Shown here: positions 1 through 64,000 of the stretch, one piece after another
Layout: the number at the start of each line of letters is the position of its first letter
Numbering within the stretch: position 1 is the first letter of the stretch
Source of the DNA: Alphaproteobacteria bacterium
Lineage (GTDB): Bacteria; Pseudomonadota; Alphaproteobacteria; SP197
DNA length: 64,000 nucleotides
NCBI GenBank assembly: GCA_965228895.1
Contig: OZ245842.1
Span: forward strand, 1,440,001 to 1,504,000
Direction of reading: 5' to 3'
The notes under the pieces: model-generated
Told to the model about the DNA's origin: nothing
Databases searched by the model: none
Seen by the model: only the letters and a program-made list of their open reading frames with translations
Made by a program: the position numbers and the translations under genes

Positions 1-1339
1 AGAGGATCGAGACGACCGCCAAACCGACGCCGGTGCCGATCCAGATGCCGACACCGCCCCAGCCGGCGCCGAAGCCGAGCAGGATGGACGTCGCCAGACC
101 GACCACCCAGTAGCCGATCAGCGCGTAGATCATCGGCACGCGTGTGTCTTTCAGGCCGCGCAGGACGCCGGCAGCGACGGCCTGGGTCGTATCGAAAATC
201 TGCATGAACGCGATGACCGCCAGGAACGACAGGGCGATCGGCACCAGCGGCGCGGTGGCCGTGTCTTCCAGGTCAAGAAAACCATCGACGATCAGCGTTG
301 CGCCGAACCAGATTAAGACCGCGGCGGTCAGTGACGTCATGCCGCCGATGCCAAGGGCAACCCAGCCAGCGCGTCGGACATCGTCATGGCGTCCACCACC
401 TGCCGCAAGACCGATCCGGACGCTTGCCGCCTGGGCCAGGCCGAACGGCACCATAAAGGCGACGCCGGCTGTCTGCATGGCGATGGCATGGGCGGCTAGA
501 GTCATGGTGTCGATTAAGCCGGCCATGAACGTCGTCACCATGAAGAGCCCCATCTCGGCCAGGATTGTGAACCCGATGGGGACACCGATGCGCAGCATTT
601 CGCGCGTGATGGTGGCGTCAATCTTCATGACGCGGGCCCACAGGTGATAACGGCGAAAGCGCCGGTCGGTCAGGATAAAGCCGAGCAGGGCGATCGCCAT
701 GAACGCGTCCGCGATCGACGTCGCGATGCCGGCGCCGGCCAGCTCCAGACGCGGTGCGCCCCAATTACCGAACATCAGCGCATAGTTGGCTGCCGCGTTG
801 ACACCGATCGCCAGCACGACGACGACCAGCGCGCTGCGTGGCCGGCTATGGGCTGCGACGAAGTTGCGTAGCACGACGAAGATCATGGCTGTTGGCAGGG
901 CCCAGATCACCGTGCGCAGATAACCCTCGGCGCGCCGCGCATTCTCCGGGTCTTGGCCGATCAGGGTCAAAACGTCGGCGCCCCACCAAATGCCCGCGCC
1001 GAATGGCAGCGAGAGCGCGAGCACCAGGATGATGCCGCACTGGGTGATCGGCCGGATGTCGCGCAAGCGGCGGGCGCCGAGCGCATGGGCAATCATCGGT
1101 GCCACCGCCGTACCCAGGCCGGTGCCAAAGAAAAAAAAGAGCGCGTTGTAGTTGCTGGCGAGCGAACCGGCGGCCAGGTCATCAGGGCCCAGCCAGCCCA
1201 TCATCACCACGTCGGTCACGGTGATCGCCATCTGCGCCAGAAAGGCGAGCGAGAGCGGTGCGGCAAGAGCGATGAGGGCGCGTACTTCGCTGCGCAAGGG
1301 CGTGGCTGGTCTGCCAGCCAAGGTCTTTGAATGTGTCAC
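1..1339 (-). CDS. MATE family efflux transporter (3' end runs off the window)
   Basis: Not in the ORF track; translated manually from GTG at 1339: MTHSKTLAGRPATPLRSEVRALIALAAPLSLAFLAQMAITVTDVVMMGWLGPDDLAAGSLA..., a typical NorM/MATE N-terminus followed by hydrophobic helices. Confidence 0.9.
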   Translation of the reverse strand, partial: MTHSKTLAGRPATPLRSEVRALIALAAPLSLAFLAQMAITVTDVVMMGWLGPDDLAAGSLASNYNALFFFFGTGLGTAVAPMIAHALGARRLRDIRPITQCGIILVLALSLPFGAGIWWGADVLTLIGQDPENARRAEGYLRTVIWALPTAMIFVVLRNFVAAHSRPRSALVVVVLAIGVNAAANYALMFGNWGAPRLELAGAGIATSIADAFMAIALLGFILTDRRFRRYHLWARVMKIDATITREMLRIGVPIGFTILAEMGLFMVTTFMAGLIDTMTLAAHAIAMQTAGVAFMVPFGLAQAASVRIGLAAGGGRHDDVRRAGWVALGIGGMTSLTAAVLIWFGATLIVDGFLDLEDTATAPLVPIALSFLAVIAFMQIFDTTQAVAAGVLRGLKDTRVPMIYALIGYWVVGLATSILLGFGAGWGGVGIWIGTGVGLAVVSIL

Positions 1340-1439
1340 GAAAGGGTTCCGTTCCGTCGTTCGGGGCCTTGGTCAAGGCCCGTGTCCAGCCAGGTTGACG
1401 TCACATGGACGTCGGCCGGTCAGAGACGGATAGGACCCG

Positions 1440-1496
1440 TCAGCAGCCGGCGATGCCGGCCGGTCTCGACATAGGATGGAACGGTGGAGCGAACAT
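1440..1496 (-). other. Candidate leader peptide (uORF) MFAPPFHPMSRPAGIAGC upstream of the MATE gene
   Basis: 18-codon ORF whose ATG lies 7 nt after a TTGACG-N18-TAAAAG promoter-like motif; no SD; contains a sequence complementary to the MATE RBS region. Confidence 0.4.
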
Positions 1497-1503
1497 GGGA
1501 TCG

Positions 1504-1533
1504 CTTTTACGGGCGTTCGCCCGTCGCCGTCAA
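1504..1533 (-). promoter_or_regulatory. Putative sigma70 promoter with dyad in the spacer
   Basis: Minus strand TTGACG-N18-TAAAAG; inverted repeat ACGGGCG-TT-CGCCCGT at 1509-1524. Confidence 0.4.
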
Positions 1534-1594
1534 CAGCCGATGCGCGTGTACGTGCCGGTGGATGCGCGCGCAGGCATCCACTAACCTTGCGGCC

Positions 1595-3640
1595 ATGCGT
1601 TACCTTTCTGCAGATGTCGGCGGCACGTTTACCGATCTCGTCTTGATCGATTCCGACCGCGTTCACCTCGACAAGGTCGCGTCGACCCCCGGCAGCGCCG
1701 ATGCGGTGCTGGAGGGAATCCGGCGTGTCACGGACAGTGCCGGCCTCAAGCCCGCCGATGTCGATCTCTTCGTGCACGGCTTCACGGTCGGGACGAACGC
1801 TTTCCTGACCCGCAACGGCGCGAAGGTCGCGATGGTGGTGTCCGACGGTTTCCGAGATGTCCTGGAGATCGGCGATCAGTTGCGCCCGCATCTCTATCGG
1901 CTGACCCAGACCAAACCGCTTCCGGTCGTGCCGCGATCGCGCGTGGTCGAGGCTGAGGAACGGTTGGACGCGTTTGGCAACACGGTCACCGCCTTGACCG
2001 AGGACGAGGCGCGACGCGTCGCCGAGCAAACGGGGGGCCTGGAACCGGAAGCGGTCGCCGTGTGTCTGGCCTTTTCCTATCTCGATGCGGGGCCGGAGGA
2101 GATGATCGAGCGGCATCTGGCCGATCTGCTGCCGGGCGTGCCGATCTATCTCTCCAGCCGGGTCAACCCGCAGATCGAGGAGTACCCGCGCGCCAACACG
2201 ACGGCGGTCGCCGGTTATGTCGGTCCGGTCGTCGATCGTTATGTCGCGACGCTCGACCAGGCGCTGGCCGCCGACGGCGTCACCGCGCCCTTGCGCTTGA
2301 TGCGGAGCGACGGTGGTGTCGCGACGCCGGAGGCCGCGCGCCAGAACCCGGCCGCCATGCTGCTGTCGGGTCCGGCCGGCGGCGTCATTGCCGGTGCGGC
2401 CATGGCCGCTGAGCTCGACGTCGCCAATCTCGTCACCTTCGATATGGGCGGCACGTCGGCGGACTTCTCCGTCGTCGCCGACGGCGAGCCGCGCATGGTG
2501 ATGGGCCGCGAGATCGACGGCCAGCCCTTGCGCCTGCCGACGCTCGACATCGAGACCATCTCGGCCGGCGGCGGCTCGATCGCCCATGTCGACTTGGGTG
2601 GCGGCTTGCGTGTCGGACCGCAATCGGCCGGCGCCGATCCGGGCCCGGCCTGTTACGGTCAAGGCGGAAGCGACGCGACGGTAACCGATGCCGCCGTGGT
2701 GCTTGGTATTCTCGACCCCGGCGAATTTCTTGGCGGCGAAATGACACTGCATGCCGACCTTGCGAAACAGGCCGTCGAAAAGACTATCGCGGAACCCTTG
2801 GCCCTTTCTCTCGAAGAAGCCGCGCTGGGCATCGTTCGCGTTGCCAGTGCCGGCATGATCCAGGCGATCCGCAAGCTCTCGGTCGAACGCGGCCTCGACA
2901 TCCGCGACTTTGCATTGCTGGCGTTCGGTGGGGCCGGGCCGATCTATGCGCCCTTCATGGCGCGCGATCTCGGTATGGCCGAGGTGCTGGTGCCGACATC
3001 GCCCGGTGTCTACGCCGCGCAGGGTCTGTTGATGTCCGACATTCGCCACGCCCGCCAGGCCGCCTGGCAGCGGCGCTTCAGCAAGGTCGACGAAGACGCG
3101 CTGACCGAGCGGTTGCTGGCGCTTAAGGCAGACCTCGATGACGCGCTCGCCCGCGACGGTATCGGGGAAGGCGACCGCTACTACCGATTTGCCGCCGACA
3201 TGCGCTGTGTCGGTCAGTTCCACGAGCTTCTGGTGCCGTTGCCCGAGCCCGGCGCGCCTGGCTGGTGGCAGGCCGGCGAGGTCGCGGCCGCCTTTCATCG
3301 TCAGCACGAACGCGCCTACGGCCATACCGACGAGGCGGTACCGGTCGAATTCGTCAACCTGCGCGTCGATGCCTTCGGCCGCACGCCCAAGGCGGCGTTG
3401 GCCAAGGCGGATGGTGTGGCTTCGGGCGCGCCGGAACCGGCGGGGCGGCGGCCGGTCTGCCTGGACTCAGCGAAGGGTTTCGAAGACGTGCCGGTCTATC
3501 GGCGGGATGACTTGAGGCCGGGCCATGCGATCGACGGACCCGCCGTTATCATCCAGCGCGATACCACGACCGTGCTGTTGCACGGTCAGAGCGCGACGGT
3601 GGCGCCGAACGGTGTCATCCGCATCAAGGTGGCGTCATGA
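1595..3640 (+). CDS. hyuA: Hydantoinase/oxoprolinase family subunit A (N-methylhydantoinase A-like)
   Basis: MRYLSADVGGTFTD, HGFTVGTNA, LLSGPAGGV, DMGGTSAD, AGGGSIA, GPQSAGADPGPACYG motifs. Confidence 0.9.
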   Translation: MRYLSADVGGTFTDLVLIDSDRVHLDKVASTPGSADAVLEGIRRVTDSAGLKPADVDLFVHGFTVGTNAFLTRNGAKVAMVVSDGFRDVLEIGDQLRPHLYRLTQTKPLPVVPRSRVVEAEERLDAFGNTVTALTEDEARRVAEQTGGLEPEAVAVCLAFSYLDAGPEEMIERHLADLLPGVPIYLSSRVNPQIEEYPRANTTAVAGYVGPVVDRYVATLDQALAADGVTAPLRLMRSDGGVATPEAARQNPAAMLLSGPAGGVIAGAAMAAELDVANLVTFDMGGTSADFSVVADGEPRMVMGREIDGQPLRLPTLDIETISAGGGSIAHVDLGGGLRVGPQSAGADPGPACYGQGGSDATVTDAAVVLGILDPGEFLGGEMTLHADLAKQAVEKTIAEPLALSLEEAALGIVRVASAGMIQAIRKLSVERGLDIRDFALLAFGGAGPIYAPFMARDLGMAEVLVPTSPGVYAAQGLLMSDIRHARQAAWQRRFSKVDEDALTERLLALKADLDDALARDGIGEGDRYYRFAADMRCVGQFHELLVPLPEPGAPGWWQAGEVAAAFHRQHERAYGHTDEAVPVEFVNLRVDAFGRTPKAALAKADGVASGAPEPAGRRPVCLDSAKGFEDVPVYRRDDLRPGHAIDGPAVIIQRDTTTVLLHGQSATVAPNGVIRIKVAS

Positions 3641-3674
3641 TGATCGAGGCCGCGCCGCTTACAGGAGAAAGCCC

Positions 3675-5336
3675 ATGACCTCCATCGATCCGATCAGCCG
3701 CGATGTGTTCCAGCATCAGGTCGCCGGCATTGCCGAGGAGATGTCGATGGCGCTGCGCCGCGCCGCCTTCTCGTCGATCATCTGGGACATGTACGACTAC
3801 GCCTGCGGCCTCTTCACGCCGGAGGGCGACATGCTGAGCCAGGCGGAAACCATTCCCGCCCAGCTCGGCATCATGTCGACGGCGATTCAGTACATGTTCA
3901 AGTCGATCCCGCGCGAGGAATGGAAACCCGGCGACGTCATCGTGTGCAACGACCCCTATCACGGTTGCACGCACACCATGGATATCTGCCTGTTCAGCCC
4001 GGTGTTCCACGACGGCGAGATGATCGCCATCACCTCGACCATCGCGCACCACGTGGATATCGGCGGCAAGGTGCCGGGATCGGAAGGCCCGGACAACCTG
4101 GAGGTCTTCGCCGAGGGCATCATCCTGCCGCCGCTTAAGCTGATGGAGGCGGGCGAGCCGAACCAGGCGATCTTCGACATCATCGCCAACAATGTCAGGG
4201 ATCCCGATGGGTCGGCCGGCGATTTGCGCGCCCAAATCGCCGGCTGCCGCACCGGCGAACGACGCCTGGCCGAGCTGGCGCAGCGTTACGGCAACAAGGC
4301 CTTCGCCGACCTGTGCACGGCCTGCCTCGACTACAACGAGACCTTCATGCGCCGCGCCATCGAGGCGATCCCCGACGGCACCTACGACGCCGAGGTATTC
4401 ATCGAAGACGACGTGACGACGGATCGACCGAACCGCTTGCACGCGGCCGTCATCGTCGCCGGCGATGCGCTCACCGTCGACGTGACGGGATCCGAGGATC
4501 AGCGGGCCAACGGCCTCAACTGTCCGGAGGCTTCGACCCACTCTATGATCCACTATGCGGTCAAGTGTATCGTCGCCCCGGAGCTGCCGCAGAACCAAGG
4601 CTGCGATCGGCCGGTCACCATCGCGACGCGGCGGGGGTCGATTTTCGATCCGATTCGTCCGGCCGCTGTCTCGGTGCGGCATATCACCCAGCAGGCTCTG
4701 GCCGATGTGGTCCTGCGTGCGCTGGCGCCGGTTGGTGGTGCGAACGCCGCGGCAGCATGCCAGACATCGTTCCCGTCCTTTGTCCTCGGCGGCTTCGACG
4801 ATCGCCCGGAGGTCGCGAACGATGACGGCAGTCAGCCGTACTACATCATCGCCGACATTCTGGGCGGCGGCATGGGCGGCGGGCCGATCGCTGACGGTCT
4901 GAGCGCGGTCGACACCCATGGTGGCAACTGCGCCATCCTTTCCGCCGAGATCATGGAGACGTTGTCGCCGGTGCGGGTAAGACGCACACAGTTGGTCGAA
5001 GGTTCCGGCGGCGTCGGCGAACACCGCGGTGGGCTCGGCATCCAACGCGACTTCGAGGTTCTGGCCGAAAGCGGCATCCTGACCGGCTATTGCCAGGAAA
5101 CCCGCGATGACACGGCGCCGTGGGGTTATGCCGGCGGCGGTCCCGGCGGCAAGGCGATGCTGATCAAGAACCCGGGGACGGCGAGTGAAGAAAATCTCGG
5201 GAGCAAGATTGTCGGTCTTCTCCTGAAGCGCGGTGATGTGTTGCGAGCCGTCGGCGCCGGCGGCGGCGGCTGGGGCGACCCGGCCAAGCGCGACCGGGCC
5301 CTTGTCGAACGCGACCGCGCAGAAGGTTATGTCTGA
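3675..5336 (+). CDS. hyuB: Hydantoinase B/oxoprolinase family subunit
   Basis: AGGAG RBS; IAEEM..ALRRAAFS, NDPYHGCTHTMD, HHVDIGG, GSGGVGEHRGGLG, GGGGWGDP motifs. Confidence 0.9.
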   Translation: MTSIDPISRDVFQHQVAGIAEEMSMALRRAAFSSIIWDMYDYACGLFTPEGDMLSQAETIPAQLGIMSTAIQYMFKSIPREEWKPGDVIVCNDPYHGCTHTMDICLFSPVFHDGEMIAITSTIAHHVDIGGKVPGSEGPDNLEVFAEGIILPPLKLMEAGEPNQAIFDIIANNVRDPDGSAGDLRAQIAGCRTGERRLAELAQRYGNKAFADLCTACLDYNETFMRRAIEAIPDGTYDAEVFIEDDVTTDRPNRLHAAVIVAGDALTVDVTGSEDQRANGLNCPEASTHSMIHYAVKCIVAPELPQNQGCDRPVTIATRRGSIFDPIRPAAVSVRHITQQALADVVLRALAPVGGANAAAACQTSFPSFVLGGFDDRPEVANDDGSQPYYIIADILGGGMGGGPIADGLSAVDTHGGNCAILSAEIMETLSPVRVRRTQLVEGSGGVGEHRGGLGIQRDFEVLAESGILTGYCQETRDDTAPWGYAGGGPGGKAMLIKNPGTASEENLGSKIVGLLLKRGDVLRAVGAGGGGWGDPAKRDRALVERDRAEGYV

Positions 5337-5446
5337 GCGCTGAGACCACGTACTTTGTCGGCGGCCGCCTTGGTATGTACGATCCCAGGTGCGCGTCGCC
5401 GCGCATGCCGAATTCTTGAACCATCCACCCACGAGGGGCAGGGACC

Positions 5447-6223
5447 ATGACCTTCCAGATCGCCGAGCGCTGGTTCGAGCGCAAGAAGATCGATGACGAC
5501 ATCACGCTGATCTGGGAACCCCATGTCGATCCCCTGGGCCGCTGCAACATCTGGCATGTCCGGGGTTCGGAGACCGACCTTCTGGTCGACACCGGCATGG
5601 GCATCAAGGAGCTGAAGCCCGCGATCCAAGATCTTTTCGGAAAAGGCGTTATCGCCTTTGCGACACACACCCACTTCGACCACGTCGGTGGCCTGCACGA
5701 ATTCGAACATCGCATCGTTTCCAAACACGAGGCGGCAATCATGGAAGACGCCGATAACCGTTTCTCGCTTTACCGCGAGGACATGGAACCGGAGATCGTC
5801 AAGTGCATTGAAGACTCCGGCTACAAGATTTCCGATTGCCTGATCGATGCCTTGCCGCACCCCGGCTATGACGCGCGCGCCTATAGGGTCGAGCCGGCGA
5901 AGCCGACGCGTGTGGTCGACGAAGGCGACGAGGTCTCGATCGGTAACCGCAAGTTCGAGGTCCTGCACTTGCCCGGCCACTCACCCGGCAGCGTAGGCCT
6001 GTGGGAAGCGGAGACCGGGACACTTTTCTCCGGCGACTCCGTCTACGATGGGCCGCTGCTGGACATGCTTCCGGAATCCGATATCCCGACTTACATCAAA
6101 ACGGTTGAGCGGCTCATGGCGTTGCCGGTCAGCGTCGTTCACGCCGGCCACGACCCCAGCTTTGGCCGTGAGCGCCTGGTCGAATTGTGCCGTGGCTATC
6201 TGGAGATGCGCGCGGCAGCCTAG
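5447..6223 (+). CDS. Metallo-beta-lactamase fold hydrolase
   Basis: THTHFDHVGG (HxHxDH), PGHSPG, FSGD, AGH motifs. Confidence 0.9.
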   Translation: MTFQIAERWFERKKIDDDITLIWEPHVDPLGRCNIWHVRGSETDLLVDTGMGIKELKPAIQDLFGKGVIAFATHTHFDHVGGLHEFEHRIVSKHEAAIMEDADNRFSLYREDMEPEIVKCIEDSGYKISDCLIDALPHPGYDARAYRVEPAKPTRVVDEGDEVSIGNRKFEVLHLPGHSPGSVGLWEAETGTLFSGDSVYDGPLLDMLPESDIPTYIKTVERLMALPVSVVHAGHDPSFGRERLVELCRGYLEMRAAA

Positions 6224-6240
6224 GTCGCCTGGGTTCCCGG

Positions 6241-6882
6241 TTAGGCCGTTTCGATCATGGGAGCTGCTGCCGGAATTGCCTTCGCCAGCGCATCCAGGCC
6301 CGCTTTGTTGTCATTCTGCTTCATCAGGGCGACCGACTCCGCTAACAGGGTCTTGAAGTCGAACGGCATTTCCGTCTTTCCGTCGGATGTCCAAAGACTG
6401 CGTTGACCCATGACAGCATGAAAATCGCCACCATAGATATGAAGCGAGCGTCCCGTCTCATCGAGCGGGTTCTCGATGCGGTGAATGGCGTCATCCGGCA
6501 TGCTGACGGCCTCGCCCGCCTTCGTCGACACCGATCCCATATCGCGCAGGCCACCGTCGGGTGATCTTTGGTAACCCGTGTCAATCTCCTCGCCGACCAG
6601 CTGACCGATGCAGGCGAACACCGTGTGGTTGTGAATGGCGCTTTGGAACCTCGGTGGAATGCGCGCGTAGAGCATGGTGAGCTCCGGCGACGTGTGGACG
6701 ATCATCTCGCCGATATCCGCGCCATCGGGAACAGCCGCTTCAAGCGCGTCGATGATCTGCGCGGTGCCGCAGTCCGCCATGGTTGCCTCGAGATAGCTCT
6801 TGGCTGCCGCCCGCCTGTCGTCGGACTCCGCCATGGCCTGCTTGCAGCCCTCGGCGAATCCGTCAATGGAAAACGTCGTCAT
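6241..6882 (-). CDS. Cysteine dioxygenase-like cupin
   Basis: SAIHNH...AIHRIENP...SLHIYGGD 3-His thiol-dioxygenase-like pattern; start MTTFS after AGGGGG. Confidence 0.7.
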   Translation of the reverse strand: MTTFSIDGFAEGCKQAMAESDDRRAAAKSYLEATMADCGTAQIIDALEAAVPDGADIGEMIVHTSPELTMLYARIPPRFQSAIHNHTVFACIGQLVGEEIDTGYQRSPDGGLRDMGSVSTKAGEAVSMPDDAIHRIENPLDETGRSLHIYGGDFHAVMGQRSLWTSDGKTEMPFDFKTLLAESVALMKQNDNKAGLDALAKAIPAAAPMIETA

Positions 6883-7026
6883 GTCGGCCCCCTGATCATT
6901 CCCCGCTGGCTGAGGCAGTATTGACCGGATGCAGCTTTGCGAAAACATCGCGGCGGTGGTGATCGTTCATCCTTTGACCACCGCAGCCATGGATGGAAGA
7001 GTGCGTGCAGCGAGAGGGAGGTGCTG

Positions 7027-7944
7027 TTGGCCGATGGTTTGATGACGGGAAAGGCGGTGCTGGTGACTGGCGCCGGGCGCGGTATTGGTCGTGAGATCGC
7101 TCTGCTCATGGCAGCGGAAGGTGCCGATGTCGTGGTCAACGATCTCGGCGCGTCGCTCGATGGCGCTGGCGCGGATGAAGGGCCGGCGGCCGAGGTCGTC
7201 GCGTCGATCAAGGACGCCGGGGGACGAGCAGTCCTCAACGCCGACAGCGTCGCTGATGCGAAGGGCGGCGAACGGATGGTCGAAGCGGCGCTCGACGCCT
7301 TCGGGCGCATCGATGCGGTGGTGAACAACGCGGGCATTCTGCGCGACGCCATCTTCCACAAGATGAGCCATGCGGACTTCGAGGCGGTGATTGACGTCCA
7401 CCTGCGCGGCAGCTTCAACACCAGCCGCGCCGCCGCCGCGTATTTCCGCGAGCAGGGCTCCGGCGCCTTCGTCCACTTCACCTCCACATCCGGGCTGATC
7501 GGCAACATCGGCCAGGCCAACTACGCGGCGGCCAAGATGGGCATTGTCGGGTTGTCGCGCGGGATCGCGGTGGACATGGCGCGTTTTGGCGTGCGTTCCA
7601 ATTGCATCGCCCCGTTCGCGTGGTCGCGCATGATCGGTTCCATCCCGACCGAGACCGAGGAGCAGCAGGCCCGCGTCGACAAGCTGAAGTCGCTGACGCC
7701 GGCCAAGATCGCTGCCATGGCCGTTTTTCTGGCGAGCGACGCCGCCGCCGAGGTTAGCGGGCAGATCTTCTGCGTGCGCGGTGACGAGGTTTTCCTGATG
7801 AGCCAACCCAGGCCGCTGCGCTCGTTGCATCGCGACGGCGGCTGGACACCGCAGGCGCTGGCCGATCAGATGCTGCCGGCCTTCAAGGGTGACCTTTATC
7901 CGCTCGACGTGTCCGGCGACGTCTTCTCCTGGGATCCCGTGTGA
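7027..7944 (+). CDS. SDR oxidoreductase, (R)-3-hydroxyacyl-CoA dehydrogenase / MFE-2-like
   Basis: TGAGRGIG, VVVNDLG, NNAGILRD, GQANYAAAK; TTG start after GAGGGAG (exact start uncertain). Confidence 0.85.
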   Translation: MADGLMTGKAVLVTGAGRGIGREIALLMAAEGADVVVNDLGASLDGAGADEGPAAEVVASIKDAGGRAVLNADSVADAKGGERMVEAALDAFGRIDAVVNNAGILRDAIFHKMSHADFEAVIDVHLRGSFNTSRAAAAYFREQGSGAFVHFTSTSGLIGNIGQANYAAAKMGIVGLSRGIAVDMARFGVRSNCIAPFAWSRMIGSIPTETEEQQARVDKLKSLTPAKIAAMAVFLASDAAAEVSGQIFCVRGDEVFLMSQPRPLRSLHRDGGWTPQALADQMLPAFKGDLYPLDVSGDVFSWDPV

Positions 7945-8816
7945 GATCAACGGTGGCGATTGATTCTGCAGCCGTTGCGGCCTTTGACATCCCGCCCTTC
8001 TCAGGCGCCTACACGGCCCATGACAGTGTGATCTACCACTTGGGTCTGGGCCTAGGGCACGACCCCGTCGACCGCGACGTCCTGCCGTTCGTCTACGAAC
8101 CCTGGGGACCGAAGGTTCTGCCGAGCGTCGTCACGGTGGCCGGTGACCCCAACCATTGGCTCGCCGATTCCACGCTGGGCCTGCGCGACGTGCCCAACGT
8201 GCATGGCGACCAGACGATCATCATCCACGCCCCTCTCCCGGCCGACGGGTCTGTCACCAGCCGATCCCGCATCACTGGTCTCTATGATAAGGGCGCTGGC
8301 AGTCACGCCATTCTGACCTTCGAAGAGGAGATCGTGGATGCGGAGACCGGTCAAGCCTTGGCGACCCAGCTCCAGACCGACGTTTTGATCGGTGGTGGCG
8401 GATTTGGCGGAGAGCCACCGCCGCCGTCCGCGCGCGTCGCGATGCCTGAGCGCGCGCCCGATGCCGTCCGCGATCATCCCGTCGCGCCGGAGGCCGCTCT
8501 GATCTATCGCCTGTCCGGCGATCACTATGCGCTGCATGTTGAGCCTGAGTTTGCGCGCGATGCTGGATTCGATGGACCAATCCTGCATGGACTCACGACC
8601 TATGGCATCGCCTGTCACGCGGTTGTTGCGTGTTGCTGCGACCATGCGCCCGAACGCATCGTGCGTTTCCATGGCCGCTTTTCGGCGCCGGTCTATCCCG
8701 GCGAAACCCTGCGCACTTCCCTGTGGCGCGATGGGTCGGCCGTGTGGTTTGAAACCCGCGCGGTCGACCGCGACATCGTCGTGCTGGCGAACGGCCGCGC
8801 CGAGCTGAAAGGATAG
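7941..8816 (+). CDS. MaoC double hot-dog (hydratase-2 type) enoyl-CoA hydratase
   Basis: VHGDQ, YRLSGDHYALH, PILHGL, RFSAPVYPGETL. Confidence 0.85.
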   Translation: MRSTVAIDSAAVAAFDIPPFSGAYTAHDSVIYHLGLGLGHDPVDRDVLPFVYEPWGPKVLPSVVTVAGDPNHWLADSTLGLRDVPNVHGDQTIIIHAPLPADGSVTSRSRITGLYDKGAGSHAILTFEEEIVDAETGQALATQLQTDVLIGGGGFGGEPPPPSARVAMPERAPDAVRDHPVAPEAALIYRLSGDHYALHVEPEFARDAGFDGPILHGLTTYGIACHAVVACCCDHAPERIVRFHGRFSAPVYPGETLRTSLWRDGSAVWFETRAVDRDIVVLANGRAELKG

Positions 8817-8820
8817 GCTG

Positions 8821-9681
8821 TTGGCCATTGACTACGATCGTTTGAAAGCCTGGTCGTTTCCCGAGGACACGCGGATCTGGACCTGGGCGGAGACGGCGCT
8901 CTATGCGCTCGGCGTCGGTCTTGGACACGATCCGCTTAACGAACAGGCGCTGCGCTTTGTCTACGAGAAGGACATGAAAGCGCTGCCCACCATGGCGGTG
9001 GTCCTGCAGCCGACAGGCTTCTGGCTGCGCGATCCGGAGACAGGTGTCGACTGGCGTCGTGTCGTGCATGGCGAGGAGAGTCTGGTCCTGCATAAGACAC
9101 TTCCCGTCGAAGGCCGCTTCTTTACCCGCAGCCATATCGAGGAGATCATCGACAAGGGCGAGGGGCGGGGCGCCTTGATCTATATCTGCCGCGATATCGT
9201 TGACGCGGACAGCAACGATACCGTTGCGACGATCAGGCGCACCACCTTCGCCCGTGGCGATGGCGGCTTCGGCGGCCCGTCGGGCCCGGTGCGCCAGCCC
9301 CATCCGATGCCCGAGCGCGAGCCGGATTACGTCTGCGACCTCCCGACCTTGCCGCAACAGGCGCTGATCTATCGCTTGAACGGTGACGACAACCCGCTGC
9401 ACGCCGATCCGGATGTCGCGCGCGATGCCGGTTTCGAGCGTCCCATTCTGCATGGTCTGTGCACGTTCGGTGTTGCCGGCCATGCGGTGCTCAGGACATT
9501 GTGCAAATACGATCCCACGCGTTTCAAACGTCTGGACGTGCGATTTTCGGCGCCGGTCTTTCCGGGCGAAACGATCCGCACCGAGCTATGGGTCGATGGC
9601 CCCGTGGTATCACTGCGCGCCCGCGTCGCCGAACGCGATGCCATTGTCTTGAACAACGGATTGGTGGAGCTAGCAGCATGA
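8821..9681 (+). CDS. MaoC double hot-dog (hydratase-2 type) enoyl-CoA hydratase
   Basis: LYALGVG, VHGEE, YRLNGDDNPLH, PILHGLCTFG, RFSAPVFPGET. Confidence 0.9.
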   Translation: MAIDYDRLKAWSFPEDTRIWTWAETALYALGVGLGHDPLNEQALRFVYEKDMKALPTMAVVLQPTGFWLRDPETGVDWRRVVHGEESLVLHKTLPVEGRFFTRSHIEEIIDKGEGRGALIYICRDIVDADSNDTVATIRRTTFARGDGGFGGPSGPVRQPHPMPEREPDYVCDLPTLPQQALIYRLNGDDNPLHADPDVARDAGFERPILHGLCTFGVAGHAVLRTLCKYDPTRFKRLDVRFSAPVFPGETIRTELWVDGPVVSLRARVAERDAIVLNNGLVELAA

Positions 9682-10040
9682 GCGGACCGGACGCGCAGTA
9701 TTACGCCTATCTGAAAGCCGGCAGCCTGCATATCCAGCGGTGCGGCGCGTGTGAGCGGTTCATTTTCTATCCGCGGATCCTGTGCCCCCATTGTGGCGGC
9801 GCCGATCTCGAATGGCGGCAGGCAAGCGGCCGCGGCACGGTTTATGCCACGACGGTTATCCGCCGACGCCCTGAACAGGGCCCTGCCTACAACCTCTGCC
9901 TGGTGGATCTGAACGAAGGCATCCGGTTGACCAGCCGGGTCGAGGGTTTGGCGCCCGAGGACGTGGCCATCGGGATGCCGGTCCAGGCGCGTATTGCCGA
10001 GCAGGACGGTGAACCCATCGTCGTCTTCGATCCGGCATGA
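9678..10040 (+). CDS. DUF35 Zn-ribbon/OB-fold protein
   Basis: QRCGAC...YPRILCPHC, SGRGTVY, VDLNEGIRL, IGMPV; ATGA overlap with the upstream gene. Confidence 0.9.
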   Translation: MSGPDAQYYAYLKAGSLHIQRCGACERFIFYPRILCPHCGGADLEWRQASGRGTVYATTVIRRRPEQGPAYNLCLVDLNEGIRLTSRVEGLAPEDVAIGMPVQARIAEQDGEPIVVFDPA

Positions 10041-11188
10041 GTCTACGCGGCAAAACGGCAGCGGTTGGCGTCGGCCTGGCTGGTCTGGGCGAGGCGCCCG
10101 GCTATAGCCATCTCGATCTGATTGCCATGGCGGTCCAAGAGGCCCTCGATGAGGCCGGGCTGTCTATGAGCGATGTCGACGGCCTGTTCACGGCCAACCT
10201 GCAGAACGTCTTCGCGCCGCTCAATGTCGGTGAATACCTGGGCATCCGACCGAAAGTCAGCGACGGCACGCAGATCGGCGGATCGTCGCCGGTTGCCCAT
10301 TTGCTGTGGGCAGCGTTGGCGTTGGAGGCCGGGTTATGCGACGTCGCGCTGATCTGTTACGGCAGCAACCAGCGCAGCGCCGCCGGTCGGCTCTTATCAC
10401 CGTCGACGGGTGAACCGCTGATCTATGAAACGCCCTACGGCCCACGTTTTCCCATCAGTTCCTACGCGCTCGCTGCGTCACGCCATATGTATGACTACGG
10501 GACCACACGCGAGCAACTGGCAGGAGTCGCGGTTGCCGCGCGGCAATGGGCGGCGCTCAACCCGCAAGCCTTCATGCGTGATCCCCTGAGCGTCGAGGAT
10601 GTGCTGACCAGTCGTATGGTGTGCGACCCCCTGACCGTGCGCGATTGCTGCCTGGTGACCGATGGCGCCGGCGCGGTGGTCATGACGCGGTCCGATCGCG
10701 CTGCCTCCGGTCGAAAGCCGCCGGTCTATCTGTTGGGCGTCGGTCAGGCACACTGGCATCGGCAGATTTCTCAAATGCCCGACCTGACGATGACAGCGGC
10801 GACCGAGAGCGGTCCACGCGCTTTCGCAATGGCCGGCATTGGGCCAAAGGATATCGATGTCGCCGAACTCTATGATGCCTTCACCATCAACACGGTGCTG
10901 TTTCTGGAGGATCTCGGCTTCTGCCCGAAAGGCGAGGGCGGGCCTTTCGCTGCGAGCGGGGCGATCGCGCCGGGCGGCACGCTGCCGGTCAACACCAATG
11001 GCGGCGGTCTCTCCTGTGTTCATCCCGGCATGTACGGCATCTTCACGGTCATCGAGGCCATCCAACAACTGCGCGGCGAAGCGGGCGATCGCCAAGTGAA
11101 AGGCGCTCAAACGGCGGTGAGTCACGGCAATGGCGGCCATCTGTCCAGCCAGGTGACGGCGGTCTGGGGTGCGTCTGCGACGCTGTGA
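10037..11188 (+). CDS. SCP2/Ltp2-type thiolase-family protein
   Basis: DCCLVTDGAGA, ELYDAFT, NTNGGGLS, HGNGG; GGSS at the usual nucleophile position. Confidence 0.9.
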   Translation: MSLRGKTAAVGVGLAGLGEAPGYSHLDLIAMAVQEALDEAGLSMSDVDGLFTANLQNVFAPLNVGEYLGIRPKVSDGTQIGGSSPVAHLLWAALALEAGLCDVALICYGSNQRSAAGRLLSPSTGEPLIYETPYGPRFPISSYALAASRHMYDYGTTREQLAGVAVAARQWAALNPQAFMRDPLSVEDVLTSRMVCDPLTVRDCCLVTDGAGAVVMTRSDRAASGRKPPVYLLGVGQAHWHRQISQMPDLTMTAATESGPRAFAMAGIGPKDIDVAELYDAFTINTVLFLEDLGFCPKGEGGPFAASGAIAPGGTLPVNTNGGGLSCVHPGMYGIFTVIEAIQQLRGEAGDRQVKGAQTAVSHGNGGHLSSQVTAVWGASATL

Positions 11189-11246
11189 TACCTGGACCGC
11201 CATCGCTGCCCGTGGTGATATCCATGACAGTCAACCGGGAGGTTCC

Positions 11247-11957
11247 ATGGACGACTACAATTATGCGGCCTTTGCCCCGACGGACAAGGAGATGGAGAAG
11301 TTCTCGCGTTTCTTCGAGGCGCCCAACGCCGGCACCGTCGCGCCCGACTATGCGTTGGAGGACCTGGCGACCGGCGATGCGGTCCACCTGAAGGATCTGT
11401 GGAAACGCGACGCCGTCATCATGGAGTTCGGCAGCTACTCCTGAGCCTACTGCACCATGGCGGCCGCGGCGATGGAAGACATCGCCAGCCGGTACGCTGA
11501 TCGGTCCGTGCGATCGGTTTTCATCTATGTGCGCGAAGCTCACCCCGGCGAATTCCTGCCGCCTCATGACTCGATGGAGCGCAAGCGCGAGCACGCGCGC
11601 GCGTTTGTCGAAGAACAGAACATCGAACGTCCGGTCCTGGTCGATACGATCGACGGCGCCTGCCACAACGGTTATGGGCAACTGCCCAACATGACATGGA
11701 TCATCGGGCGCGGTGGTCTGATCCTCTATAAGGCGGCATGGACCAGACCGGACGACGTCGAGGCGGCGTTAGAGGAATGCCTGGGCGGATACATGCGTCG
11801 GCGCCAGGACGAACTGATGCCCGCTTACGCCGAGCGTCTTATCTGGCGTGCGGAGGAAAATGATCGCTTCATCGAGATCTGCAAGCGTGCTGGACCGCAA
11901 GCCATCGCGGACATGTTTGGTGAAGAAGCCGCGAGGAAAGCTTTTGAGAACGATTAG
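11247..11957 (+). CDS. Deiodinase-like thioredoxin-fold selenoprotein (Sec = UGA at 11442-11444, UxxC)
   Basis: GGAGG RBS and ATG at 11247; single frame ...APDYALEDL...VIMEFGSYS-TGA-AYCTMA...FIYVREAHPGE...YGQLPN; 236 aa with read-through; SECIS-like hairpin downstream. Confidence 0.85.
11461..11491 (+). promoter_or_regulatory. Putative bacterial SECIS element
   Basis: Stem GGCGATG(11468-11474)/CATCGCC(11480-11486), 5-nt loop GAAGA starting with G, lower stem CGGC/GCCG; loop begins 30 nt after the UGA. Confidence 0.7.
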
Positions 11958-13386
11958 AGTCGGCGTCGCCTGTGTCCTGTCGGCACTCTTTTTCTCTTCT
12001 GTGGCAGGCATTTCCACCCGCGCGGATGATGCTGATATCGCCGCTCGTTACCTGCTGGTCGCCTATGATCCGCTCAACGATCAGACGACAACGCTCGCCA
12101 GGGCGATTGTGGATCGGCCCGATGCATCCTGCCCGGTTTTCGAGCTAGTCGGTGAGGACGGCGGTGCAACGACCGAGCTCGCGACAGCCATCCGCCAAAA
12201 CCCCGACCGCGAGGCTTTTCCGGTAACCGTGTGCGAGGCGGTTGTGCCACCGGGGCATCAGGCGACTGTCGGCGGTGTGCCGTTGCCGGTCTTCAAGCCC
12301 GACCCCGAGCATGTGGTCATCGTCGGCGACAGCGGTTGCAACGGCGGCGATAAACAGAATTGCGATTACGCCTGGGCGTTTCCGGGAATCGCCGACCACG
12401 CTGCAGCGAACCGTCCCGACCTCGTTATCCACGTTGGCGACTGGAACTATCGGGGGACGCAGAAAACAACGGTCGACGGTGAAGCGACCTATGACAGTTG
12501 TCTGCCTGACCCCGGCAAGCCCTGGGTCGACTCGACAGCAGACGATACGTGGCAGACATGGTCTGCGGACGTGTTCATGGCTGCCGCGCCGCTAATGGCC
12601 GTAGCGCCCTGGATCGTCGCGCGTGGCAATCATGAATTGTGCAGCCGCGGCGGCCGTGGCTGGTTCTATTTCCTGGATCCCCGTTCGACATTGCTTGATC
12701 CGTACCGCGCCGTTCCGACCTGCAACGGTCCGACGGTGCAGACCGATCCCTATGCGCTCGATCTCGGCAACCTGCAGATTGTCGTTTTTGACTCGGCCAA
12801 TGCCTGTGATGAGGCGGCTTATGAGGACGAAATGGCGCTTGCCTATCAGGCACGCATCTATGCACGTTTGTTCGACAGTGTCGCTACGTTGATCGGCGAA
12901 GGTGACAAGCCCGTATGGCTGCTGACGCATCACCCCATCTGGTCGGCCGTGCGTTATGCCGGGGAACCCGATTTGGTTACGGTGAACCTGACCCTGCAGA
13001 ACGGACTCAGGCAATCGCTCGCCGCGTCGCTGCCCGCGGCCGTTAAGCTGGTGCTCAGCGGGCACGTGCACGAATTCCAATCGATCACCTTTGACAGTGA
13101 CCGTCCGCCGCAACTGATGGTGGGGAATTCGGGCGTGAAGATGGACGCCAACTTGCTCGACAACCCCTATGTTGTCGAGATTGATGGGCAGACGGCGACG
13201 GGGCTGGCCCTTTCGGCAAGGAACGGGCCGGACACCTACGGCTACTTAGAGGCCAGGATCGGCGAGGATGGCACCATGGCTGGAAGTCTCTACGGGTTCG
13301 CGCCCGATGGCATGGCGACGGGAGAGATCACGGCGACCTGTGCACTTCCGGTGCGCGAGGACGGATTGTGCCGTCTGACCCCTTAG
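11944..13386 (+). CDS. Secreted calcineurin-like metallophosphoesterase
   Basis: Signal-peptide-like N-terminus; GDSG, HVGDWNY, RGNHE, THHP, SGHVH motifs; TTG start overlaps the selenoprotein stop. Confidence 0.85.
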   Translation: MRTIRVGVACVLSALFFSSVAGISTRADDADIAARYLLVAYDPLNDQTTTLARAIVDRPDASCPVFELVGEDGGATTELATAIRQNPDREAFPVTVCEAVVPPGHQATVGGVPLPVFKPDPEHVVIVGDSGCNGGDKQNCDYAWAFPGIADHAAANRPDLVIHVGDWNYRGTQKTTVDGEATYDSCLPDPGKPWVDSTADDTWQTWSADVFMAAAPLMAVAPWIVARGNHELCSRGGRGWFYFLDPRSTLLDPYRAVPTCNGPTVQTDPYALDLGNLQIVVFDSANACDEAAYEDEMALAYQARIYARLFDSVATLIGEGDKPVWLLTHHPIWSAVRYAGEPDLVTVNLTLQNGLRQSLAASLPAAVKLVLSGHVHEFQSITFDSDRPPQLMVGNSGVKMDANLLDNPYVVEIDGQTATGLALSARNGPDTYGYLEARIGEDGTMAGSLYGFAPDGMATGEITATCALPVREDGLCRLTP

Positions 13387-13469
13387 GCGAGCCTGCGACC
13401 CAATGATCGTTTGAGAACGATCGTTGGGACCGGCTAGAGTGCCCGGCAGCGTGTAACAAGGGGTGCCTG

Positions 13470-15551
13470 ATGGGTCGTGATCCACATTATGACGTGCTGT
13501 TCGAACCGGTAGAGATCGGGCCGGTCACGGCGCGGAACCGTTTCTATCAGGTGCCCCATTGCAACGGGATGGGCGTCCAATACCCAAGCGCCATGGCCGC
13601 GATGCGCGGCGTCAAGGCCGAAGGCGGCTGGGCGGTTATCTGTACCGAAGAGTGCGACTTTCACGTCACCGGCGACGTGACGCCGGCAATCGAGGCGCGA
13701 TTGTGGAGCGAGCAGGACATTCCGATCATGGCGCGCATGACCGAGGCCGTGCACCTGCACGGTGCGCTGGCCGGTTGCGAGTTGGTCTATGGCGGCCCGG
13801 CCGGTCACAACCGTCAGTCGCGCGAGATCCCCATGGCGCCGTCTGCCATGCCGGTGTTTGGCTCGGAGCCGGGCCATGCGCGCGCCATGGACAAGACCGA
13901 CATCAAGAACTTCCGGCGATGGCACCGTCAGGCGGCACTGCGTGCGCGCGATGCCGGTTTCGATCTGGTCTATGTCTATGCCGGTCATAACCTGTGCCTG
14001 ATGCAGCACTTCATTTCGCGCCGCTACAACCAGCGCACCGACGAATATGGCGGAAGCATCGAAAACCGTACGCGGCTGATGCGCGAAGTGATCGAAGACA
14101 CCAAGGAGGTGGTCGGCGATACCATGGCGGTCGCCGTCAGGTTCGCGGTCGACGAACTGGCCGGCGATCAAGGCATCACGGCCAGTGGCGACGGTGAGGC
14201 CGTGGTCGAACTTCTCGCCGAGATGCCCGATCTGTGGGACGTCAATGTCAGCGAATGGCCGAACGATTCCCAGACCGCACGGTTCGCCGAAGAAGGGTTT
14301 CAGGAAGAGTTCATCGGCTTCGTCAAAAGCAAGACGTCGAAGCCGGTGGTTGGCGTCGGCCGCTATACCAGCGCCGACCGTATGGTTAGTCTTGTGAACA
14401 AGGGTGTCATGGATATGATCGGCGCGGCGCGGCCGTCGATTTCAGATCCCTTCCTGCCCAAGAAGATCGAGGAGGGGCGCATCGACGACATCCGCGAATG
14501 CATCGGCTGCAACATCTGCGTGTCCGGTGACTTCATGTACATGCCCATGCGCTGCACCCAGAACCCGACCAAGGGCGAGGAGTGGCGCCGAGGCTGGCAC
14601 CCCGAAAAGATCGCGCCGAAGGCAAGCGACTCAAGCGTGCTGATCGTTGGCGCCGGACCGGCCGGCCTGGAATGCGCGCGTGCGCTGGGCGAACGCGGTT
14701 ATCCCGTATCGCTTGCCGAGGCGGGGACCGAACTGGGTGGCCATGTCAATGCGGTCAGTTTGTTGCCGGGATTGTCGTCGTGGGCGCGGGTGCGCGATTA
14801 CCGCGTCGGTCAGATCCAGAAGATGCCGGGCGTCGAGGTGTTTCTCGACAGCAAACTCGGTGCCGATCACGTGCGCGAGTTCGGGTTCGACCATGTCGTG
14901 TTGGCGACCGGGTCGTCTTGGGCGCGCGACGGACTAGGCGAAACCCATCGTAGTCCCATACCAGGCGCCGACCACGATCACGTGCTGACGCCCGATGACG
15001 TGATCGGTGGCCGTGCGATCGACGGGCCGGTCGTGATCTTCGACGACGACCATTATTTCATGGCGAGTGTTCTGGCGGAAAAGCTTCGCGCCGACAGCCA
15101 TGATGTTACTTATGTCACGCCGGCCGCCGACGTCGCGACCTGGACCCATAACACGATGGAGCAGCCACGCATTCAGACCCGCTTGTTGGAACTTGGCGTG
15201 GTCGTGCGTACAGCGAAAAGCCTCGCGGCGATCGGCGATCAGGATGCTGAACTGGCGTGTGTGTATACCGGAAGGCGCGAGACGATTGCGGCCGGCGGCG
15301 TCGTACTTGTCACGATGCGCACGCCCCACGACGCGCTCTATCACGAACTAGCGGGTGATCAGGCCGCCCTTGACGCCGCCGGCATACGGTCGGTGACGCG
15401 CATTGGCGACTGTCTGGCGCCCGGTTTGATTGCCGCTGCCGTTTATGGCGGCCACAAATATGCGCGGGAGCTCGATGCGCCCGCACCGATTGATGAGGTT
15501 CCGTTTCGCCGTGAAATCCTTGAACTCAGCAACGACTGGCCGGTGCTCTGA
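13470..15551 (+). CDS. Histamine/trimethylamine dehydrogenase-family iron-sulfur flavoprotein, copy 1
   Basis: RFYQVPHCNGMG (FMN-attachment Cys), RTDEYGGS, ECIGCNIC...CTQN 4Fe-4S motif, GAGPAG. Confidence 0.92.
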   Translation: MGRDPHYDVLFEPVEIGPVTARNRFYQVPHCNGMGVQYPSAMAAMRGVKAEGGWAVICTEECDFHVTGDVTPAIEARLWSEQDIPIMARMTEAVHLHGALAGCELVYGGPAGHNRQSREIPMAPSAMPVFGSEPGHARAMDKTDIKNFRRWHRQAALRARDAGFDLVYVYAGHNLCLMQHFISRRYNQRTDEYGGSIENRTRLMREVIEDTKEVVGDTMAVAVRFAVDELAGDQGITASGDGEAVVELLAEMPDLWDVNVSEWPNDSQTARFAEEGFQEEFIGFVKSKTSKPVVGVGRYTSADRMVSLVNKGVMDMIGAARPSISDPFLPKKIEEGRIDDIRECIGCNICVSGDFMYMPMRCTQNPTKGEEWRRGWHPEKIAPKASDSSVLIVGAGPAGLECARALGERGYPVSLAEAGTELGGHVNAVSLLPGLSSWARVRDYRVGQIQKMPGVEVFLDSKLGADHVREFGFDHVVLATGSSWARDGLGETHRSPIPGADHDHVLTPDDVIGGRAIDGPVVIFDDDHYFMASVLAEKLRADSHDVTYVTPAADVATWTHNTMEQPRIQTRLLELGVVVRTAKSLAAIGDQDAELACVYTGRRETIAAGGVVLVTMRTPHDALYHELAGDQAALDAAGIRSVTRIGDCLAPGLIAAAVYGGHKYARELDAPAPIDEVPFRREILELSNDWPVL

Positions 15552-15553
15552 CC

Positions 15554-17623
15554 ATGACACGCGATCCCCGTTACGACGTCCTCTTCGAACCCGTTCAAAT
15601 CGGACCGGTTACCGCGCGCAACCGGTTCTATCAGGTGCCCCATTGCAACGGCATGGGCCGCACCTTCCCGTCCAGCATGGCGCGCATGCGAGGCGTCAAG
15701 GCCGAGGGCGGCTGGGCGGTCATTGCGACCGAGCAGATCGATATCCATCCAACGGCAGACATTACGCCGGCGACCGAAGGCCGGCTGTGGTCGGACGAGG
15801 ACATCCCCTATCTCGCGCGCATGTGCGATGCGGTGCATGAGCACGACTCCCTGGCGCTGATCGAACTGACCCACAACGGCAAATACGTGACCAATGCCTA
15901 TAGTCGCGAGGTGCCAATCTTCGTCAACCATATGCCCGTGGTCGGCACGTTCCCGGTGCAGGCACGCGCCATGGACAAAGAAGACATCCGGAACTACCGG
16001 CGCTGGCATCTGGATGCGGTCAAACGGTCGAAGAAAGCGGGGTTCGACATCGTCTGCTGCTACGCCGCCCACAATTTGTCGCTCGCCGGTCAGTTCATGC
16101 TGCGCCGTTACAACCACCGCACCGACGAGTATGGCGGCAGCCTGGAAAATCGCGTGCGACTGTTCCGGGAGATCATGGAGGAAGCGAAGGACGCGGTTGG
16201 CGACACCATGGGTGTGGTCGCGCGTTTCGCAGTCGATGAACTTCGCGGCGATGAAGGCATGGAGTGGGACAAGGAAGGCCGCGAGATCATCGAGATGTTG
16301 GCCGAACTGCCCGATCTCTGGGACGTCAATGTTGCGGAGTGGCACAACGATTCGCAGACCAGCCGGTTTTCCGAAGAAGGTTTTCAGGAGCCGTTCATCG
16401 AGTTCGTCAAAAAGGTGACGACCAAGCCGGTTGTCGGCGTCGGCCGCTACACGTCCGCCGACCGCATGGTCTCCGTCATCAACAAGGGCATCATGGACAT
16501 GATCGGCGCGGCGCGGCCGTCGATCGCCGATCCTTTCCTGCCCAAAAAGATCGAAGAGGGTCGCATCGAGGACATCCGCGAGTGCATCGGCTGTAACATC
16601 TGCGTCAGCTGGGACATTTCGACCGCGCCCATGCGCTGCACCCAGAACCCGACCAAGGGGGAGGAATGGCGCAAGGGTTGGCACCCCGAGCAAATCGAGC
16701 CGAAGACGACGGACGATACGGTCCTCGTCGTCGGCGCCGGGCCGGCCGGCCTCGAAGCCGCGTGGGCGCTTGGCCAGCGCGGCTACGATGTGACGCTGGC
16801 TGATGCTTCGGAGGAACCGGGCGGCCGTGTGACGTGCGAAAGCAAGCTGCCGGGGTTGAGCGCTTGGGCCCGCGTTCGCGACTACAGAATCTATCAGATC
16901 CAGCAAATGCCGAACGTCATGCTGTATCCGGCAAGTTCCTTGGATGCGGCGCAAATTCTGGAGTTTGGCGCGACCAGCGTGGCCATCGCCACTGGCGCGA
17001 CGTGGCGCCGGGATGGCTATGGGCGCGCGCACCAGTTTCCGATTCCCGGCACCGAAGGCGCCAACGTCTTTACGCCGGACGACATCATGGCCGGTACCAC
17101 ACCGGCGGGACCGGTGCTGGTCTACGACGACGACCACTACTACATGGGCGGCCTGATTGCCGAGCAGCTGCGCGCTGACGGTACCGATGTCATCCTCGTG
17201 ACGCCTGAGGTTAAGATTTCGGCCTGGACCGACCAGACCCTGGAACAAAGCCGCATTCAGGCGCGTGTGATGGAGAGCGGGATCGATATTGTCCTCAGCC
17301 ACACCTTGCGTGCCATCGGGGAGAGCGAGGTCACACTAGCGTGTGGCTATACGCAACACGAACGCAAGGTGGCGGCATCCTCTGTCGTCATGGTGACGTC
17401 ACGTCAGCCGGTCGATCAGCTGTATTGGGATCTGGTTGCCGATCAGCAGGCCTTGTCCGATGCCGGGATCACGTCGGTGCGCCGCATCGGCGATTGTTAC
17501 GGGCCGGCGACAATTGCGGCGGCGGTGTACGAAGGACATCGCTATGCGCGTGAACTCGGCGCAAAACCTGCAGGTGACATACCGTTTCGCCGTGAGTTGA
17601 CGGAGCTGTCAGCCGACTTTTGA
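15554..17623 (+). CDS. Histamine/trimethylamine dehydrogenase-family iron-sulfur flavoprotein, copy 2
   Basis: Same motifs as copy 1; starts 2 bp after its stop. Confidence 0.92.
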   Translation: MTRDPRYDVLFEPVQIGPVTARNRFYQVPHCNGMGRTFPSSMARMRGVKAEGGWAVIATEQIDIHPTADITPATEGRLWSDEDIPYLARMCDAVHEHDSLALIELTHNGKYVTNAYSREVPIFVNHMPVVGTFPVQARAMDKEDIRNYRRWHLDAVKRSKKAGFDIVCCYAAHNLSLAGQFMLRRYNHRTDEYGGSLENRVRLFREIMEEAKDAVGDTMGVVARFAVDELRGDEGMEWDKEGREIIEMLAELPDLWDVNVAEWHNDSQTSRFSEEGFQEPFIEFVKKVTTKPVVGVGRYTSADRMVSVINKGIMDMIGAARPSIADPFLPKKIEEGRIEDIRECIGCNICVSWDISTAPMRCTQNPTKGEEWRKGWHPEQIEPKTTDDTVLVVGAGPAGLEAAWALGQRGYDVTLADASEEPGGRVTCESKLPGLSAWARVRDYRIYQIQQMPNVMLYPASSLDAAQILEFGATSVAIATGATWRRDGYGRAHQFPIPGTEGANVFTPDDIMAGTTPAGPVLVYDDDHYYMGGLIAEQLRADGTDVILVTPEVKISAWTDQTLEQSRIQARVMESGIDIVLSHTLRAIGESEVTLACGYTQHERKVAASSVVMVTSRQPVDQLYWDLVADQQALSDAGITSVRRIGDCYGPATIAAAVYEGHRYARELGAKPAGDIPFRRELTELSADF

Positions 17624-17642
17624 CCGAATGGCATGGTGACGG

Positions 17643-18140
17643 CTAGGAGGCGGAAAGCAGCGCCAAGTCGTTCCACATGATCTTCACGTGGAGGAGGTCG
17701 TGGCCGAAGATGGGTTTTGTCTTGGTTTCGACTTCCTGACCCCCGAGCCTTTCGTAGAACGCCCTGGCACGTCGGTTGTCCTCCAGCACCCAGAGGTGAG
17801 CAATCTTGTGGCCACGGCAACCAAGCTCTTGCGCGGCATGCCCCATGAGTTGCTGGCCAAGACCTTTGGATCGATGCTCCGGGAGCACGTGGAGATTGTC
17901 GATGAAGGGATCGGGACGGCACCATACCGCGATGAAACCGATGATGTCCGGGTCTTCGGCAACCAGCATGACATCGTCGTCGCCGACGGTCTGGTTACGC
18001 CATTGCCGGGCGAGGTCGTCGCCGACGTCATTTTCCAGGTAGCTCGCCGGCAAGATGCCGCGATAGGCCTCGCGCCAGCTCATGGCGTGTACGTCCGCGA
18101 TTGCGGGCCTGTCGGTCTGTATGGCCGGTCGTATGATCAT
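17643..18140 (-). CDS. GNAT N-acetyltransferase
   Basis: IRPA, SWREAYRGILP, LHVLPEHRSKGLGQQL, NRRARAFYERLG. Confidence 0.88.
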   Translation of the reverse strand: MIIRPAIQTDRPAIADVHAMSWREAYRGILPASYLENDVGDDLARQWRNQTVGDDDVMLVAEDPDIIGFIAVWCRPDPFIDNLHVLPEHRSKGLGQQLMGHAAQELGCRGHKIAHLWVLEDNRRARAFYERLGGQEVETKTKPIFGHDLLHVKIMWNDLALLSAS

Positions 18141-18247
18141 GCGTCAGATCGATCGCTGTCCCGTTGTGGGTCTAAGATGGCCAAGCATGTGGCACGGCGG
18201 CAACGGTTAGATTGTTATCGTGACAATGCGGCCGGCATCCTGTCAGT

Positions 18248-19033
18248 GTGTCGCACGATTTGACGCGAGTTTCCGTCAGTATCGGGCGCAAGAACGGTAT
18301 CTTGATCTGTCTGGCCGGCGCCTTTGCCGGTTACGTGCTGACCATCCTCGCCGTCATCTTCGGCAGTCTGTTGCTGATGGTGCTGGGGCACTTGGTCACC
18401 GGGTTCACGGCCGGCAGCATACCGATCGCCCAAGCAGCACTGGCGGATCTCAGCGATGATGACGCGACTATGACACGCAACATGGGTAATAGCGTCGCGG
18501 CGTTGAGTGTCGGCCTGGTCGCGGGGCCAATTCTGACCGGTGTCCTCTCGGACAGCGCACTGCTCGGCAGCATCGCGTCGCTCAATCTGCCGTTCATTGC
18601 CGCGATGGCGCTCGTTCTTGTCGCGGGTTTCCTGATCGTCTTTTTCTTCGACGACAAGCTCAAAGAACGGGCGCCGCTCAAGATCGGCCCGCTTGATGTG
18701 TTCCGTCAGCTTTGGCGGGCAACACAGATCCCCGTCGTGCTACGGATTTCGCTCGTCTTTTTCTTTTTCATGCTCGTCTGGAACACGTGCTTCGTGTTCA
18801 TCGACAATCTGCTGTCCAGCCGGTTTGGCATCAGCACGCTGGGCACGAGCTTGGCGTTGCTGGTCTTTGGGGCCGCGCTGATCGTGTCGAGCTCGCATCT
18901 GGTCGCCATCGACATTCGATCGCCTTTCTATGTCGCGATGGGGTCAGGCCTGCTGTCCCTCATGCTGATTGCGATCGTCTGGCGGGCGCCGGCCGTCAGG
19001 GCGATCTTGCGGACGGATCAAAACGGCTCATGA
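18248..19033 (+). pseudogene. Truncated/deleted TetA-like (DHA1) MFS transporter
   Basis: Homology begins at motif A (SIGRK); only 261 aa; N-terminal helices and several C-domain helices appear missing; motif-B Arg replaced (LGHLVTG). Confidence 0.6.
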
Positions 19034-19822
19034 CTCAAGTTGGTTGGTTCGTCGCAAGGCGGCACGCAAGGCCTTGATGTCACGCAGATAGGGCAGGCGA
19101 GCCTGCATCGCGGCGACAAGTTTCATGTCGAGTTCAGCGCAGATCAGTTCTTCGCCGTTGCCGGCTCGCGCGGCGTCGCTGCCGTCGGGCGCGGCTATGC
19201 AACTTTCACCGAGATAGTGCGCACCGTTCTCGCTGCCGGCGTGATTGGCATAGAGCAGCCAAACACCGTTTTCGAAGGCGCGGGTCGGCATCAGTCGCGT
19301 CGCCACCGACTGCCATTGCTCGACCAGGGCGGTCGGTACGATAACGACCTGTACGCCTGATTCCGCTGCGGCGCGAACGGCTTCCGGGTACTCGGCCTCG
19401 TAGCAGATCATGAGGCAGCACCGGACATCACCCAAGACGAACGTCGTCATCGTGTCACCGGGTGTGAAGTAGTCGGGCTCGAAACCCGGCGGCAGTATCG
19501 TCTTGCGGTGGTTGGCCAAGAGTTCGCCGGTCGGGCCTATGACAGCGGCAGCGTTATAGACGGTGTCACCGTCGCGCTCGGGATAGCCGTAGGCGATAGC
19601 AGTGCCGTGTTCCCTGGCGATCTTGCCAATCGCCTCCGCGAAAGGCCCGTCGCACGGCTCGGCGCGTTCTCTCAGCGCACCGCCGATGTTGTAGCCGGAG
19701 GCGAAGAGTTCGGGGCAGACGACGAGGTCGAGGTCAGCGCCCTTGATGGCGCCATGCAGCCGCTCGGCCCTGTCACGCGGCGGCATGCCAGCGCAGGCGC
19801 CCTGAAAGACGGCGGCGCGCAT
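19028..19822 (-). CDS. Carbon-nitrogen hydrolase (nitrilase superfamily)
   Basis: CPEL (Glu), HRK (Lys), ICYEAEYPE (Cys) triad; RAFENG. Confidence 0.9.
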   Translation of the reverse strand: MRAAVFQGACAGMPPRDRAERLHGAIKGADLDLVVCPELFASGYNIGGALRERAEPCDGPFAEAIGKIAREHGTAIAYGYPERDGDTVYNAAAVIGPTGELLANHRKTILPPGFEPDYFTPGDTMTTFVLGDVRCCLMICYEAEYPEAVRAAAESGVQVVIVPTALVEQWQSVATRLMPTRAFENGVWLLYANHAGSENGAHYLGESCIAAPDGSDAARAGNGEELICAELDMKLVAAMQARLPYLRDIKALRAALRRTNQLES

Positions 19823-19825
19823 CGC

Positions 19826-20983
19826 TCAGCGATCCACGATCAAAATGTCGCGTGGGTACTCGGTCAGATAGTCGGCGCCTGTCTCCGTCACGACGATCGA
19901 ATCGCCAATGCGCCCGCCGAATTTGCCGTCGACGGAGATGCCGCCGTCGACCGCAAAGGTCATACCGGGCTGCAGGATCGTGGTGTCGCCGGCCTTGAGT
20001 TCCGGGGCCTCCAAGTATGACATGCCGATGGAGCGCCCCGTGCGATAGCCGGTTTCGTACCCGCGCGCGCTGTAGACGGCGTTGGCGGCGTCGGCCACGG
20101 ACTCGGCTGTGACGCCGGGTTTGATGGCGGCAATCGCAGCCTGTTGCGCGTCGATGGCGCATTGCTGGACCCGGGTGGCGTCGTCGGAGACTTCCTTCAC
20201 GAAGAACATCCGATCGAAGCCCAGCTTGTAGAGCTTGAACTGCGCCATGTTGCAGAAACAGAAGTAGACGGGATCGCCACGCTCCAGCGGTTTCACGCTG
20301 GCGCGCCGGTGAACCATGGAGGTGTCGCGGCCGGACTGCATGATCTGAAGATTGTGAATCATCGGCGATATGAAGGCATCCCATCCCTTCGCCGTCAGAA
20401 AACCGGCGGCCTCGCGGGTGCCGGCGTTGATGACCGCCAGGGCCGCCTCGTACTCCGGCGCGCCTTCCGCCAGGGCGCCTTCGGCGGCTGCCATCATGGC
20501 GCCGGCAATCCTGCCGGTCTGACGCATGACTTCGATCTCCTCCGGCGACTTGATCATGCGCATGGCGCCGAGTTCGCCTGAGACATCGTGGAGTGTGGTG
20601 TCGGGCAGGCATTCGTCGAACCAGTTGCGGACAATCGCCGGCAGGGCGGCGGCCTCGACGCCGACGCGGCCGGGTTTCTTGCCAAGCGCGTCGCGCAGCA
20701 CGGTCTCCCAGCGGCGCGCGCCCGCATCCTCCCAGGTTTCGATGCCTTCGACCCAGGTCATCGCCGAGACCATTTCGCTTTCCATTAGCGGGGTCACGAC
20801 GACAGGCGGCGCGTCGGGCCGGACAAGCAGAAAGGTCGGGCGGCCGAACTCGACCGACAGGTAACCCCAGAAACCGGCGAGATAAGCGATCGAACTCTCG
20901 TCCGTCATGACCGCGACATCGATACCGGCGTCTGCGAGTCGCCTCTGAAATGCAGTTGTCCGTTGTCGTGCTTGGTCGAGCAT
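19826..20983 (-). CDS. M24 (creatinase/Xaa-Pro peptidase fold) hydrolase
   Basis: YLAGF, RMIKSPEEI, LQPGMTF, RIGDSIVVTETG; canonical metal ligands altered. Confidence 0.85.
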   Translation of the reverse strand: MLDQARQRTTAFQRRLADAGIDVAVMTDESSIAYLAGFWGYLSVEFGRPTFLLVRPDAPPVVVTPLMESEMVSAMTWVEGIETWEDAGARRWETVLRDALGKKPGRVGVEAAALPAIVRNWFDECLPDTTLHDVSGELGAMRMIKSPEEIEVMRQTGRIAGAMMAAAEGALAEGAPEYEAALAVINAGTREAAGFLTAKGWDAFISPMIHNLQIMQSGRDTSMVHRRASVKPLERGDPVYFCFCNMAQFKLYKLGFDRMFFVKEVSDDATRVQQCAIDAQQAAIAAIKPGVTAESVADAANAVYSARGYETGYRTGRSIGMSYLEAPELKAGDTTILQPGMTFAVDGGISVDGKFGGRIGDSIVVTETGADYLTEYPRDILIVDR

Positions 20984-21124
20984 GGTGTGGTCCCCGGCGA
21001 CGTGACCTTGCGTCGCCATCATGCACGCAAGGTTCACGTTGTCGCTATGTCTGGTTTACCTGGCTGGCCTATGCACAAGCGGTTCTGATCGCCCAACGTA
21101 GCCCTGACCATATCGGCACAACGC

Positions 21125-21154
21125 CCCAAGGCATCGCGTTACCGATGCCTTGGG
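21125..21154 (-). terminator. Stem-loop downstream of the SBP gene (terminator or mRNA stabiliser)
   Basis: CCCAAGGCATCG-N6-CGATGCCTTGGG 12-bp perfect stem, 20 nt after the stop; weak U tail. Confidence 0.55.
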
Positions 21155-21174
21155 AACGCAGAACTGGGCTCGGC

Positions 21175-22794
21175 TCAGGCCGTCGGATCGACGACCCACC
21201 AGCGCTCGATAATGTGACGACCATCCATGGGCCGGTCGGCGGCGAGCTCGCCGTGCCCAAGTTTCTGATTGCGCGCCAGCACATTGCTCGGGAAGGCGAA
21301 GATGACCTGCCCGGCTTGATCGCGCACCATGAGTTGCAGTTCCGACAGCATCTCGCGTCGCCTCGCGCTGTCGAGCTCGGCATTGGCTTCGTCGAGAATG
21401 CTGACAAACCTCTCGTTCTCGAAAACCGATTCGTTCCATGGCGAGCCCGGCACATAGCCGGAGGCAAACATCTCGCTCGCCGTCGCGTAGCCACCCCAGT
21501 AATTCGCGAAGGCCGGCGTGTTCATGTAGACATCGGACCAATAACCATCGGCGGGCTCGCGTACGATCTCGATCTCGATGGCGGCGTCTTTCGCCGACTC
21601 CTGATAAAGAGCCGCTGCATCGACGGCGCTGTTAAACGCGGCTTCACCAGCGTGGAGCTGGATCTGCAGCTTGTCCAATCCGGCCTTGTTGAGATGGAAC
21701 TTCGCCTGGTCGGGGTCATAGACCCGCTGCTCCAGGTTGGGGTCGTGATATGGGTAAGAAGGCCCAATGGGGTGGTCGTTGCCGACCACGCCATAACCAT
21801 GAAGGATCGTCTCGACCATTTGTTCTCGATCGATAGCGTACTTCATGGCCATACGAACGTCGGCATTGTCGAAGGGCGCGCGATCGGACATGAGACTGAA
21901 CAGATAGTGCAAGGGCCCTTCGTTGCGTTCGACCGTGATGCCTTCTTGTTGGCCGAGCAAACCGGCCAACTTGTAGTCCACCTGATCGATGACATCGACA
22001 TCGCCTGACTGGACGGCGTTCATGCGCGCCGTCGAGTCGGCGATCGTCAGGACTTCGACCGTGCTGGCGAAGGCCCGGTCGTCGCGCCAGTAGTTGGGGT
22101 TGCGCTCGAGATAGGCATCCTGGCCCGGCTTCCAGTCCTTCAGGATGTATCCGCCGGTACCGATCCCCGACGCCGCATCAATGCCGCCATCGCCGGTCGC
22201 CGGACAGATCGTGAAGTTTGCCGATGACATGCTGTAGGGGAAGTCGACATTGGGTTTGACCAGCTCGAAGATCAGCGTGTCATTGCCGTCGGCCTTCATG
22301 CTGCTGATCCGCTCGGCAATCGGCTTGGCGCCGGACTCCGATTCGTCGCCAAGGTGATGGTTGATCGATGCGATCACATCGTCTGGCGAAAGGGTCTTGC
22401 CGTTGTGAAACTCGACGCCCTGACGCAGCTTGAACGTCCACGTCTTTGCATCGGCCGACGGTTCCCATTGGGTCGCCAGACAGGGCTCCAGCCCCGCGCC
22501 GTGTCCCGTCTGGGTCAGCGTATTGCGGACGGCATAGGCAATCATCCACTGAGCGCCGTTAAACAACAGAGCCGGGTCCAGCGTATCCGTCGTCTGACCG
22601 TGCCGCGTGCCGATTCGCATGTTGCCGCCCTTCTGCGGCGACTGGGCGGAAGCCGAACGGCCGGCAACAGAGATAGCCGCGGCGGTCAGTCCCAAAGCAG
22701 CGGCGCGGCCCATGAACTCCCTCTTCGTCATGCGGCCGGCCTCGAAGGCAGTGCGAAGGTCTGAAAACGAGGTGGTGTTGGTGTAGCTGGTCAT
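21175..22794 (-). CDS. Peptide/nickel (family 5) ABC substrate-binding protein
   Basis: Tat-like leader, TLDP, WTFKLRQGVEFHNG, GTGGY, VRMAMKYAIDR. Confidence 0.92.
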   Translation of the reverse strand: MTSYTNTTSFSDLRTAFEAGRMTKREFMGRAAALGLTAAAISVAGRSASAQSPQKGGNMRIGTRHGQTTDTLDPALLFNGAQWMIAYAVRNTLTQTGHGAGLEPCLATQWEPSADAKTWTFKLRQGVEFHNGKTLSPDDVIASINHHLGDESESGAKPIAERISSMKADGNDTLIFELVKPNVDFPYSMSSANFTICPATGDGGIDAASGIGTGGYILKDWKPGQDAYLERNPNYWRDDRAFASTVEVLTIADSTARMNAVQSGDVDVIDQVDYKLAGLLGQQEGITVERNEGPLHYLFSLMSDRAPFDNADVRMAMKYAIDREQMVETILHGYGVVGNDHPIGPSYPYHDPNLEQRVYDPDQAKFHLNKAGLDKLQIQLHAGEAAFNSAVDAAALYQESAKDAAIEIEIVREPADGYWSDVYMNTPAFANYWGGYATASEMFASGYVPGSPWNESVFENERFVSILDEANAELDSARRREMLSELQLMVRDQAGQVIFAFPSNVLARNQKLGHGELAADRPMDGRHIIERWWVVDPTA

Positions 22795-22862
22795 GGGCTT
22801 TTCCCGGGCTGGTGTCGCGGAGCGACGGGTGGTTCATGCGAACCACAGCACAGGCTCACAGC

Positions 22863-22882
22863 ACTGTCAACTGTCGACAGTT
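22863..22882. promoter_or_regulatory. Putative GntR operator 1
   Basis: ACTGTCAACTGTCGACAGTT containing the perfect 14-bp palindrome AACTGTCGACAGTT (22869-22882), upstream of the SBP gene. Confidence 0.65.
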
Positions 22883-22927
22883 TGTAATGTGAGTCTGCTG
22901 CGAGATACACCCATCCGTGGGGCCGGC

Positions 22928-23632
22928 TCAATCGTCGGGGAAGTACTCGATATAGAAGCGTTTCGTTTCGCTTCTGTTGAATTGCAGATAGTGGGTCATC
23001 GTCTCGGCGACGTGGTCGGGATCACCCGCCTCGAACGCTTCGACCACGGGCAGCACGTAGGTGCCGAAGAAACCTTCAGACGCCTCGTCGGCAAGGTTGA
23101 CCAGCGTTGCAACCTGACGAATCCGTACCAGCAGATTCCTGAAGGCCTCCGACAGGATGGGATTGCCGCCCAAATCAACGATGAAGGTATGGAGTGCGAA
23201 GACCGCATCGAGACCGGCCAAGGGGGCGTCGTCGCGACGTTTCTCTGCCGCGACAATGGCGTCGTAGTGGCGGCGTAACTGCTTCAAATCGTTCGGTGTT
23301 GCACGCTTGACCGCCTTCCTGGCAGCGTAGGCTTCCAGGCAAATGCGGTAGTCCGACAAGTTGTCGATTTCCTCGAGCGAAACCTTGCGGACAAAAAAAC
23401 CGCGCCGCGCCTCGGATGTCAGGACACCCCACTGTTGAAGCAATCGGGCGGCTTCGCGAATCGGACCGCGGCTGATTCCCATGCGACGCGCCAATTCGGC
23501 CTCGACAATGCGCTCGCCCGGCGCAAGCTCGCCGCTCGTTATCGCGGCAAGCAGCCTGTCGCGAACCTGCTCGACCAGATCAGCTTGTTCGACCGTCTCA
23601 AACTGTGACGCCGTGGGCGCTTTGCTAGACAT
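22928..23632 (-). CDS. GntR/FadR-family transcriptional regulator (FCD domain)
   Basis: ITSGELAPGERIVEAELARRMGISRGPIREA; R.CLE; GNPIL. Confidence 0.92.
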   Translation of the reverse strand: MSSKAPTASQFETVEQADLVEQVRDRLLAAITSGELAPGERIVEAELARRMGISRGPIREAARLLQQWGVLTSEARRGFFVRKVSLEEIDNLSDYRICLEAYAARKAVKRATPNDLKQLRRHYDAIVAAEKRRDDAPLAGLDAVFALHTFIVDLGGNPILSEAFRNLLVRIRQVATLVNLADEASEGFFGTYVLPVVEAFEAGDPDHVAETMTHYLQFNRSETKRFYIEYFPDD

Positions 23633-23692
23633 GGATGACTCGTTCCGTCCTGTGATAGTGCGATTGTCGCAGGGCAGTAAATAGCAGATACA

Positions 23693-23710
23693 ACTGTTGA
23701 CTGTCGACAC
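23693..23710. promoter_or_regulatory. Putative GntR operator 2
   Basis: ACTGTTGACTGTCGACAC matches operator 1 at 15/18; lies between divergent gntR and amidase. Confidence 0.65.
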
Positions 23711-23769
23711 TGCAGATCGTCTATTGGGCTTGTTGGGAAGATCTCGAGAATGATCGGTGTGGGGATTCG

Positions 23770-25227
23770 ATGAGACTGTCAGAGTACGCAGCGCTCGACG
23801 CGGTTGGCTTGGCGGCGCTGATTACGAATGGAGAGGTGACGGCAACGGAGGCCGCGGCGCTGGCGGCCGCGGCGGTCGCAACGGTCAACCCGCATCTGAA
23901 CGCCGTGATCGAGCTCTACGACGATCGTATCGATCGCGCGCCGTCTTACTCATTAGGCGCGGGGCCGCTATACGGCGTTCCCATACTGAACAAAGATCTG
24001 TCGTTTGCCGAAGCGGGCCGGCGGCACGAGATGGGCAGCCTGTTCGCCAGGGGTCAGGTGCCGACGCGCGACTGCACCGCGGTCGAGCGGTTACGGCAGG
24101 CCGGCCTTAACATGATCGGGCGGACCACAACGCCGGAGTTCGGCAATGCCGGCATCACCGAGAGTACGATCGCCGGTGTGACCCGCAACCCCTGGGACAC
24201 GGCTCGGACACCCGGTGGTTCCAGTGGCGGTTCGGCGGCGATAGTTGCCGCCGGCGCGGTGCCGGTGGCGACGGCCGGCGATGGCGGCGGGTCAACCAGA
24301 ACACCCGCGAGCCTATGCGGTCTCGTCGGGCTCAAGACGACGCGCGGCAAGGTGCCGGTCGGGCCTGCGCGTGGCGAGGCGACGTGTGGCATGAGCGGAA
24401 CTTTCGTCGTGACGCGCAGCATGCGCGACTGCGCGACGTTTCTCGATATTCTGGGTGGCCCTTCACCGGGCGATCCTTATGTCACAGCGATGCCGCCGGA
24501 ACCCTACGCGGCGACGCTGGATAAACCACTGCCACCCCTGCGCATCGCCTTTACCGCGGAGAACTGGGCCGGCGTGCCCGTCAGCACCGAGTCCCGCCAG
24601 GCGCTGCACTCTGCTCTCGGATTGCTTGAGGAAACGGGACACAGCCTCGAAGAGGCCTCGCCCGTGCTCGACTGGGAAGCTTTGTTCGCAGCGACCGTCA
24701 CGATCATGTGCGCCAACCTCGCAAACGGTGTCGACAAGCTCAGTGCCACCTTCGGGCGCTCGCCGCTACCCCGCGAACTCCAATCGAGCACGTGGGCCTG
24801 TTATCGCCAGGGCAAGACCCTTGCTGCGGGCGACCTTCTGGGCGCCCTCGAGGTTTTCAATACGGTCAGCCGGTCAGTCGGCGCATTCTTCGAGCAGTAT
24901 GATGTGCTGATGACGCCGGCCTGCGTCTATCCCGCGCCATTGATCGAGGAAAGCTATCGATGCGACCCGAAAGAGCCGATCACGGGCACGGCCTATCAGG
25001 AGAATGTCTACGCCAACGACCTGTTCGCTTGCCTCTTCAACACGACCGGTCAGCCTGCCATCACGCTGCCGTTGCACGAAACACAAGACCCGCTGCCTCT
25101 CGGCGTGCAGGTCGCCGGACGGTTCGGTGACGAAGAGACGTTGCTGCGGTTAGGGCGCTTCTTTGAGGTCGCCGCACCATGGAAAGATCGCGCGCCACCA
25201 ATTCACATTGCAAAGTTGGCAGCGTGA
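23770..25227 (+). CDS. Amidase-signature family amidase
   Basis: GVPILNKD, TPGGSSGGSAA, GDGGGSTRTPASLCG, FNTTGQPAITLP. Confidence 0.92.
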   Translation: MRLSEYAALDAVGLAALITNGEVTATEAAALAAAAVATVNPHLNAVIELYDDRIDRAPSYSLGAGPLYGVPILNKDLSFAEAGRRHEMGSLFARGQVPTRDCTAVERLRQAGLNMIGRTTTPEFGNAGITESTIAGVTRNPWDTARTPGGSSGGSAAIVAAGAVPVATAGDGGGSTRTPASLCGLVGLKTTRGKVPVGPARGEATCGMSGTFVVTRSMRDCATFLDILGGPSPGDPYVTAMPPEPYAATLDKPLPPLRIAFTAENWAGVPVSTESRQALHSALGLLEETGHSLEEASPVLDWEALFAATVTIMCANLANGVDKLSATFGRSPLPRELQSSTWACYRQGKTLAAGDLLGALEVFNTVSRSVGAFFEQYDVLMTPACVYPAPLIEESYRCDPKEPITGTAYQENVYANDLFACLFNTTGQPAITLPLHETQDPLPLGVQVAGRFGDEETLLRLGRFFEVAAPWKDRAPPIHIAKLAA

Positions 25228-25245
25228 ACGAACGCCTGGCGGCAA

Positions 25246-26376
25246 CTACATCGCATCCGTATCAATGATCAGCGATGCGTCGGCCTCAATGCGATCCCAG
25301 TTGAGGTGGAGGCCAAGGCCGGGCCTGTCCGGGGCGCTGACGCATCCGTCGGCTTCGATGCGAATGGGATTGGCGCAGGCGTATTCATAATGCTCGACGG
25401 GTACGGGATGTTCGAAATAGCTGCAGCCCGCGACCCCCAGCATGACATGCAGGTTGGCGGCCTGGCTGAGCGGATAGCCATAGCTCTGAAGCTCGGTCTT
25501 CATGCCGTGCGCCTCGGCCAGCGCCATCGCCTTTAAGGTTTTCTGAACACCGCCGACATTGCAGGGGTCGCAGCGCAGGCGGGACCATGCGCCGCGCCCG
25601 ATCGCATCGGCCATGTCCGGGAGCTCAACGATCGTGTTGCCGGCGGCGATGACGTCGACGCCGACGGCACGCCTCAATTCCGCATAGGCGTCGATGTCCG
25701 TATCGGTGAGTGGCGCCTCCAACCAGTCGCACGGCATGTCGGTGAGGGCGCGGCCCAGCGTCACCGCGTCATCGAAGCTGTAAAGCTGTTCCAGGTCGAC
25801 CATGAAACGCAGGCCGCTCGACCCGAAAGCCTGGGACACTGCCGCCGTCATCTCCAGGTCAAAGGCGGGGTCACATTGGGTGTGAAACTTGACAGCCGGG
25901 TAACCCAAACCCTGGATCAGCCTGACGTAGTCGAGATAGCCTTCGACGGTCTCGAAGACCGGGCTGCTGGCGTAGGCGGGAATGCGTTCGCGCGCACCGC
26001 CCAACAACCGATAGAGCGGCAGGCCTGTTGCGCGACCGAAGGCATCCCACATCGCGATGTCCAGCAACGACTCGGGATCGGGTATCGCTGCCCGACGTTT
26101 TGCCAACAATGTGCTTGTAACCGCTTCGCGGTCGAACAGGCTGCGGCCGACGACGTCACCTATAACCGGGCGAAACGCCTCAGCAAAATCGTGGTTGCCG
26201 GTATCACCTTCGCCGGAATCGACTCCCGCCGCGCCTTCGATACCACCACGCGTCGTCAGCCGAACGATGTTGTAGTGCATGGTGAAATGATCTTCCGCAC
26301 CGGTGAAGCGGTAAGGCGGCGTTACGTCCGGCGCAACGACGTAGATGCGAGCGCGCGCGATCTCCATATCGTTCAT
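25246..26376 (-). CDS. Mandelate racemase/enolase superfamily enzyme, copy 2
   Basis: LDIAMWDAFGR, LLGGAR, AVKFH, MVD, WLEAP, APDRPGLG. Confidence 0.88.
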   Translation of the reverse strand: MNDMEIARARIYVVAPDVTPPYRFTGAEDHFTMHYNIVRLTTRGGIEGAAGVDSGEGDTGNHDFAEAFRPVIGDVVGRSLFDREAVTSTLLAKRRAAIPDPESLLDIAMWDAFGRATGLPLYRLLGGARERIPAYASSPVFETVEGYLDYVRLIQGLGYPAVKFHTQCDPAFDLEMTAAVSQAFGSSGLRFMVDLEQLYSFDDAVTLGRALTDMPCDWLEAPLTDTDIDAYAELRRAVGVDVIAAGNTIVELPDMADAIGRGAWSRLRCDPCNVGGVQKTLKAMALAEAHGMKTELQSYGYPLSQAANLHVMLGVAGCSYFEHPVPVEHYEYACANPIRIEADGCVSAPDRPGLGLHLNWDRIEADASLIIDTDAM

Positions 26377-27533
26377 GAAGGTTTCCCAGAAATATCAAAG
26401 CTGGCGAACGCGTCGGTCTCGACCCGCGTCCAATCGATGTTCAGGCCCAGTCCCGGACCATCGGGCGCGCTGATATGCCCATCGTCGTCGATACGCGGTG
26501 GGTTGCTCAGTTCGTATTCATAGTCGGTTTCGGGCACCGGCTGCTCAAAGAACTGACAGTTGCCGAGGCCTAGAGCCATATGAAGGCTGGCAAGCTTTCG
26601 ACCTTCAAAGCCATAACTCTGCAACTCAACCGTCATGCCATGGCTTTCGGCCAGCGCCATGGCCTTGCGCGCGGGCCCAATCCCGCCGGCATGGGTCGGT
26701 CCGGTACGCAGGTTGGTCCAGGCGGAACAGGCAATGCCGTCGCGCAGTTCGTCGAGGCGGGTCAGCGTGTTGCCGGCCGCGATAACCGGTACGTCGACCG
26801 CGCGGCGCAAGGTTGCATAGCCTTCGAGATCGCGATCGGGCAGGGGCGCCTCGAACCAGACGTAGTCGCGCTGGGCAAGCACCGTGCCGACACGGATGGC
26901 GTCACTCAGACTGTAGCGCTGCTCAACATCCAACATGAACCGCATGTCTCGACCGTGCGCCGCATCGACCGCCGATACCATGTCCAGGTCCCAATCGGGA
27001 TCACACCGGGTGTGGAGTTTGGCGGCTCGATAGCCGCGTGCCTTCAGGTCTCCGACAAAGCTGACATAGTCTTCGGCGGCGTCGAAGACAGGGGTGCTGG
27101 CATAGGTCGGCATATGGTCGCATGCACCGCCAAGCAGCCGGTGCAGCGGCAGGTCGGCAGCCTTAGCCGCCAGATCCCACAACGCGATGTCGATCAAAGA
27201 CTCGGCGCGAAACCGCGGATCGTCCGACTGGCGCATCAGCCGGTCGTTGACCGCCTCCCGCTCCAGAGCGGATGCACCAATGATCGACGGAGCGACTTCG
27301 TTAAGACGCTCAATAAGACTGCGGTCGGCCTCGCCTGGCGCCTCGCCGGGTTTGCCCTCTGGTACGTTCGACGTATTGCTGGCAACGCCTTCGAGCCCGT
27401 TGCGCGCGGTCAGCCTCAGGATGTTATCGGTCACCCGCACGAATCCGTCTTGGCCGGTCCACCGATAGGGCGGCGTCGTGTCTGGCGCGACAGCGTAGAG
27501 CCGCGCCCGAACAATATCGAGATCGCGTGTCAA
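26373..27533 (-). CDS. Mandelate racemase/enolase superfamily enzyme, copy 1
   Basis: IDIALWDLAAK, AAKLH, MLD, WFEAP, APDGPGLG; TTG start inferred by alignment to the neighbour. Confidence 0.85.
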   Translation of the reverse strand: MTRDLDIVRARLYAVAPDTTPPYRWTGQDGFVRVTDNILRLTARNGLEGVASNTSNVPEGKPGEAPGEADRSLIERLNEVAPSIIGASALEREAVNDRLMRQSDDPRFRAESLIDIALWDLAAKAADLPLHRLLGGACDHMPTYASTPVFDAAEDYVSFVGDLKARGYRAAKLHTRCDPDWDLDMVSAVDAAHGRDMRFMLDVEQRYSLSDAIRVGTVLAQRDYVWFEAPLPDRDLEGYATLRRAVDVPVIAAGNTLTRLDELRDGIACSAWTNLRTGPTHAGGIGPARKAMALAESHGMTVELQSYGFEGRKLASLHMALGLGNCQFFEQPVPETDYEYELSNPPRIDDDGHISAPDGPGLGLNIDWTRVETDAFASFDISGKPS

Positions 27534-27621
27534 AGAAGGATCCCCCGGACATTCAAGTTGTCCGGGGGATCCTATAGACCCAAACGAGCACGCGACAGTG
27601 GTTAGGTGCCCATTTCGCGCT

Positions 27622-27993
27622 TTAGTGGTAACCGATGATGTGACGGCTTCCCGGCACGATATAGGGATTGCCATAGTGGTCGTAGCACTGCGTGCCGCCG
27701 ATCACGACCCGGTTGCCGTAGTTGTCATAGCTGTACTTGCGCACCGAATGGCAGGACGGGCGATAGTTGTTGCGGTTGTAGTTGTTGTAGCCTTGATTGT
27801 AGTAGCTGTTGCCGCGGTAATGATTGTTGCCGTGGCCGTAACCGTGTCCCCGGTTGTTATGCCCGCCATAGCCGAAGAAATTGGAATAGCCGGGCGAATA
27901 GCCGTGATTGTAGTTCCCGGCCGATGCGGCTGCAGGCATCAGAAAGAGGCCGGCCAAGCCGGCAATGAAAAGCAAGCGAATTCGGTGACCCAT
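27622..27993 (-). CDS. Small secreted Gly/Tyr/Asn/His-rich protein
   Basis: Signal peptide (...PAAASA), low-complexity GYN core, C-terminal two-Cys domain. Confidence 0.75.
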   Translation of the reverse strand: MGHRIRLLFIAGLAGLFLMPAAASAGNYNHGYSPGYSNFFGYGGHNNRGHGYGHGNNHYRGNSYYNQGYNNYNRNNYRPSCHSVRKYSYDNYGNRVVIGGTQCYDHYGNPYIVPGSRHIIGYH

Positions 27994-28094
27994 CACGCGT
28001 TCCCTGATCTTGTTACCCCCGTCCGCTAGAACGTACGGCCGCGGGCAATCCATACGGCATTGGCCTGGATCTCACCGAGACGTGATGGGCGGCG

Positions 28095-28922
28095 TCATCT
28101 GCCTTTGAAGTCCGGTTTGCGCTTTTCGGCAAAGGCCCGTGCGCCTTCCATGAAGTCGTCGGAAAACAGCATCCGCTCGTATGTCGGCAGCCCGCTGTCT
28201 CCGGTGCCGCCACCTTTGATCGCACGATGGGTGACCTCGAACGATTCGGGCAGTGACAGGTGCATCATAGCGCCAAGCGCTTCCTTCAGCGCCTGCAAGG
28301 CGAGCGGCGCACCATCGGCGATTTCGCCTGCGAGAGCGCGCGCCCGATCCAGCAACTGTTGCTGTGGCACAATCTCGTGAACCAGTCCCCAGTGTTTGGC
28401 TTCCGCGGCGCCCATGCGCCGGCCGGTCAGGAACAACTCCATGGCGACGTTATAGGGCAGGCGCCGGGGCAGGCGCTGGATGGCGCCGGCGTCGGGCAGG
28501 AAACCGCGTTGCATTTCAGGCAAGAAGAACTCGGCGTTGTCGGCGGCGACCAGCACGTCGCAGGCCAGCGCCACCTCGAAACCGCCGCCCACGGCAATGC
28601 CGTTGACGGCGCCGATGATCGGTTTCTTGAGGTCCCAGAACTCAACGATGCCGGCGAACCCACCGGGCAGACCGTCCGCCGACTCCAACGCTTCGGCATT
28701 GTTCTCGATTGCCGCAATCTCTTTGAGATCCCAGCCGGCGCTAAACACCTTGTCGCCGGTCGCTGTAACAAGCCCGACGCGCAAATCGTCGTCATCTTTC
28801 AACCGGGACAGTGACTGGTACATCTCACCGCTAAACCGCCGGTTGATAGCGTTGACCGGAGGCCGGTCCATGGTGATTTCGAGGACCCTTCCTCGTTTGG
28901 CGGCATGGACATACTCATTCAT
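28095..28922 (-). CDS. caiD: Crotonase-family enoyl-CoA hydratase, carnitinyl-CoA dehydratase-like
   Basis: FSAGWDLK, GGFAG, GGGFE, LPE...PDAG, LTGRRM.A.EA..WGLV, EG.RAFAEKR. Confidence 0.75.
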   Translation of the reverse strand: MNEYVHAAKRGRVLEITMDRPPVNAINRRFSGEMYQSLSRLKDDDDLRVGLVTATGDKVFSAGWDLKEIAAIENNAEALESADGLPGGFAGIVEFWDLKKPIIGAVNGIAVGGGFEVALACDVLVAADNAEFFLPEMQRGFLPDAGAIQRLPRRLPYNVAMELFLTGRRMGAAEAKHWGLVHEIVPQQQLLDRARALAGEIADGAPLALQALKEALGAMMHLSLPESFEVTHRAIKGGGTGDSGLPTYERMLFSDDFMEGARAFAEKRKPDFKGR

Positions 28923-29029
28923 GACTTCGATCCTTTGCTCAACGTCACGTCAGGTCGGACGGGATCACGCACGCGTGACGCGTTCATGGTTTCGCTATAG
29001 TCTCTTAGACACTCTAGAGTGTGAACACC

Positions 29030-29065
29030 GCGACTTGCACTCAACGGTTTGCTGTCGCATAGAAT
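29030..29065 (+). promoter_or_regulatory. Conserved promoter/operator of SBP copy 1
   Basis: GCGACTTGCAC...TTGCTGTCGCATAGAAT; 33/36 identical to 30340-30375. Confidence 0.65.
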
Positions 29066-29120
29066 CGCTCAAAGACACCTGAAAATGGGTGTTTGCAATC
29101 CGCACATTGGGAGGCACAAC

Positions 29121-30092
29121 ATGGATCTCGTACGTAAGCTGTCGTCCGCCGTCGCTGCGGGCGCCCTGGTTTTGGGGATGGCACTCGGAGCCAACGCTCA
29201 GAGCGCACCGGAGACGGACGAGCCAGTCAAGCTGGCCATGAACGAGTGGACCGGTCAGCATGTCAGCACGGCTGTTGCCGGCGAAATGCTGAAGCGCATG
29301 GGCTATAACGTTGAATACGTCACCGCCGGTTATTATCCACAGATCAATGCCGTCGCCGACGGCGACATCCATGCCACGCTGGAGATATGGAGCTCGAATA
29401 TCGGCGAAGGCTGGGATGAGCACTTCGACTCCGGGACGGTCGAGGTTGTCTCTCTGTCCGGTCTTGAGCCTCAGGAAGCCTGGTATGTGCCGGCCTATGT
29501 GGTCGACATGTGTCCGGGTCTGCCGAGCTGGGAAGCTCTGAATGACTGTGCCGAGTTATTCGCGACGCCCGAGACGCTGCCTTCGGGCCGCTTCCTGGAT
29601 TATCCGGCGGAGTGGGGCGACAAGAACTCTCCGCGCATTGAAGCACTCGGTCTCGACTATGTAGCAATTCCGTCAGGTGGCGAGGGCGCCATCATCGCTG
29701 AGATCAAGTCCGCCGTTGAACGCCAAGCACCCCTGCTGACCATGTTTTGGGAGCCGCATTGGCTGCACGCTCAGATCGACATGCAGCGCGTCTATCTGCC
29801 GGAGTACTTCGAAGGCTGTGAGGACGATCCGGCGGGCGGCATGAACCCGGATGCGACGCACGATTGTGACTGGGCTGGCGCCGAGATATGGAAGGTGGCC
29901 AACCCGGGCCTCAAGGATTCTCATCCGGGTGCCTGGGCGATGATCGATGCCTACTCGATTACCAACGGCGAGCAGGCAGAGATGATGGCAGAGATCGATG
30001 ATAAGGGCCGAGACCTGATTGAGGTCGTCAACGAGTGGCTCGACAAAAACCCCGATAAGGTCAAGGAATGGATGGATCAGGCCACGATGTAA
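29121..30092 (+). CDS. Glycine-betaine/TmoX-related ABC substrate-binding protein, copy 1
   Basis: GGAGG RBS, signal peptide, NEWTGQ, LEIW, CPGLPSWEALNDC, WEPHW. Confidence 0.9.
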   Translation: MDLVRKLSSAVAAGALVLGMALGANAQSAPETDEPVKLAMNEWTGQHVSTAVAGEMLKRMGYNVEYVTAGYYPQINAVADGDIHATLEIWSSNIGEGWDEHFDSGTVEVVSLSGLEPQEAWYVPAYVVDMCPGLPSWEALNDCAELFATPETLPSGRFLDYPAEWGDKNSPRIEALGLDYVAIPSGGEGAIIAEIKSAVERQAPLLTMFWEPHWLHAQIDMQRVYLPEYFEGCEDDPAGGMNPDATHDCDWAGAEIWKVANPGLKDSHPGAWAMIDAYSITNGEQAEMMAEIDDKGRDLIEVVNEWLDKNPDKVKEWMDQATM

Positions 30093-30118
30093 AGGCCTGA
30101 ACATTGAGGCTGATCCAG

Positions 30119-30147
30119 GAGGCCGGGCGGCAACGTCCGGCCTCTTT
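30119..30147 (+). terminator. Rho-independent terminator
   Basis: GAGGCCGGGCG-GCAA-CGTCCGGCCTC-TTT. Confidence 0.75.
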
Positions 30148-30339
30148 CGTTGTCGGCAGCCTTTGGCGCTTCAATCCAGCGAATTCCCCATTAACAGCCG
30201 CTGAGTCTGGCGGTGGCGCCATGCTCGCCCATGTCGTGGTGCCCTTCTCTTATGTGCGGAATACTGGTGCAGCTTACAGCAGCGCAGTGCCCGAGCAGGC
30301 CTTGGCATAACCCCTCAGACAGTGGTGCTTTGAAACAAG

Positions 30340-30375
30340 GCGACTTGCACTCTATGGCTTGCTGTCGCATAGAAT
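30340..30375 (+). promoter_or_regulatory. Conserved promoter/operator of SBP copy 2
   Basis: Duplicate of 29030-29065 at +1310. Confidence 0.65.
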
Positions 30376-30430
30376 TGGCCAAGAGCATGCGAAATGGATG
30401 CTCACGATCCACATACTGGGAGGCAACAGC

Positions 30431-31402
30431 ATGGATCTCGTACAAAAACTCTCGTCGGCGGTCGCCGCGGGCGCTCTGGCTCTGGGCATGGCCGTGTCGG
30501 CGCAGGCGCAAAGCGTTCCGGAGTCCGACGAGCCGATCAAACTTGCCATGAACGAATGGACCGGTCAGCACGTCAGCACGACGGTCGCCGGCGAGGTCCT
30601 GAAGCGCATGGGCTACAACGTCGAATACGTGACCGCCGGCTACTACCCGCAGCTCACCGCGCTGGCCGATGGCGATCTTGATGCGACCCTGGAAATCTGG
30701 AGCTCGAACATCGGCGAAGGTTTCGATGCGGCGATGGAGACGGGCAACATCCAGGTGCTCGGCGAGTCCGGCTTGCGGCCCCAGGAAGCCTGGTATGTGC
30801 CGTCTTATGTCATCGACATGTGTCCGGGCCTGCCGAACTGGGAAGCGCTGAACGATTGCGTGGATTTGTTCTCCACTGCGGATACGGCGCCGTCGGGCCG
30901 CTTCCTGGACTATCCGGCCGACTGGGGTGACACCAATGCCCAGCGTATTGAAGCCCTTGAACTCGACTATGTCTCGATCCCGTCGGGTGGCGAAGGTGCG
31001 ATCATTGCCGAGATCAAGTCCGCCGTTGATCGAGAGGCACCGCTGCTGACCATGTTCTGGGAGCCCCACTGGCTGCACGCCCAGATCGATATGGAGCGTG
31101 TCTATCTGCCGGAGTACTACGACGGCTGCCATGACGATGCATCGCTCGGCCTGAACCCGAACGCGACGTATGACTGCGATTGGGGCGGCGCCGAAATCTG
31201 GAAGGTCGTGAACAAGGGCCTTGCAGAATCGCACCCGGGAGCCTGGAACCTGATCGAGGTCTATTCGATCGACAACGGCGAGCAGGCCGAGATGATGGCG
31301 GAAATCGACGACAAGGGTCGTGACCTCATTGAGGTCGTGAACGAGTGGCTCGACAACAACCCCGACAAGGTCAAGGCTTGGACAGATCAAGCTAGCATGT
31401 AA
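30431..31402 (+). CDS. Glycine-betaine/TmoX-related ABC substrate-binding protein, copy 2
   Basis: Same length as copy 1, colinear paralog. Confidence 0.9.
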   Translation: MDLVQKLSSAVAAGALALGMAVSAQAQSVPESDEPIKLAMNEWTGQHVSTTVAGEVLKRMGYNVEYVTAGYYPQLTALADGDLDATLEIWSSNIGEGFDAAMETGNIQVLGESGLRPQEAWYVPSYVIDMCPGLPNWEALNDCVDLFSTADTAPSGRFLDYPADWGDTNAQRIEALELDYVSIPSGGEGAIIAEIKSAVDREAPLLTMFWEPHWLHAQIDMERVYLPEYYDGCHDDASLGLNPNATYDCDWGGAEIWKVVNKGLAESHPGAWNLIEVYSIDNGEQAEMMAEIDDKGRDLIEVVNEWLDNNPDKVKAWTDQASM

Positions 31403-31426
31403 TCGCCTGTATGATCAGGATGATGA

Positions 31427-31463
31427 GAGAGGCCGGGCGGCAACGTCCGGCCTCTTCATTTTT
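31427..31463 (+). terminator. Rho-independent terminator
   Basis: Same hairpin as 30119-30144, followed by TTCATTTTT; convergent with acoC. Confidence 0.75.
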
Positions 31464-31474
31464 CGCGCATGCCT

Positions 31475-32584
31475 CTAGCCGACGACGTCGCCGACCAATT
31501 GATTAACCTCGGAGGTCTTTTCCATCATCGGCATATGGCCGGCACCGTCGAGCACCGTCACCGTGGCGCCCGCCAGATTGTTGGCATGGGATACCGGAAT
31601 GATCCGGTCGTCGGCACCCCAGATCACGTGTTTCGGCAGGTCCAGACCGCCTGCCTGTCCGCTGAGGTCGACGGTCTGGCGATTACCGTCGAACTGTGCT
31701 GCTGCGATCGTTGAGAGGGCGGCATTGACGCCGTCGATACGTTTGGCGCGCAGCACGTCTTCCACAATCTGTCGGGTGACCAAGGATTGGTCAGCGAACA
31801 ACTGCGCGACCATGGGTTTCATGTCCTTGCGCCGCTCGGCAGCGATATAGCCGGCGATGTAGCCGCCATTGATCTCAGGCCCCAGGCCGGCCGGCGCGAT
31901 CAAGGTCAGGGAGGCCATTCTCTCGGCCTGATCCAGCGCGGCCTGCATGGCGACGGCGCCACCCATGGAGTGACCGACCAGGTGAACGCGCTCAAGACCG
32001 AGGGCATCGATCGTACCGAGCGTCATCGCGGCCAGATGATCGACGCTGCCGTCGCCGACATCCTTGCCCGACCCACCATGGCCGGGCAGGTCGAACGCGT
32101 AGACCGCGCGGCCCTCCGCCAGGACCGGCTGGTTGAACATCCACAGATTGAGGTCGCCGCCAAAGCCGTGGACCAGGACGACAGGCACGCCACCGTCGCC
32201 ATGGACGAGGTACTGGATTGTCTGGCCGTCGACCTCGACGGTCTGGGGCTGCGGCCCGCCATCAGCCTCGTCATCGTCCGGCGCGACAACGACAAAGCCG
32301 TCGACGAACGCATCGATTTCCTCGTCGCCCACATCGGACGGCGCGATGATGCCGAGCAGCCCGCCGACCGGCAGCGTCTGGCCGACCGCCGCCACATGGC
32401 GGCGCAGGACACCGGCGTCCTTGGCTTCGATGGCGTTGGCGATCTTGGTCGATTCGACGTCCAAGACCTCGTCGCCGGCGTTCACCTGACCGCCTTCATC
32501 GATATGCCAGGCCGTGACCGTGCCTTCGTCCATCGCCATGCCCCACTTGGGCACGGTGATGGCGATGATACCGCTCTCGCTCAT
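31475..32584 (-). CDS. acoC: Acetoin dehydrogenase E2 (lipoyl + alpha/beta-hydrolase domain)
   Basis: PKWGMAMDEG, VESTKIAN lipoyl-Lys, HGFGGD, GHSMGG, GHMPMME. Confidence 0.9.
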   Translation of the reverse strand: MSESGIIAITVPKWGMAMDEGTVTAWHIDEGGQVNAGDEVLDVESTKIANAIEAKDAGVLRRHVAAVGQTLPVGGLLGIIAPSDVGDEEIDAFVDGFVVVAPDDDEADGGPQPQTVEVDGQTIQYLVHGDGGVPVVLVHGFGGDLNLWMFNQPVLAEGRAVYAFDLPGHGGSGKDVGDGSVDHLAAMTLGTIDALGLERVHLVGHSMGGAVAMQAALDQAERMASLTLIAPAGLGPEINGGYIAGYIAAERRKDMKPMVAQLFADQSLVTRQIVEDVLRAKRIDGVNAALSTIAAAQFDGNRQTVDLSGQAGGLDLPKHVIWGADDRIIPVSHANNLAGATVTVLDGAGHMPMMEKTSEVNQLVGDVVG

Positions 32585-33600
32585 CCGCCGTAGCCCACGG
32601 TCTTGCGCACGGCGTCGGCGATATCATCCGGCGTCGGGATGAACGCCTGCTCAAGCTCCGGTGCGAACGGCACGGGCACATGCGGCGGTGACACCATCTC
32701 GATCGGCGCCTTCAGGTCGGCGAACCCCTGTTGGGCGACCAATGCGGAGATGTCGGTCGCCATGTTGCAGCGCGGATAGGCTTCGTCGACCACGACCAGG
32801 CGTCCGGTGTTTTCGACGCTTTCCAGGATCGTGTCCTCGTCCAAGGGCGAGATCGTGCGCGGATCAACGATCTCGCACTCGATGCCTTCCTTGGCGAGTG
32901 TCTCGGCAGCCTGCTTGGCCATGTGCACCATGCGCGCGATCGCGACGATCGTGCAGTCGCCGCCGTCGCGCACGATGTTCGCCTCGCCGAACGGGATGGT
33001 ATAGGGCTCTTCCGGCACCTCGTCCTTGACCTCGTCATACATCACCTTGTGTTCAAAGAAGATGACGGGGTCGTTGTCGCGCACCGCCTGGATCATCAGA
33101 CCTTTGGCGTCGTAGGCCGACGACGGGATGACGCATTTGATGCCGGGGATGTGGGCGAAGATCGGATAGAGGCACTGGCTGTGCTGGGCGGCGGCGTTGT
33201 AGCCGGCGCCGATCTGGGTACGGATGACGACGGGCGTCTCCGCCTTGCCGCCGAACATGTACCGGAACTTCGCCGCCTGGTTCATGATCTGGTCAAAACA
33301 CACGCCCATGAAGTCGACGAACATCAGCTCGGCAATGGGCCTGAGACCGCTGGTCGCCGCGCCGACCGCCGAGCCGATGATGGCGGATTCGCTGATCGGC
33401 GTATCCAGCACCCGGTCTTCGCCGAAGCGCGGCTGGAGGCCCTTGGTGATGCCCATGTCGCCGCCCCAGGCGTCCTGCTCGCCGGGTGCGCCTTTGCCGC
33501 CGGCGATATCCTCGCCCAGCATGATGACGCGTTCGTCTTCTTCCATAACCTGGCGGAAGGCTTCCGAAAGGGCCTGCCGCATGCTCAGGGTTCGTGCCAT
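32581..33600 (-). CDS. acoB: Acetoin dehydrogenase E1 beta subunit
   Basis: DAWGG, DTPISE, ELMFVDF, AAKFRYMFGGKA, AAQHSQ. Confidence 0.92.
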   Translation of the reverse strand: MARTLSMRQALSEAFRQVMEEDERVIMLGEDIAGGKGAPGEQDAWGGDMGITKGLQPRFGEDRVLDTPISESAIIGSAVGAATSGLRPIAELMFVDFMGVCFDQIMNQAAKFRYMFGGKAETPVVIRTQIGAGYNAAAQHSQCLYPIFAHIPGIKCVIPSSAYDAKGLMIQAVRDNDPVIFFEHKVMYDEVKDEVPEEPYTIPFGEANIVRDGGDCTIVAIARMVHMAKQAAETLAKEGIECEIVDPRTISPLDEDTILESVENTGRLVVVDEAYPRCNMATDISALVAQQGFADLKAPIEMVSPPHVPVPFAPELEQAFIPTPDDIADAVRKTVGYGG

Positions 33601-33612
33601 GGCCGGCCTCCT

Positions 33613-34599
33613 TCAGTAGCTGATGTAGACGTCGGTGGTCAGATCGGCGGCGGTGGGTCGCGGTGCGCTGCGGGCATCCGCGACGGCCTGATCGATGAGA
33701 GACGCCACCTCGCTGTCGACGGCATCCATGTCGCCCGTGTCCAACAGGCTCGCCTCGGTGACACGCTGGCGGAACAGTTTGAGGCAATCGTGGTTCTCGC
33801 GCAGGTTGGCGGCCTCGTCCTTGCCGCGATAGGACTGGTTGTCGCCTTCGTGGTGACCGTAGAAACGGCCGAACTTGACCTCGATCAGGGTCGGCCCGCC
33901 GCCGCTCCTGGCGCGCTCGATCGCCTCGGCAGCGCCATCGTGCACGGCGAAGAAGTCGAACCCGTCGACCTGGATGCCCGGCATGCCGAAGGCCTCGGCC
34001 CGATTGACGATGTCGCCGCAGGCCACCGACCATGACGACGACGTGGTCTCAGCATAGCCGTTGTTCTCGAAGACAAAGATCACCGGCAAATCGAACACGG
34101 CGGCGAAGTTCATGCTCTCAAACGTCGTGCCCTGGTTCGAACCGCCATCGCCGGTGAAGGTCACCGCGACCTTGCCGTTCTTCAACGTCTTGGCGGCGAG
34201 GCCGGCGCCGCAGGCAAGCGGCGGGCCGCCGCCGACAATGGCGTTGGCGCCCATCATGCCCTTCGACAGATCCGCAATGTGCATGGAGCCGCCCTTGCCG
34301 GCGCAAAGACCATCGGACGAACCCCACAGCTCCTTCATCATGCCGGTGACATCGCAGCCCTTGGCGATGCAATGGCCGTGACCGCGATGGGTCGAGCAAA
34401 TCTTGTCTTCGTCATCCAGATTGAGGCAGACGCCGACCGCCGAGGCCTCCTCGCCGGCATAAAGATGGACAAAGCCGGGCAGGTGGCCCGCCTCGAACTC
34501 CTCGTGCACACGCTCCTCGAAGTCGCGGATCGTGCGCATGGTGCGGTAGGCCTCCAGGAGTTTGTCGCGACTTAGTTGAAGGGCGGTGCCTGCGGTCAT
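33613..34599 (-). CDS. acoA: Acetoin dehydrogenase E1 alpha subunit (TPP)
   Basis: PGFVHLYAGEEA, STHRGHGHCIAKG, GDGGSNQG...ENN, GHHEGD. Confidence 0.92.
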   Translation of the reverse strand: MTAGTALQLSRDKLLEAYRTMRTIRDFEERVHEEFEAGHLPGFVHLYAGEEASAVGVCLNLDDEDKICSTHRGHGHCIAKGCDVTGMMKELWGSSDGLCAGKGGSMHIADLSKGMMGANAIVGGGPPLACGAGLAAKTLKNGKVAVTFTGDGGSNQGTTFESMNFAAVFDLPVIFVFENNGYAETTSSSWSVACGDIVNRAEAFGMPGIQVDGFDFFAVHDGAAEAIERARSGGGPTLIEVKFGRFYGHHEGDNQSYRGKDEAANLRENHDCLKLFRQRVTEASLLDTGDMDAVDSEVASLIDQAVADARSAPRPTAADLTTDVYISY

Positions 34600-34960
34600 G
34601 ATGTGTTCTCCGAGCTGGTGGTCGTCGTTCCAGCCTTTTCGTCAGGAAGCCGACGATCCGATCGATTTGTGCCGGTCCGGCTGTGTGACCCATAGAATGT
34701 CATCGTCAATGATTGGAACGCAATCGACAGCCGGCACGAGAATAAATGGTCAGTTAGTACGATGCGAGTCGGCGCCATCATACATTGCGGTGCAAACGCC
34801 TTGACCCGGCTCCGGCGATCGCTAAGGATTTGTCGGCTTTCCGATCGGTGAAAATCGGCTGGGTGGGCTGTCTGACGGTTCGACACGGCAGCGGGTTAGC
34901 GGGATCGACTGTTCGGGATGATCCTTTCCGACATGATCTTCCTGACGAGAGGTGAACGTT

Positions 34961-36109
34961 ATGGTGATTCACAACCTGCATCCTGCGGGGTTCGAGCGGG
35001 TCAACGACGACGCGTCCGAATCCAAGGTCTTGGCGCCCACCTACTACATCGACCCCCGCGCCTTCGAGATCGAGAAGCGCGATGTCTTCCAAAAATCGTG
35101 GCTCTACGCCTGCCACGAAAATCAAGTGGCCGAGCCCGGTGATCAACTGCCGCTTGATGTCGGCGGTCAGCCACTTGTCGTCGTGCACGGCCGCGATGGG
35201 AACATCCGCGCGTTCTTCAATGTCTGCGCCCACCGCGGCATGACCGTGGTCAACCGGCAGACCTGTGCGAACACACTCAAATGCCCCTATCACGGTTGGG
35301 TCTATGACCTCTCCGGGCGGCTGGTGGCCGCGCGCAACACCAGCCATCTGGGAGATTTCGAAAACCAGGGATTTGCGTTGAAGGAGGTCAAGGTCGCGTT
35401 GCACCAAGGCTTGGTCTTCGTGAACTACGACCCCGGCGCCCCAGCGCTGGGCGAGACGATTGGTCCGGTCTTTGATGACATTTCGCGCCTCGGGCTTGAT
35501 CCCGCGCGCTTCCATCTGGGCAAGGTGGTCGACTATCCGGTTGAGACCAACTGGAAGATCGCCATCGACAACTACGTCGAGTGTTATCACTGCCCCGTCG
35601 CCCATCCTGGCATCGAGAAGTTCTTCGAATACGAAAAGACCTTCGCCGACGTGCAGGATTGGGGCGTGGTGGCCGGCGGTCCGCCCGATGTCGAGACGCT
35701 GGCGGTTTACAAGCGCGAATGCGAGGCAAACGGCTGGCCGCTCGTCGCGGAGACCCGCTACAGCTGGGCCTGGCCCAACATCATGTATCTGATCGGCTGG
35801 GCGCCACGGCCTCATCTGATGGTCTGGACGATCGAACCGGTTGCTTATGACCGCATCATCTTCCGTCACAATTATTTCTTCTATGATGCCGAGCCTGACG
35901 CCGATCAGCTCGCCTTTGTCCATGCCATCGACAAGGTGCAGCAGGAAGACAACCCGATCCTGGAAGGCGTCTGGCAGGGCATGAATTCACTTGGTTTCGC
36001 CGGCCAGGGTACCTACGTGATCAACGATGCCGATACCTACCAGACCGAGCGGGGCGTCTGGCAGTTTCACCACAGGCTGCAGCAGATTTACGACCGCGCG
36101 GGCATGTAG
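34961..36109 (+). CDS. Rieske oxygenase alpha subunit (choline/carnitine/betaine monooxygenase-like)
   Basis: NVCAHRG...CPYHGW Rieske motif; NWK..IDNYVECYHCPVAHP; QED. Confidence 0.88.
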   Translation: MVIHNLHPAGFERVNDDASESKVLAPTYYIDPRAFEIEKRDVFQKSWLYACHENQVAEPGDQLPLDVGGQPLVVVHGRDGNIRAFFNVCAHRGMTVVNRQTCANTLKCPYHGWVYDLSGRLVAARNTSHLGDFENQGFALKEVKVALHQGLVFVNYDPGAPALGETIGPVFDDISRLGLDPARFHLGKVVDYPVETNWKIAIDNYVECYHCPVAHPGIEKFFEYEKTFADVQDWGVVAGGPPDVETLAVYKRECEANGWPLVAETRYSWAWPNIMYLIGWAPRPHLMVWTIEPVAYDRIIFRHNYFFYDAEPDADQLAFVHAIDKVQQEDNPILEGVWQGMNSLGFAGQGTYVINDADTYQTERGVWQFHHRLQQIYDRAGM

Positions 36110-36231
36110 ATTTCGGTCGAGGACTGGTCAAATCGGCCAAAAACGGCGAACATGGCGCCAGCACCCGGCTGAGCCCGCTGGGATGTGACGCCGCCGCGTC
36201 ACCGGGCCAATTCATGATGGAGAGAATGACG

Positions 36232-37017
36232 ATGAGTGATCTGAAGGTCCTGAAGTTCGAGAATGGCGGGCCGGCCGATACCGGCATGACCGAATGGGAA
36301 GAAATCCCGCAGTCGTCGCTGACCGCCGGCACGCCGGTCCAGACCGGCCACAACTATTTTACCGACGACACGGGCACGCTGACCGCGGGCGTCTGGCACT
36401 GCACGCCGATGACGGCGAAGCCGGGTCCCTATGACGTCAACGAGTTTATGCTGGTGCTCGATGGTTCCGTCACCATCATCCACGAGAACGGCGATGAGCA
36501 CACGATCCGGGCGGGCGAGAGCTTTGTCATCCCGAAGGGCATGCCGTGCACGTGGAAACAGACCGAAGACATCCTGAAGTTCTATGTGATCCACGACGAT
36601 CCGTCGGGCGAGGTGCTTGGTGACGACGCTTTGAACGTGCGCTTGCCTAACCCGGCGGACGATCTGGCGCCGGTCGGCGAGCAGGACACGTCGCGCTATA
36701 TCGGCGATGTGCCCGAGCAGACCGTCAAGGTCTATTTCCAGGACGCTACCGAGCAGATGACGGTTGGTATCTGGACGACAACGGAAATGCACACCAAACC
36801 GGCGCCGTTCCCCAGGAACGAGCTGATGCACATCCTGGAAGGCGAGGTCACGCTGACCGACGACCACGGCAAGAAGACGACCTACAAGGCCGGCGACACG
36901 TTCCTGGTGCCCAAGGGCATCACCTATCAGTGGGACAGCACGGGCTTCGTGAAGAAGATCTTCTGTATCTTCCAGCCGAAAGAGTCCGTCGCGGCAGCCG
37001 CTGACGCCGCCGAGTAG
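36232..37017 (+). CDS. Tandem cupin (DUF861/EutQ-like) protein
   Basis: Two repeats of G(V/I)W..T....P...NE.M..L.G.VT...AG..F..PKG...W; start could be 36214-36232. Confidence 0.82.
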   Translation: MSDLKVLKFENGGPADTGMTEWEEIPQSSLTAGTPVQTGHNYFTDDTGTLTAGVWHCTPMTAKPGPYDVNEFMLVLDGSVTIIHENGDEHTIRAGESFVIPKGMPCTWKQTEDILKFYVIHDDPSGEVLGDDALNVRLPNPADDLAPVGEQDTSRYIGDVPEQTVKVYFQDATEQMTVGIWTTTEMHTKPAPFPRNELMHILEGEVTLTDDHGKKTTYKAGDTFLVPKGITYQWDSTGFVKKIFCIFQPKESVAAAADAAE

Positions 37018-37023
37018 CAGCCA

Positions 37024-37184
37024 CCCTCACCCTCCCAGCGCTTCGCGCCGGGCCCCTCCCTCTCCCGGAGACCGGGAGAGGGGACCTGTCGCCAGCTTTC
37101 TTGCCCTTGCCCCCAACGAGAGTGGGGGAGAGGGTTGTGAAGGCTTGGGCGCGTCAGCGTCCTAGCCGGAGCTGGGTGAGGGGG
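37024..37184. repeat. Inverted pair of REP-like palindromic elements (CCCTCACCC...CCCTCTCCC...GGGAGAGG type)
   Basis: Copy 1 at 37024-37083; degenerate inverted copy at 37104-37184; between convergent genes. Confidence 0.7.
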
Positions 37185-37197
37185 CTTTGTTGCGGCG

Positions 37198-37950
37198 CTA
37201 AACACCGAGCCCGTCGAGCACAAGTTTGGCGCCGACAATCACGAGAAAACCGTAGCACAATCGATAGAACAGCTCCTGCGGCACCCGGCCATGCAGGCGG
37301 AAACCGATCCACATGCCGAGCGGCGCCAATGGCGCCAGCACAAGCGCTGTCAGCAACGTGGTCTCGGTAAAGAGGCCCAGACCGGCATAGGGCACCAGCT
37401 TGACGTAGTTGATGACGGTGAAGAAAACGACGGTGGTGCCGACATACAGCGTCTTGTCGAGGTTCTGGGCGAGCAGGAAGACCTGTACCGGCGGCCCGCC
37501 AGCATGGGCGATGAAGCTGGTGAAACCGGATATGGCGCCGGCAGCCGGTCCCATCCAAGGCGGCACCGGCAGACGCGTCAGGGGCGCGATGCGCTGGAGC
37601 CAGTAATTGAGCGCGAAGACGAGCGCAATGCCGCCGATGATCAGGCGGATGCTCGCTTCATCGATGGTGCCGAAGGTCAACGCCGCCAGGGCCATGCCGA
37701 CAAAAGCGCCGGGCACCAACAACAAGATCATGCGGCGGTGCCAGGTACCCCAATAGGACTTGAGGCCGAAAACATCCATCGCGCACAGAACAGGCGCCAT
37801 GATCGCGGCCGCCTCGATCGGCGACACACTCATCGCCATTAACGGCACCGCGAGGATGCCGAGTCCGCCGCCAAATCCGCCCTTCGAGACACCCGACACC
37901 AGCACCGCCGGGATCGCGGCGGCGTAGAACCAGAAACTCTCAAGCGGCAA
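37198..37950 (-). CDS. TauE/SafE family membrane exporter
   Basis: GVSKGGFGGGLG, SGFTSFIAHAGGPP, INYVKLVPY; TTG start inferred. Confidence 0.88.
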   Translation of the reverse strand: MPLESFWFYAAAIPAVLVSGVSKGGFGGGLGILAVPLMAMSVSPIEAAAIMAPVLCAMDVFGLKSYWGTWHRRMILLLVPGAFVGMALAALTFGTIDEASIRLIIGGIALVFALNYWLQRIAPLTRLPVPPWMGPAAGAISGFTSFIAHAGGPPVQVFLLAQNLDKTLYVGTTVVFFTVINYVKLVPYAGLGLFTETTLLTALVLAPLAPLGMWIGFRLHGRVPQELFYRLCYGFLVIVGAKLVLDGLGV

Positions 37951-37970
37951 GGCGTCGACCCGGCTTGTTG

Positions 37971-38570
37971 CTAATAGACCTCGAAATGAGCCTCTGTCGG
38001 TTCGCCGGCCTTGCCGTTGATCGGCAGGATATCCTGCGGGCAGGCGGACATGGCGACAACGCAGTCCATCTCGGCCTTGAAGACGACGTAGTCGCCGGGT
38101 TTGGTGACCGGCGCCTCGAACGACAGGCCGCCCTCCGGCGTCCACGGGATGTTCATGAAGAGATTGAGCGGCGCCGGTGTGTGGGTTTCTTTCAGACCCA
38201 GCTCCGTCAGACCGGTGGTCAGGTTGTCGGCGCAGTTGTCGTGATAGTCCTTGACCCCCAAAAGGCCATAGCGCCAGCGGTCGCAGGCCGCCATCTGGGT
38301 GTCGTGAACGCCGGGCGAGGTGTCTTCCACCAGGGTCAGGATCGGGCGGCGCTGGTTGGTAACCAGATGGTCGCCGACCTTGGGCACCATGCGCTGGTTA
38401 TAGGCCCGCGTCGCGTCCATCGCCATGAACTCGGCGATATCGCCGGCGTTGAAAGCCCAGGTGTCGACGACCTGCTCGCCATGGGTGTTGATGATCTTGA
38501 TGTGCTGGCCTTTTTTGACATGTGCGGCCTTGCCGCCGCGCGCCGGAACTGTGACAGTTTCGCCAGACAT
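37971..38570 (-). CDS. DUF1989 (urea carboxylase-associated family) protein
   Basis: G.QVVDTWAF, DTSPGVHDTQMAACD, HDNCADN, LNLFMN, SACPQD. Confidence 0.88.
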   Translation of the reverse strand: MSGETVTVPARGGKAAHVKKGQHIKIINTHGEQVVDTWAFNAGDIAEFMAMDATRAYNQRMVPKVGDHLVTNQRRPILTLVEDTSPGVHDTQMAACDRWRYGLLGVKDYHDNCADNLTTGLTELGLKETHTPAPLNLFMNIPWTPEGGLSFEAPVTKPGDYVVFKAEMDCVVAMSACPQDILPINGKAGEPTEAHFEVY

Positions 38571-38662
38571 GACGTGCACCTCCCTTAACGATTTGACGAT
38601 GAGATGGCCGCTATTGTGGTCATCTGCGCGGCGTGTGCAATGGTGTCGGCGGTAACCCCGGC

Positions 38663-39289
38663 ATGAGCGGGCCGATCGACACCGTGGATGATCTGCGCCA
38701 TGGCATCGCCTGTCTGGGTCAATTGGAAGAGCGCTTTGCCGAAGTTCACAAGGCAACCGGCGATCCACCGCTCAGGCGCGAGGCCGGCGGATTCGCGTCG
38801 CTCATCAGAATGATCGTCTACCAACATGTGTCCTTGACCAGCGCCGGTGCGACCTGGGCGCGGCTGGAACAACGAACCGGAACCGTGTCGCCCCCGGCCA
38901 TTGCGGCTCTCGACCAACAGGCCTTGCGCGACTCCGGCCTGACCTTCGCCAAGGCGCGTTCCTGTTTGGCGATCGCGGAGCAGATCGTTGACGGGCGGTT
39001 CGACCTGGAGGCCCTGACTAAGATGGAGGACGGACCGGCACGCAAGGCGCTGATCGCTCTGCCCGGCATCGGACCGTGGACGGCCGAACTTTATCTCCTG
39101 ACATGTCTGGGACGCCCCGACGCCTGGCCGGGGGGCGATGTCGCCTTGCGCAGCGCGGCGCAAGACGTGTTCGCGTTGTCGGGGCGTCCGGACACGGCGG
39201 CAATGGAAGTGCTGGCCGAGCCGTGGCGGCCATGGCGTGCGGTGGCTGCGCGTCTGTTGTGGTCCTATTACCGGCACGCAGGTGTCTAA
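38663..39289 (+). CDS. alkA: DNA-3-methyladenine glycosylase II (HhH-GPD)
   Basis: IVYQHVS, LPGIGPWTA, DAWPGGD, WRPWRAVAARLLW. Confidence 0.85.
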   Translation: MSGPIDTVDDLRHGIACLGQLEERFAEVHKATGDPPLRREAGGFASLIRMIVYQHVSLTSAGATWARLEQRTGTVSPPAIAALDQQALRDSGLTFAKARSCLAIAEQIVDGRFDLEALTKMEDGPARKALIALPGIGPWTAELYLLTCLGRPDAWPGGDVALRSAAQDVFALSGRPDTAAMEVLAEPWRPWRAVAARLLWSYYRHAGV

Positions 39290-39305
39290 GCGTAAGGTCG
39301 AGCTG

Positions 39306-40391
39306 ATGCCCGAAGAACTCAAAAACTGGTTTGATAAGGCGTTCTACGAGGACCTGGCGTCAGCGATGGGCGAGGCTTATCCGTCATTCGATCAACGCGC
39401 TTTCGTTAGCTCGGCCACCGATGGTCTTGACGCACTTGAGCTAAAGCAGCGACTGATCCGTACGGCCGAGCTGTGTCGTCGCTTCCTGCCTTCGGATTAC
39501 GGTGAAGCGCTCGATATCGTGTACCAGGTCGCACCACGCTATGACGGTCAGTTCCGCGGCATGTTTGCGCCGGAGTTCGTCGGCCTCTACGGCCTCGACG
39601 ATCGCAAACGCTCGCTCGATGCGCTCAAGTTTCTAACCCGGTTCTCGACATCGGAGTCGGCAATCAGGCCGTTTATCGAGCAGGACTTGGCGGGAACGCT
39701 GAACGTGATGGCGCGTTGGGCCAAGGACAAGAACCATCACATCCGTCGGCTGGCGAGCGAAGGCTGCAGGCCGCGGCTTCCTTGGTCATCACGGCTGGAT
39801 GCGCTGATCGACGACCCGACGCCGGTGTTCCCGATTCTTGATACGCTCAAGGCCGACCCTGAACTCTATGTCCGCAAGTCCGTCGCCAACCACTTGAACG
39901 ACATCTCAAAGGACAATCCTGAGATCATGCTGGACTGGGTCTCCGCCTGGGACCGCGGGGACGACCGCACCGCGTGGATCGTGCGCCATGGCGCGCGGAG
40001 TTTGATCAAGGCCGGCCACCCGCGCTCCTTTGCCTTGTTCGGTTTTGAGGCGAAGCCCCGCATAGCCGTGGAGAACCTGAAAGCAAAACCCAAGCGCATC
40101 AAACTCGGGCAAACGGTTACCTTCAGCTTCGACGTCGTCTCACGCGCCCGGCGCGACCAGAAACTCGCGGTCGATTACGCCATCCATTATGTGAAGGCGT
40201 CGGGCCGGCCGTCGCGTAAGGTCTTCAAGCTGACCGAATTCGTGCTGGAGGCCGGCGAGCGTCAGACGATTGAAAAGCGGCAGACGTTCAAAGACTTCTC
40301 GACCCGCACCCATCACCCAGGCCGGCATGTCTTCGAGCTTGTGATCAACGGCAAAACGTACGGCGAGGTCGACTTTCACCTTACGGCGTGA
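39306..40391 (+). CDS. alkC: HEAT-like repeat DNA alkylation repair glycosylase, AlkC-like with C-terminal beta domain
   Basis: LELKQR, TSE.AIRPF, RRLASEGCRPRLPW, YVRKSVANHLND, VDYAIHY, TRTHHPG. Confidence 0.78.
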   Translation: MPEELKNWFDKAFYEDLASAMGEAYPSFDQRAFVSSATDGLDALELKQRLIRTAELCRRFLPSDYGEALDIVYQVAPRYDGQFRGMFAPEFVGLYGLDDRKRSLDALKFLTRFSTSESAIRPFIEQDLAGTLNVMARWAKDKNHHIRRLASEGCRPRLPWSSRLDALIDDPTPVFPILDTLKADPELYVRKSVANHLNDISKDNPEIMLDWVSAWDRGDDRTAWIVRHGARSLIKAGHPRSFALFGFEAKPRIAVENLKAKPKRIKLGQTVTFSFDVVSRARRDQKLAVDYAIHYVKASGRPSRKVFKLTEFVLEAGERQTIEKRQTFKDFSTRTHHPGRHVFELVINGKTYGEVDFHLTA

Positions 40392-40399
40392 TGGCGGCG

Positions 40400-41776
40400 T
40401 CAGACCGGTGCGATGTGGCGGCGCGAGATCACGTGGAAGCGCCAGGCGAGCAGGACCGCTGCGATGCCGACGCCGATCAGCTCGGCAACAAGCAATCCCT
40501 GAACCTTCAGATCAAGCGCAATGCCGAGGCCGTAACCTGCCGGCACCATCACGAGCCAGAATGCGGTGAGGCCGATCCAGGTCGTCGGCCAGATATCGCC
40601 CGCGCCGCGCAAGGCGCCGATCAGGACGCCCTGAAGACCGTCGGCCAGGAGCAGGATGGCGGCGAGCGTTATTGCCGGGATTGCGACGACCAGGACCGCC
40701 GGGTCGCTGGTGTACACCCTGGCGACGACGTCCGGGAAAGCGAGGACCAGGGCGCCGATCACAAACATGATCACGGCTATCAGTCCGGTGCCCACCCAAC
40801 CGGCGACGCGCAGTCCCGCCATGTCATGGCGCCCGACGGCATTACCGACACGCACCGCGGTCGCCGCCGACATGCCGATTGCGACCATGAACACGAGAGC
40901 AATGAAGTTGCCGGTGACCTGAAATCCGGCGACCTGGTGCGCGCCCAACCAACCCGCCATCATGGTCAGACTCATGAACGCCGAGGCCTCAAAGCCATAG
41001 GACAGCGCGAGCGGGGCGCCAAGCCTGAGAAAACGTTTTTCCAGAAACCATCGGTCGCGAACTGGGCGTCGCACGCCGAAGGTGTCGCGGTCGCCCATGG
41101 TCAGTACATAGGCGATCAAGACGATCACCATGAACCATCGCGTCAGGCTCGTCGCCAAGATCGCGCCGGCCGCGCCATCGGGCGCAAACGCCACATGGTC
41201 GTAAATGAAAAGCCAGTTCAGTCCGAAGTTCACCACAATGGCCATCAGCATCACCGTCATGCCGGGCCTGGGACGGCTCAAACCCTCCAGAAACATGGTG
41301 GCGGCGATGAACATGTAGATCGCCGGCATGCTTGGCGCGAACATCATCATCGCGTTGCCGCCGCCTGCCGCGAGCTCCGGTGACTGACCGAACAGCAACA
41401 GAATGTCTTCGCTCCATTGCAGCACGATTGCGAACAGGCACCCCAACGCCAAACCGTTTGCGATGGCGATCCACAGGATGTTGCCGCAGCTTTTTTGTTT
41501 GCCGGCGCCATCTGCCTGGGACACCAGAATGGCGGCGCCGCCCATCAGGCCGACGCCCAGGACCAGCATCGCGACCTGGATCGAATAGGCTATGGCGAGA
41601 AACGCCAGCTCCTGGCCGCCGGCATGTCCGGTCATGATGGTATCGGTCGACACCATCACCAGGATGCCGCAGCGCGCGACGATCACCGGACCGGCCAGCT
41701 TGAGCGTGCGCCAGACGTGCTCGCGAAGCGATTGGGCCGGCGGCCGGCTGGCCGTTGGATGGGGAACGGCGGTCAA
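40400..41776 (-). CDS. MATE family efflux transporter
   Basis: LKLAGPV, DTIMTG, LGAP, AAT.RVGNAVG, DGLQ...GALRGAGD. Confidence 0.9.
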   Translation of the reverse strand: MTAVPHPTASRPPAQSLREHVWRTLKLAGPVIVARCGILVMVSTDTIMTGHAGGQELAFLAIAYSIQVAMLVLGVGLMGGAAILVSQADGAGKQKSCGNILWIAIANGLALGCLFAIVLQWSEDILLLFGQSPELAAGGGNAMMMFAPSMPAIYMFIAATMFLEGLSRPRPGMTVMLMAIVVNFGLNWLFIYDHVAFAPDGAAGAILATSLTRWFMVIVLIAYVLTMGDRDTFGVRRPVRDRWFLEKRFLRLGAPLALSYGFEASAFMSLTMMAGWLGAHQVAGFQVTGNFIALVFMVAIGMSAATAVRVGNAVGRHDMAGLRVAGWVGTGLIAVIMFVIGALVLAFPDVVARVYTSDPAVLVVAIPAITLAAILLLADGLQGVLIGALRGAGDIWPTTWIGLTAFWLVMVPAGYGLGIALDLKVQGLLVAELIGVGIAAVLLAWRFHVISRRHIAPV

Positions 41777-41812
41777 CGAAACTCCTGATCGGGCAGTCGC
41801 GCGTCGCCCGCG

Positions 41813-43216
41813 TTACGGTGAGGTCTTGCTCGTCTTCGGCCCGCGCCAGTTGGATTCGATGTCTTCCAGGCTTCGGCCCTTGGTTTCTGGCACCAGCTTA
41901 TAGACAAAAAGCCAAGACGCGACGACCAACAGGCTATAGATCAGGAAGGTTCCGGAATCGCCAACAACGTCGATCAAGATGGGGAACGAGAGCGTCGAGA
42001 ACAGGTAGGTTCCCCACAAGACAAAGTTCGCCAAGCCCATGCCGAGCGCACGGATCTGCAGCGGCAGGAGCTCGGAGATCAAAAGAAAGACGACCACACC
42101 GGGTCCGGCAGTAAAGGCGGCGACAAACACCAGAAAGGCGACAACCGCGATCCAGCCAGCCGGACCCGCCATGGTCGGCAGTTGGAAGACGATAGCGAGG
42201 ATGGTGAGCATCAAGGCCATGCCGAACAGGCCGCACAGCATCAGAGGCCGGCGTCCCTGCCGGTCCACCAACAAGAGTCCGGTTATGCCGAAAACCACAT
42301 AGACCAAGCCGACACCGACCGTTCCCATCAGTTCGACGGATCGGCTGCTGAAGCCGGCGAGCGCGAAGAGTTCGGGCGCCCAGAACGTCGCTATGGCGGC
42401 GCCTGTTGCGTGCCGGATAACGGCAAGTCCGACGCCGGCGATCAGCGCCATCTTGAAAGCTGGCTTGACCAGATCGGACCACCGGCCCGACTGTGTGGTC
42501 AGACCGTCTTTGATCTCGGCGATGTCACGGTCGACATGATCGGCACCGACTATTCGGCGCAGTACGTCGCGTGCCTTGTCGATCTGGTCTCGCACCACAA
42601 GCCATCGTGGACTTTCTGGCAGGGCCAACGTAACGACGATCAACAGTGCAGCGGGCGCTACGCCCATCGCAAACATCCAACGCCAACCGTGTTCACTCGA
42701 TCGAAGTGCAAAGTCGGAAAAGTAGGACGTCAGCAGGCCGACGGTAAGCGCAACCGAGAACAGTGCGCCCAAGCGGCCACGCAGATGGCTTGGTGAGAGC
42801 TCCGCAATGAAAAGAGGCGTCACGCAGGTCAAAACCCCGATCGATAAACCGGCGGTGATGCGACCGGCCAGGACGAGGTCGAAGGTTGGTGACAACGCTG
42901 ACAGCAAGGCACCGGCAAGCCCGATGACGGCACCCAGGGCGACAATGCGGCGCCGACCGTACTTGTCTGCCAGCTTGCCGCCCACGATGGCGCCGATCAT
43001 GGCACCCAGAAGCGATGCGCTGACCGTCGCGTCTTCCAGTGTATCGGAGAGGTCGAACCGATCGACGACAAACAGAATCGCGCCGGCGATAACGCCGAGG
43101 TTGTAGCCATAGAGCAGACCGCTCATCGCGCACATGGCCGCAATCAAGTAGAGGATCGCGACGCCGCCTTGCGCGCTCGGGTCGGCGTGCCGGACCTTCG
43201 AGGATGTGTTTGCCAA
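41813..43216 (-). CDS. Sugar porter family MFS transporter
   Basis: GLLYGYNLGVI, DKYGRR, AELSP..LRG, PESPRWL, VDRQGRR, PETKGRSLE. Confidence 0.92.
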   Translation of the reverse strand: MANTSSKVRHADPSAQGGVAILYLIAAMCAMSGLLYGYNLGVIAGAILFVVDRFDLSDTLEDATVSASLLGAMIGAIVGGKLADKYGRRRIVALGAVIGLAGALLSALSPTFDLVLAGRITAGLSIGVLTCVTPLFIAELSPSHLRGRLGALFSVALTVGLLTSYFSDFALRSSEHGWRWMFAMGVAPAALLIVVTLALPESPRWLVVRDQIDKARDVLRRIVGADHVDRDIAEIKDGLTTQSGRWSDLVKPAFKMALIAGVGLAVIRHATGAAIATFWAPELFALAGFSSRSVELMGTVGVGLVYVVFGITGLLLVDRQGRRPLMLCGLFGMALMLTILAIVFQLPTMAGPAGWIAVVAFLVFVAAFTAGPGVVVFLLISELLPLQIRALGMGLANFVLWGTYLFSTLSFPILIDVVGDSGTFLIYSLLVVASWLFVYKLVPETKGRSLEDIESNWRGPKTSKTSP

Positions 43217-43272
43217 TGTCTAACCTCGGGAAAGTCCTGGATTTGGCGTCTTGATAAGCAGTATCGCACCGA

Positions 43273-44433
43273 TCATTCGGGCGCGATGTAGTCTTCCTGG
43301 CGCGCCAAGCTGCCGTCTGCGTTCAGCCAGCGGACTTTGTCGCCTTCGATGACGACATGGAAACAGCCGGTCGCCCCATCCAGCCACGTGTTCCAACGTC
43401 GGCAGTACATATCGTCTTCGATCCACCAACTGCCACTATCGACGAACTCGTCGTGGTGGCCGGCGACACCGGCCGTCGTACCGTCGTCGAGGATACGGAC
43501 CGTGTACGGGTTGCCGTAGCTGTTGACACCCATGGTGGTCGATCCGGTCAGCGCGCCTTCGATCGCGGCAGCGTCGAGAGGCGTGGAGGCAGACGATGCT
43601 GTCGCCGTTTGTAATGTGGCGCTGACGCCTGGACCTAGATGGGCGAGCAAGAAGTCGTGCATGCGCTGGATCGAATCGTCATGGGCTGCGGGGTTATGAA
43701 TCAATTGGTAGCCCCAGTACTCACCGTTGCAAGCGCGACAGTCATAGGAGTGCGTCGCGCCATCATAGACGATGAGATCGATGGGCATTTCAGCAGCAGT
43801 CGATCCTTCAACAAGGCTTTCGCATCGGCTTGCCGGTGTCCAGTCGTCCGCCGAGCCGATCAGGATCATCAACGGTGGCGCGAAACGCTGGTGGGTCATC
43901 GGACAGTAGGGATAAACGGCGACCGCAGCCTTGATTGACGGCTTGTGGCGCGGCGCCAGTGACCCGGGTTCGCCGGCGACCAGCAAAGTGACGTTGGCAC
44001 CGTGAGAGAATCCAACAACGGCTACCCTATCGGTATTGATATGATCGAGCGTCTCAAGAAAGTCGATGGCGCCGTTGACATCGGCAACGCGCGGTACCGG
44101 TCGCAGAATATTGGTGCAGATCTCGTCGATCCCGCGCGGCCCGAAGCTGTCAATGCGCAGGCTGGCATAACCCCAGGACGCGAAGTGACCGGCCCATTCC
44201 TCGTGTGACGCTGTGGGCCCCGCACAGCCGTGAAGGACAAGGACAACCGGGAACGGACCGTCGCCATCCGGCACGGTCAGCAGACCGGTGACGCTGCCGG
44301 GTTCGATCCCTGACGCCCCTTCAAAGGTCTCCTTCGATTCAAACTCGACTGGCGTCGTCAGCGTGGCGTTGACGGCACCTGGTGACAGACAAAGAAAAAG
44401 GCTCCAAAGGGCGCCAATCCAGGGTCGTCTCAT
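43273..44433 (-). CDS. Secreted dienelactone-hydrolase-family enzyme with extra C-terminal domain
   Basis: Signal peptide; LHGCAG, DSFGPRG, GFSHG, DDWTP, ATHSYD; about 100-aa C-terminal beta domain. Confidence 0.85.
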   Translation of the reverse strand: MRRPWIGALWSLFLCLSPGAVNATLTTPVEFESKETFEGASGIEPGSVTGLLTVPDGDGPFPVVLVLHGCAGPTASHEEWAGHFASWGYASLRIDSFGPRGIDEICTNILRPVPRVADVNGAIDFLETLDHINTDRVAVVGFSHGANVTLLVAGEPGSLAPRHKPSIKAAVAVYPYCPMTHQRFAPPLMILIGSADDWTPASRCESLVEGSTAAEMPIDLIVYDGATHSYDCRACNGEYWGYQLIHNPAAHDDSIQRMHDFLLAHLGPGVSATLQTATASSASTPLDAAAIEGALTGSTTMGVNSYGNPYTVRILDDGTTAGVAGHHDEFVDSGSWWIEDDMYCRRWNTWLDGATGCFHVVIEGDKVRWLNADGSLARQEDYIAPE

Positions 44434-44484
44434 CGCGTTCTCCTGTTCGCCATGCGCGTAGCTTCGCGTGCTTTGCCCCTGCAA

Positions 44485-46275
44485 TCAATTGTGGCGGTAC
44501 CACCAGGTTGAGATGTCGGGGCCATAGAGTGGCGATATCTCGGGTCGCTCGATGAATGACCAGCGGGCGATATTGTCGACCTCCAAATGGAACAGTGGAA
44601 TGCCATAGCGGCCCCAAAGCAGAACGCGATCGAGGGCACGTGCTGCGGCGACAAGTTCGTCACGATCACGGGCATCAACAAGCCTGGTGATCAAGCCGTC
44701 GACCACGGGATCGGACACGCCTGCATAGTTGCGGCTACCCGGGCTGTCGGCGGCATCCGATGACCAGTAGATGAACTGCTCGTTGCCCGGCGAGAGCGAC
44801 TGGCCCCAACGATAGACGATGGCATCGTAATCGAAGTCGGATCGGCGAAGCTGGTACTGCGCGCTGTCAACGGTTCTGAGCCGCGCGGTGATACCCAGTC
44901 GTTCCAGGTTGCGCGTGTAGGGCAGCAAGATGCGTTCCCAGCGGGAATCGTCCAGCAAGATCTCGAACGCAAAGGGTTGACCATCACTGGCCCTCGTCAG
45001 AGTACCATCGATGACCCGCCAGCCGGCCTCATCGAGCAGATCGCGCGCTGCCTGCAACTGCTCGCGAAGCTGACCGGTGCCGTCTGTCACGGGTAGGGTG
45101 AACGGCTCGCTGAAGACTTCTGGCGGCAACTGATCGCGATAGGGTTCCAAGAGTTCGAGTTCCAAACCGCCCGGCAAGCCCGACGAGGCGAGGTCGGCGT
45201 TGTCGAACATGCTGGTGGTGCGCGCATAGGCACCATGAAGCAAGCTGTTGTTGGTCCACTCGAAGTCGAAGGCCAGTCCGAGCGCTTCGCGTACGCGGGA
45301 ATCGTCGAACAATTCGCGGCGGCTGTTGAAGACCAGCGCCGACATGCCCGACGGCCGCCCGTGATCGACTTCCTCGGTCACGATGTCGCCACGCCGTGCG
45401 GCGGGCGTGTCATAGCCGGTCGCCCAGCGGGTTTCATCGTCTTCGAAGCGGGCATCGACATCGCCGGCCAGGAACGCCTGCATGGCCGCGTTGGCATCAC
45501 GGAAATAGGTGAAGCTGATCTGATCGAAGTTGTAGCGGCCGTGATTAACCGGCAGATCCCAGCCCCAATAGTCGCGGTCCCGCTCATAGACAATCCGCTG
45601 ACCGGCATCGACCGCGGCGACACGATAGGGACCGGTACCGAGCGGCGGCTGAAGGCTGGTCTTGTCGAACTCATGGGTCTCGAAATAGGCCTTCGACAGA
45701 ACCGGCATCAGCCCCATGATCAACGGCATCTCCCAATTGCCGATACGAAAGGTGAAACGCACGGTCAGCGGGTCAAGCGCCTCGGCCTTGGTGACTTCGC
45801 TGTAATAGGTGCGCGTGTGTGGCCGGCCCTCGTCGCGCAGGGTGCGCCAGGTGAACAGCACGTCGTCCGCGGTGACCGGCGTCCCGTCTTGGAAGCGGGC
45901 GTTGGGATTGATGTGGAAGGTGATCCACGATCGGTCGTCGGCGAGCTCGATCGATTCGGCAATCAGCGGATAGAGGGTGAAAGGCTCGTCCTGAGCGCGC
46001 TCCATCAGACTCTCGAAAACAAGTCCCAGCCCCTGCGCCGGGACACCCAGGATAATGTAGGGGTTGAGGTTGTCGAAGGTGCCGACGGCGGTCAGTCGCA
46101 ACGTGCCGCCGACCGGCGCATCGGGGTCGGCATAGGCGAAGTGCGCCATGTTCGGCGGGTAAGCGGGATCACCATGCATCGCCAAAGCGGTTTGCATCTC
46201 ACCAGCCGTTGACTCGGGCCCGGCGACCATGATGAATCCGGCAATCAAGACCATCAAACGGCGCAATAGGACCAT
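44485..46275 (-). CDS. yejA: YejA-like peptide ABC substrate-binding protein
   Basis: MHGDP.YP...HF.YADPDAP.GG, FDNLNP, DEPFT.Y, AFDFEW.N, SLSPGNEQ, GSRNYAG. Confidence 0.85.
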   Translation of the reverse strand: MVLLRRLMVLIAGFIMVAGPESTAGEMQTALAMHGDPAYPPNMAHFAYADPDAPVGGTLRLTAVGTFDNLNPYIILGVPAQGLGLVFESLMERAQDEPFTLYPLIAESIELADDRSWITFHINPNARFQDGTPVTADDVLFTWRTLRDEGRPHTRTYYSEVTKAEALDPLTVRFTFRIGNWEMPLIMGLMPVLSKAYFETHEFDKTSLQPPLGTGPYRVAAVDAGQRIVYERDRDYWGWDLPVNHGRYNFDQISFTYFRDANAAMQAFLAGDVDARFEDDETRWATGYDTPAARRGDIVTEEVDHGRPSGMSALVFNSRRELFDDSRVREALGLAFDFEWTNNSLLHGAYARTTSMFDNADLASSGLPGGLELELLEPYRDQLPPEVFSEPFTLPVTDGTGQLREQLQAARDLLDEAGWRVIDGTLTRASDGQPFAFEILLDDSRWERILLPYTRNLERLGITARLRTVDSAQYQLRRSDFDYDAIVYRWGQSLSPGNEQFIYWSSDAADSPGSRNYAGVSDPVVDGLITRLVDARDRDELVAAARALDRVLLWGRYGIPLFHLEVDNIARWSFIERPEISPLYGPDISTWWYRHN

Positions 46276-46352
46276 TATCCTGATCCGCCGTCGGTTAGAA
46301 CCAGCGGCTTCACGGCGGGCGGGCATGCCCATCGTTGCCGGGAGGCTTGGGG

Positions 46353-47366
46353 ATGTCGGTCTACCAAACCAGCCTTTACACAGATGTCGACTTCGATCGC
46401 CAGGGCAAGCAGATCGGTTGCTTGAAGCTGCCCAATTCGGTGACGCGCTCGGCCTATGGCGTCATTCCTATTCCGATCGCGGTCATCGCGAATGGCGAAG
46501 GGCCGACACTTCTGCTGATGGCAGGTAATCACGGTGACGAGTATGAAGGCCAAATTGCATTGGGGCGCCTGATCCGCGATCTCGAGCCCGACGCCATCCA
46601 GGGCCGTGTCATTATCCTGCCGTCGGCCAACCTTCCGGCGGCGCGTGACGGCCTGCGCGTGTCGCCTCTCGATGGCGGCAACCTCAACCGCGTGTTTCCT
46701 GGTGACCCCGAGGGGTCGCCGACGCGCCAGATCGCCCATTACATCGGTACGGTCTTGATGCCGATGGCCGATGTCTTCGTTGATCTGCATTCGGGCGGTG
46801 CGTCGCTTGACTACGTGCCTTTCGTCTCGGTGACGTTGTGCGGTGACGAGCAGCATGATGCTCGTGCGCTGGCCGCGATCAACGCGTTCGGTGGACCTTA
46901 TGGTCATCTCTGGGCGCCGAGCATGCGGGGCGTCTCCGAAAGCTCGGTACCGCGTCCCCAGTGTATCTCGCTGGGTGGCGAGTTCGGTGGTGGCGGTGTG
47001 GTCGACATCGACCACACGGCCTACGTTGAACGTGGCGTCAACAATCTTATGGCCCACCTTGGTATCCTGCCTGGTGCCGAGGTGCATAATGATAATTCCA
47101 TGAGATGGATGACGAGCGACGGTGATGATCTCTACACCTTCGCGCCAGATTACGGTGTTTTTGCGCCCGCCTGTCGGTTGGGCGATACAGTAACAAAAGG
47201 TCAGTTGGCCGGCGAGATCCATGCCATCGAGCATCCCGAACGGCCAGCCATCCCTGTCCATTTCAGTGCAACCGGCCTCTTGATTTGCCTCAGGGCAATC
47301 GGCCGCGTTGAGCCCGGCGACTGCCTGGCACATTTAGCCATAGACATTGACGAACCGGTGATTTGA
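46353..47366 (+). CDS. Succinylglutamate desuccinylase/aspartoacylase family deacylase (DoeB-like)
   Basis: GNHGDEYEG, R.SPLDGGNLNR.FPG, DLHSGG, EFGGGG. Confidence 0.85.
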   Translation: MSVYQTSLYTDVDFDRQGKQIGCLKLPNSVTRSAYGVIPIPIAVIANGEGPTLLLMAGNHGDEYEGQIALGRLIRDLEPDAIQGRVIILPSANLPAARDGLRVSPLDGGNLNRVFPGDPEGSPTRQIAHYIGTVLMPMADVFVDLHSGGASLDYVPFVSVTLCGDEQHDARALAAINAFGGPYGHLWAPSMRGVSESSVPRPQCISLGGEFGGGGVVDIDHTAYVERGVNNLMAHLGILPGAEVHNDNSMRWMTSDGDDLYTFAPDYGVFAPACRLGDTVTKGQLAGEIHAIEHPERPAIPVHFSATGLLICLRAIGRVEPGDCLAHLAIDIDEPVI

Positions 47367-47368
47367 CC

Positions 47369-48139
47369 ATGAATGAAAGCAATCCCATTGATCAGCCAGG
47401 ACCATGGCCGGTCAGGTCCCCCATCAAAGCGCCCAAGCTGGGCGATCGAATCTACGAACAAATTGTCGAGCGCATTGTGTCCGGCTCCCTTCCCGAAGGG
47501 TCGCGCCTGCCGTCGGAGCACGACTTCTGCCGCATGTTCGAGGTCTCGCGCCCCGTCGTGCGTGAAGCGCTGGCGCGGCTCAGAGCTGACGGCATCGTCG
47601 ACTCGCGTCAGGGCTCTGGAAGCTATGTACGGCGACGACCCGCCAATGAGCTTCTGAGCTACGCGCCCTGCGGCAACGTCGCGCAGCTGCTGCGATGTTT
47701 CGAGTTCCGCGTGGCGCTGGAGGGCGAGGCGGCCGCGCTTGCCGCGACTCGGCGCACGGCGAGCCAGCTAAGGGCGATCAGAATGTCACATCGCGATTTC
47801 GATTCGGCCGTCAACCAAGGCCGTATCGGCAAGACGTCTGACCTGGAGTTCCACCTCAACATCGCGCGCGCCAGCGGGAACGATCTGTTCGCGGAGACGA
47901 TGGAAAGCCTGCTCGACGATATCGGCCAAGGCATGGATCTCGCCCGGACGCTCGATGCAAAGAAACAGCAGGAGCGTGTTCTGATTGTGCGCCAGGAACA
48001 CGATGCCATCATGTCGGCGATTGAAGACGGTGATGCCGACCGTGCGCGCGTCGCGATGCGCGCCCATGTCGGTAATGCGCAACGTCGCGTTGTCGGCCAC
48101 ATGGTGCCGACTGAGAACATGCCTGACGACATCGACTGA
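47369..48139 (+). CDS. GntR/FadR-family transcriptional regulator
   Basis: RLPSE, VSRPVVREAL, SRQGSGSYV, DLEFH, EH.AI. Confidence 0.92.
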   Translation: MNESNPIDQPGPWPVRSPIKAPKLGDRIYEQIVERIVSGSLPEGSRLPSEHDFCRMFEVSRPVVREALARLRADGIVDSRQGSGSYVRRRPANELLSYAPCGNVAQLLRCFEFRVALEGEAAALAATRRTASQLRAIRMSHRDFDSAVNQGRIGKTSDLEFHLNIARASGNDLFAETMESLLDDIGQGMDLARTLDAKKQQERVLIVRQEHDAIMSAIEDGDADRARVAMRAHVGNAQRRVVGHMVPTENMPDDID

Positions 48140-48230
48140 TTGTCGCGCCGCCCAAGCTTCCCGCAGTCATGGCTTGCCGCGACCAAGCGGTATGGTGTGC
48201 AATGGCGTCAGATAAGCTTGGTGGGGACGC

Positions 48231-50270
48231 ATGGTTAATCTGGTTGCTGCCGGCGGTGACCTCAACATCGCCAATCATTTTCCGTGCGCAGTCCGCGAGA
48301 TGGAGCATGTCTGGATCCCGATGTCGGACGGGGTCAGACTTGCCGCGCGCATCTGGTTGCCGGACGATGCCGAGGCCAACCCGGTGCCGGCTATTGTCGA
48401 GTACATTCCCTATCGCAAGCGCGACTTCACCCTGCCGCGCGATGAACTGATTCATCCCTGGTATGCCGGTCACGGTTACGCTGCGATCCGCCTGGACATT
48501 CGCGGCTCCGGCGATTCCGAGGGCCTGCCGATGGACGAGTACGTCGCCCGGGAGCAGGACGACATGCTGGAAGCGCTGGCGTGGATCGCAGCCCAGCCCT
48601 GGTGCTCCGGTTCGATCGGTATGATCGGCATTTCCTGGGGCGGGTTTAGTGGCCTTCAGGTCGCCATGCGGCGCCCGCCCGAACTGAAAGCCGTCGTGAC
48701 TTTGTGTTCGACGGACGATCGCTATGCCGACGACGTCCACTACATGGGTGGCTGTCTGCTGCGCAACAATCTGGCATGGGGCGGTCAGAGCCTTGCCTAT
48801 TCTGCTCGTCCACCTGACCCGGCGGTTGTCGGCGAGAAGTGGCGCGACATGTGGCGCGACCGCCTCGACAACCTGCCGTTCACGACCGCGGAGTGGATGA
48901 GCCATCCGACGCGCGATGCCTATTGGCGTCATGGTTCGGTCAACGAGGATTGGGATGCCATTCAATGCCCGGTCTATGCGGTGACCGGCTGGGCCGACGG
49001 ATACACCAACACGGCGTTGCGTTTGATGGCGGGCCTTAAGGTGCCACGCCGCTGCCTGATCGGCCCATGGGCCCATGGCTATCCGCATATCGCGGCGCCG
49101 GGCCCGGCAATCGGATTTCTGCAGGAAACGCTGCGCTGGTGGGATCGCTGGCTGAAAGATCAGGAGAACGGCATCGATGACGAGCCGATGGTGCGGTTGT
49201 GGCTGCAAGAACCGGCAGCGCCCGCCGCGAGCCACGCTGAACGGCCGGGCCGCTGGATCACCCAGACCGCGTGGCCCGCGCCGGACGTCGTCTGGCGAAG
49301 CCTGCCGCTCGGTGACGGCACACTCGGTGTTGCGGGTGTGGGTAGCGTCGACATCAAGACACCCCTATCGCTCGGCACGATGACGGGTGAGTGGAATCCC
49401 CACGGCATTGGTCCGGAACTGCCGCTTGATCAACGGCCAGACGACGCTATGGCCGTTTTCTGGGACGGGGAACCGCTTGAGGCCGACCTGAGTGTCGTCG
49501 GCACGCCAAAGCTTCGTGTTCGTGTCAGCGTCGATCAACCTGTGGCCAGTCTGGTCGCTCGATTGTGTGCCGTAGCGCCGGATGGCGTGTCGACACTGGT
49601 GTCGTGGGGTGCGCTGAACCTGACCCGTCGTGATAGTCACGAGAATCCGGAGGCGCTGATCCCTGGTGAAGACTATGAGGTCACGGTCACCATGAACGCG
49701 ATCGCGCAGACATTTGCTAAGGGAAGCCGTCTGCGCCTGGCGCTATCGACGGGATCGTGGCCGCTGCTGTGGCCGGCGCCGGCAGAAGCGACCGTCTATC
49801 TTGATTTGTCGGCAGGCGAGCTGGATTTGCCGGTCTGGCCGGACGGGGCAGGGGAATCGGCACTGCCGGACTTCGCACCGGCCGAAATCCCGCCGCCACC
49901 GGCGCTAACCTGGCTGCGCGAATTCGGCCGCGTTCGCCGGTTTGATCGCGACCTTGCCAGCGGGCGCGTCGAACTGGTTTTGGATAAAGACGACGGCGCC
50001 TATCGCATCGATCGTCACGGCATGGAGGTTGACGCCCAGGGCAGCGAACGCCAGTGGATTAGCGACGGCGACCCGTTGTCTGGTGGTGGTGAGGTATCGT
50101 GGCGTATCGCACAACGACGCGGTGATTGGGATGTCGCCATCGAAGCCACGACGACCGTGACGGCCGACGCCGAGAGCTTTCTCGTCGAGGCTGACATCCG
50201 CGCGGAAGAGGCGGGCGCCGAAATCTACAGTCGCCAGCTTTCGCGGCGCATACCACGTGTTCTCGCATGA
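48231..50270 (+). CDS. CocE/NonD (peptidase S15) hydrolase
   Basis: EYIPYRKRD, GISWGG, DDRYADDVHY, GPWAH. Confidence 0.9.
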   Translation: MVNLVAAGGDLNIANHFPCAVREMEHVWIPMSDGVRLAARIWLPDDAEANPVPAIVEYIPYRKRDFTLPRDELIHPWYAGHGYAAIRLDIRGSGDSEGLPMDEYVAREQDDMLEALAWIAAQPWCSGSIGMIGISWGGFSGLQVAMRRPPELKAVVTLCSTDDRYADDVHYMGGCLLRNNLAWGGQSLAYSARPPDPAVVGEKWRDMWRDRLDNLPFTTAEWMSHPTRDAYWRHGSVNEDWDAIQCPVYAVTGWADGYTNTALRLMAGLKVPRRCLIGPWAHGYPHIAAPGPAIGFLQETLRWWDRWLKDQENGIDDEPMVRLWLQEPAAPAASHAERPGRWITQTAWPAPDVVWRSLPLGDGTLGVAGVGSVDIKTPLSLGTMTGEWNPHGIGPELPLDQRPDDAMAVFWDGEPLEADLSVVGTPKLRVRVSVDQPVASLVARLCAVAPDGVSTLVSWGALNLTRRDSHENPEALIPGEDYEVTVTMNAIAQTFAKGSRLRLALSTGSWPLLWPAPAEATVYLDLSAGELDLPVWPDGAGESALPDFAPAEIPPPPALTWLREFGRVRRFDRDLASGRVELVLDKDDGAYRIDRHGMEVDAQGSERQWISDGDPLSGGGEVSWRIAQRRGDWDVAIEATTTVTADAESFLVEADIRAEEAGAEIYSRQLSRRIPRVLA

Positions 50271-50283
50271 CGGCATTTGTGCG

Positions 50284-50318
50284 GAAAGAAAAGGGCCGGT
50301 CGCTGGCGACCGGCCCTT
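50284..50318 (-). terminator. Rho-independent terminator of the SBP gene
   Basis: AAGGGCCGGTCGC/GCGACCGGCCCTT hairpin with U-rich tail on the minus strand. Confidence 0.8.
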
Positions 50319-50341
50319 GCCACACGTGATGCTGACGTCGA

Positions 50342-51952
50342 TCAGGTCGACGCTTCGTCGAGCCAGACGTCTTCCCAGTACATCCAGCCGGCGAAACCAT
50401 GGGGATGGCCCTTAAGGTCCTTGACCCTGGCGCTGTAGCCATCGATCCAGTTGGTGAAGACCGGTGTTACCGTTGAACCCTCGTCGCGCATGATCATCTG
50501 AATGTCGCGATACATTTCCTTACGCAGGTCCGTATCGGTCGTCTTGCGCGCTTCGAGCACCAAGTTGTCGAACTTTTCGTTCGACCAGAAGCTCTCGTTC
50601 CACGCGCCGCCGGTGATGTAGGCGATGGAGAGCATCAGGTCGGCGGTCGGGCGGCCATACCAGGATGAACCGCACCAGGGTGCCACCATCCACACGGCAC
50701 TCCAATAGCCGTCCGAGGGTACTTTCTTGACGTTCACTTTCAGGCCCGATTCGCGCATCAGTTCCGCCATCACGACGGTGGCGTTGGCGCCGCCGAAGTT
50801 GGCATCGGATGCGTTGATTTCGAACTCCGTATTCTCCATGCCGGCTTCTTTTAGATAGAACGCGACCTTATCGGGGTCACGCGGCAATGCTTCGACATCG
50901 GCGGCGAAGAACGGATCAAACTCGGGGATCGGATGATCGCGCCCGACCACGCCGTTACCGCCCCAGGCCAGATCCAGCATGCGCTGACGGTCGACGGCGT
51001 GTTTGATCGCCAGCCTGACATTGTTGTCGGAATAGGGCGCGGTATCCGCGCGCATCGGATAGGTCGGATGCGCGCCGCCGGGCTGGTTGAGCACATGTGC
51101 GTTGTCCGATGCTTCGACCTCGGCCATCAACTGCGGATCGAGTGCGGTGATAATGTCGACTTCGTCGGCCAGCAAAGCGTTGACGCGCGAGGCGTTATCG
51201 GGAATGCCGAACGTCTCGATCTCGTCGATGTAAGGCCTGCCGGTCCGGTGATAGTTGGGGTTGCGTTCAAACACCGCCGCGATGCCGGGTTCAAATTCGG
51301 CCACGCGCCAGGCGCCGGTGCCGACCGCTTGTCCGGCGGCATAGGCTTCGGTGTCCTGACCTTCCGGCTGAACCGTGAAGTGATACTCGGTCAGCAGATA
51401 GGGGATGTCGGCGTTGGGCGCCTTCATGTTGATAACGAGATGTTTATCGCCGTCGGCCACGATTGTGTCGACGTCGCCCAGATAGGCGTTAGCCGGCGAA
51501 CCGATGTCCGGATTCAGGTGGCGATTGAACGAGTAGGCGACATCGGCCGCCGTCATCGTCTTGCCGTTGTGGAATTCGACACCGTCCATCAGCTCGATGG
51601 TCCACACCGTGGCGTCGCTGTTGGACTCCCAGCTGGTTCCCAAATTGCCGACCAGACCTTGGTCGGGCAAGAAGTCGATCAGGCGATTGTAGAGCAGGCC
51701 GGCGCGCATGATATCGATGCCACCGACAATCTTCGCCGGATCAAGCGTGTCGCCCGCATGGCTGCCGGTCGACGCGACGCGCATGTAGCCGCCAGACTGG
51801 GGTTCGGCGGCTTGTGCTTCGGACATGGTCTGGCTGACGAACGTGCCCGCCGCAGCAGCGGTCAGGCCCATGCTCATCAGACCGGCATTGAAATCACGGC
51901 GCGACACTTTGCCTTTGAGGAACTCGCGCTTCAGTACATCCTTCTTATCCAT
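50342..51952 (-). CDS. Peptide/nickel (family 5) ABC substrate-binding protein
   Basis: Tat motif SRRDF; TLDP, GVEFHNGK, GTGAW, VRLAIKHAVDR. Confidence 0.92.
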   Translation of the reverse strand: MDKKDVLKREFLKGKVSRRDFNAGLMSMGLTAAAAGTFVSQTMSEAQAAEPQSGGYMRVASTGSHAGDTLDPAKIVGGIDIMRAGLLYNRLIDFLPDQGLVGNLGTSWESNSDATVWTIELMDGVEFHNGKTMTAADVAYSFNRHLNPDIGSPANAYLGDVDTIVADGDKHLVINMKAPNADIPYLLTEYHFTVQPEGQDTEAYAAGQAVGTGAWRVAEFEPGIAAVFERNPNYHRTGRPYIDEIETFGIPDNASRVNALLADEVDIITALDPQLMAEVEASDNAHVLNQPGGAHPTYPMRADTAPYSDNNVRLAIKHAVDRQRMLDLAWGGNGVVGRDHPIPEFDPFFAADVEALPRDPDKVAFYLKEAGMENTEFEINASDANFGGANATVVMAELMRESGLKVNVKKVPSDGYWSAVWMVAPWCGSSWYGRPTADLMLSIAYITGGAWNESFWSNEKFDNLVLEARKTTDTDLRKEMYRDIQMIMRDEGSTVTPVFTNWIDGYSARVKDLKGHPHGFAGWMYWEDVWLDEAST

Positions 51953-52080
51953 GAACAGCCTCCCTTGATCGGCTCGTTGTTCAGTTTGGGCACGTGCTTA
52001 AGGACCCATCATGGCCATCGTATGCCAATGGCTTCGTAATCGTCACACTTTTTGACAGGCAATGCGCTGATTGCGCGTGT

Positions 52081-53349
52081 CTATGCTGCGATCTTCAACC
52101 CTTTGGCGATCGCCTGCACTTGGTCGATGCCGCTCAGATAGGCGCCGTGGCATGTCGCAAAGAACGAGGTATGCGTGGCCTCGCCGGCGAAGAACACCGT
52201 GTTATCGACCGGCTTCGCGAGTTCGGCGCGCATGTGGCCGTTGCCCGGCGTGGCGCCGGAATAGGAGCCTAAAGTCCAGGGGTCACCTTCCCAGGCCGTG
52301 ACGATGACCCGATCCGATAGCGACGTCGCGATATCGCTGCCGAAGGCTTTGATCAGCCGCTCTGAGACATAGTCGACCGAGGCCTGCTGCCCCGACCGTT
52401 CAAGCCATGACCCGAAACGGCCGCCGGTCACGCCGCTGACGTAAGGATGCCCAAAGGGCCGAAGCTCAATGGCCATCGGCACATCGTCGCCTTCCAGCAT
52501 GATGGTGGCGTTGTCGTCGACATCCGGGCCAAAGGGGTCGTCGTTCAGCATGATGCCGATACGGTTGTGAACGCCGAGCGGCAGCGCCGCGATGGCGTCT
52601 TGTTTCCAATTTGGCAGCGATGGCGAGAACGTGATGGCACCTGAGGCTAAAACGTTCGTCGAGACGGTAACCAACACGCGCCGTGCGCGGACCGTACCCT
52701 TCGTCGACTCGACGGTAACGCCCGTGGTGTCCCACGATATGCGCGCGACCGGCGCGTTCAGCGTCACCGGTACGTCGGCGGCCCACGTTGCCACCAGCGC
52801 GCCGAAACCTTCTCTCAAAGGCCAGTTTTCCTCGGTGTCGTTGTAGGCGACGTTATCGACGATGGAGGTTTGGTCGATATCGCGCGAGGTACCGAGCGAG
52901 AACCAGTAAGCGATATAGGGTGCCCATGGGCTATCGAGGTCGACATAGTCGGCGACCGCAACGTCTTTGCCGTCTTCGACCGCCGCCTCGATGGCATCTT
53001 CCATGGCTTCTTCGGCGGCCTCCAGCTCGGCCAGTTTGTCTTTGGACAACCAGGTGCCGCGTTCAAAGACCGACGAGTGCCACTCGTTGTCTCGCTCAAA
53101 ATGGAAACCTTCGCGTTCGGCGATCGCGACGAACGGATTGAGGCTGGCCGAATGCATCCAATGACAGCCCAAATCGAACGGCACGCCTGTCGCGAACTCC
53201 TCGGTATAGGCGCGTCCGCCAATGCGATGCGAGGCTTCCAGCAGCGTGAAGGTAAGGCCCAGCTTCTGCGCCTCCTTGGCTGCGGCCAGTCCGGCCGCGC
53301 CCGCGCCGACAATCACCAGATCGACATCCGTAGACATTTCATCACCCAT
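52081..53349 (-). CDS. Flavin monoamine oxidase family protein
   Basis: GAGAAG, EASHRIGGRA, DLGCHW, DPWTLGSYS, FAGEAT, HGAYLSG. Confidence 0.88.
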   Translation of the reverse strand: MGDEMSTDVDLVIVGAGAAGLAAAKEAQKLGLTFTLLEASHRIGGRAYTEEFATGVPFDLGCHWMHSASLNPFVAIAEREGFHFERDNEWHSSVFERGTWLSKDKLAELEAAEEAMEDAIEAAVEDGKDVAVADYVDLDSPWAPYIAYWFSLGTSRDIDQTSIVDNVAYNDTEENWPLREGFGALVATWAADVPVTLNAPVARISWDTTGVTVESTKGTVRARRVLVTVSTNVLASGAITFSPSLPNWKQDAIAALPLGVHNRIGIMLNDDPFGPDVDDNATIMLEGDDVPMAIELRPFGHPYVSGVTGGRFGSWLERSGQQASVDYVSERLIKAFGSDIATSLSDRVIVTAWEGDPWTLGSYSGATPGNGHMRAELAKPVDNTVFFAGEATHTSFFATCHGAYLSGIDQVQAIAKGLKIAA

Positions 53350-53459
53350 TCTGTGCTTGTTCCTACACCGTAGAGCAAAATTTCCGGCAGGTAAATTCAG
53401 CTCATGCGGCGTATCCCATGCTGGATTAGGCTGTGGCTGTCAGTCCAGGCGGGGGTGTC

Positions 53460-54554
53460 ATGCGCATCGACTCCATCACCGGTTACGCCATTCGTTTTCC
53501 GTTTCTTGGCGGAAGTTTCGCGACCTCCTACGGCAGGCGCACGGCGCTCGCGAACATTCTGCTTGTGATTGGCGCCGACGATGGGCTCGAGGGGTTCGGT
53601 GAGGTTTGCCAGCTCAGCACGGTCACGCCGACGCCGCTAGACGATGATGAGGTCAAAGGGGCGGCCAAGGCCTGCCGGAACCTTATCGGTCTGGAGTCGC
53701 GCGATATCGTCGCGGCAGCCGGGGCGCTTGGCCCCGATGTGCCGTCCAATCTGCGTTGCGGTGTTGATACGGCGCTGTGGGATATGATGGGGCGGCGCAC
53801 CGGCCAGCCGCTGTATCGTCTGTTTGGCGGGCGTGCCGATGAGCAGACGGCGATCTATGCGACACTGAGCAGTGAGGCGCCCGATCACGTTGCGCGAGGC
53901 GCCGAGGTCGCGCGTCAAAAGGGTGTCAGCCGTTTCCAGCTAAAGATCGAAGGGCACCCCGGCCGCGATATCGCGCGTATCGAAGCGCTGGCCGCATCTT
54001 TGCGTTCTGACGAGGAAGCCCTGGCTGACGCCAATGGTGGTCTTGATGTTGAAGGCGCTCTTGCCGTTGCCAAGGCAGCCAAAAAAGGCGGCATCATGAT
54101 CGAAGAACCGTGCGCCACGTATGAGGAGAACCTAGAGGTCGCCCGCGCCAGCGCGTGTCCGGTTGTACTGGACCAGTGCATGAACACACCGGCCATGTAT
54201 GTCCGCGCGATTGCCGCACAAACGTTCGCCGGTGTCGGCGTCAAGCCGACCAATCTGGGTGGTCTCTCGGTCGCTCGTACCGTGCGTGACCTGTGCATCG
54301 CCGCTGATCTGCCCATGAAGATCGATGACATGTGGGCCGGCGATGCGGGCTCTCTGGGCGTCCTCCATCTCGCCGCTGGCGTCCCGCGGGATTTGCTTCT
54401 GTCATCGGTCGATATGCGCGCCTATTTCGACGGCGCCATGTTCTCCGGCGGTCCGGTCGCCGCGGACGGCATGATCGCGTTGGCCGATGCGCCCGGCCTT
54501 GGGCTGTCTCCCTTGCGCGAACGGTTCGGCGAACCACTGTTCTCGGTCGCATGA
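53460..54554 (+). CDS. Enolase-superfamily enzyme (HpbD / cis-3-hydroxyproline dehydratase-like)
   Basis: GFGEVC, DTALWD, FQLK, ADANGG, EEPC, LDQ, DDMWAGD, APGLG. Confidence 0.8.
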   Translation: MRIDSITGYAIRFPFLGGSFATSYGRRTALANILLVIGADDGLEGFGEVCQLSTVTPTPLDDDEVKGAAKACRNLIGLESRDIVAAAGALGPDVPSNLRCGVDTALWDMMGRRTGQPLYRLFGGRADEQTAIYATLSSEAPDHVARGAEVARQKGVSRFQLKIEGHPGRDIARIEALAASLRSDEEALADANGGLDVEGALAVAKAAKKGGIMIEEPCATYEENLEVARASACPVVLDQCMNTPAMYVRAIAAQTFAGVGVKPTNLGGLSVARTVRDLCIAADLPMKIDDMWAGDAGSLGVLHLAAGVPRDLLLSSVDMRAYFDGAMFSGGPVAADGMIALADAPGLGLSPLRERFGEPLFSVA

Positions 54555-54741
54555 GCCGAGGCCGCGGCGGGGTTGGTGCCGTGTCCTGCCGGGCGTTAGG
54601 ATGGTTTTTGCGGTAGGCGGGCTGCGCAGCTACTCTGGGGCGGAAATCATGCGGTATCTGGCGTCGTAATCATGCTGATTGAAGGCAGGCTGGATGCTGC
54701 ATAGGTTCAGGCGTCATCGAAACCCAGGCGACCATCACGGC

Positions 54742-55806
54742 ATGAAACCGATTCGAGACTGGTTCAAGCAGACCTTTTCCGACCCGCAGGTGCTGCTGCT
54801 GACCATTATTCTGATCGTCGTTCTGGTGGCGATCATCTTTGTCGCCAACATGGTCGCGCCGGTCATCGCTGCCCTGGTCATTGCCTTTTTGCTCGATGGA
54901 CTGGTGGAACGCCTGAAACGCATCGGCGTCAGTCACATTGTTGCCGTCAGTTTTGTCTTTATCGCATTTATGCTGGCCACGTTGCTGTTCATCCTTGGCC
55001 TGATGCCGGTCTTGATCCGTCAGGTCGGTGAGTTCTTCCAGCAGACTCCGGCGATGATGGCTGAGTTTCAGCGTCTGCTCCTGCAACTGCCCGAGCAGTA
55101 TCCGGATTTTGTGACCGAGGAGCAGGTGCGCGGTTTCATCGCCGATCTCGGGCGCTCCGTCGTTGGCGCTGCCAGGGTCCTGCCATCGTTTGCCGGTACG
55201 TCGGTGGTGACTCTGCTGACCGCCATTGTCTACATCATCCTGGTCCTGCTCTTGGTCTTTTTCATGATCAAGGACAAGATCAAGATCACCGAGTGGGTCG
55301 AAGGGTTTCTACCGCGTGACCGTGACCTGACAACCGATGTCTGGCGTCAGGTAAACCGCCAGATCGGCAACTACGTCCGCGGCAAGTTCTGGGAAATCCT
55401 TATTGTTGGCGTGGTTACTTATGTTGTCTTCGCCGCGCTGGGTGTGAATTTCAGTGCGTTGCTGGCTGTCATCACCGGTCTTTCCGTTCTGATCCCCTAT
55501 GTCGGTGCAGCAGCGGTTACGGTGCCGGTGGCCGTCGTCGGTTTTGTGCAGTGGGGCACCAGCATGGACTTTCTCTACGTCATGGTGGCCTATGGCATCA
55601 TCCAAGCGCTTGACGGCAACCTCCTGGCGCCGCTCCTGTTCAGCGAGGTCGTTGACCTGCATCCGATCGCCATCATTGTTGCGATCCTGGTATTCGGCGG
55701 GTTGTGGGGCTTTTGGGGCGTCTTTTTCGCGATCCCGCTGGCTACTGTCGTTCAGGCGGTGCTCAGGGCTTGGCCCAGAACATCGGCATGGCGAAAGCCG
55801 ATCTGA
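54742..55806 (+). CDS. AI-2E family transporter (PerM-like)
   Basis: FSDPQ, QIGNYVRGK, LIPYVGA, QALDGNLL.PLLFSE, LHP, GGLWGFWGVFFAIPLA. Confidence 0.9.
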   Translation: MKPIRDWFKQTFSDPQVLLLTIILIVVLVAIIFVANMVAPVIAALVIAFLLDGLVERLKRIGVSHIVAVSFVFIAFMLATLLFILGLMPVLIRQVGEFFQQTPAMMAEFQRLLLQLPEQYPDFVTEEQVRGFIADLGRSVVGAARVLPSFAGTSVVTLLTAIVYIILVLLLVFFMIKDKIKITEWVEGFLPRDRDLTTDVWRQVNRQIGNYVRGKFWEILIVGVVTYVVFAALGVNFSALLAVITGLSVLIPYVGAAAVTVPVAVVGFVQWGTSMDFLYVMVAYGIIQALDGNLLAPLLFSEVVDLHPIAIIVAILVFGGLWGFWGVFFAIPLATVVQAVLRAWPRTSAWRKPI

Positions 55807-55999
55807 CGGTCTGGGTCTCGAGCATTTGCATAGGCCATTGGCGATAGCAAAAACCCGATAGCCGTTGCGATTGGTGGAGTGCTCTGCAAGACTTCCGCGC
55901 GCGCACACGAGTGCGCCCAGAGCCGAACGAAAACGGGAGGCGGCGTTAAGCTGGCGCAACGACGCCAGGTTTCAACCGTCGCGAAGGGCAAACGCATAG

Positions 56000-56947
56000 G
56001 TGTTCAAGCTCATAGTCAGGCGCCTGTTATTGGGTGCCGTAACCCTTCTGGCCATCTCGGTCCTGGTGTTCGTTGGGACTGAGTTGCTGCCCGGCGACGT
56101 CGCCCAGGCCGTGCTTGGCCAGTCGGCGACCGAAGAAACGGTCGCCGCTCTGCGTGCCCAGCTCGGACTCGATCGGCCGCCGCATGTTCGTTACTTCGAT
56201 TGGCTCGGCTCGATCCTCAGCGGCAATCTGGGCGTTGCGCTGACCAACGGCATGCCGCTGGAACGCATTGTCGGTCAGCGGCTTGAGAATACGATCTATC
56301 TGGCGCTCTATGCCGCGGTCGTCGCCATTCCGCTGTCGCTGTTGCTTGGTCTGCTGTGCGCCGCCTATCCCGAGAGCTCGTTCGACAGGTCGGTGTCGTC
56401 GACGACGGTCTTCTTCATCTCGATCCCCGACTTCGTCATCGCCGTCGTCCTGGTGATGATCTTCGCGGTTGAGCTCGGCTGGTTCTCTGCGACCATCCAC
56501 CGGCCGCGCTGGGATAACGTTTTCACCACGCTGGGCCAGACATTCCTGCCCATGGTTACGCTGGTCTTGTCTTTGCTGGCCCATGTCATCCGTATGACGC
56601 GGGCGGCCGTCCTGGATGTCTTGAAGCAGGCCTATGTGGAGATGGCGATCCTGAAGGGCGCGTCGAAGTCGCGCATCATCATCAAACACGCCATCCCCAA
56701 TGCGCTCGGGCCTATCGTGAACGTCGTCGCGCTCAACCTGGGTTACCTGATCAGCGGCGTTGTCGTGGTCGAGGTCATCTTCACCTATCCGGGCCTCGGC
56801 CGGTTGATGGTGGACTCCGTCGTCTTCCGCGATGTCCCGCAAATTCAGATCGTCGCCATGGTGTTCTGCGCGTTCTATGTCGCACTCAACATTCTCGCCG
56901 ATATCGGCGCGATCATGGCCAACCCGCGCCTGAGGTACGCCAAATGA
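56000..56947 (+). CDS. Peptide ABC permease (DppB/OppB-like)
   Basis: LLPGDVA, LGLDRP, YVEMAILKG, HAIPNA, VEVIFTYPGLG. Confidence 0.92.
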   Translation: MFKLIVRRLLLGAVTLLAISVLVFVGTELLPGDVAQAVLGQSATEETVAALRAQLGLDRPPHVRYFDWLGSILSGNLGVALTNGMPLERIVGQRLENTIYLALYAAVVAIPLSLLLGLLCAAYPESSFDRSVSSTTVFFISIPDFVIAVVLVMIFAVELGWFSATIHRPRWDNVFTTLGQTFLPMVTLVLSLLAHVIRMTRAAVLDVLKQAYVEMAILKGASKSRIIIKHAIPNALGPIVNVVALNLGYLISGVVVVEVIFTYPGLGRLMVDSVVFRDVPQIQIVAMVFCAFYVALNILADIGAIMANPRLRYAK

Positions 56948-57822
56948 CCGACACCACGGCACCACGCGCGGTACCGCGCAAACGCAGCAAGCGGGCACGG
57001 CCGAAGCCCGATGCCTGGGCCTGGGCCGGCATCGTTATCGTCATTCTCGGCCTCGTTCTGGCGCTGATCGGGCCCTTGTTGGCGCCCTATAATGTCGGCC
57101 AGATCGTCGGCGGCGTGTTTGATCGGCCCAACGACCAGACCCTTTTGGGCACCGATGTGCTGGGCCGCGATATCCTCACGCGGTTGCTCTACGGTGCGCA
57201 GCTAACTGTGGGTGTCGCACTGGCAGCGACGGTCATGGGGTTCCTGCTGGGCATGGCGGTCGGTTTCTCGGCTGCCGAGATTCGCGGCCGCTACGATGAC
57301 TTCGTCACATGGCTGCTCGATGTCTTCCTGTCGTTCCCGCCTATCCTGTTGGCGCTGATCGTCATTGCCGCGCTGTCGTCTGATCTGTGGGTCCTGATCT
57401 GCACCATCGCGGTCATCCACGCCTCGCGTGTTGGCCGGGTCGGCCGGGCCGTCGCCATGAACATTGCCGCACTGGAGTTTGTCGAGGTCGCGCGTGCGCG
57501 CGGCGAGAAGCTAACATCGATCCTGGTGCGCGAGATCTGGCCATCGACCATCAGACCTTTGGCCGTCGAGTTCGGTCTGCGCTTGACCTATTCGATCCTC
57601 TTCCTGTCGAGCTTGAGCTTCCTTGGGCTCGGCATCCAACCACCCGACGCGGACTGGGGCAGCATGGTGCGCGAGAACCTGAACGCGCTGCAAAGGGGAA
57701 CCTATATCGCGGTGCTGGCGCCAGCGTTTTCGATCGCCATTTTGACCGTCGGCGTCAACCTGATCGTCGACTGGCTTGGCAGCCAGTCCGGCCGCTCGAT
57801 CTCGAAGGAACTCACCGGGTGA
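56944..57822 (+). CDS. Peptide ABC permease (DppC/OppC-like)
   Basis: LGTDVLGRD, FVEVARARGE, LSFLGLGIQPP.ADWG. Confidence 0.92.
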   Translation: MTDTTAPRAVPRKRSKRARPKPDAWAWAGIVIVILGLVLALIGPLLAPYNVGQIVGGVFDRPNDQTLLGTDVLGRDILTRLLYGAQLTVGVALAATVMGFLLGMAVGFSAAEIRGRYDDFVTWLLDVFLSFPPILLALIVIAALSSDLWVLICTIAVIHASRVGRVGRAVAMNIAALEFVEVARARGEKLTSILVREIWPSTIRPLAVEFGLRLTYSILFLSSLSFLGLGIQPPDADWGSMVRENLNALQRGTYIAVLAPAFSIAILTVGVNLIVDWLGSQSGRSISKELTG

Positions 57823-59654
57823 CGCCGCTGCTTCGTATCAGCGATCTGGTTGTCGAAGCCAGACCGCCCTCCGGCGTATGGGTACAGACCGTCAACGATG
57901 TCAGCGTCGACGTTCACCCGGGTGAGGTCGTCGCACTGATCGGTGAATCCGGTGCCGGCAAGACGACCGTGGCGCTGGCCGCGCTCGGCTACACCCGGCC
58001 GGGCACTCGGTTCAAGGCCGGCTCGGTCATCCTGGGCGACGATGACATCTTGAAGCTGTCGACCGCTGCCCGCCGTGACCTCAGGGGCAAGGACGTTGCC
58101 TACGTGGCGCAGAGTGCCCAGGCGGCCCTTAACCCCGCGATCCCGATCGGCGAGCAGGTCGCCGAGGGCCTGGTGTTGCACGGTCTGGCCAAGGAGAAAG
58201 AGGCCAACAAGCGCGCGGTTGAGCTTCTTGCCTTGCTCGACCTGCCCGACCCGCCGGCGCTTGCGCACCGCTATCCCCACCAAGCTTCGGGCGGCCAGCA
58301 GCAGCGCATCATGATGGCCATGGCCATGGCGTGCCGGCCCAAGCTTCTGGTCCTCGACGAACCGACAACCGCGCTTGACGTGACGACCCAGATCGAGGTG
58401 CTGCAGGCGATCAAGGATGTCATCCGCGAGCACGGGACAGCCGCCGTCTATGTGTCCCACGACCTCTCGGTTGTCGCCCAGGTCGCCGACCGCATCCTGG
58501 TTATGAACCAAGGCGACGTGGTCGAGCGAGGCGATACCGACGACATCCTGGAACGCCCGCGCGAGGACTACACGCGCACGCTGCTGGGCGCCGTGAAACC
58601 CAAACCCAGCCGCGACACCGCGGTATCCGATTGGGTTCCCGATGCCTCGCTGCAGCCGATCATGACGATCCGGGGCGTGAACGCGACCTATGAACGCGCG
58701 GGCATGTTCCAGACCTTGTCGCGCGAGAGCAACGTGCTGCACGATAACGACCTTGACGTCTTCCCCCAGGAAGTCCTGGCCCTGGTCGGCGAGTCCGGTA
58801 GCGGCAAGTCGACTCTGGCCCGCGTCATCGCCGGCCTGCACCCGGCGCTTAACGGCAGCGTGACGTTTCGGGGCGAACAACTGGCGGCCCGGTCCAATCA
58901 GCGCACCAAGGACCAGCTGCGGCGTATCCAGATCATCTTCCAAAGCCCGGATCAATCGTTGAACCCGGAACGGCGCATCGACGAGGCGATCGGCCGTCCG
59001 CTGGAGCTTTACTTCGGCATGTCGGGGTCCGAGAAGCAGGACCGCATTGCCGATCTCCTCGAGATGGTTGGTCTCGACGCCGACTTTGCCGGGCGCTTCC
59101 CGAGCGAGCTATCCGGCGGCCAGCGCCAGCGCGTATCGATCGCACGTGCCTTCGGCGCCGAGCCCGACATTATCCTGTGCGATGAGGTGTTGTCGTCCCT
59201 CGATACGGTCGTCGCGGCGCGCGTTCTCGACCTGATGAAGGAACTGCGCGAACAGCACAATGTCGGCTACCTCTTCATCAGCCATGACCTCTCGACCGTC
59301 GCCTCGATCGCTGACCGCGTCGCCGTCATGTATGCGGGCCGGGTGATCGATGTTGGTCCGACCAAGGAAGTCTTTGCGCCACCGCACCATCCCTATACCC
59401 AGCTTCTGATCAACTCGGTGCCGGCGCTCAAAACCGGCTGGCTGGAAGAGGTGATCGAGACACGCGAGGCCAGCGCCGGCATGCGCAGCAACATCATGCT
59501 GCATGATGAGGCCTGTCCGTTCCGCCTGCGCTGCCCTCTGGTGATCGAGGGCAAGTGTGACAGCGAACCGCCACCGCTGACCATGTTGAGCGAAACCCAC
59601 GGTATCTACTGTCAGCGCGACGCCGCCGACTTGAAGGCGGCGCAAGACCACTAG
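57819..59654 (+). CDS. Fused dual peptide ABC ATPase (DppD/F-like)
   Basis: GTG start in GTGA overlap; GESGAGKT and GESGSGKS Walker A motifs, SGGQ twice, C-terminal Cys cluster. Confidence 0.92.
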   Translation: MTPLLRISDLVVEARPPSGVWVQTVNDVSVDVHPGEVVALIGESGAGKTTVALAALGYTRPGTRFKAGSVILGDDDILKLSTAARRDLRGKDVAYVAQSAQAALNPAIPIGEQVAEGLVLHGLAKEKEANKRAVELLALLDLPDPPALAHRYPHQASGGQQQRIMMAMAMACRPKLLVLDEPTTALDVTTQIEVLQAIKDVIREHGTAAVYVSHDLSVVAQVADRILVMNQGDVVERGDTDDILERPREDYTRTLLGAVKPKPSRDTAVSDWVPDASLQPIMTIRGVNATYERAGMFQTLSRESNVLHDNDLDVFPQEVLALVGESGSGKSTLARVIAGLHPALNGSVTFRGEQLAARSNQRTKDQLRRIQIIFQSPDQSLNPERRIDEAIGRPLELYFGMSGSEKQDRIADLLEMVGLDADFAGRFPSELSGGQRQRVSIARAFGAEPDIILCDEVLSSLDTVVAARVLDLMKELREQHNVGYLFISHDLSTVASIADRVAVMYAGRVIDVGPTKEVFAPPHHPYTQLLINSVPALKTGWLEEVIETREASAGMRSNIMLHDEACPFRLRCPLVIEGKCDSEPPPLTMLSETHGIYCQRDAADLKAAQDH

Positions 59655-59661
59655 CCGATTC

Positions 59662-60258
59662 ATGGCATTGGACTATTTCATTCGCCCGGCCGAGCCCCGT
59701 GACGTCGCGGATTTGGCGCGCCTCCAGGTTCTCGGTTCCGATGGTGTCATCGAAGCTATCTATGCTGATCTGATCCCGAACCAGAGCGTGGCCGAGATGC
59801 TGGAACGCCGTTTTTTCTTCCAGAACTCGACCAAGTCGTATCGCAACTGTTGGGTCGCGGAATCAGACGGCCACGTGATCGGCGACCTGCACGCCCACCC
59901 GTTCGACGCGATGACCGGCGACCCTTCCGACCCCATTGTGCCGGATGAGCGTTACGCCGTTGTTGAGCCGTTCGATATCCTGGATCAGGCCGGCGAGGGG
60001 ACGTATCACGTCAACATTCTGGCCGTTTATCCCGACTACCAAGGACATGGTGCGGGCTCGGCACTGACCGAACTGGCGCTAGAGAATGCGCGCGGACTTG
60101 GCCTCGGCGCGGTAAGTTTGGTCTGTTTCGAGGAAAACAGACCGGCCATGGCGCTTTACGCCCGCCATGGCTTTGCCGAAGCCGCGCGTGCACCGGCCGT
60201 CAGACATCCTTTGATCCACCACGGCGGTGATCTCCTTATGCTTGTCGCGCCGGTTTGA
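59662..60258 (+). CDS. GNAT N-acetyltransferase
   Basis: LAVYPDYQGHGAGSAL, N.PA..LY.RHGF. Confidence 0.88.
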   Translation: MALDYFIRPAEPRDVADLARLQVLGSDGVIEAIYADLIPNQSVAEMLERRFFFQNSTKSYRNCWVAESDGHVIGDLHAHPFDAMTGDPSDPIVPDERYAVVEPFDILDQAGEGTYHVNILAVYPDYQGHGAGSALTELALENARGLGLGAVSLVCFEENRPAMALYARHGFAEAARAPAVRHPLIHHGGDLLMLVAPV

Positions 60259-60278
60259 CGATCAGTGGGCGAAGCGCC

Positions 60279-62321
60279 TTAGACGAGGTCCCGGGGTACA
60301 CGCTCGCTCCACTGGCGCGATGAGATCAGCTCTTCGCCGTTGTAGGCGTCGACCTTGGCCTCAAGATGGAAATCATCCTTCGTCGACCACATGCGGATCG
60401 ACGTGTCGGCTTTGACATGCCAGTCGTCGCGCGTCAGTTCGATGACCTGGACGATCTCCGCACGCGCCGAAAGCGGGTCGTCGCCGGTGATGCTGTAGCG
60501 GCGGTCCATGAACGATTGGACGACTAGGTCAATCGGATCCAGACGATAGGTGCCGTCAACGCCGAACAAACCGCCCTCCATCTGCAAGACAGACACGATT
60601 TCGCCGGTGACGAGGTCGTGCTCGATGGCGCGGCGGTAGTGCCCGGGTTTGATGTGTGTCGTCGGCACATCCGGCGCCGTTTCTGGCTCGTCAAAGACTG
60701 GCAGCCGATCATCATCGTCGCGCGGCGGACGAACCGGCAGCGTAAGCGTGCTGGCGCCCGATACGACGGTCAGCGTCACCGGTGTCGGGCTCGGCCAGAT
60801 GATCGGCCAATAGGATGTCGAGACGGCGATACGCAGGCGATGTCCTGCTGGGAAAGCGTGGGCGATGTCGTTGAGCTGCACCCTCACACGATAGTGTTCG
60901 TCCGGCACCAGCGGCTCGGGGTGCTCGTGACTGTCGCGATGAGTCAGGTTCAGGACGCCGTAGGTGACCTTGGTCGAGGCACCGTCCGGTGCGATGTCGT
61001 TGAGACGCACCGCGACCTGGGCAACCGGTTGGTCAGCGGCAATCTCCAGGTCGACCGCCGGCGCGCCCAGGATTTCGGTCCGCTCAGCCAGCGGCTCACT
61101 ATCGAAACACAGGGATCCCCGGTCGTCGGCTTGTTGGTCCGACGGCAACTCGCCCGGCAGACCGAAACCTGACCATTCGCCTGCCAGGAGGCCGGTGGTC
61201 AGCGGCGAGGCAATCGACAACGGGTCTGAAGGGCCGGGGTCGCTACCAAGCCCGTCCGCGTTCAGATGAAAGCGCCTTTCTTCTATCGTTGGTGACGGCC
61301 AGGCGCCTTCGGCCACCCATCGTCCTGGCCGGGCCTCGTAGGTCGACTGGGGCGGGACGGAGTCCTGCATCCAGGCGCGGTAAGCCGGTTCGTCGTCGAT
61401 GCCGTTGTCGATGTCCTTCAACCACCGGTCCCACCATCGACCGGCGTCTTGCAAGAAGCCGATGGCCGGTGCCGGGGTGCCGTCCTGCGGATAGATGTGC
61501 ACCCAGGGTCCGGTCAGGCCTCGGCACGGTCCGTCGAGACGCTGCAGCAGTCGCGGAATGGCGTTCGAATAACCATCGGCCCAGCCCCCGACCGCATAGA
61601 CCGGAACCTTGATGGCGCTGTAGTCCTCGCACACCGACCCGTGTTTCCAGTAGGCGTCGCGGCGGGCTTGCTCCATCCAACGGACCGGCCAGGGCCGGTT
61701 GGCGGCCAGGCGCTCCTGCCACATGGCGAGCCAGCGATCGCCGACGATCGCGGGGTCCGGCGGCCTTGCGTTGAAGACAAGCATGGCGGAGCCCCACCAC
61801 ATGTTGTCGTTCAACAGGCAGCCGCCCATGTAGTGGACGTCGTCGGCGTAACGGTCATCGGTCGAGCAGACCGTGACGATGGCCTTCAACGCCGGCGGCT
61901 GGAGCGCGGCGACTTGCAGCGCGTTGAAGCCGCCCCAGGATTTGCCCATCATACCCACGGCGCCGCTGCACCATGGCTGGTCGGCGAGCCAGGCGACGAC
62001 CTCGACGGCGTCGTCGAGCTCATGGACCTGCAGGTACTCATCCTCCAAGACACCATCCGAATCGCCCGATCCCCGCATATCGACGCGCACCGCCGCATAA
62101 CCCTGGCCGGCGAACCAGGCATGCATGGGCTGGTCCCGGTTCCGGGTGAAATCGCGCTTGCGGTAGGGGATGTACTCCAGGATCGCCGGTACCGGGTCCG
62201 CTTCTGCGTCTTCGGGAAGCCAGATGCGGGCGGCCAGACGGGTACCATCGGCAAGCTGGATCCAGGTGTTCTCAATCTCGCGTACCAGCCTGGGAAAGTC
62301 GGTTCGAATGCGTTTTGTCAT
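60279..62321 (-). CDS. CocE/NonD (peptidase S15) hydrolase
   Basis: EYIPYRKRD, GKSWGG, DDRYADDVHY, GPWVH. Confidence 0.9.
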   Translation of the reverse strand: MTKRIRTDFPRLVREIENTWIQLADGTRLAARIWLPEDAEADPVPAILEYIPYRKRDFTRNRDQPMHAWFAGQGYAAVRVDMRGSGDSDGVLEDEYLQVHELDDAVEVVAWLADQPWCSGAVGMMGKSWGGFNALQVAALQPPALKAIVTVCSTDDRYADDVHYMGGCLLNDNMWWGSAMLVFNARPPDPAIVGDRWLAMWQERLAANRPWPVRWMEQARRDAYWKHGSVCEDYSAIKVPVYAVGGWADGYSNAIPRLLQRLDGPCRGLTGPWVHIYPQDGTPAPAIGFLQDAGRWWDRWLKDIDNGIDDEPAYRAWMQDSVPPQSTYEARPGRWVAEGAWPSPTIEERRFHLNADGLGSDPGPSDPLSIASPLTTGLLAGEWSGFGLPGELPSDQQADDRGSLCFDSEPLAERTEILGAPAVDLEIAADQPVAQVAVRLNDIAPDGASTKVTYGVLNLTHRDSHEHPEPLVPDEHYRVRVQLNDIAHAFPAGHRLRIAVSTSYWPIIWPSPTPVTLTVVSGASTLTLPVRPPRDDDDRLPVFDEPETAPDVPTTHIKPGHYRRAIEHDLVTGEIVSVLQMEGGLFGVDGTYRLDPIDLVVQSFMDRRYSITGDDPLSARAEIVQVIELTRDDWHVKADTSIRMWSTKDDFHLEAKVDAYNGEELISSRQWSERVPRDLV

Positions 62322-62413
62322 GGACGATTCGCTCAATTTGCCGGACAAGATGGTGAGCTATCATGAGCGTGCCCGGGCCTTGGGTCGAGCGCGCTGTGTC
62401 GTCTGGAGGAAGC

Positions 62414-64000
62414 ATGGTTCAGAACTTGCCCGACCGCGCTCAGGTGGTCATCGTCGGCGGCGGTATCGTCGGCTGCAGCGTTGCTTATCACCTCGTCCAG
62501 TTGGGCTGGACAGACGTCGTGCTGCTTGAGCGTGACCAGTTGACGTCCGGCACCACGTGGCATGCCGCGGGTCTGGTCGGCCAGCTTCGGCCATCGCGCA
62601 ACCTGACCCAGCTTGCGGCCTATTCGGTCGAGCTCTACCCGAAACTCGAGGCCGAAACCGGTCAGATGACCGGGTTCAAGCAGAACGGCGCGATTACCGT
62701 CGCCCAGACCGAGGACCGCTTCACCGAGCTCAAGCGCGCGGCGTCCATGGCCAATGCCTTCGGCGTCGACGTCGAAGTCCTGACGCCGGCAGAGGTCGCC
62801 AAGCTGCACCCGGTGACCGAGACGTCCGATCTGGTTGGCGCTGTCTTTATGCCTAAGGACGGTCAGACCAACCCGACCGACACGACGGCGGCGCTGGCGA
62901 AGGGCGCGCGCATGGGCGGGGCCAAGATCATCGAACAATGTCCCGCGCGCCGCATCGAGACGGCCAACGGGCGTGCCAACGCGGTTGTCACCGACCACGG
63001 CCGGATCGAATGCGAGTATGTCGTCCTGGCCGGCGGCATGTGGACGCGGGATCTGGCGGCGTCGATCGGCCTGACTGTGCCGCTTCATGCCGCCGAGCAC
63101 ATGTACATCGTGACCGAGCCGATGCCGGACGTGCCCGCCGACCTGCCGGTGCTGCGCGACTACGACGCCTGCATCTACATCAAAGAGGACGCCGGCAAGC
63201 TGCTGGTCGGTGGTTTCGAGCCTGTTGCCAAACCGTGGGCTGTTGACGGGGTGCCTGACGATGCCTCGTTCACGGTCCTGCCGGAAGACTGGGACCACTT
63301 CGAAATCCTGATGGACGGTGGCCTGAAGCGAATTCCCGCACTCGCGGAGGCTGGCATTCGCCAGTTCTTCAACGGGCCGGAGAGTTTTACACCGGACAAC
63401 CGCTACTACATGGGCCGCGCGCCGGAGACGCAGAACGTCTATGTCGCCGCAGGTTTGAATTCGATCGGCATTGCCTCGGCGCCGGGTATCGGTCAGGCGC
63501 TGGCGCAATGGATTGTCGATGGCGAGTCGCCCATGGACCTGTGGGATGTCGACATCACCCGCGTCGAGCCGTTCCAGAAGGCACGCACCTATCTGCGCGA
63601 TCGCACGGTCGAATCGCTCGGCCTGCTCTACGCCATGCATTGGCCCGACCGCCAGCCGGAGACCGCGCGTGGCGCGCGGCGATTGCCCTATCACGACAAG
63701 CTTCTTGAGCAGGGTGCGGTCATGGGCGTTGCATCGGGTTGGGAGCGGCCGATGTTCTATGCCGAGGGCAGTGAAGACCGCGACTACGTCTATTCGTTCG
63801 GCAAGCCTTGCTGGCACGATGCGGCGGCGCGGGAGGCGCATGCGACACGTAACGATGTCGCGCTTTATGACCTCACGCCGTTTGCCAAGTTCGAGGTCCA
63901 GGGCGCCGATGCCGAGCACCAGCTTCAGCGGTTGTGCGCGAATGACATCGCACAGGAAGAAAACCGTGCGGTCTATACCCAGATGCTCAACCCCAAGGGC
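62414..64000 (+). CDS. GcvT-family FAD oxidoreductase (dimethylglycine/sarcosine dehydrogenase-like), runs off the window
   Basis: Not in the ORF track; GGAGGA RBS and MVQNLPDRAQVVIVGGGIVGCSVAYHL...LTSGTTWHAAG...NGPESFTPD...GWERP. Confidence 0.9.
   Translation, partial: MVQNLPDRAQVVIVGGGIVGCSVAYHLVQLGWTDVVLLERDQLTSGTTWHAAGLVGQLRPSRNLTQLAAYSVELYPKLEAETGQMTGFKQNGAITVAQTEDRFTELKRAASMANAFGVDVEVLTPAEVAKLHPVTETSDLVGAVFMPKDGQTNPTDTTAALAKGARMGGAKIIEQCPARRIETANGRANAVVTDHGRIECEYVVLAGGMWTRDLAASIGLTVPLHAAEHMYIVTEPMPDVPADLPVLRDYDACIYIKEDAGKLLVGGFEPVAKPWAVDGVPDDASFTVLPEDWDHFEILMDGGLKRIPALAEAGIRQFFNGPESFTPDNRYYMGRAPETQNVYVAAGLNSIGIASAPGIGQALAQWIVDGESPMDLWDVDITRVEPFQKARTYLRDRTVESLGLLYAMHWPDRQPETARGARRLPYHDKLLEQGAVMGVASGWERPMFYAEGSEDRDYVYSFGKPCWHDAAAREAHATRNDVALYDLTPFAKFEVQGADAEHQLQRLCANDIAQEENRAVYTQMLNPKG

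What the first reader, a model, noticed from the sequence alone, without database searches (positions are those of the whole stretch)
11247..11957. Hidden deiodinase-like selenoprotein with a UxxC active site
Seen: the track ORFs ending at 11444 and starting at 11457 share one frame, separated by a single TGA plus GCC TAC TGC ACC, giving FGSYS-U-AYC. A GGAGG RBS precedes ATG 11247, and no SD precedes 11457. Known: iodothyronine deiodinases have FGSxTU at this thioredoxin-fold position and a downstream Y..EAH motif (here YVREAHP); bacterial deiodinase-like selenoproteins have been reported. Inference: the TGA encodes Sec at codon 66. Unlike the animal UPPF site, this has a Cys three residues later (UxxC), suggesting a selenenylsulfide-cycling reductase or reductive dehalogenase with unknown substrate. 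Pipelines would call it a pseudogene or split gene.
Basis: partly seen in the sequence, partly recalled or inferred. Interest (0 to 1): 0.9.

Follow-up and report, generated by a model that had tools for sequence, protein, structure and literature searches.

The report
Deiodinase-like bacterial selenoprotein with UxxC
A gene that looks cut in two by a stop codon most likely encodes one selenium-containing redox enzyme related to thyroid-hormone deiodinases; this bacterial family has been catalogued since 2005, but its function has never been tested.

Summary
Window 11247-11957 (+) is one frame with a single in-frame TGA at codon 66, in the motif FGSYS-U-AYC.

The reading as selenocysteine is strongly supported:
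- Of the 93 related loci that cover this column, 75 have TGA, 18 have Cys codons and none has anything else.
- All 71 loci of the window's own U-x-[YF]-C clade have TGA.
- Codons on both sides of the TGA are under purifying selection.
- A stem-loop follows the TGA and shows covariation.
- The genome has selA, selB, tRNA-Sec and selD.
- TGA forms occur only in selB-positive genomes: 6 of 6, against 55 of 401 in the class sample.

The family profile's best solved relatives are mouse Dio3 and Dio2. The deiodinase proton-relay residues are conserved, but the thyronine-binding loop-D is about 9 residues shorter, and a Cys sits three residues after Sec.

This is not new as a kind. 'Deiodinase-like protein, PF00837, UxxC' is listed in selenoprotein catalogues that go back to the 2005 Sargasso Sea study. 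The substrate is unknown.

Databases hold these genes almost only as truncated C-terminal fragments.

Verdict: a real, well-supported new member of a known selenoprotein family, of moderate interest.

The parts
11237..11242 (+). Shine-Dalgarno-like GGGAGG, 4 nt upstream of the start codon
   Evidence: Read directly.
11247..11957 (+). Full selenoprotein coding sequence: 236 codons including Sec66, then TAG stop at 11955-11957
   Evidence: The N-terminus M-D-x-YNY is conserved in orthologues. dN/dS is 0.15-0.24 upstream of the TGA and 0.05-0.16 downstream.
11442..11444 (+). In-frame TGA, read as selenocysteine 66
   Evidence: 75 of 93 loci have TGA at this column and 18 have TGC/TGT. There is no difference here in runs X1 and X3.
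11451..11453 (+). TGC, Cys69: the proposed resolving Cys of the U-x-x-C centre
   Evidence: Cys at +3 was the criterion used to define the 71 U-x-x-C loci, so it holds in them by construction. Sec66 lies just before helix 67-86 of the model and Cys69 in its first turn.
11458..11499 (+). SECIS-like stem-loop. It starts 13 nt after the TGA and has 17 interrupted pairs. The apical hairpin is 11468-11486 with loop GAAGA at 11475-11479.
   Evidence: Fold. Across 59 distinct orthologous 66-mers, 70.9% of cells pair against 27.6-45.5% in slid controls, and 10 of 17 pairs change on both sides.
11526..11567 (+). Y94-x-x-E97-A-H99-P100 ... H107: the counterpart of the deiodinase Tyr/Glu/His/His proton-relay segment, with loop-D shortened
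   Evidence: HMMER alignment of profile A3 to Dio3 (4tr3) and Dio2 (9h48). E97, H99 and P100 are invariant and Y94 and H107 nearly invariant in the 46 sequences.
11748..11954 (+). C-terminal helical extension (residues about 168-236) beyond the thioredoxin-fold core. It carries the conserved P-x-Y-x-E-R and G-P-Q-A motifs.
   Evidence: Model helices 168-188, 205-212, 217-224 and 226-234. Conservation is shown. The profile match to Dio3 ends at profile position 162.

Best explanation
Window 11247-11957 is one gene for a soluble, probably cytoplasmic, 236-residue thioredoxin-fold selenoprotein. It belongs to the bacterial 'deiodinase-like' family. TGA 11442-11444 is decoded as selenocysteine 66 by SelB and tRNA-Sec, guided by a stem-loop that starts 13 nt downstream.

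Proposed mechanism (inferred, not shown):
- The selenolate of Sec66, at the N-terminus of helix alpha-1, attacks an oxidised or electrophilic substrate.
- A relay of residues shared with deiodinases (Ser63, Ser/Thr65, Tyr94, Glu97, His99, His107) delivers a proton.
- Cys69 then attacks the oxidised selenium and forms an intramolecular selenenylsulfide.
- A thioredoxin- or glutaredoxin-type thiol system re-reduces that bond.

The substrate is unknown. My split is: small electrophile such as a hydroperoxide about 0.35, disulfide about 0.3, organohalide (true dehalogenation) about 0.2, other about 0.15.

What is shown is the conserved TGA/Cys column, the hairpin, the Sec machinery and the homology. 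Selenium insertion itself, the chemistry and the substrate are inferred.
For: - Conserved TGA: 75 of the 93 loci covering the column have TGA, 12 TGC, 6 TGT and 0 other. All 71 loci with Cys at +3 are TGA forms, with motif FGS-x-[ST]-U-[PA]-[YF]-C.
- Cys in called homologues: 84 of 97.
- Phylogeny: the window's gene lies in a 44-row all-Sec clade (SH-aLRT 99). That clade sits inside a 66-row group of 61 Sec and 5 Cys forms.
- Selection: dN/dS is 0.15-0.24 for codons 1-65 and 0.05-0.16 for codons 67-230, against four orthologues.
- Hairpin: the 17-pair stem has 70.9% of cells paired against 27.6-45.5% in slid controls, and a covariation score of 0.202 against 0.128 shuffled (0 of 500 shuffles reach it).
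- Downstream folding: z averages -1.80 for 57 Sec forms and -0.22 for 16 Cys forms.
- Sec machinery: selA, selB, tRNA-Sec (82 bits) and selD are all over cut-off in the genome.
- Co-occurrence: 6 of 6 TGA-holding genomes in the class sample have selB, against 55 of 401 overall. All 10 handles tested directly have it.
- Homology: profile A3 against PDB gives Dio3 4tr3 E 3.5e-19 and Dio2 9h48 E 7.3e-15; the next thioredoxin-family hit is at 9.6e-12.
- Structure: the AF2 model has pLDDT 92.6, and the top Foldseek hit is 4tr3.
- Pfam: 46 of 46 family members match PF00837 at E <= 0.001.
- Relay residues: they are named in passages of PMC11592359 and align to conserved residues here.
- Literature: the family with motif UxxC is listed in PMC9312934 and PMC13188914 (passages).
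Against: - There is no direct evidence that selenium is inserted.
- On its own, the window's hairpin folds no better than shuffles (z -0.76; 40 of 200 shuffles fold as well).
- Rfam gives no match in the window.
- The hairpin is not universal. About 29% of cells are unpaired, and a distant subclade uses a different hairpin closer to the TGA.
- For the 7-pair core, a +3 slide gives an equal covariation score (0.193 against 0.185). The structure tested was derived from the window's own sequence, which favours it.
- The protein's own Pfam T4_deiodinase score (26.3) is below the gathering score of 27, while AhpC-TSA (30.7) is above its cut-off of 26.
- Foldseek scores ResA/TlpA-type oxidoreductases almost equally (E about 3e-10, TMt 0.85 against 0.72 for Dio3).
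- 13 of 97 homologues have neither Cys nor Sec at the column (A 5, S 3, G 2, D 1, T 1, W 1).
- No gene neighbour is conserved across the clade, so nothing points to a substrate.
- Sampling is biased. The metagenome loci were seeded with patterns from Sec forms, and the protein databases lack full-length Sec forms. The Sec:Cys ratio is therefore not a population estimate.
Confidence: 0.88

Rival explanations
1. The TGA is a simple nonsense mutation or assembly error, and the locus is a pseudogene.
For: Standard gene calling splits the frame. One relative (G014) does carry a disrupted copy: residues about 124-172 are missing and the two pieces lie in different frames.
Against: The TGA is at the same column in all 71 loci of the clade, at 37-88% identity. 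Purifying selection acts on both sides of it. It is retained in the independent assembly X3. Cys occupies the column in homologues.
Confidence: 0.01
2. Translation really stops at 11444. The functional product is the 166-residue protein from ATG 11457, with or without a separate 65-residue peptide.
For: Databases hold hundreds of such C-terminal fragments, and an ATG exists at 11457.
Against: There is no Shine-Dalgarno sequence before 11457. Residue 71 is Leu, not Met, in many orthologues (motifs ...CALA and ...CTLA). Gene callers pick different starts: query residues 71, 76 and 79. The cut would fall between strand beta-1 and helix alpha-1 and remove the active-site residue. The N-terminal 65 codons are under purifying selection in frame.
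Confidence: 0.03
3. The TGA is read through, but as Trp or Cys by near-cognate suppression or a local recoding signal. The product is then a thiol protein or an inactive protein, not a selenoprotein.
For: Selenium insertion is not shown. The single-sequence hairpin statistics are weak. No Rfam family matches.
Against: TGA forms are found only in genomes with selB: 6 of 6 against 55 of 401. Cys forms occur with and without selB: 3 of 7 holders have it. The stem-loop covaries and lies in the position expected for a bacterial SECIS. Sec forms fold more stably downstream than Cys forms. TGA is a normal stop in the neighbouring gene.
Confidence: 0.04
4. A rival about function. The protein is a true reductive dehalogenase that acts on iodinated or brominated phenolic compounds, as animal deiodinases do, rather than a general peroxide or disulfide reductase.
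For: Deiodinases are the nearest solved relatives. All six relay residues proposed for deiodination, plus the Sec itself, are conserved.
Against: Loop-D, the element said to border the active site and recognise the thyronine, is about 9 residues shorter and lacks the D-G-W motif. The UxxC centre is the hallmark of thiol-disulfide oxidoreductases, and ResA-type folds match almost as well. No halogen-related gene neighbour was found. The authors who described the family suggested only 'a redox function' (passage of PMC1088965).
Confidence: 0.2

Closest known systems
Bacterial 'deiodinase-like protein' selenoprotein family. It was described in the Sargasso Sea selenoproteome study of 2005 (PMC1088965). 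PMC9312934 and PMC13188914 list it as PF00837 with motif UxxC.
   Same: It is a bacterial TGA-encoded Sec protein with Cys-containing homologues, a bacterial-type stem-loop after the TGA, a Pfam T4_deiodinase relationship and the UxxC motif (passages; my tests).
   Different: Nothing demonstrable. I could not fetch the catalogued representative accessions, so identity of clade is inferred from the motif and the Pfam family only. My additions are the shortened loop-D, the conserved relay residues, the C-terminal helical extension and the scale of database truncation.
Animal iodothyronine deiodinases Dio1-3 (solved cores 4tr3 for Dio3 and 9h48 for Dio2)
   Same: The F-G-S-x-T/S-U active-site strand, the Y-x-x-E-A-H-P motif, and the His aligned with Dio3 His219. 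The thioredoxin/peroxiredoxin-like fold is shared. These are the best profile-to-PDB hits and the top Foldseek hit.
   Different: The motif is U-A-Y-C instead of U-P-P-F. Loop-D is about 9 residues shorter and has no D-G-W. Pro129 aligns where Dio3 has Cys239 (my count; the role of Cys239 is recalled). There is no hydrophobic N-terminal anchor. An extra C-terminal helical region of about 70 residues is present. A separate alphaproteobacterial clade (L039, L040, L047, L049) keeps U-P-P-F, D-G-W and the long insertion, and is the closer deiodinase look-alike.
TlpA/ResA-type thiol-disulfide oxidoreductases (for example ResA, 1su9 and 1st9)
   Same: The thioredoxin fold has a C/U-x-x-C centre at the start of helix alpha-1. 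Foldseek gives E about 3e-10 and TMt 0.85.
   Different: Sequence profile hits are weaker and cover only the N-terminal half (E 1e-9 to 1e-5, profile positions about 24-97). The window's protein has no signal peptide or membrane anchor, and it carries the deiodinase-type E-A-H-P and His relay.
Peroxiredoxins (Pfam AhpC-TSA, PF00578) and Prx-like UxxC selenoproteins
   Same: The AhpC-TSA score of 30.7 is above its cut-off of 26. Ser sits three residues before Sec, as Thr does in peroxiredoxins.
   Different: The PxxxTxxU motif quoted for Sec-peroxiredoxins (passage) is not present: Met59 stands where the Pro would be, and Ser stands in place of Thr. Deiodinases score far better with the family profile.
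NCBIfam NF038285 'deiodinase_rel' (deiodinase family protein, 347 positions)
   Same: It is the best NCBIfam hit, E 4.1e-20, over residues 22-164.
   Different: The score of 72.5 bits is far below the cut-off of 250, and only the C-terminal domain of that model (positions 172-325) is matched. The protein is not a member.

Membership tests
Bacterial selenoproteins (SelB/SECIS-dependent UGA decoding) | In-frame TGA conserved among orthologues, with coding conservation on both sides | tested here: met
   All 71 clade loci have TGA. dN/dS is 0.15-0.24 upstream and 0.05-0.16 downstream.
Bacterial selenoproteins (SelB/SECIS-dependent UGA decoding) | Cys-containing homologues aligned at the Sec column | tested here: met
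   18 of 18 non-TGA loci have TGC or TGT. 84 of 97 database homologues have Cys and 13 have other residues.
Bacterial selenoproteins (SelB/SECIS-dependent UGA decoding) | Stem-loop shortly downstream of the UGA, with a small apical loop containing G | tested here: met
   The stem is 11458-11499 and the loop is GAAGA. 70.9% of cells pair across 59 sequences against at most 45.5% in slid controls, and 10 of 17 pairs change on both sides. Caveats: the single-sequence z is -0.76, and a distant subclade uses another hairpin. The loop-G criterion comes from a passage of PMC1088965.
Bacterial selenoproteins (SelB/SECIS-dependent UGA decoding) | selA, selB, selC (tRNA-Sec) and selD present in the genome | tested here: met
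   All four are over cut-off and clustered at G000:C1:4488687-4495383. 6 of 6 TGA-holding genomes in the class sample have selB, against 55 of 401 overall.
Bacterial selenoproteins (SelB/SECIS-dependent UGA decoding) | Selenium actually incorporated at the UGA position | not testable with these tools
   This needs 75Se labelling or mass spectrometry.
Pfam PF00837 T4_deiodinase / bacterial deiodinase-like family | Score at or above the Pfam gathering score (27 bits) | tested here: inconclusive
   The window's protein scores 26.3 bits, E 5.5e-6, just under 27. 46 of 46 family members match at E <= 0.001, best 4.5e-13. The family profile's best PDB hits are Dio3 (3.5e-19) and Dio2 (7.3e-15).
Pfam PF00837 T4_deiodinase / bacterial deiodinase-like family | Sec in the F-G-S-x-T/S-U strand, plus the Y-x-x-E-A-H-P motif and the downstream relay His | tested here: met
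   S63, S65, U66, Y94, E97, H99 and H107 align with Dio3 Ser167, Thr169, Sec170, Tyr197, Glu200, His202 and His219. The numbering is counted from the alignment and is consistent with the passages. Conservation is shown.
Animal iodothyronine deiodinases (Dio1-3) | Dio-specific insertion (loop-D omega-loop, with D-G-W) that borders the active site and recognises the thyronine | tested here: not met
   Six residues lie between P100 and H107, against 15 in Dio3, and there is no D-G-W. The role of the loop comes from passages of PMC11592359.
Animal iodothyronine deiodinases (Dio1-3) | U-P-P-F active-site continuation, with no Cys at +3 | tested here: not met
   The window has U-A-Y-C, and the clade has U-[PA]-[YF]-C.
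Animal iodothyronine deiodinases (Dio1-3) | N-terminal membrane anchor | tested here: not met
   The N-terminus MDDYNYAAFAPTDKEMEKF has no hydrophobic segment. That deiodinases are membrane enzymes is stated in the abstract of PMC11592359 (listing).
TlpA/ResA thiol-disulfide oxidoreductases | C-x-x-C (here U-x-x-C) at the start of helix alpha-1 of a thioredoxin fold | tested here: met
   U66 and C69 lie at the start of helix 67-86. Foldseek gives ResA E about 3e-10 and TMt 0.85.
TlpA/ResA thiol-disulfide oxidoreductases | Export signal or membrane anchor (extracytoplasmic location) | tested here: not met
   There is no hydrophobic N-terminal segment. That ResA and TlpA are extracytoplasmic is recalled.
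Peroxiredoxins (PF00578) | P-x-x-x-T-x-x-C/U active-site motif | tested here: not met
   The sequence is M59-E-F-G-S63-Y-S-U66, with no Pro at -7 and Ser instead of Thr. The motif comes from a passage of PMC13188914. The Pfam AhpC-TSA score of 30.7 does pass its cut-off of 26.
NCBIfam NF038285 deiodinase_rel | Score at or above the curated cut-off (250 bits) | tested here: not met
   The score is 72.5 bits.

The most novel reading that the evidence does not exclude
The U-x-[YF]-C clade would be a distinct, almost exclusively Sec-dependent class of soluble, cofactor-free reductive dehalogenases or halophenol-detoxifying enzymes of environmental bacteria. It keeps the deiodinase selenolate and proton relay. 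It replaces the thyronine-binding loop-D with its own conserved C-terminal helical module for substrate binding, and it regenerates itself through an internal selenenylsulfide with Cys at +3. On this reading it would represent the bacterial chemistry from which animal deiodinases were recruited.
Probability: 0.12. Interest if true: 0.75.

Novelty: new member of a known kind. Interest (0 to 1): 0.33.

Why it matters
- Annotation. In the searched collections this family exists almost only as truncated fragments of 146-192 residues that lack the active site. None of the best 120 hits cover the Sec column, and 156 of 270 start just after it. Selenoproteomes and redox inventories of these bacteria are therefore undercounted.
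- Biology. This is a bacterial relative of thyroid-hormone deiodinases that keeps the Sec and the proposed proton relay but lacks the hormone-binding loop. It offers a simple, soluble system for asking what the deiodinase active site does outside thyroid hormone metabolism, and whether the +3 Cys gives a self-resolving catalytic cycle.
- Limits. No member has been assayed, according to the review passages I saw, which state that such functions 'remain largely' unknown. It is not a new kind of system.

Tried and rejected
- Rfam scan of the whole window at gathering thresholds: 0 matches. No curated bacterial SECIS model supports or contradicts the hairpin.
- The single-sequence fold of the 69 nt after the TGA is not better than shuffles (z -0.76). 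Support for the hairpin comes only from the comparative counts.
- The search for related loci on genome contigs with the single protein gave just 1 locus (L028). That scan was poorly spent; an alignment query would have reached further.
- A search for conserved gene neighbours across 69 clade loci found none that is general. 38 loci have at least 1200 nt upstream and 38 have at least 1200 nt downstream. A thiolase-like gene lies upstream only in the 8 loci at 66% identity or more. DUF3179 is adjacent in 8 loci. The largest 'clusters' were shadow frames of the gene itself.
- I considered a link to the surrounding MaoC / ChsH2-like / thiolase-like and OYE-type reductase genes. I set it aside because the synteny does not extend beyond close relatives.
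- Promoter and terminator scan of 10800-12400: 1 promoter-like site on the minus strand and 3 weak terminator-like sites, against 1.0 +/- 1.0 expected. None is convincing.
- Sequencing runs: X2 and X4 contigs do not cover 11442-11444, so they say nothing about the TGA. X1 is near-identical and may be the source of the window, so it is not independent. All laid runs are contigs, so there is no evidence on expression.
- A Sec-type formate dehydrogenase (TIGR01553) was sought in the genome: no match over cut-off and none with an in-frame stop. I did not survey the rest of the genome's selenoproteome.
Se-S distances and the packing of the C-terminal extension could not be measured.
- Supplementary files of the papers are closed. 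They may hold the sequences or accessions that would show whether the catalogued 'deiodinase-like UxxC' representatives fall in this same clade.
- Papers: I saw only search listings and find-mode passages of PMC1088965, PMC13188914, PMC9312934, PMC2398784 and PMC11592359. The 2014 Dio3 structure paper is recalled, not read.
Full report
**Observation.** Window 11247-11957 (+) is a single reading frame of 236 codons, interrupted only by TGA at 11442-11444 (codon 66).
- The local peptide is FGSYS-U-AYC.
- GGGAGG lies 4 nt before ATG 11247, and nothing Shine-Dalgarno-like precedes ATG 11457.
- TGA is otherwise a stop in this organism: the thiolase-like gene just upstream ends in TGA at 11186-11188.

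**Is the TGA conserved, and what do homologues have there?**
- Database proteins.
  - The word-indexed search returned 562 hits. The best 120 are all 146-192 residues long and cover only 58-70% of the query.
  - None of those 120 covers the Sec column.
  - The exhaustive representative search gave 1613 hits at E <= 0.001.
  - Of the 270 proteins in hand, 156 begin at query residues 67-91, just after the TGA. Another 97 span the site, with Cys in 84 and other residues in 13 (A 5, S 3, G 2, D 1, T 1, W 1).
- Six-frame genome searches.
  - The two same-genus genomes (87% identity) keep one in-frame TGA. So do three genomes of two other families in the class (47-50% identity).
  - A copy in G014 is disrupted.
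- Metagenome scan.
  - A scan seeded with an alignment of six orthologues added 74 loci.
  - Of the 101 loci examined (L023-L123), 93 cover the column: 75 TGA, 12 TGC, 6 TGT and none other.
  - 71 TGA loci carry Cys at +3, with motif FGS-x-[ST]-U-[PA]-[YF]-C. This count includes the window itself (L023), L027 (the same place as L026) and L028 (identical to L025 over the 66 nt compared).
  - The other 4 TGA loci carry U-P-P-F.
- Selection. Codons 1-65 have dN/dS 0.15-0.24 and codons 67-230 have 0.05-0.16, against four orthologues. The part upstream of the TGA is therefore translated.
- Independent assembly. Run X3, which carries a different organism label and 29 differences in 1001 nt, has no difference at the TGA.

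**SECIS.**
- The RNA after the TGA folds into an interrupted 17-pair stem (11458-11499). Its apical hairpin is 11468-11486 and its loop is GAAGA.
- On its own it is not better than shuffles (z -0.76).
- Across 59 distinct orthologous 66-mers, which align without gaps, the results are:
  - 70.9% of cells pair, against 27.6-45.5% when partners are slid;
  - 10 of 17 pairs change on both sides;
  - covariation is 0.202 against 0.128 shuffled, with 0 of 500 shuffles as high.
- In the core hairpin, G30:C42 is swapped to C:G in 13 sequences.
- A distant subclade instead has a hairpin 12-30 nt after the TGA.
- Downstream regions of Sec forms are more structured than those of Cys forms. Mean z is -1.80 (n = 57) against -0.22 (n = 16), with Mann-Whitney p = 2.7e-4. 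This p-value is overstated because the sequences are kin.
- Caveats: the tested structure came from the window itself, and the 7-pair core scores equally at a +3 slide.

**Sec machinery.**
- selA, selB, tRNA-Sec (82.4 bits) and selD are all over cut-off and clustered near 4.49 Mb of the 5.53 Mb genome.
- In the 401-genome class sample, selB is over cut-off in 55.
- The six sampled genomes with a TGA form (G000, G114, G283, G304, G331, G402) all have selB.
- Of seven genomes with only Cys forms, three have it: G156, G219 and G308 do, and G046, G104, G108 and G303 do not.
- All ten handles tested directly have selB.

**What the protein is.**
- Family scans of the window's own protein.
  - Pfam gives AhpC-TSA 30.7 bits (cut-off 26) and T4_deiodinase 26.3 bits (cut-off 27).
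  - NCBIfam's best hit is deiodinase_rel, at 72.5 bits against a cut-off of 250.
- Family profile.
  - A 46-sequence family alignment matches PF00837 in 46 of 46 members at E <= 0.001.
  - As a profile, its best solved relatives are mouse Dio3 (4tr3, E 3.5e-19) and Dio2 (9h48, 7.3e-15). Generic thioredoxin-family proteins follow from 9.6e-12 and match only the N-terminal half.
- Structure.
  - The AlphaFold model is confident (pLDDT 92.6, pTM 0.91).
  - Foldseek ranks 4tr3 first (E 2.6e-10, 177 columns), but ResA-type oxidoreductases are practically tied.
- Active-site residues.
  - I counted along the alignment from the catalytic Sec170.
  - Dio3 Ser167, Thr169, Tyr197, Glu200, His202 and His219 fall on S63, S65, Y94, E97, H99 and H107. 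All are invariant or nearly so in the family.
  - These are the residues proposed as the deiodinase proton relay (passages of PMC11592359).
- Differences from deiodinases.
  - Loop-D is about 9 residues shorter and lacks D-G-W.
  - The Sec is followed by A-Y-C rather than P-P-F.
  - Pro129 aligns with Dio3 Cys239.
  - There is no hydrophobic N-terminus.
  - A conserved helical extension of about 70 residues follows the core.
- A separate alphaproteobacterial clade (L039, L040, L047, L049) keeps U-P-P-F, D-G-W and the long insertion.

**Phylogeny.** I built a quick IQ-TREE tree of 177 rows. These were the distinct sequences spanning query residues 60-150, without L027 and L028.
- The window's gene sits in a 44-row all-Sec clade (SH-aLRT 99).
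- That clade lies inside a 66-row group (SH-aLRT 83) of 61 Sec and 5 Cys forms.
- This group is sister to a 97-row group without Sec forms (86 Cys, 11 other).
- The U-P-P-F clade lies outside both.
- Sampling is biased towards Sec forms among loci and towards Cys forms among database proteins.

**Mechanism (inferred).**
- Sec66 sits just before helix 67-86 and Cys69 in its first turn. This is the arrangement of C-x-x-C oxidoreductases.
- The most economical cycle has three steps:
  1. The selenolate attacks the substrate, helped by the Ser/Tyr/Glu/His relay.
  2. Cys69 resolves the oxidised selenium to a selenenylsulfide.
  3. A cellular thiol system reduces it.
- The substrate is unknown.
- The gene follows a MaoC-MaoC-ChsH2-like-thiolase-like cluster by 58 nt. 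It precedes a metallophosphoesterase and two OYE/FAD reductases.
- Only the thiolase-like neighbour is conserved, and only among the 8 closest loci.

**Comparison with what is known.**
- The Sargasso Sea study reported bacterial Sec and Cys homologues of deiodinase with bacterial SECIS elements and suggested a redox function (passages of PMC1088965).
- The GOS study lists 'Deiodinase-like, pfam00837'.
- Two reviews list 'Deiodinase-like protein, PF00837, UxxC'. One of them says the functions of such proteins remain largely unknown.
- The finding is therefore a correct detection of a new member of a known, uncharacterised selenoprotein family.
- Full-text searches for 'bacterial deiodinase', 'deiodinase homolog', 'deiodinase-like protein' and 'prokaryotic deiodinase' returned 12 papers. 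None looked, from its title and abstract, like a biochemical study of a bacterial member.

**Verdict.**
- Observation: confirmed.
- Interpretation: supported, except for its novelty.
- Confidence that this is a genuine Sec-encoding deiodinase-like gene: about 0.9.
- The chemistry and the substrate remain open.
- Interest: moderate (0.33).

Noticed in passing
window 7941-11188 (+): Four co-directional genes lie just upstream: two MaoC-type hydratases (7941-8816, 8821-9681), a ChsH2-like zinc-ribbon/OB-fold protein (within 9459-10040) and a thiolase-like protein (10037-11188). The set resembles a steroid or branched side-chain beta-oxidation module. The thiolase-like gene is upstream of the selenoprotein gene in the 8 loci at 66% identity or more.
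   Followed up: partly
window about 11950-17623 (+): Downstream lie a calcineurin-like metallophosphoesterase and two tandem paralogous OYE-FMN / FAD-NAD(P) reductases of about 690 residues (13470-15551, 15554-17623). The open frame of the phosphoesterase overlaps the selenoprotein's 3' end, and its N-terminus looks like a signal peptide. The reductases are of the 2,4-dienoyl-CoA-reductase type.
   Followed up: partly
G000:C1:4488687-4495383 (outside the window; loci L001, L004, L012, L015): The Sec genes are clustered in the order selA, selB, tRNA-Sec, selD. selD is the C-terminal part of a 731-residue ORF whose N-terminal 300 residues are a pyridine nucleotide-disulfide oxidoreductase domain, so it is a fusion protein.
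   Followed up: partly
G000, whole genome: No Sec-type formate dehydrogenase alpha subunit was found. The TIGR01553 search gave no match over cut-off and none with an in-frame stop. Which other selenoproteins justify the full Sec machinery here is an open question.
   Followed up: no
G304:C4:381614-384957 and G331:C15:113818-117692 (loci L039, L047): The U-P-P-F deiodinase-like Sec genes of two other alphaproteobacterial genomes lie about 1-1.5 kb from selB. In G283 and G402 the U-x-Y-C gene is 12-14 kb from selB on the same contig.
   Followed up: no
L053, L081, L088, L100, L104, L105, L107 (and a diverged copy in L089): A DUF3179 gene is adjacent to the selenoprotein gene in 8 of 69 clade loci from several subclades. 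It carries a signal-peptide-like N-terminus and a conserved T-[FY]-C-P-L-C-N motif (Cys form). DUF3179 is itself listed as a selenoprotein family (UxxC/T) in two reviews. The window's genome has two DUF3179 genes, at 2.88 Mb and 4.75 Mb, neither adjacent.
   Followed up: partly
G014:C1:178342-178933 (L026/L027): The orthologue in a same-family genome looks degraded. Residues 1-123 (with the TGA) and 173-233 lie in different frames and the middle is missing, although that genome has selB.
   Followed up: partly
L089-L095, L100-L102, L107 (alignment A2, columns 13-31): A distant subclade of the family (39-44% identity) has its post-TGA hairpin 12-30 nt after the TGA, with a 3-nt G-rich loop. This suggests the SECIS has been repositioned within one protein family.
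   Followed up: partly
Protein collections: The family is systematically mis-called. Gene callers start it at residues corresponding to query Met71, Met76 or residue 79, giving fragments of 146-192 residues without the active site. One 65-residue N-terminal fragment (P0247) also exists as a separate 'protein'.
   Followed up: yes
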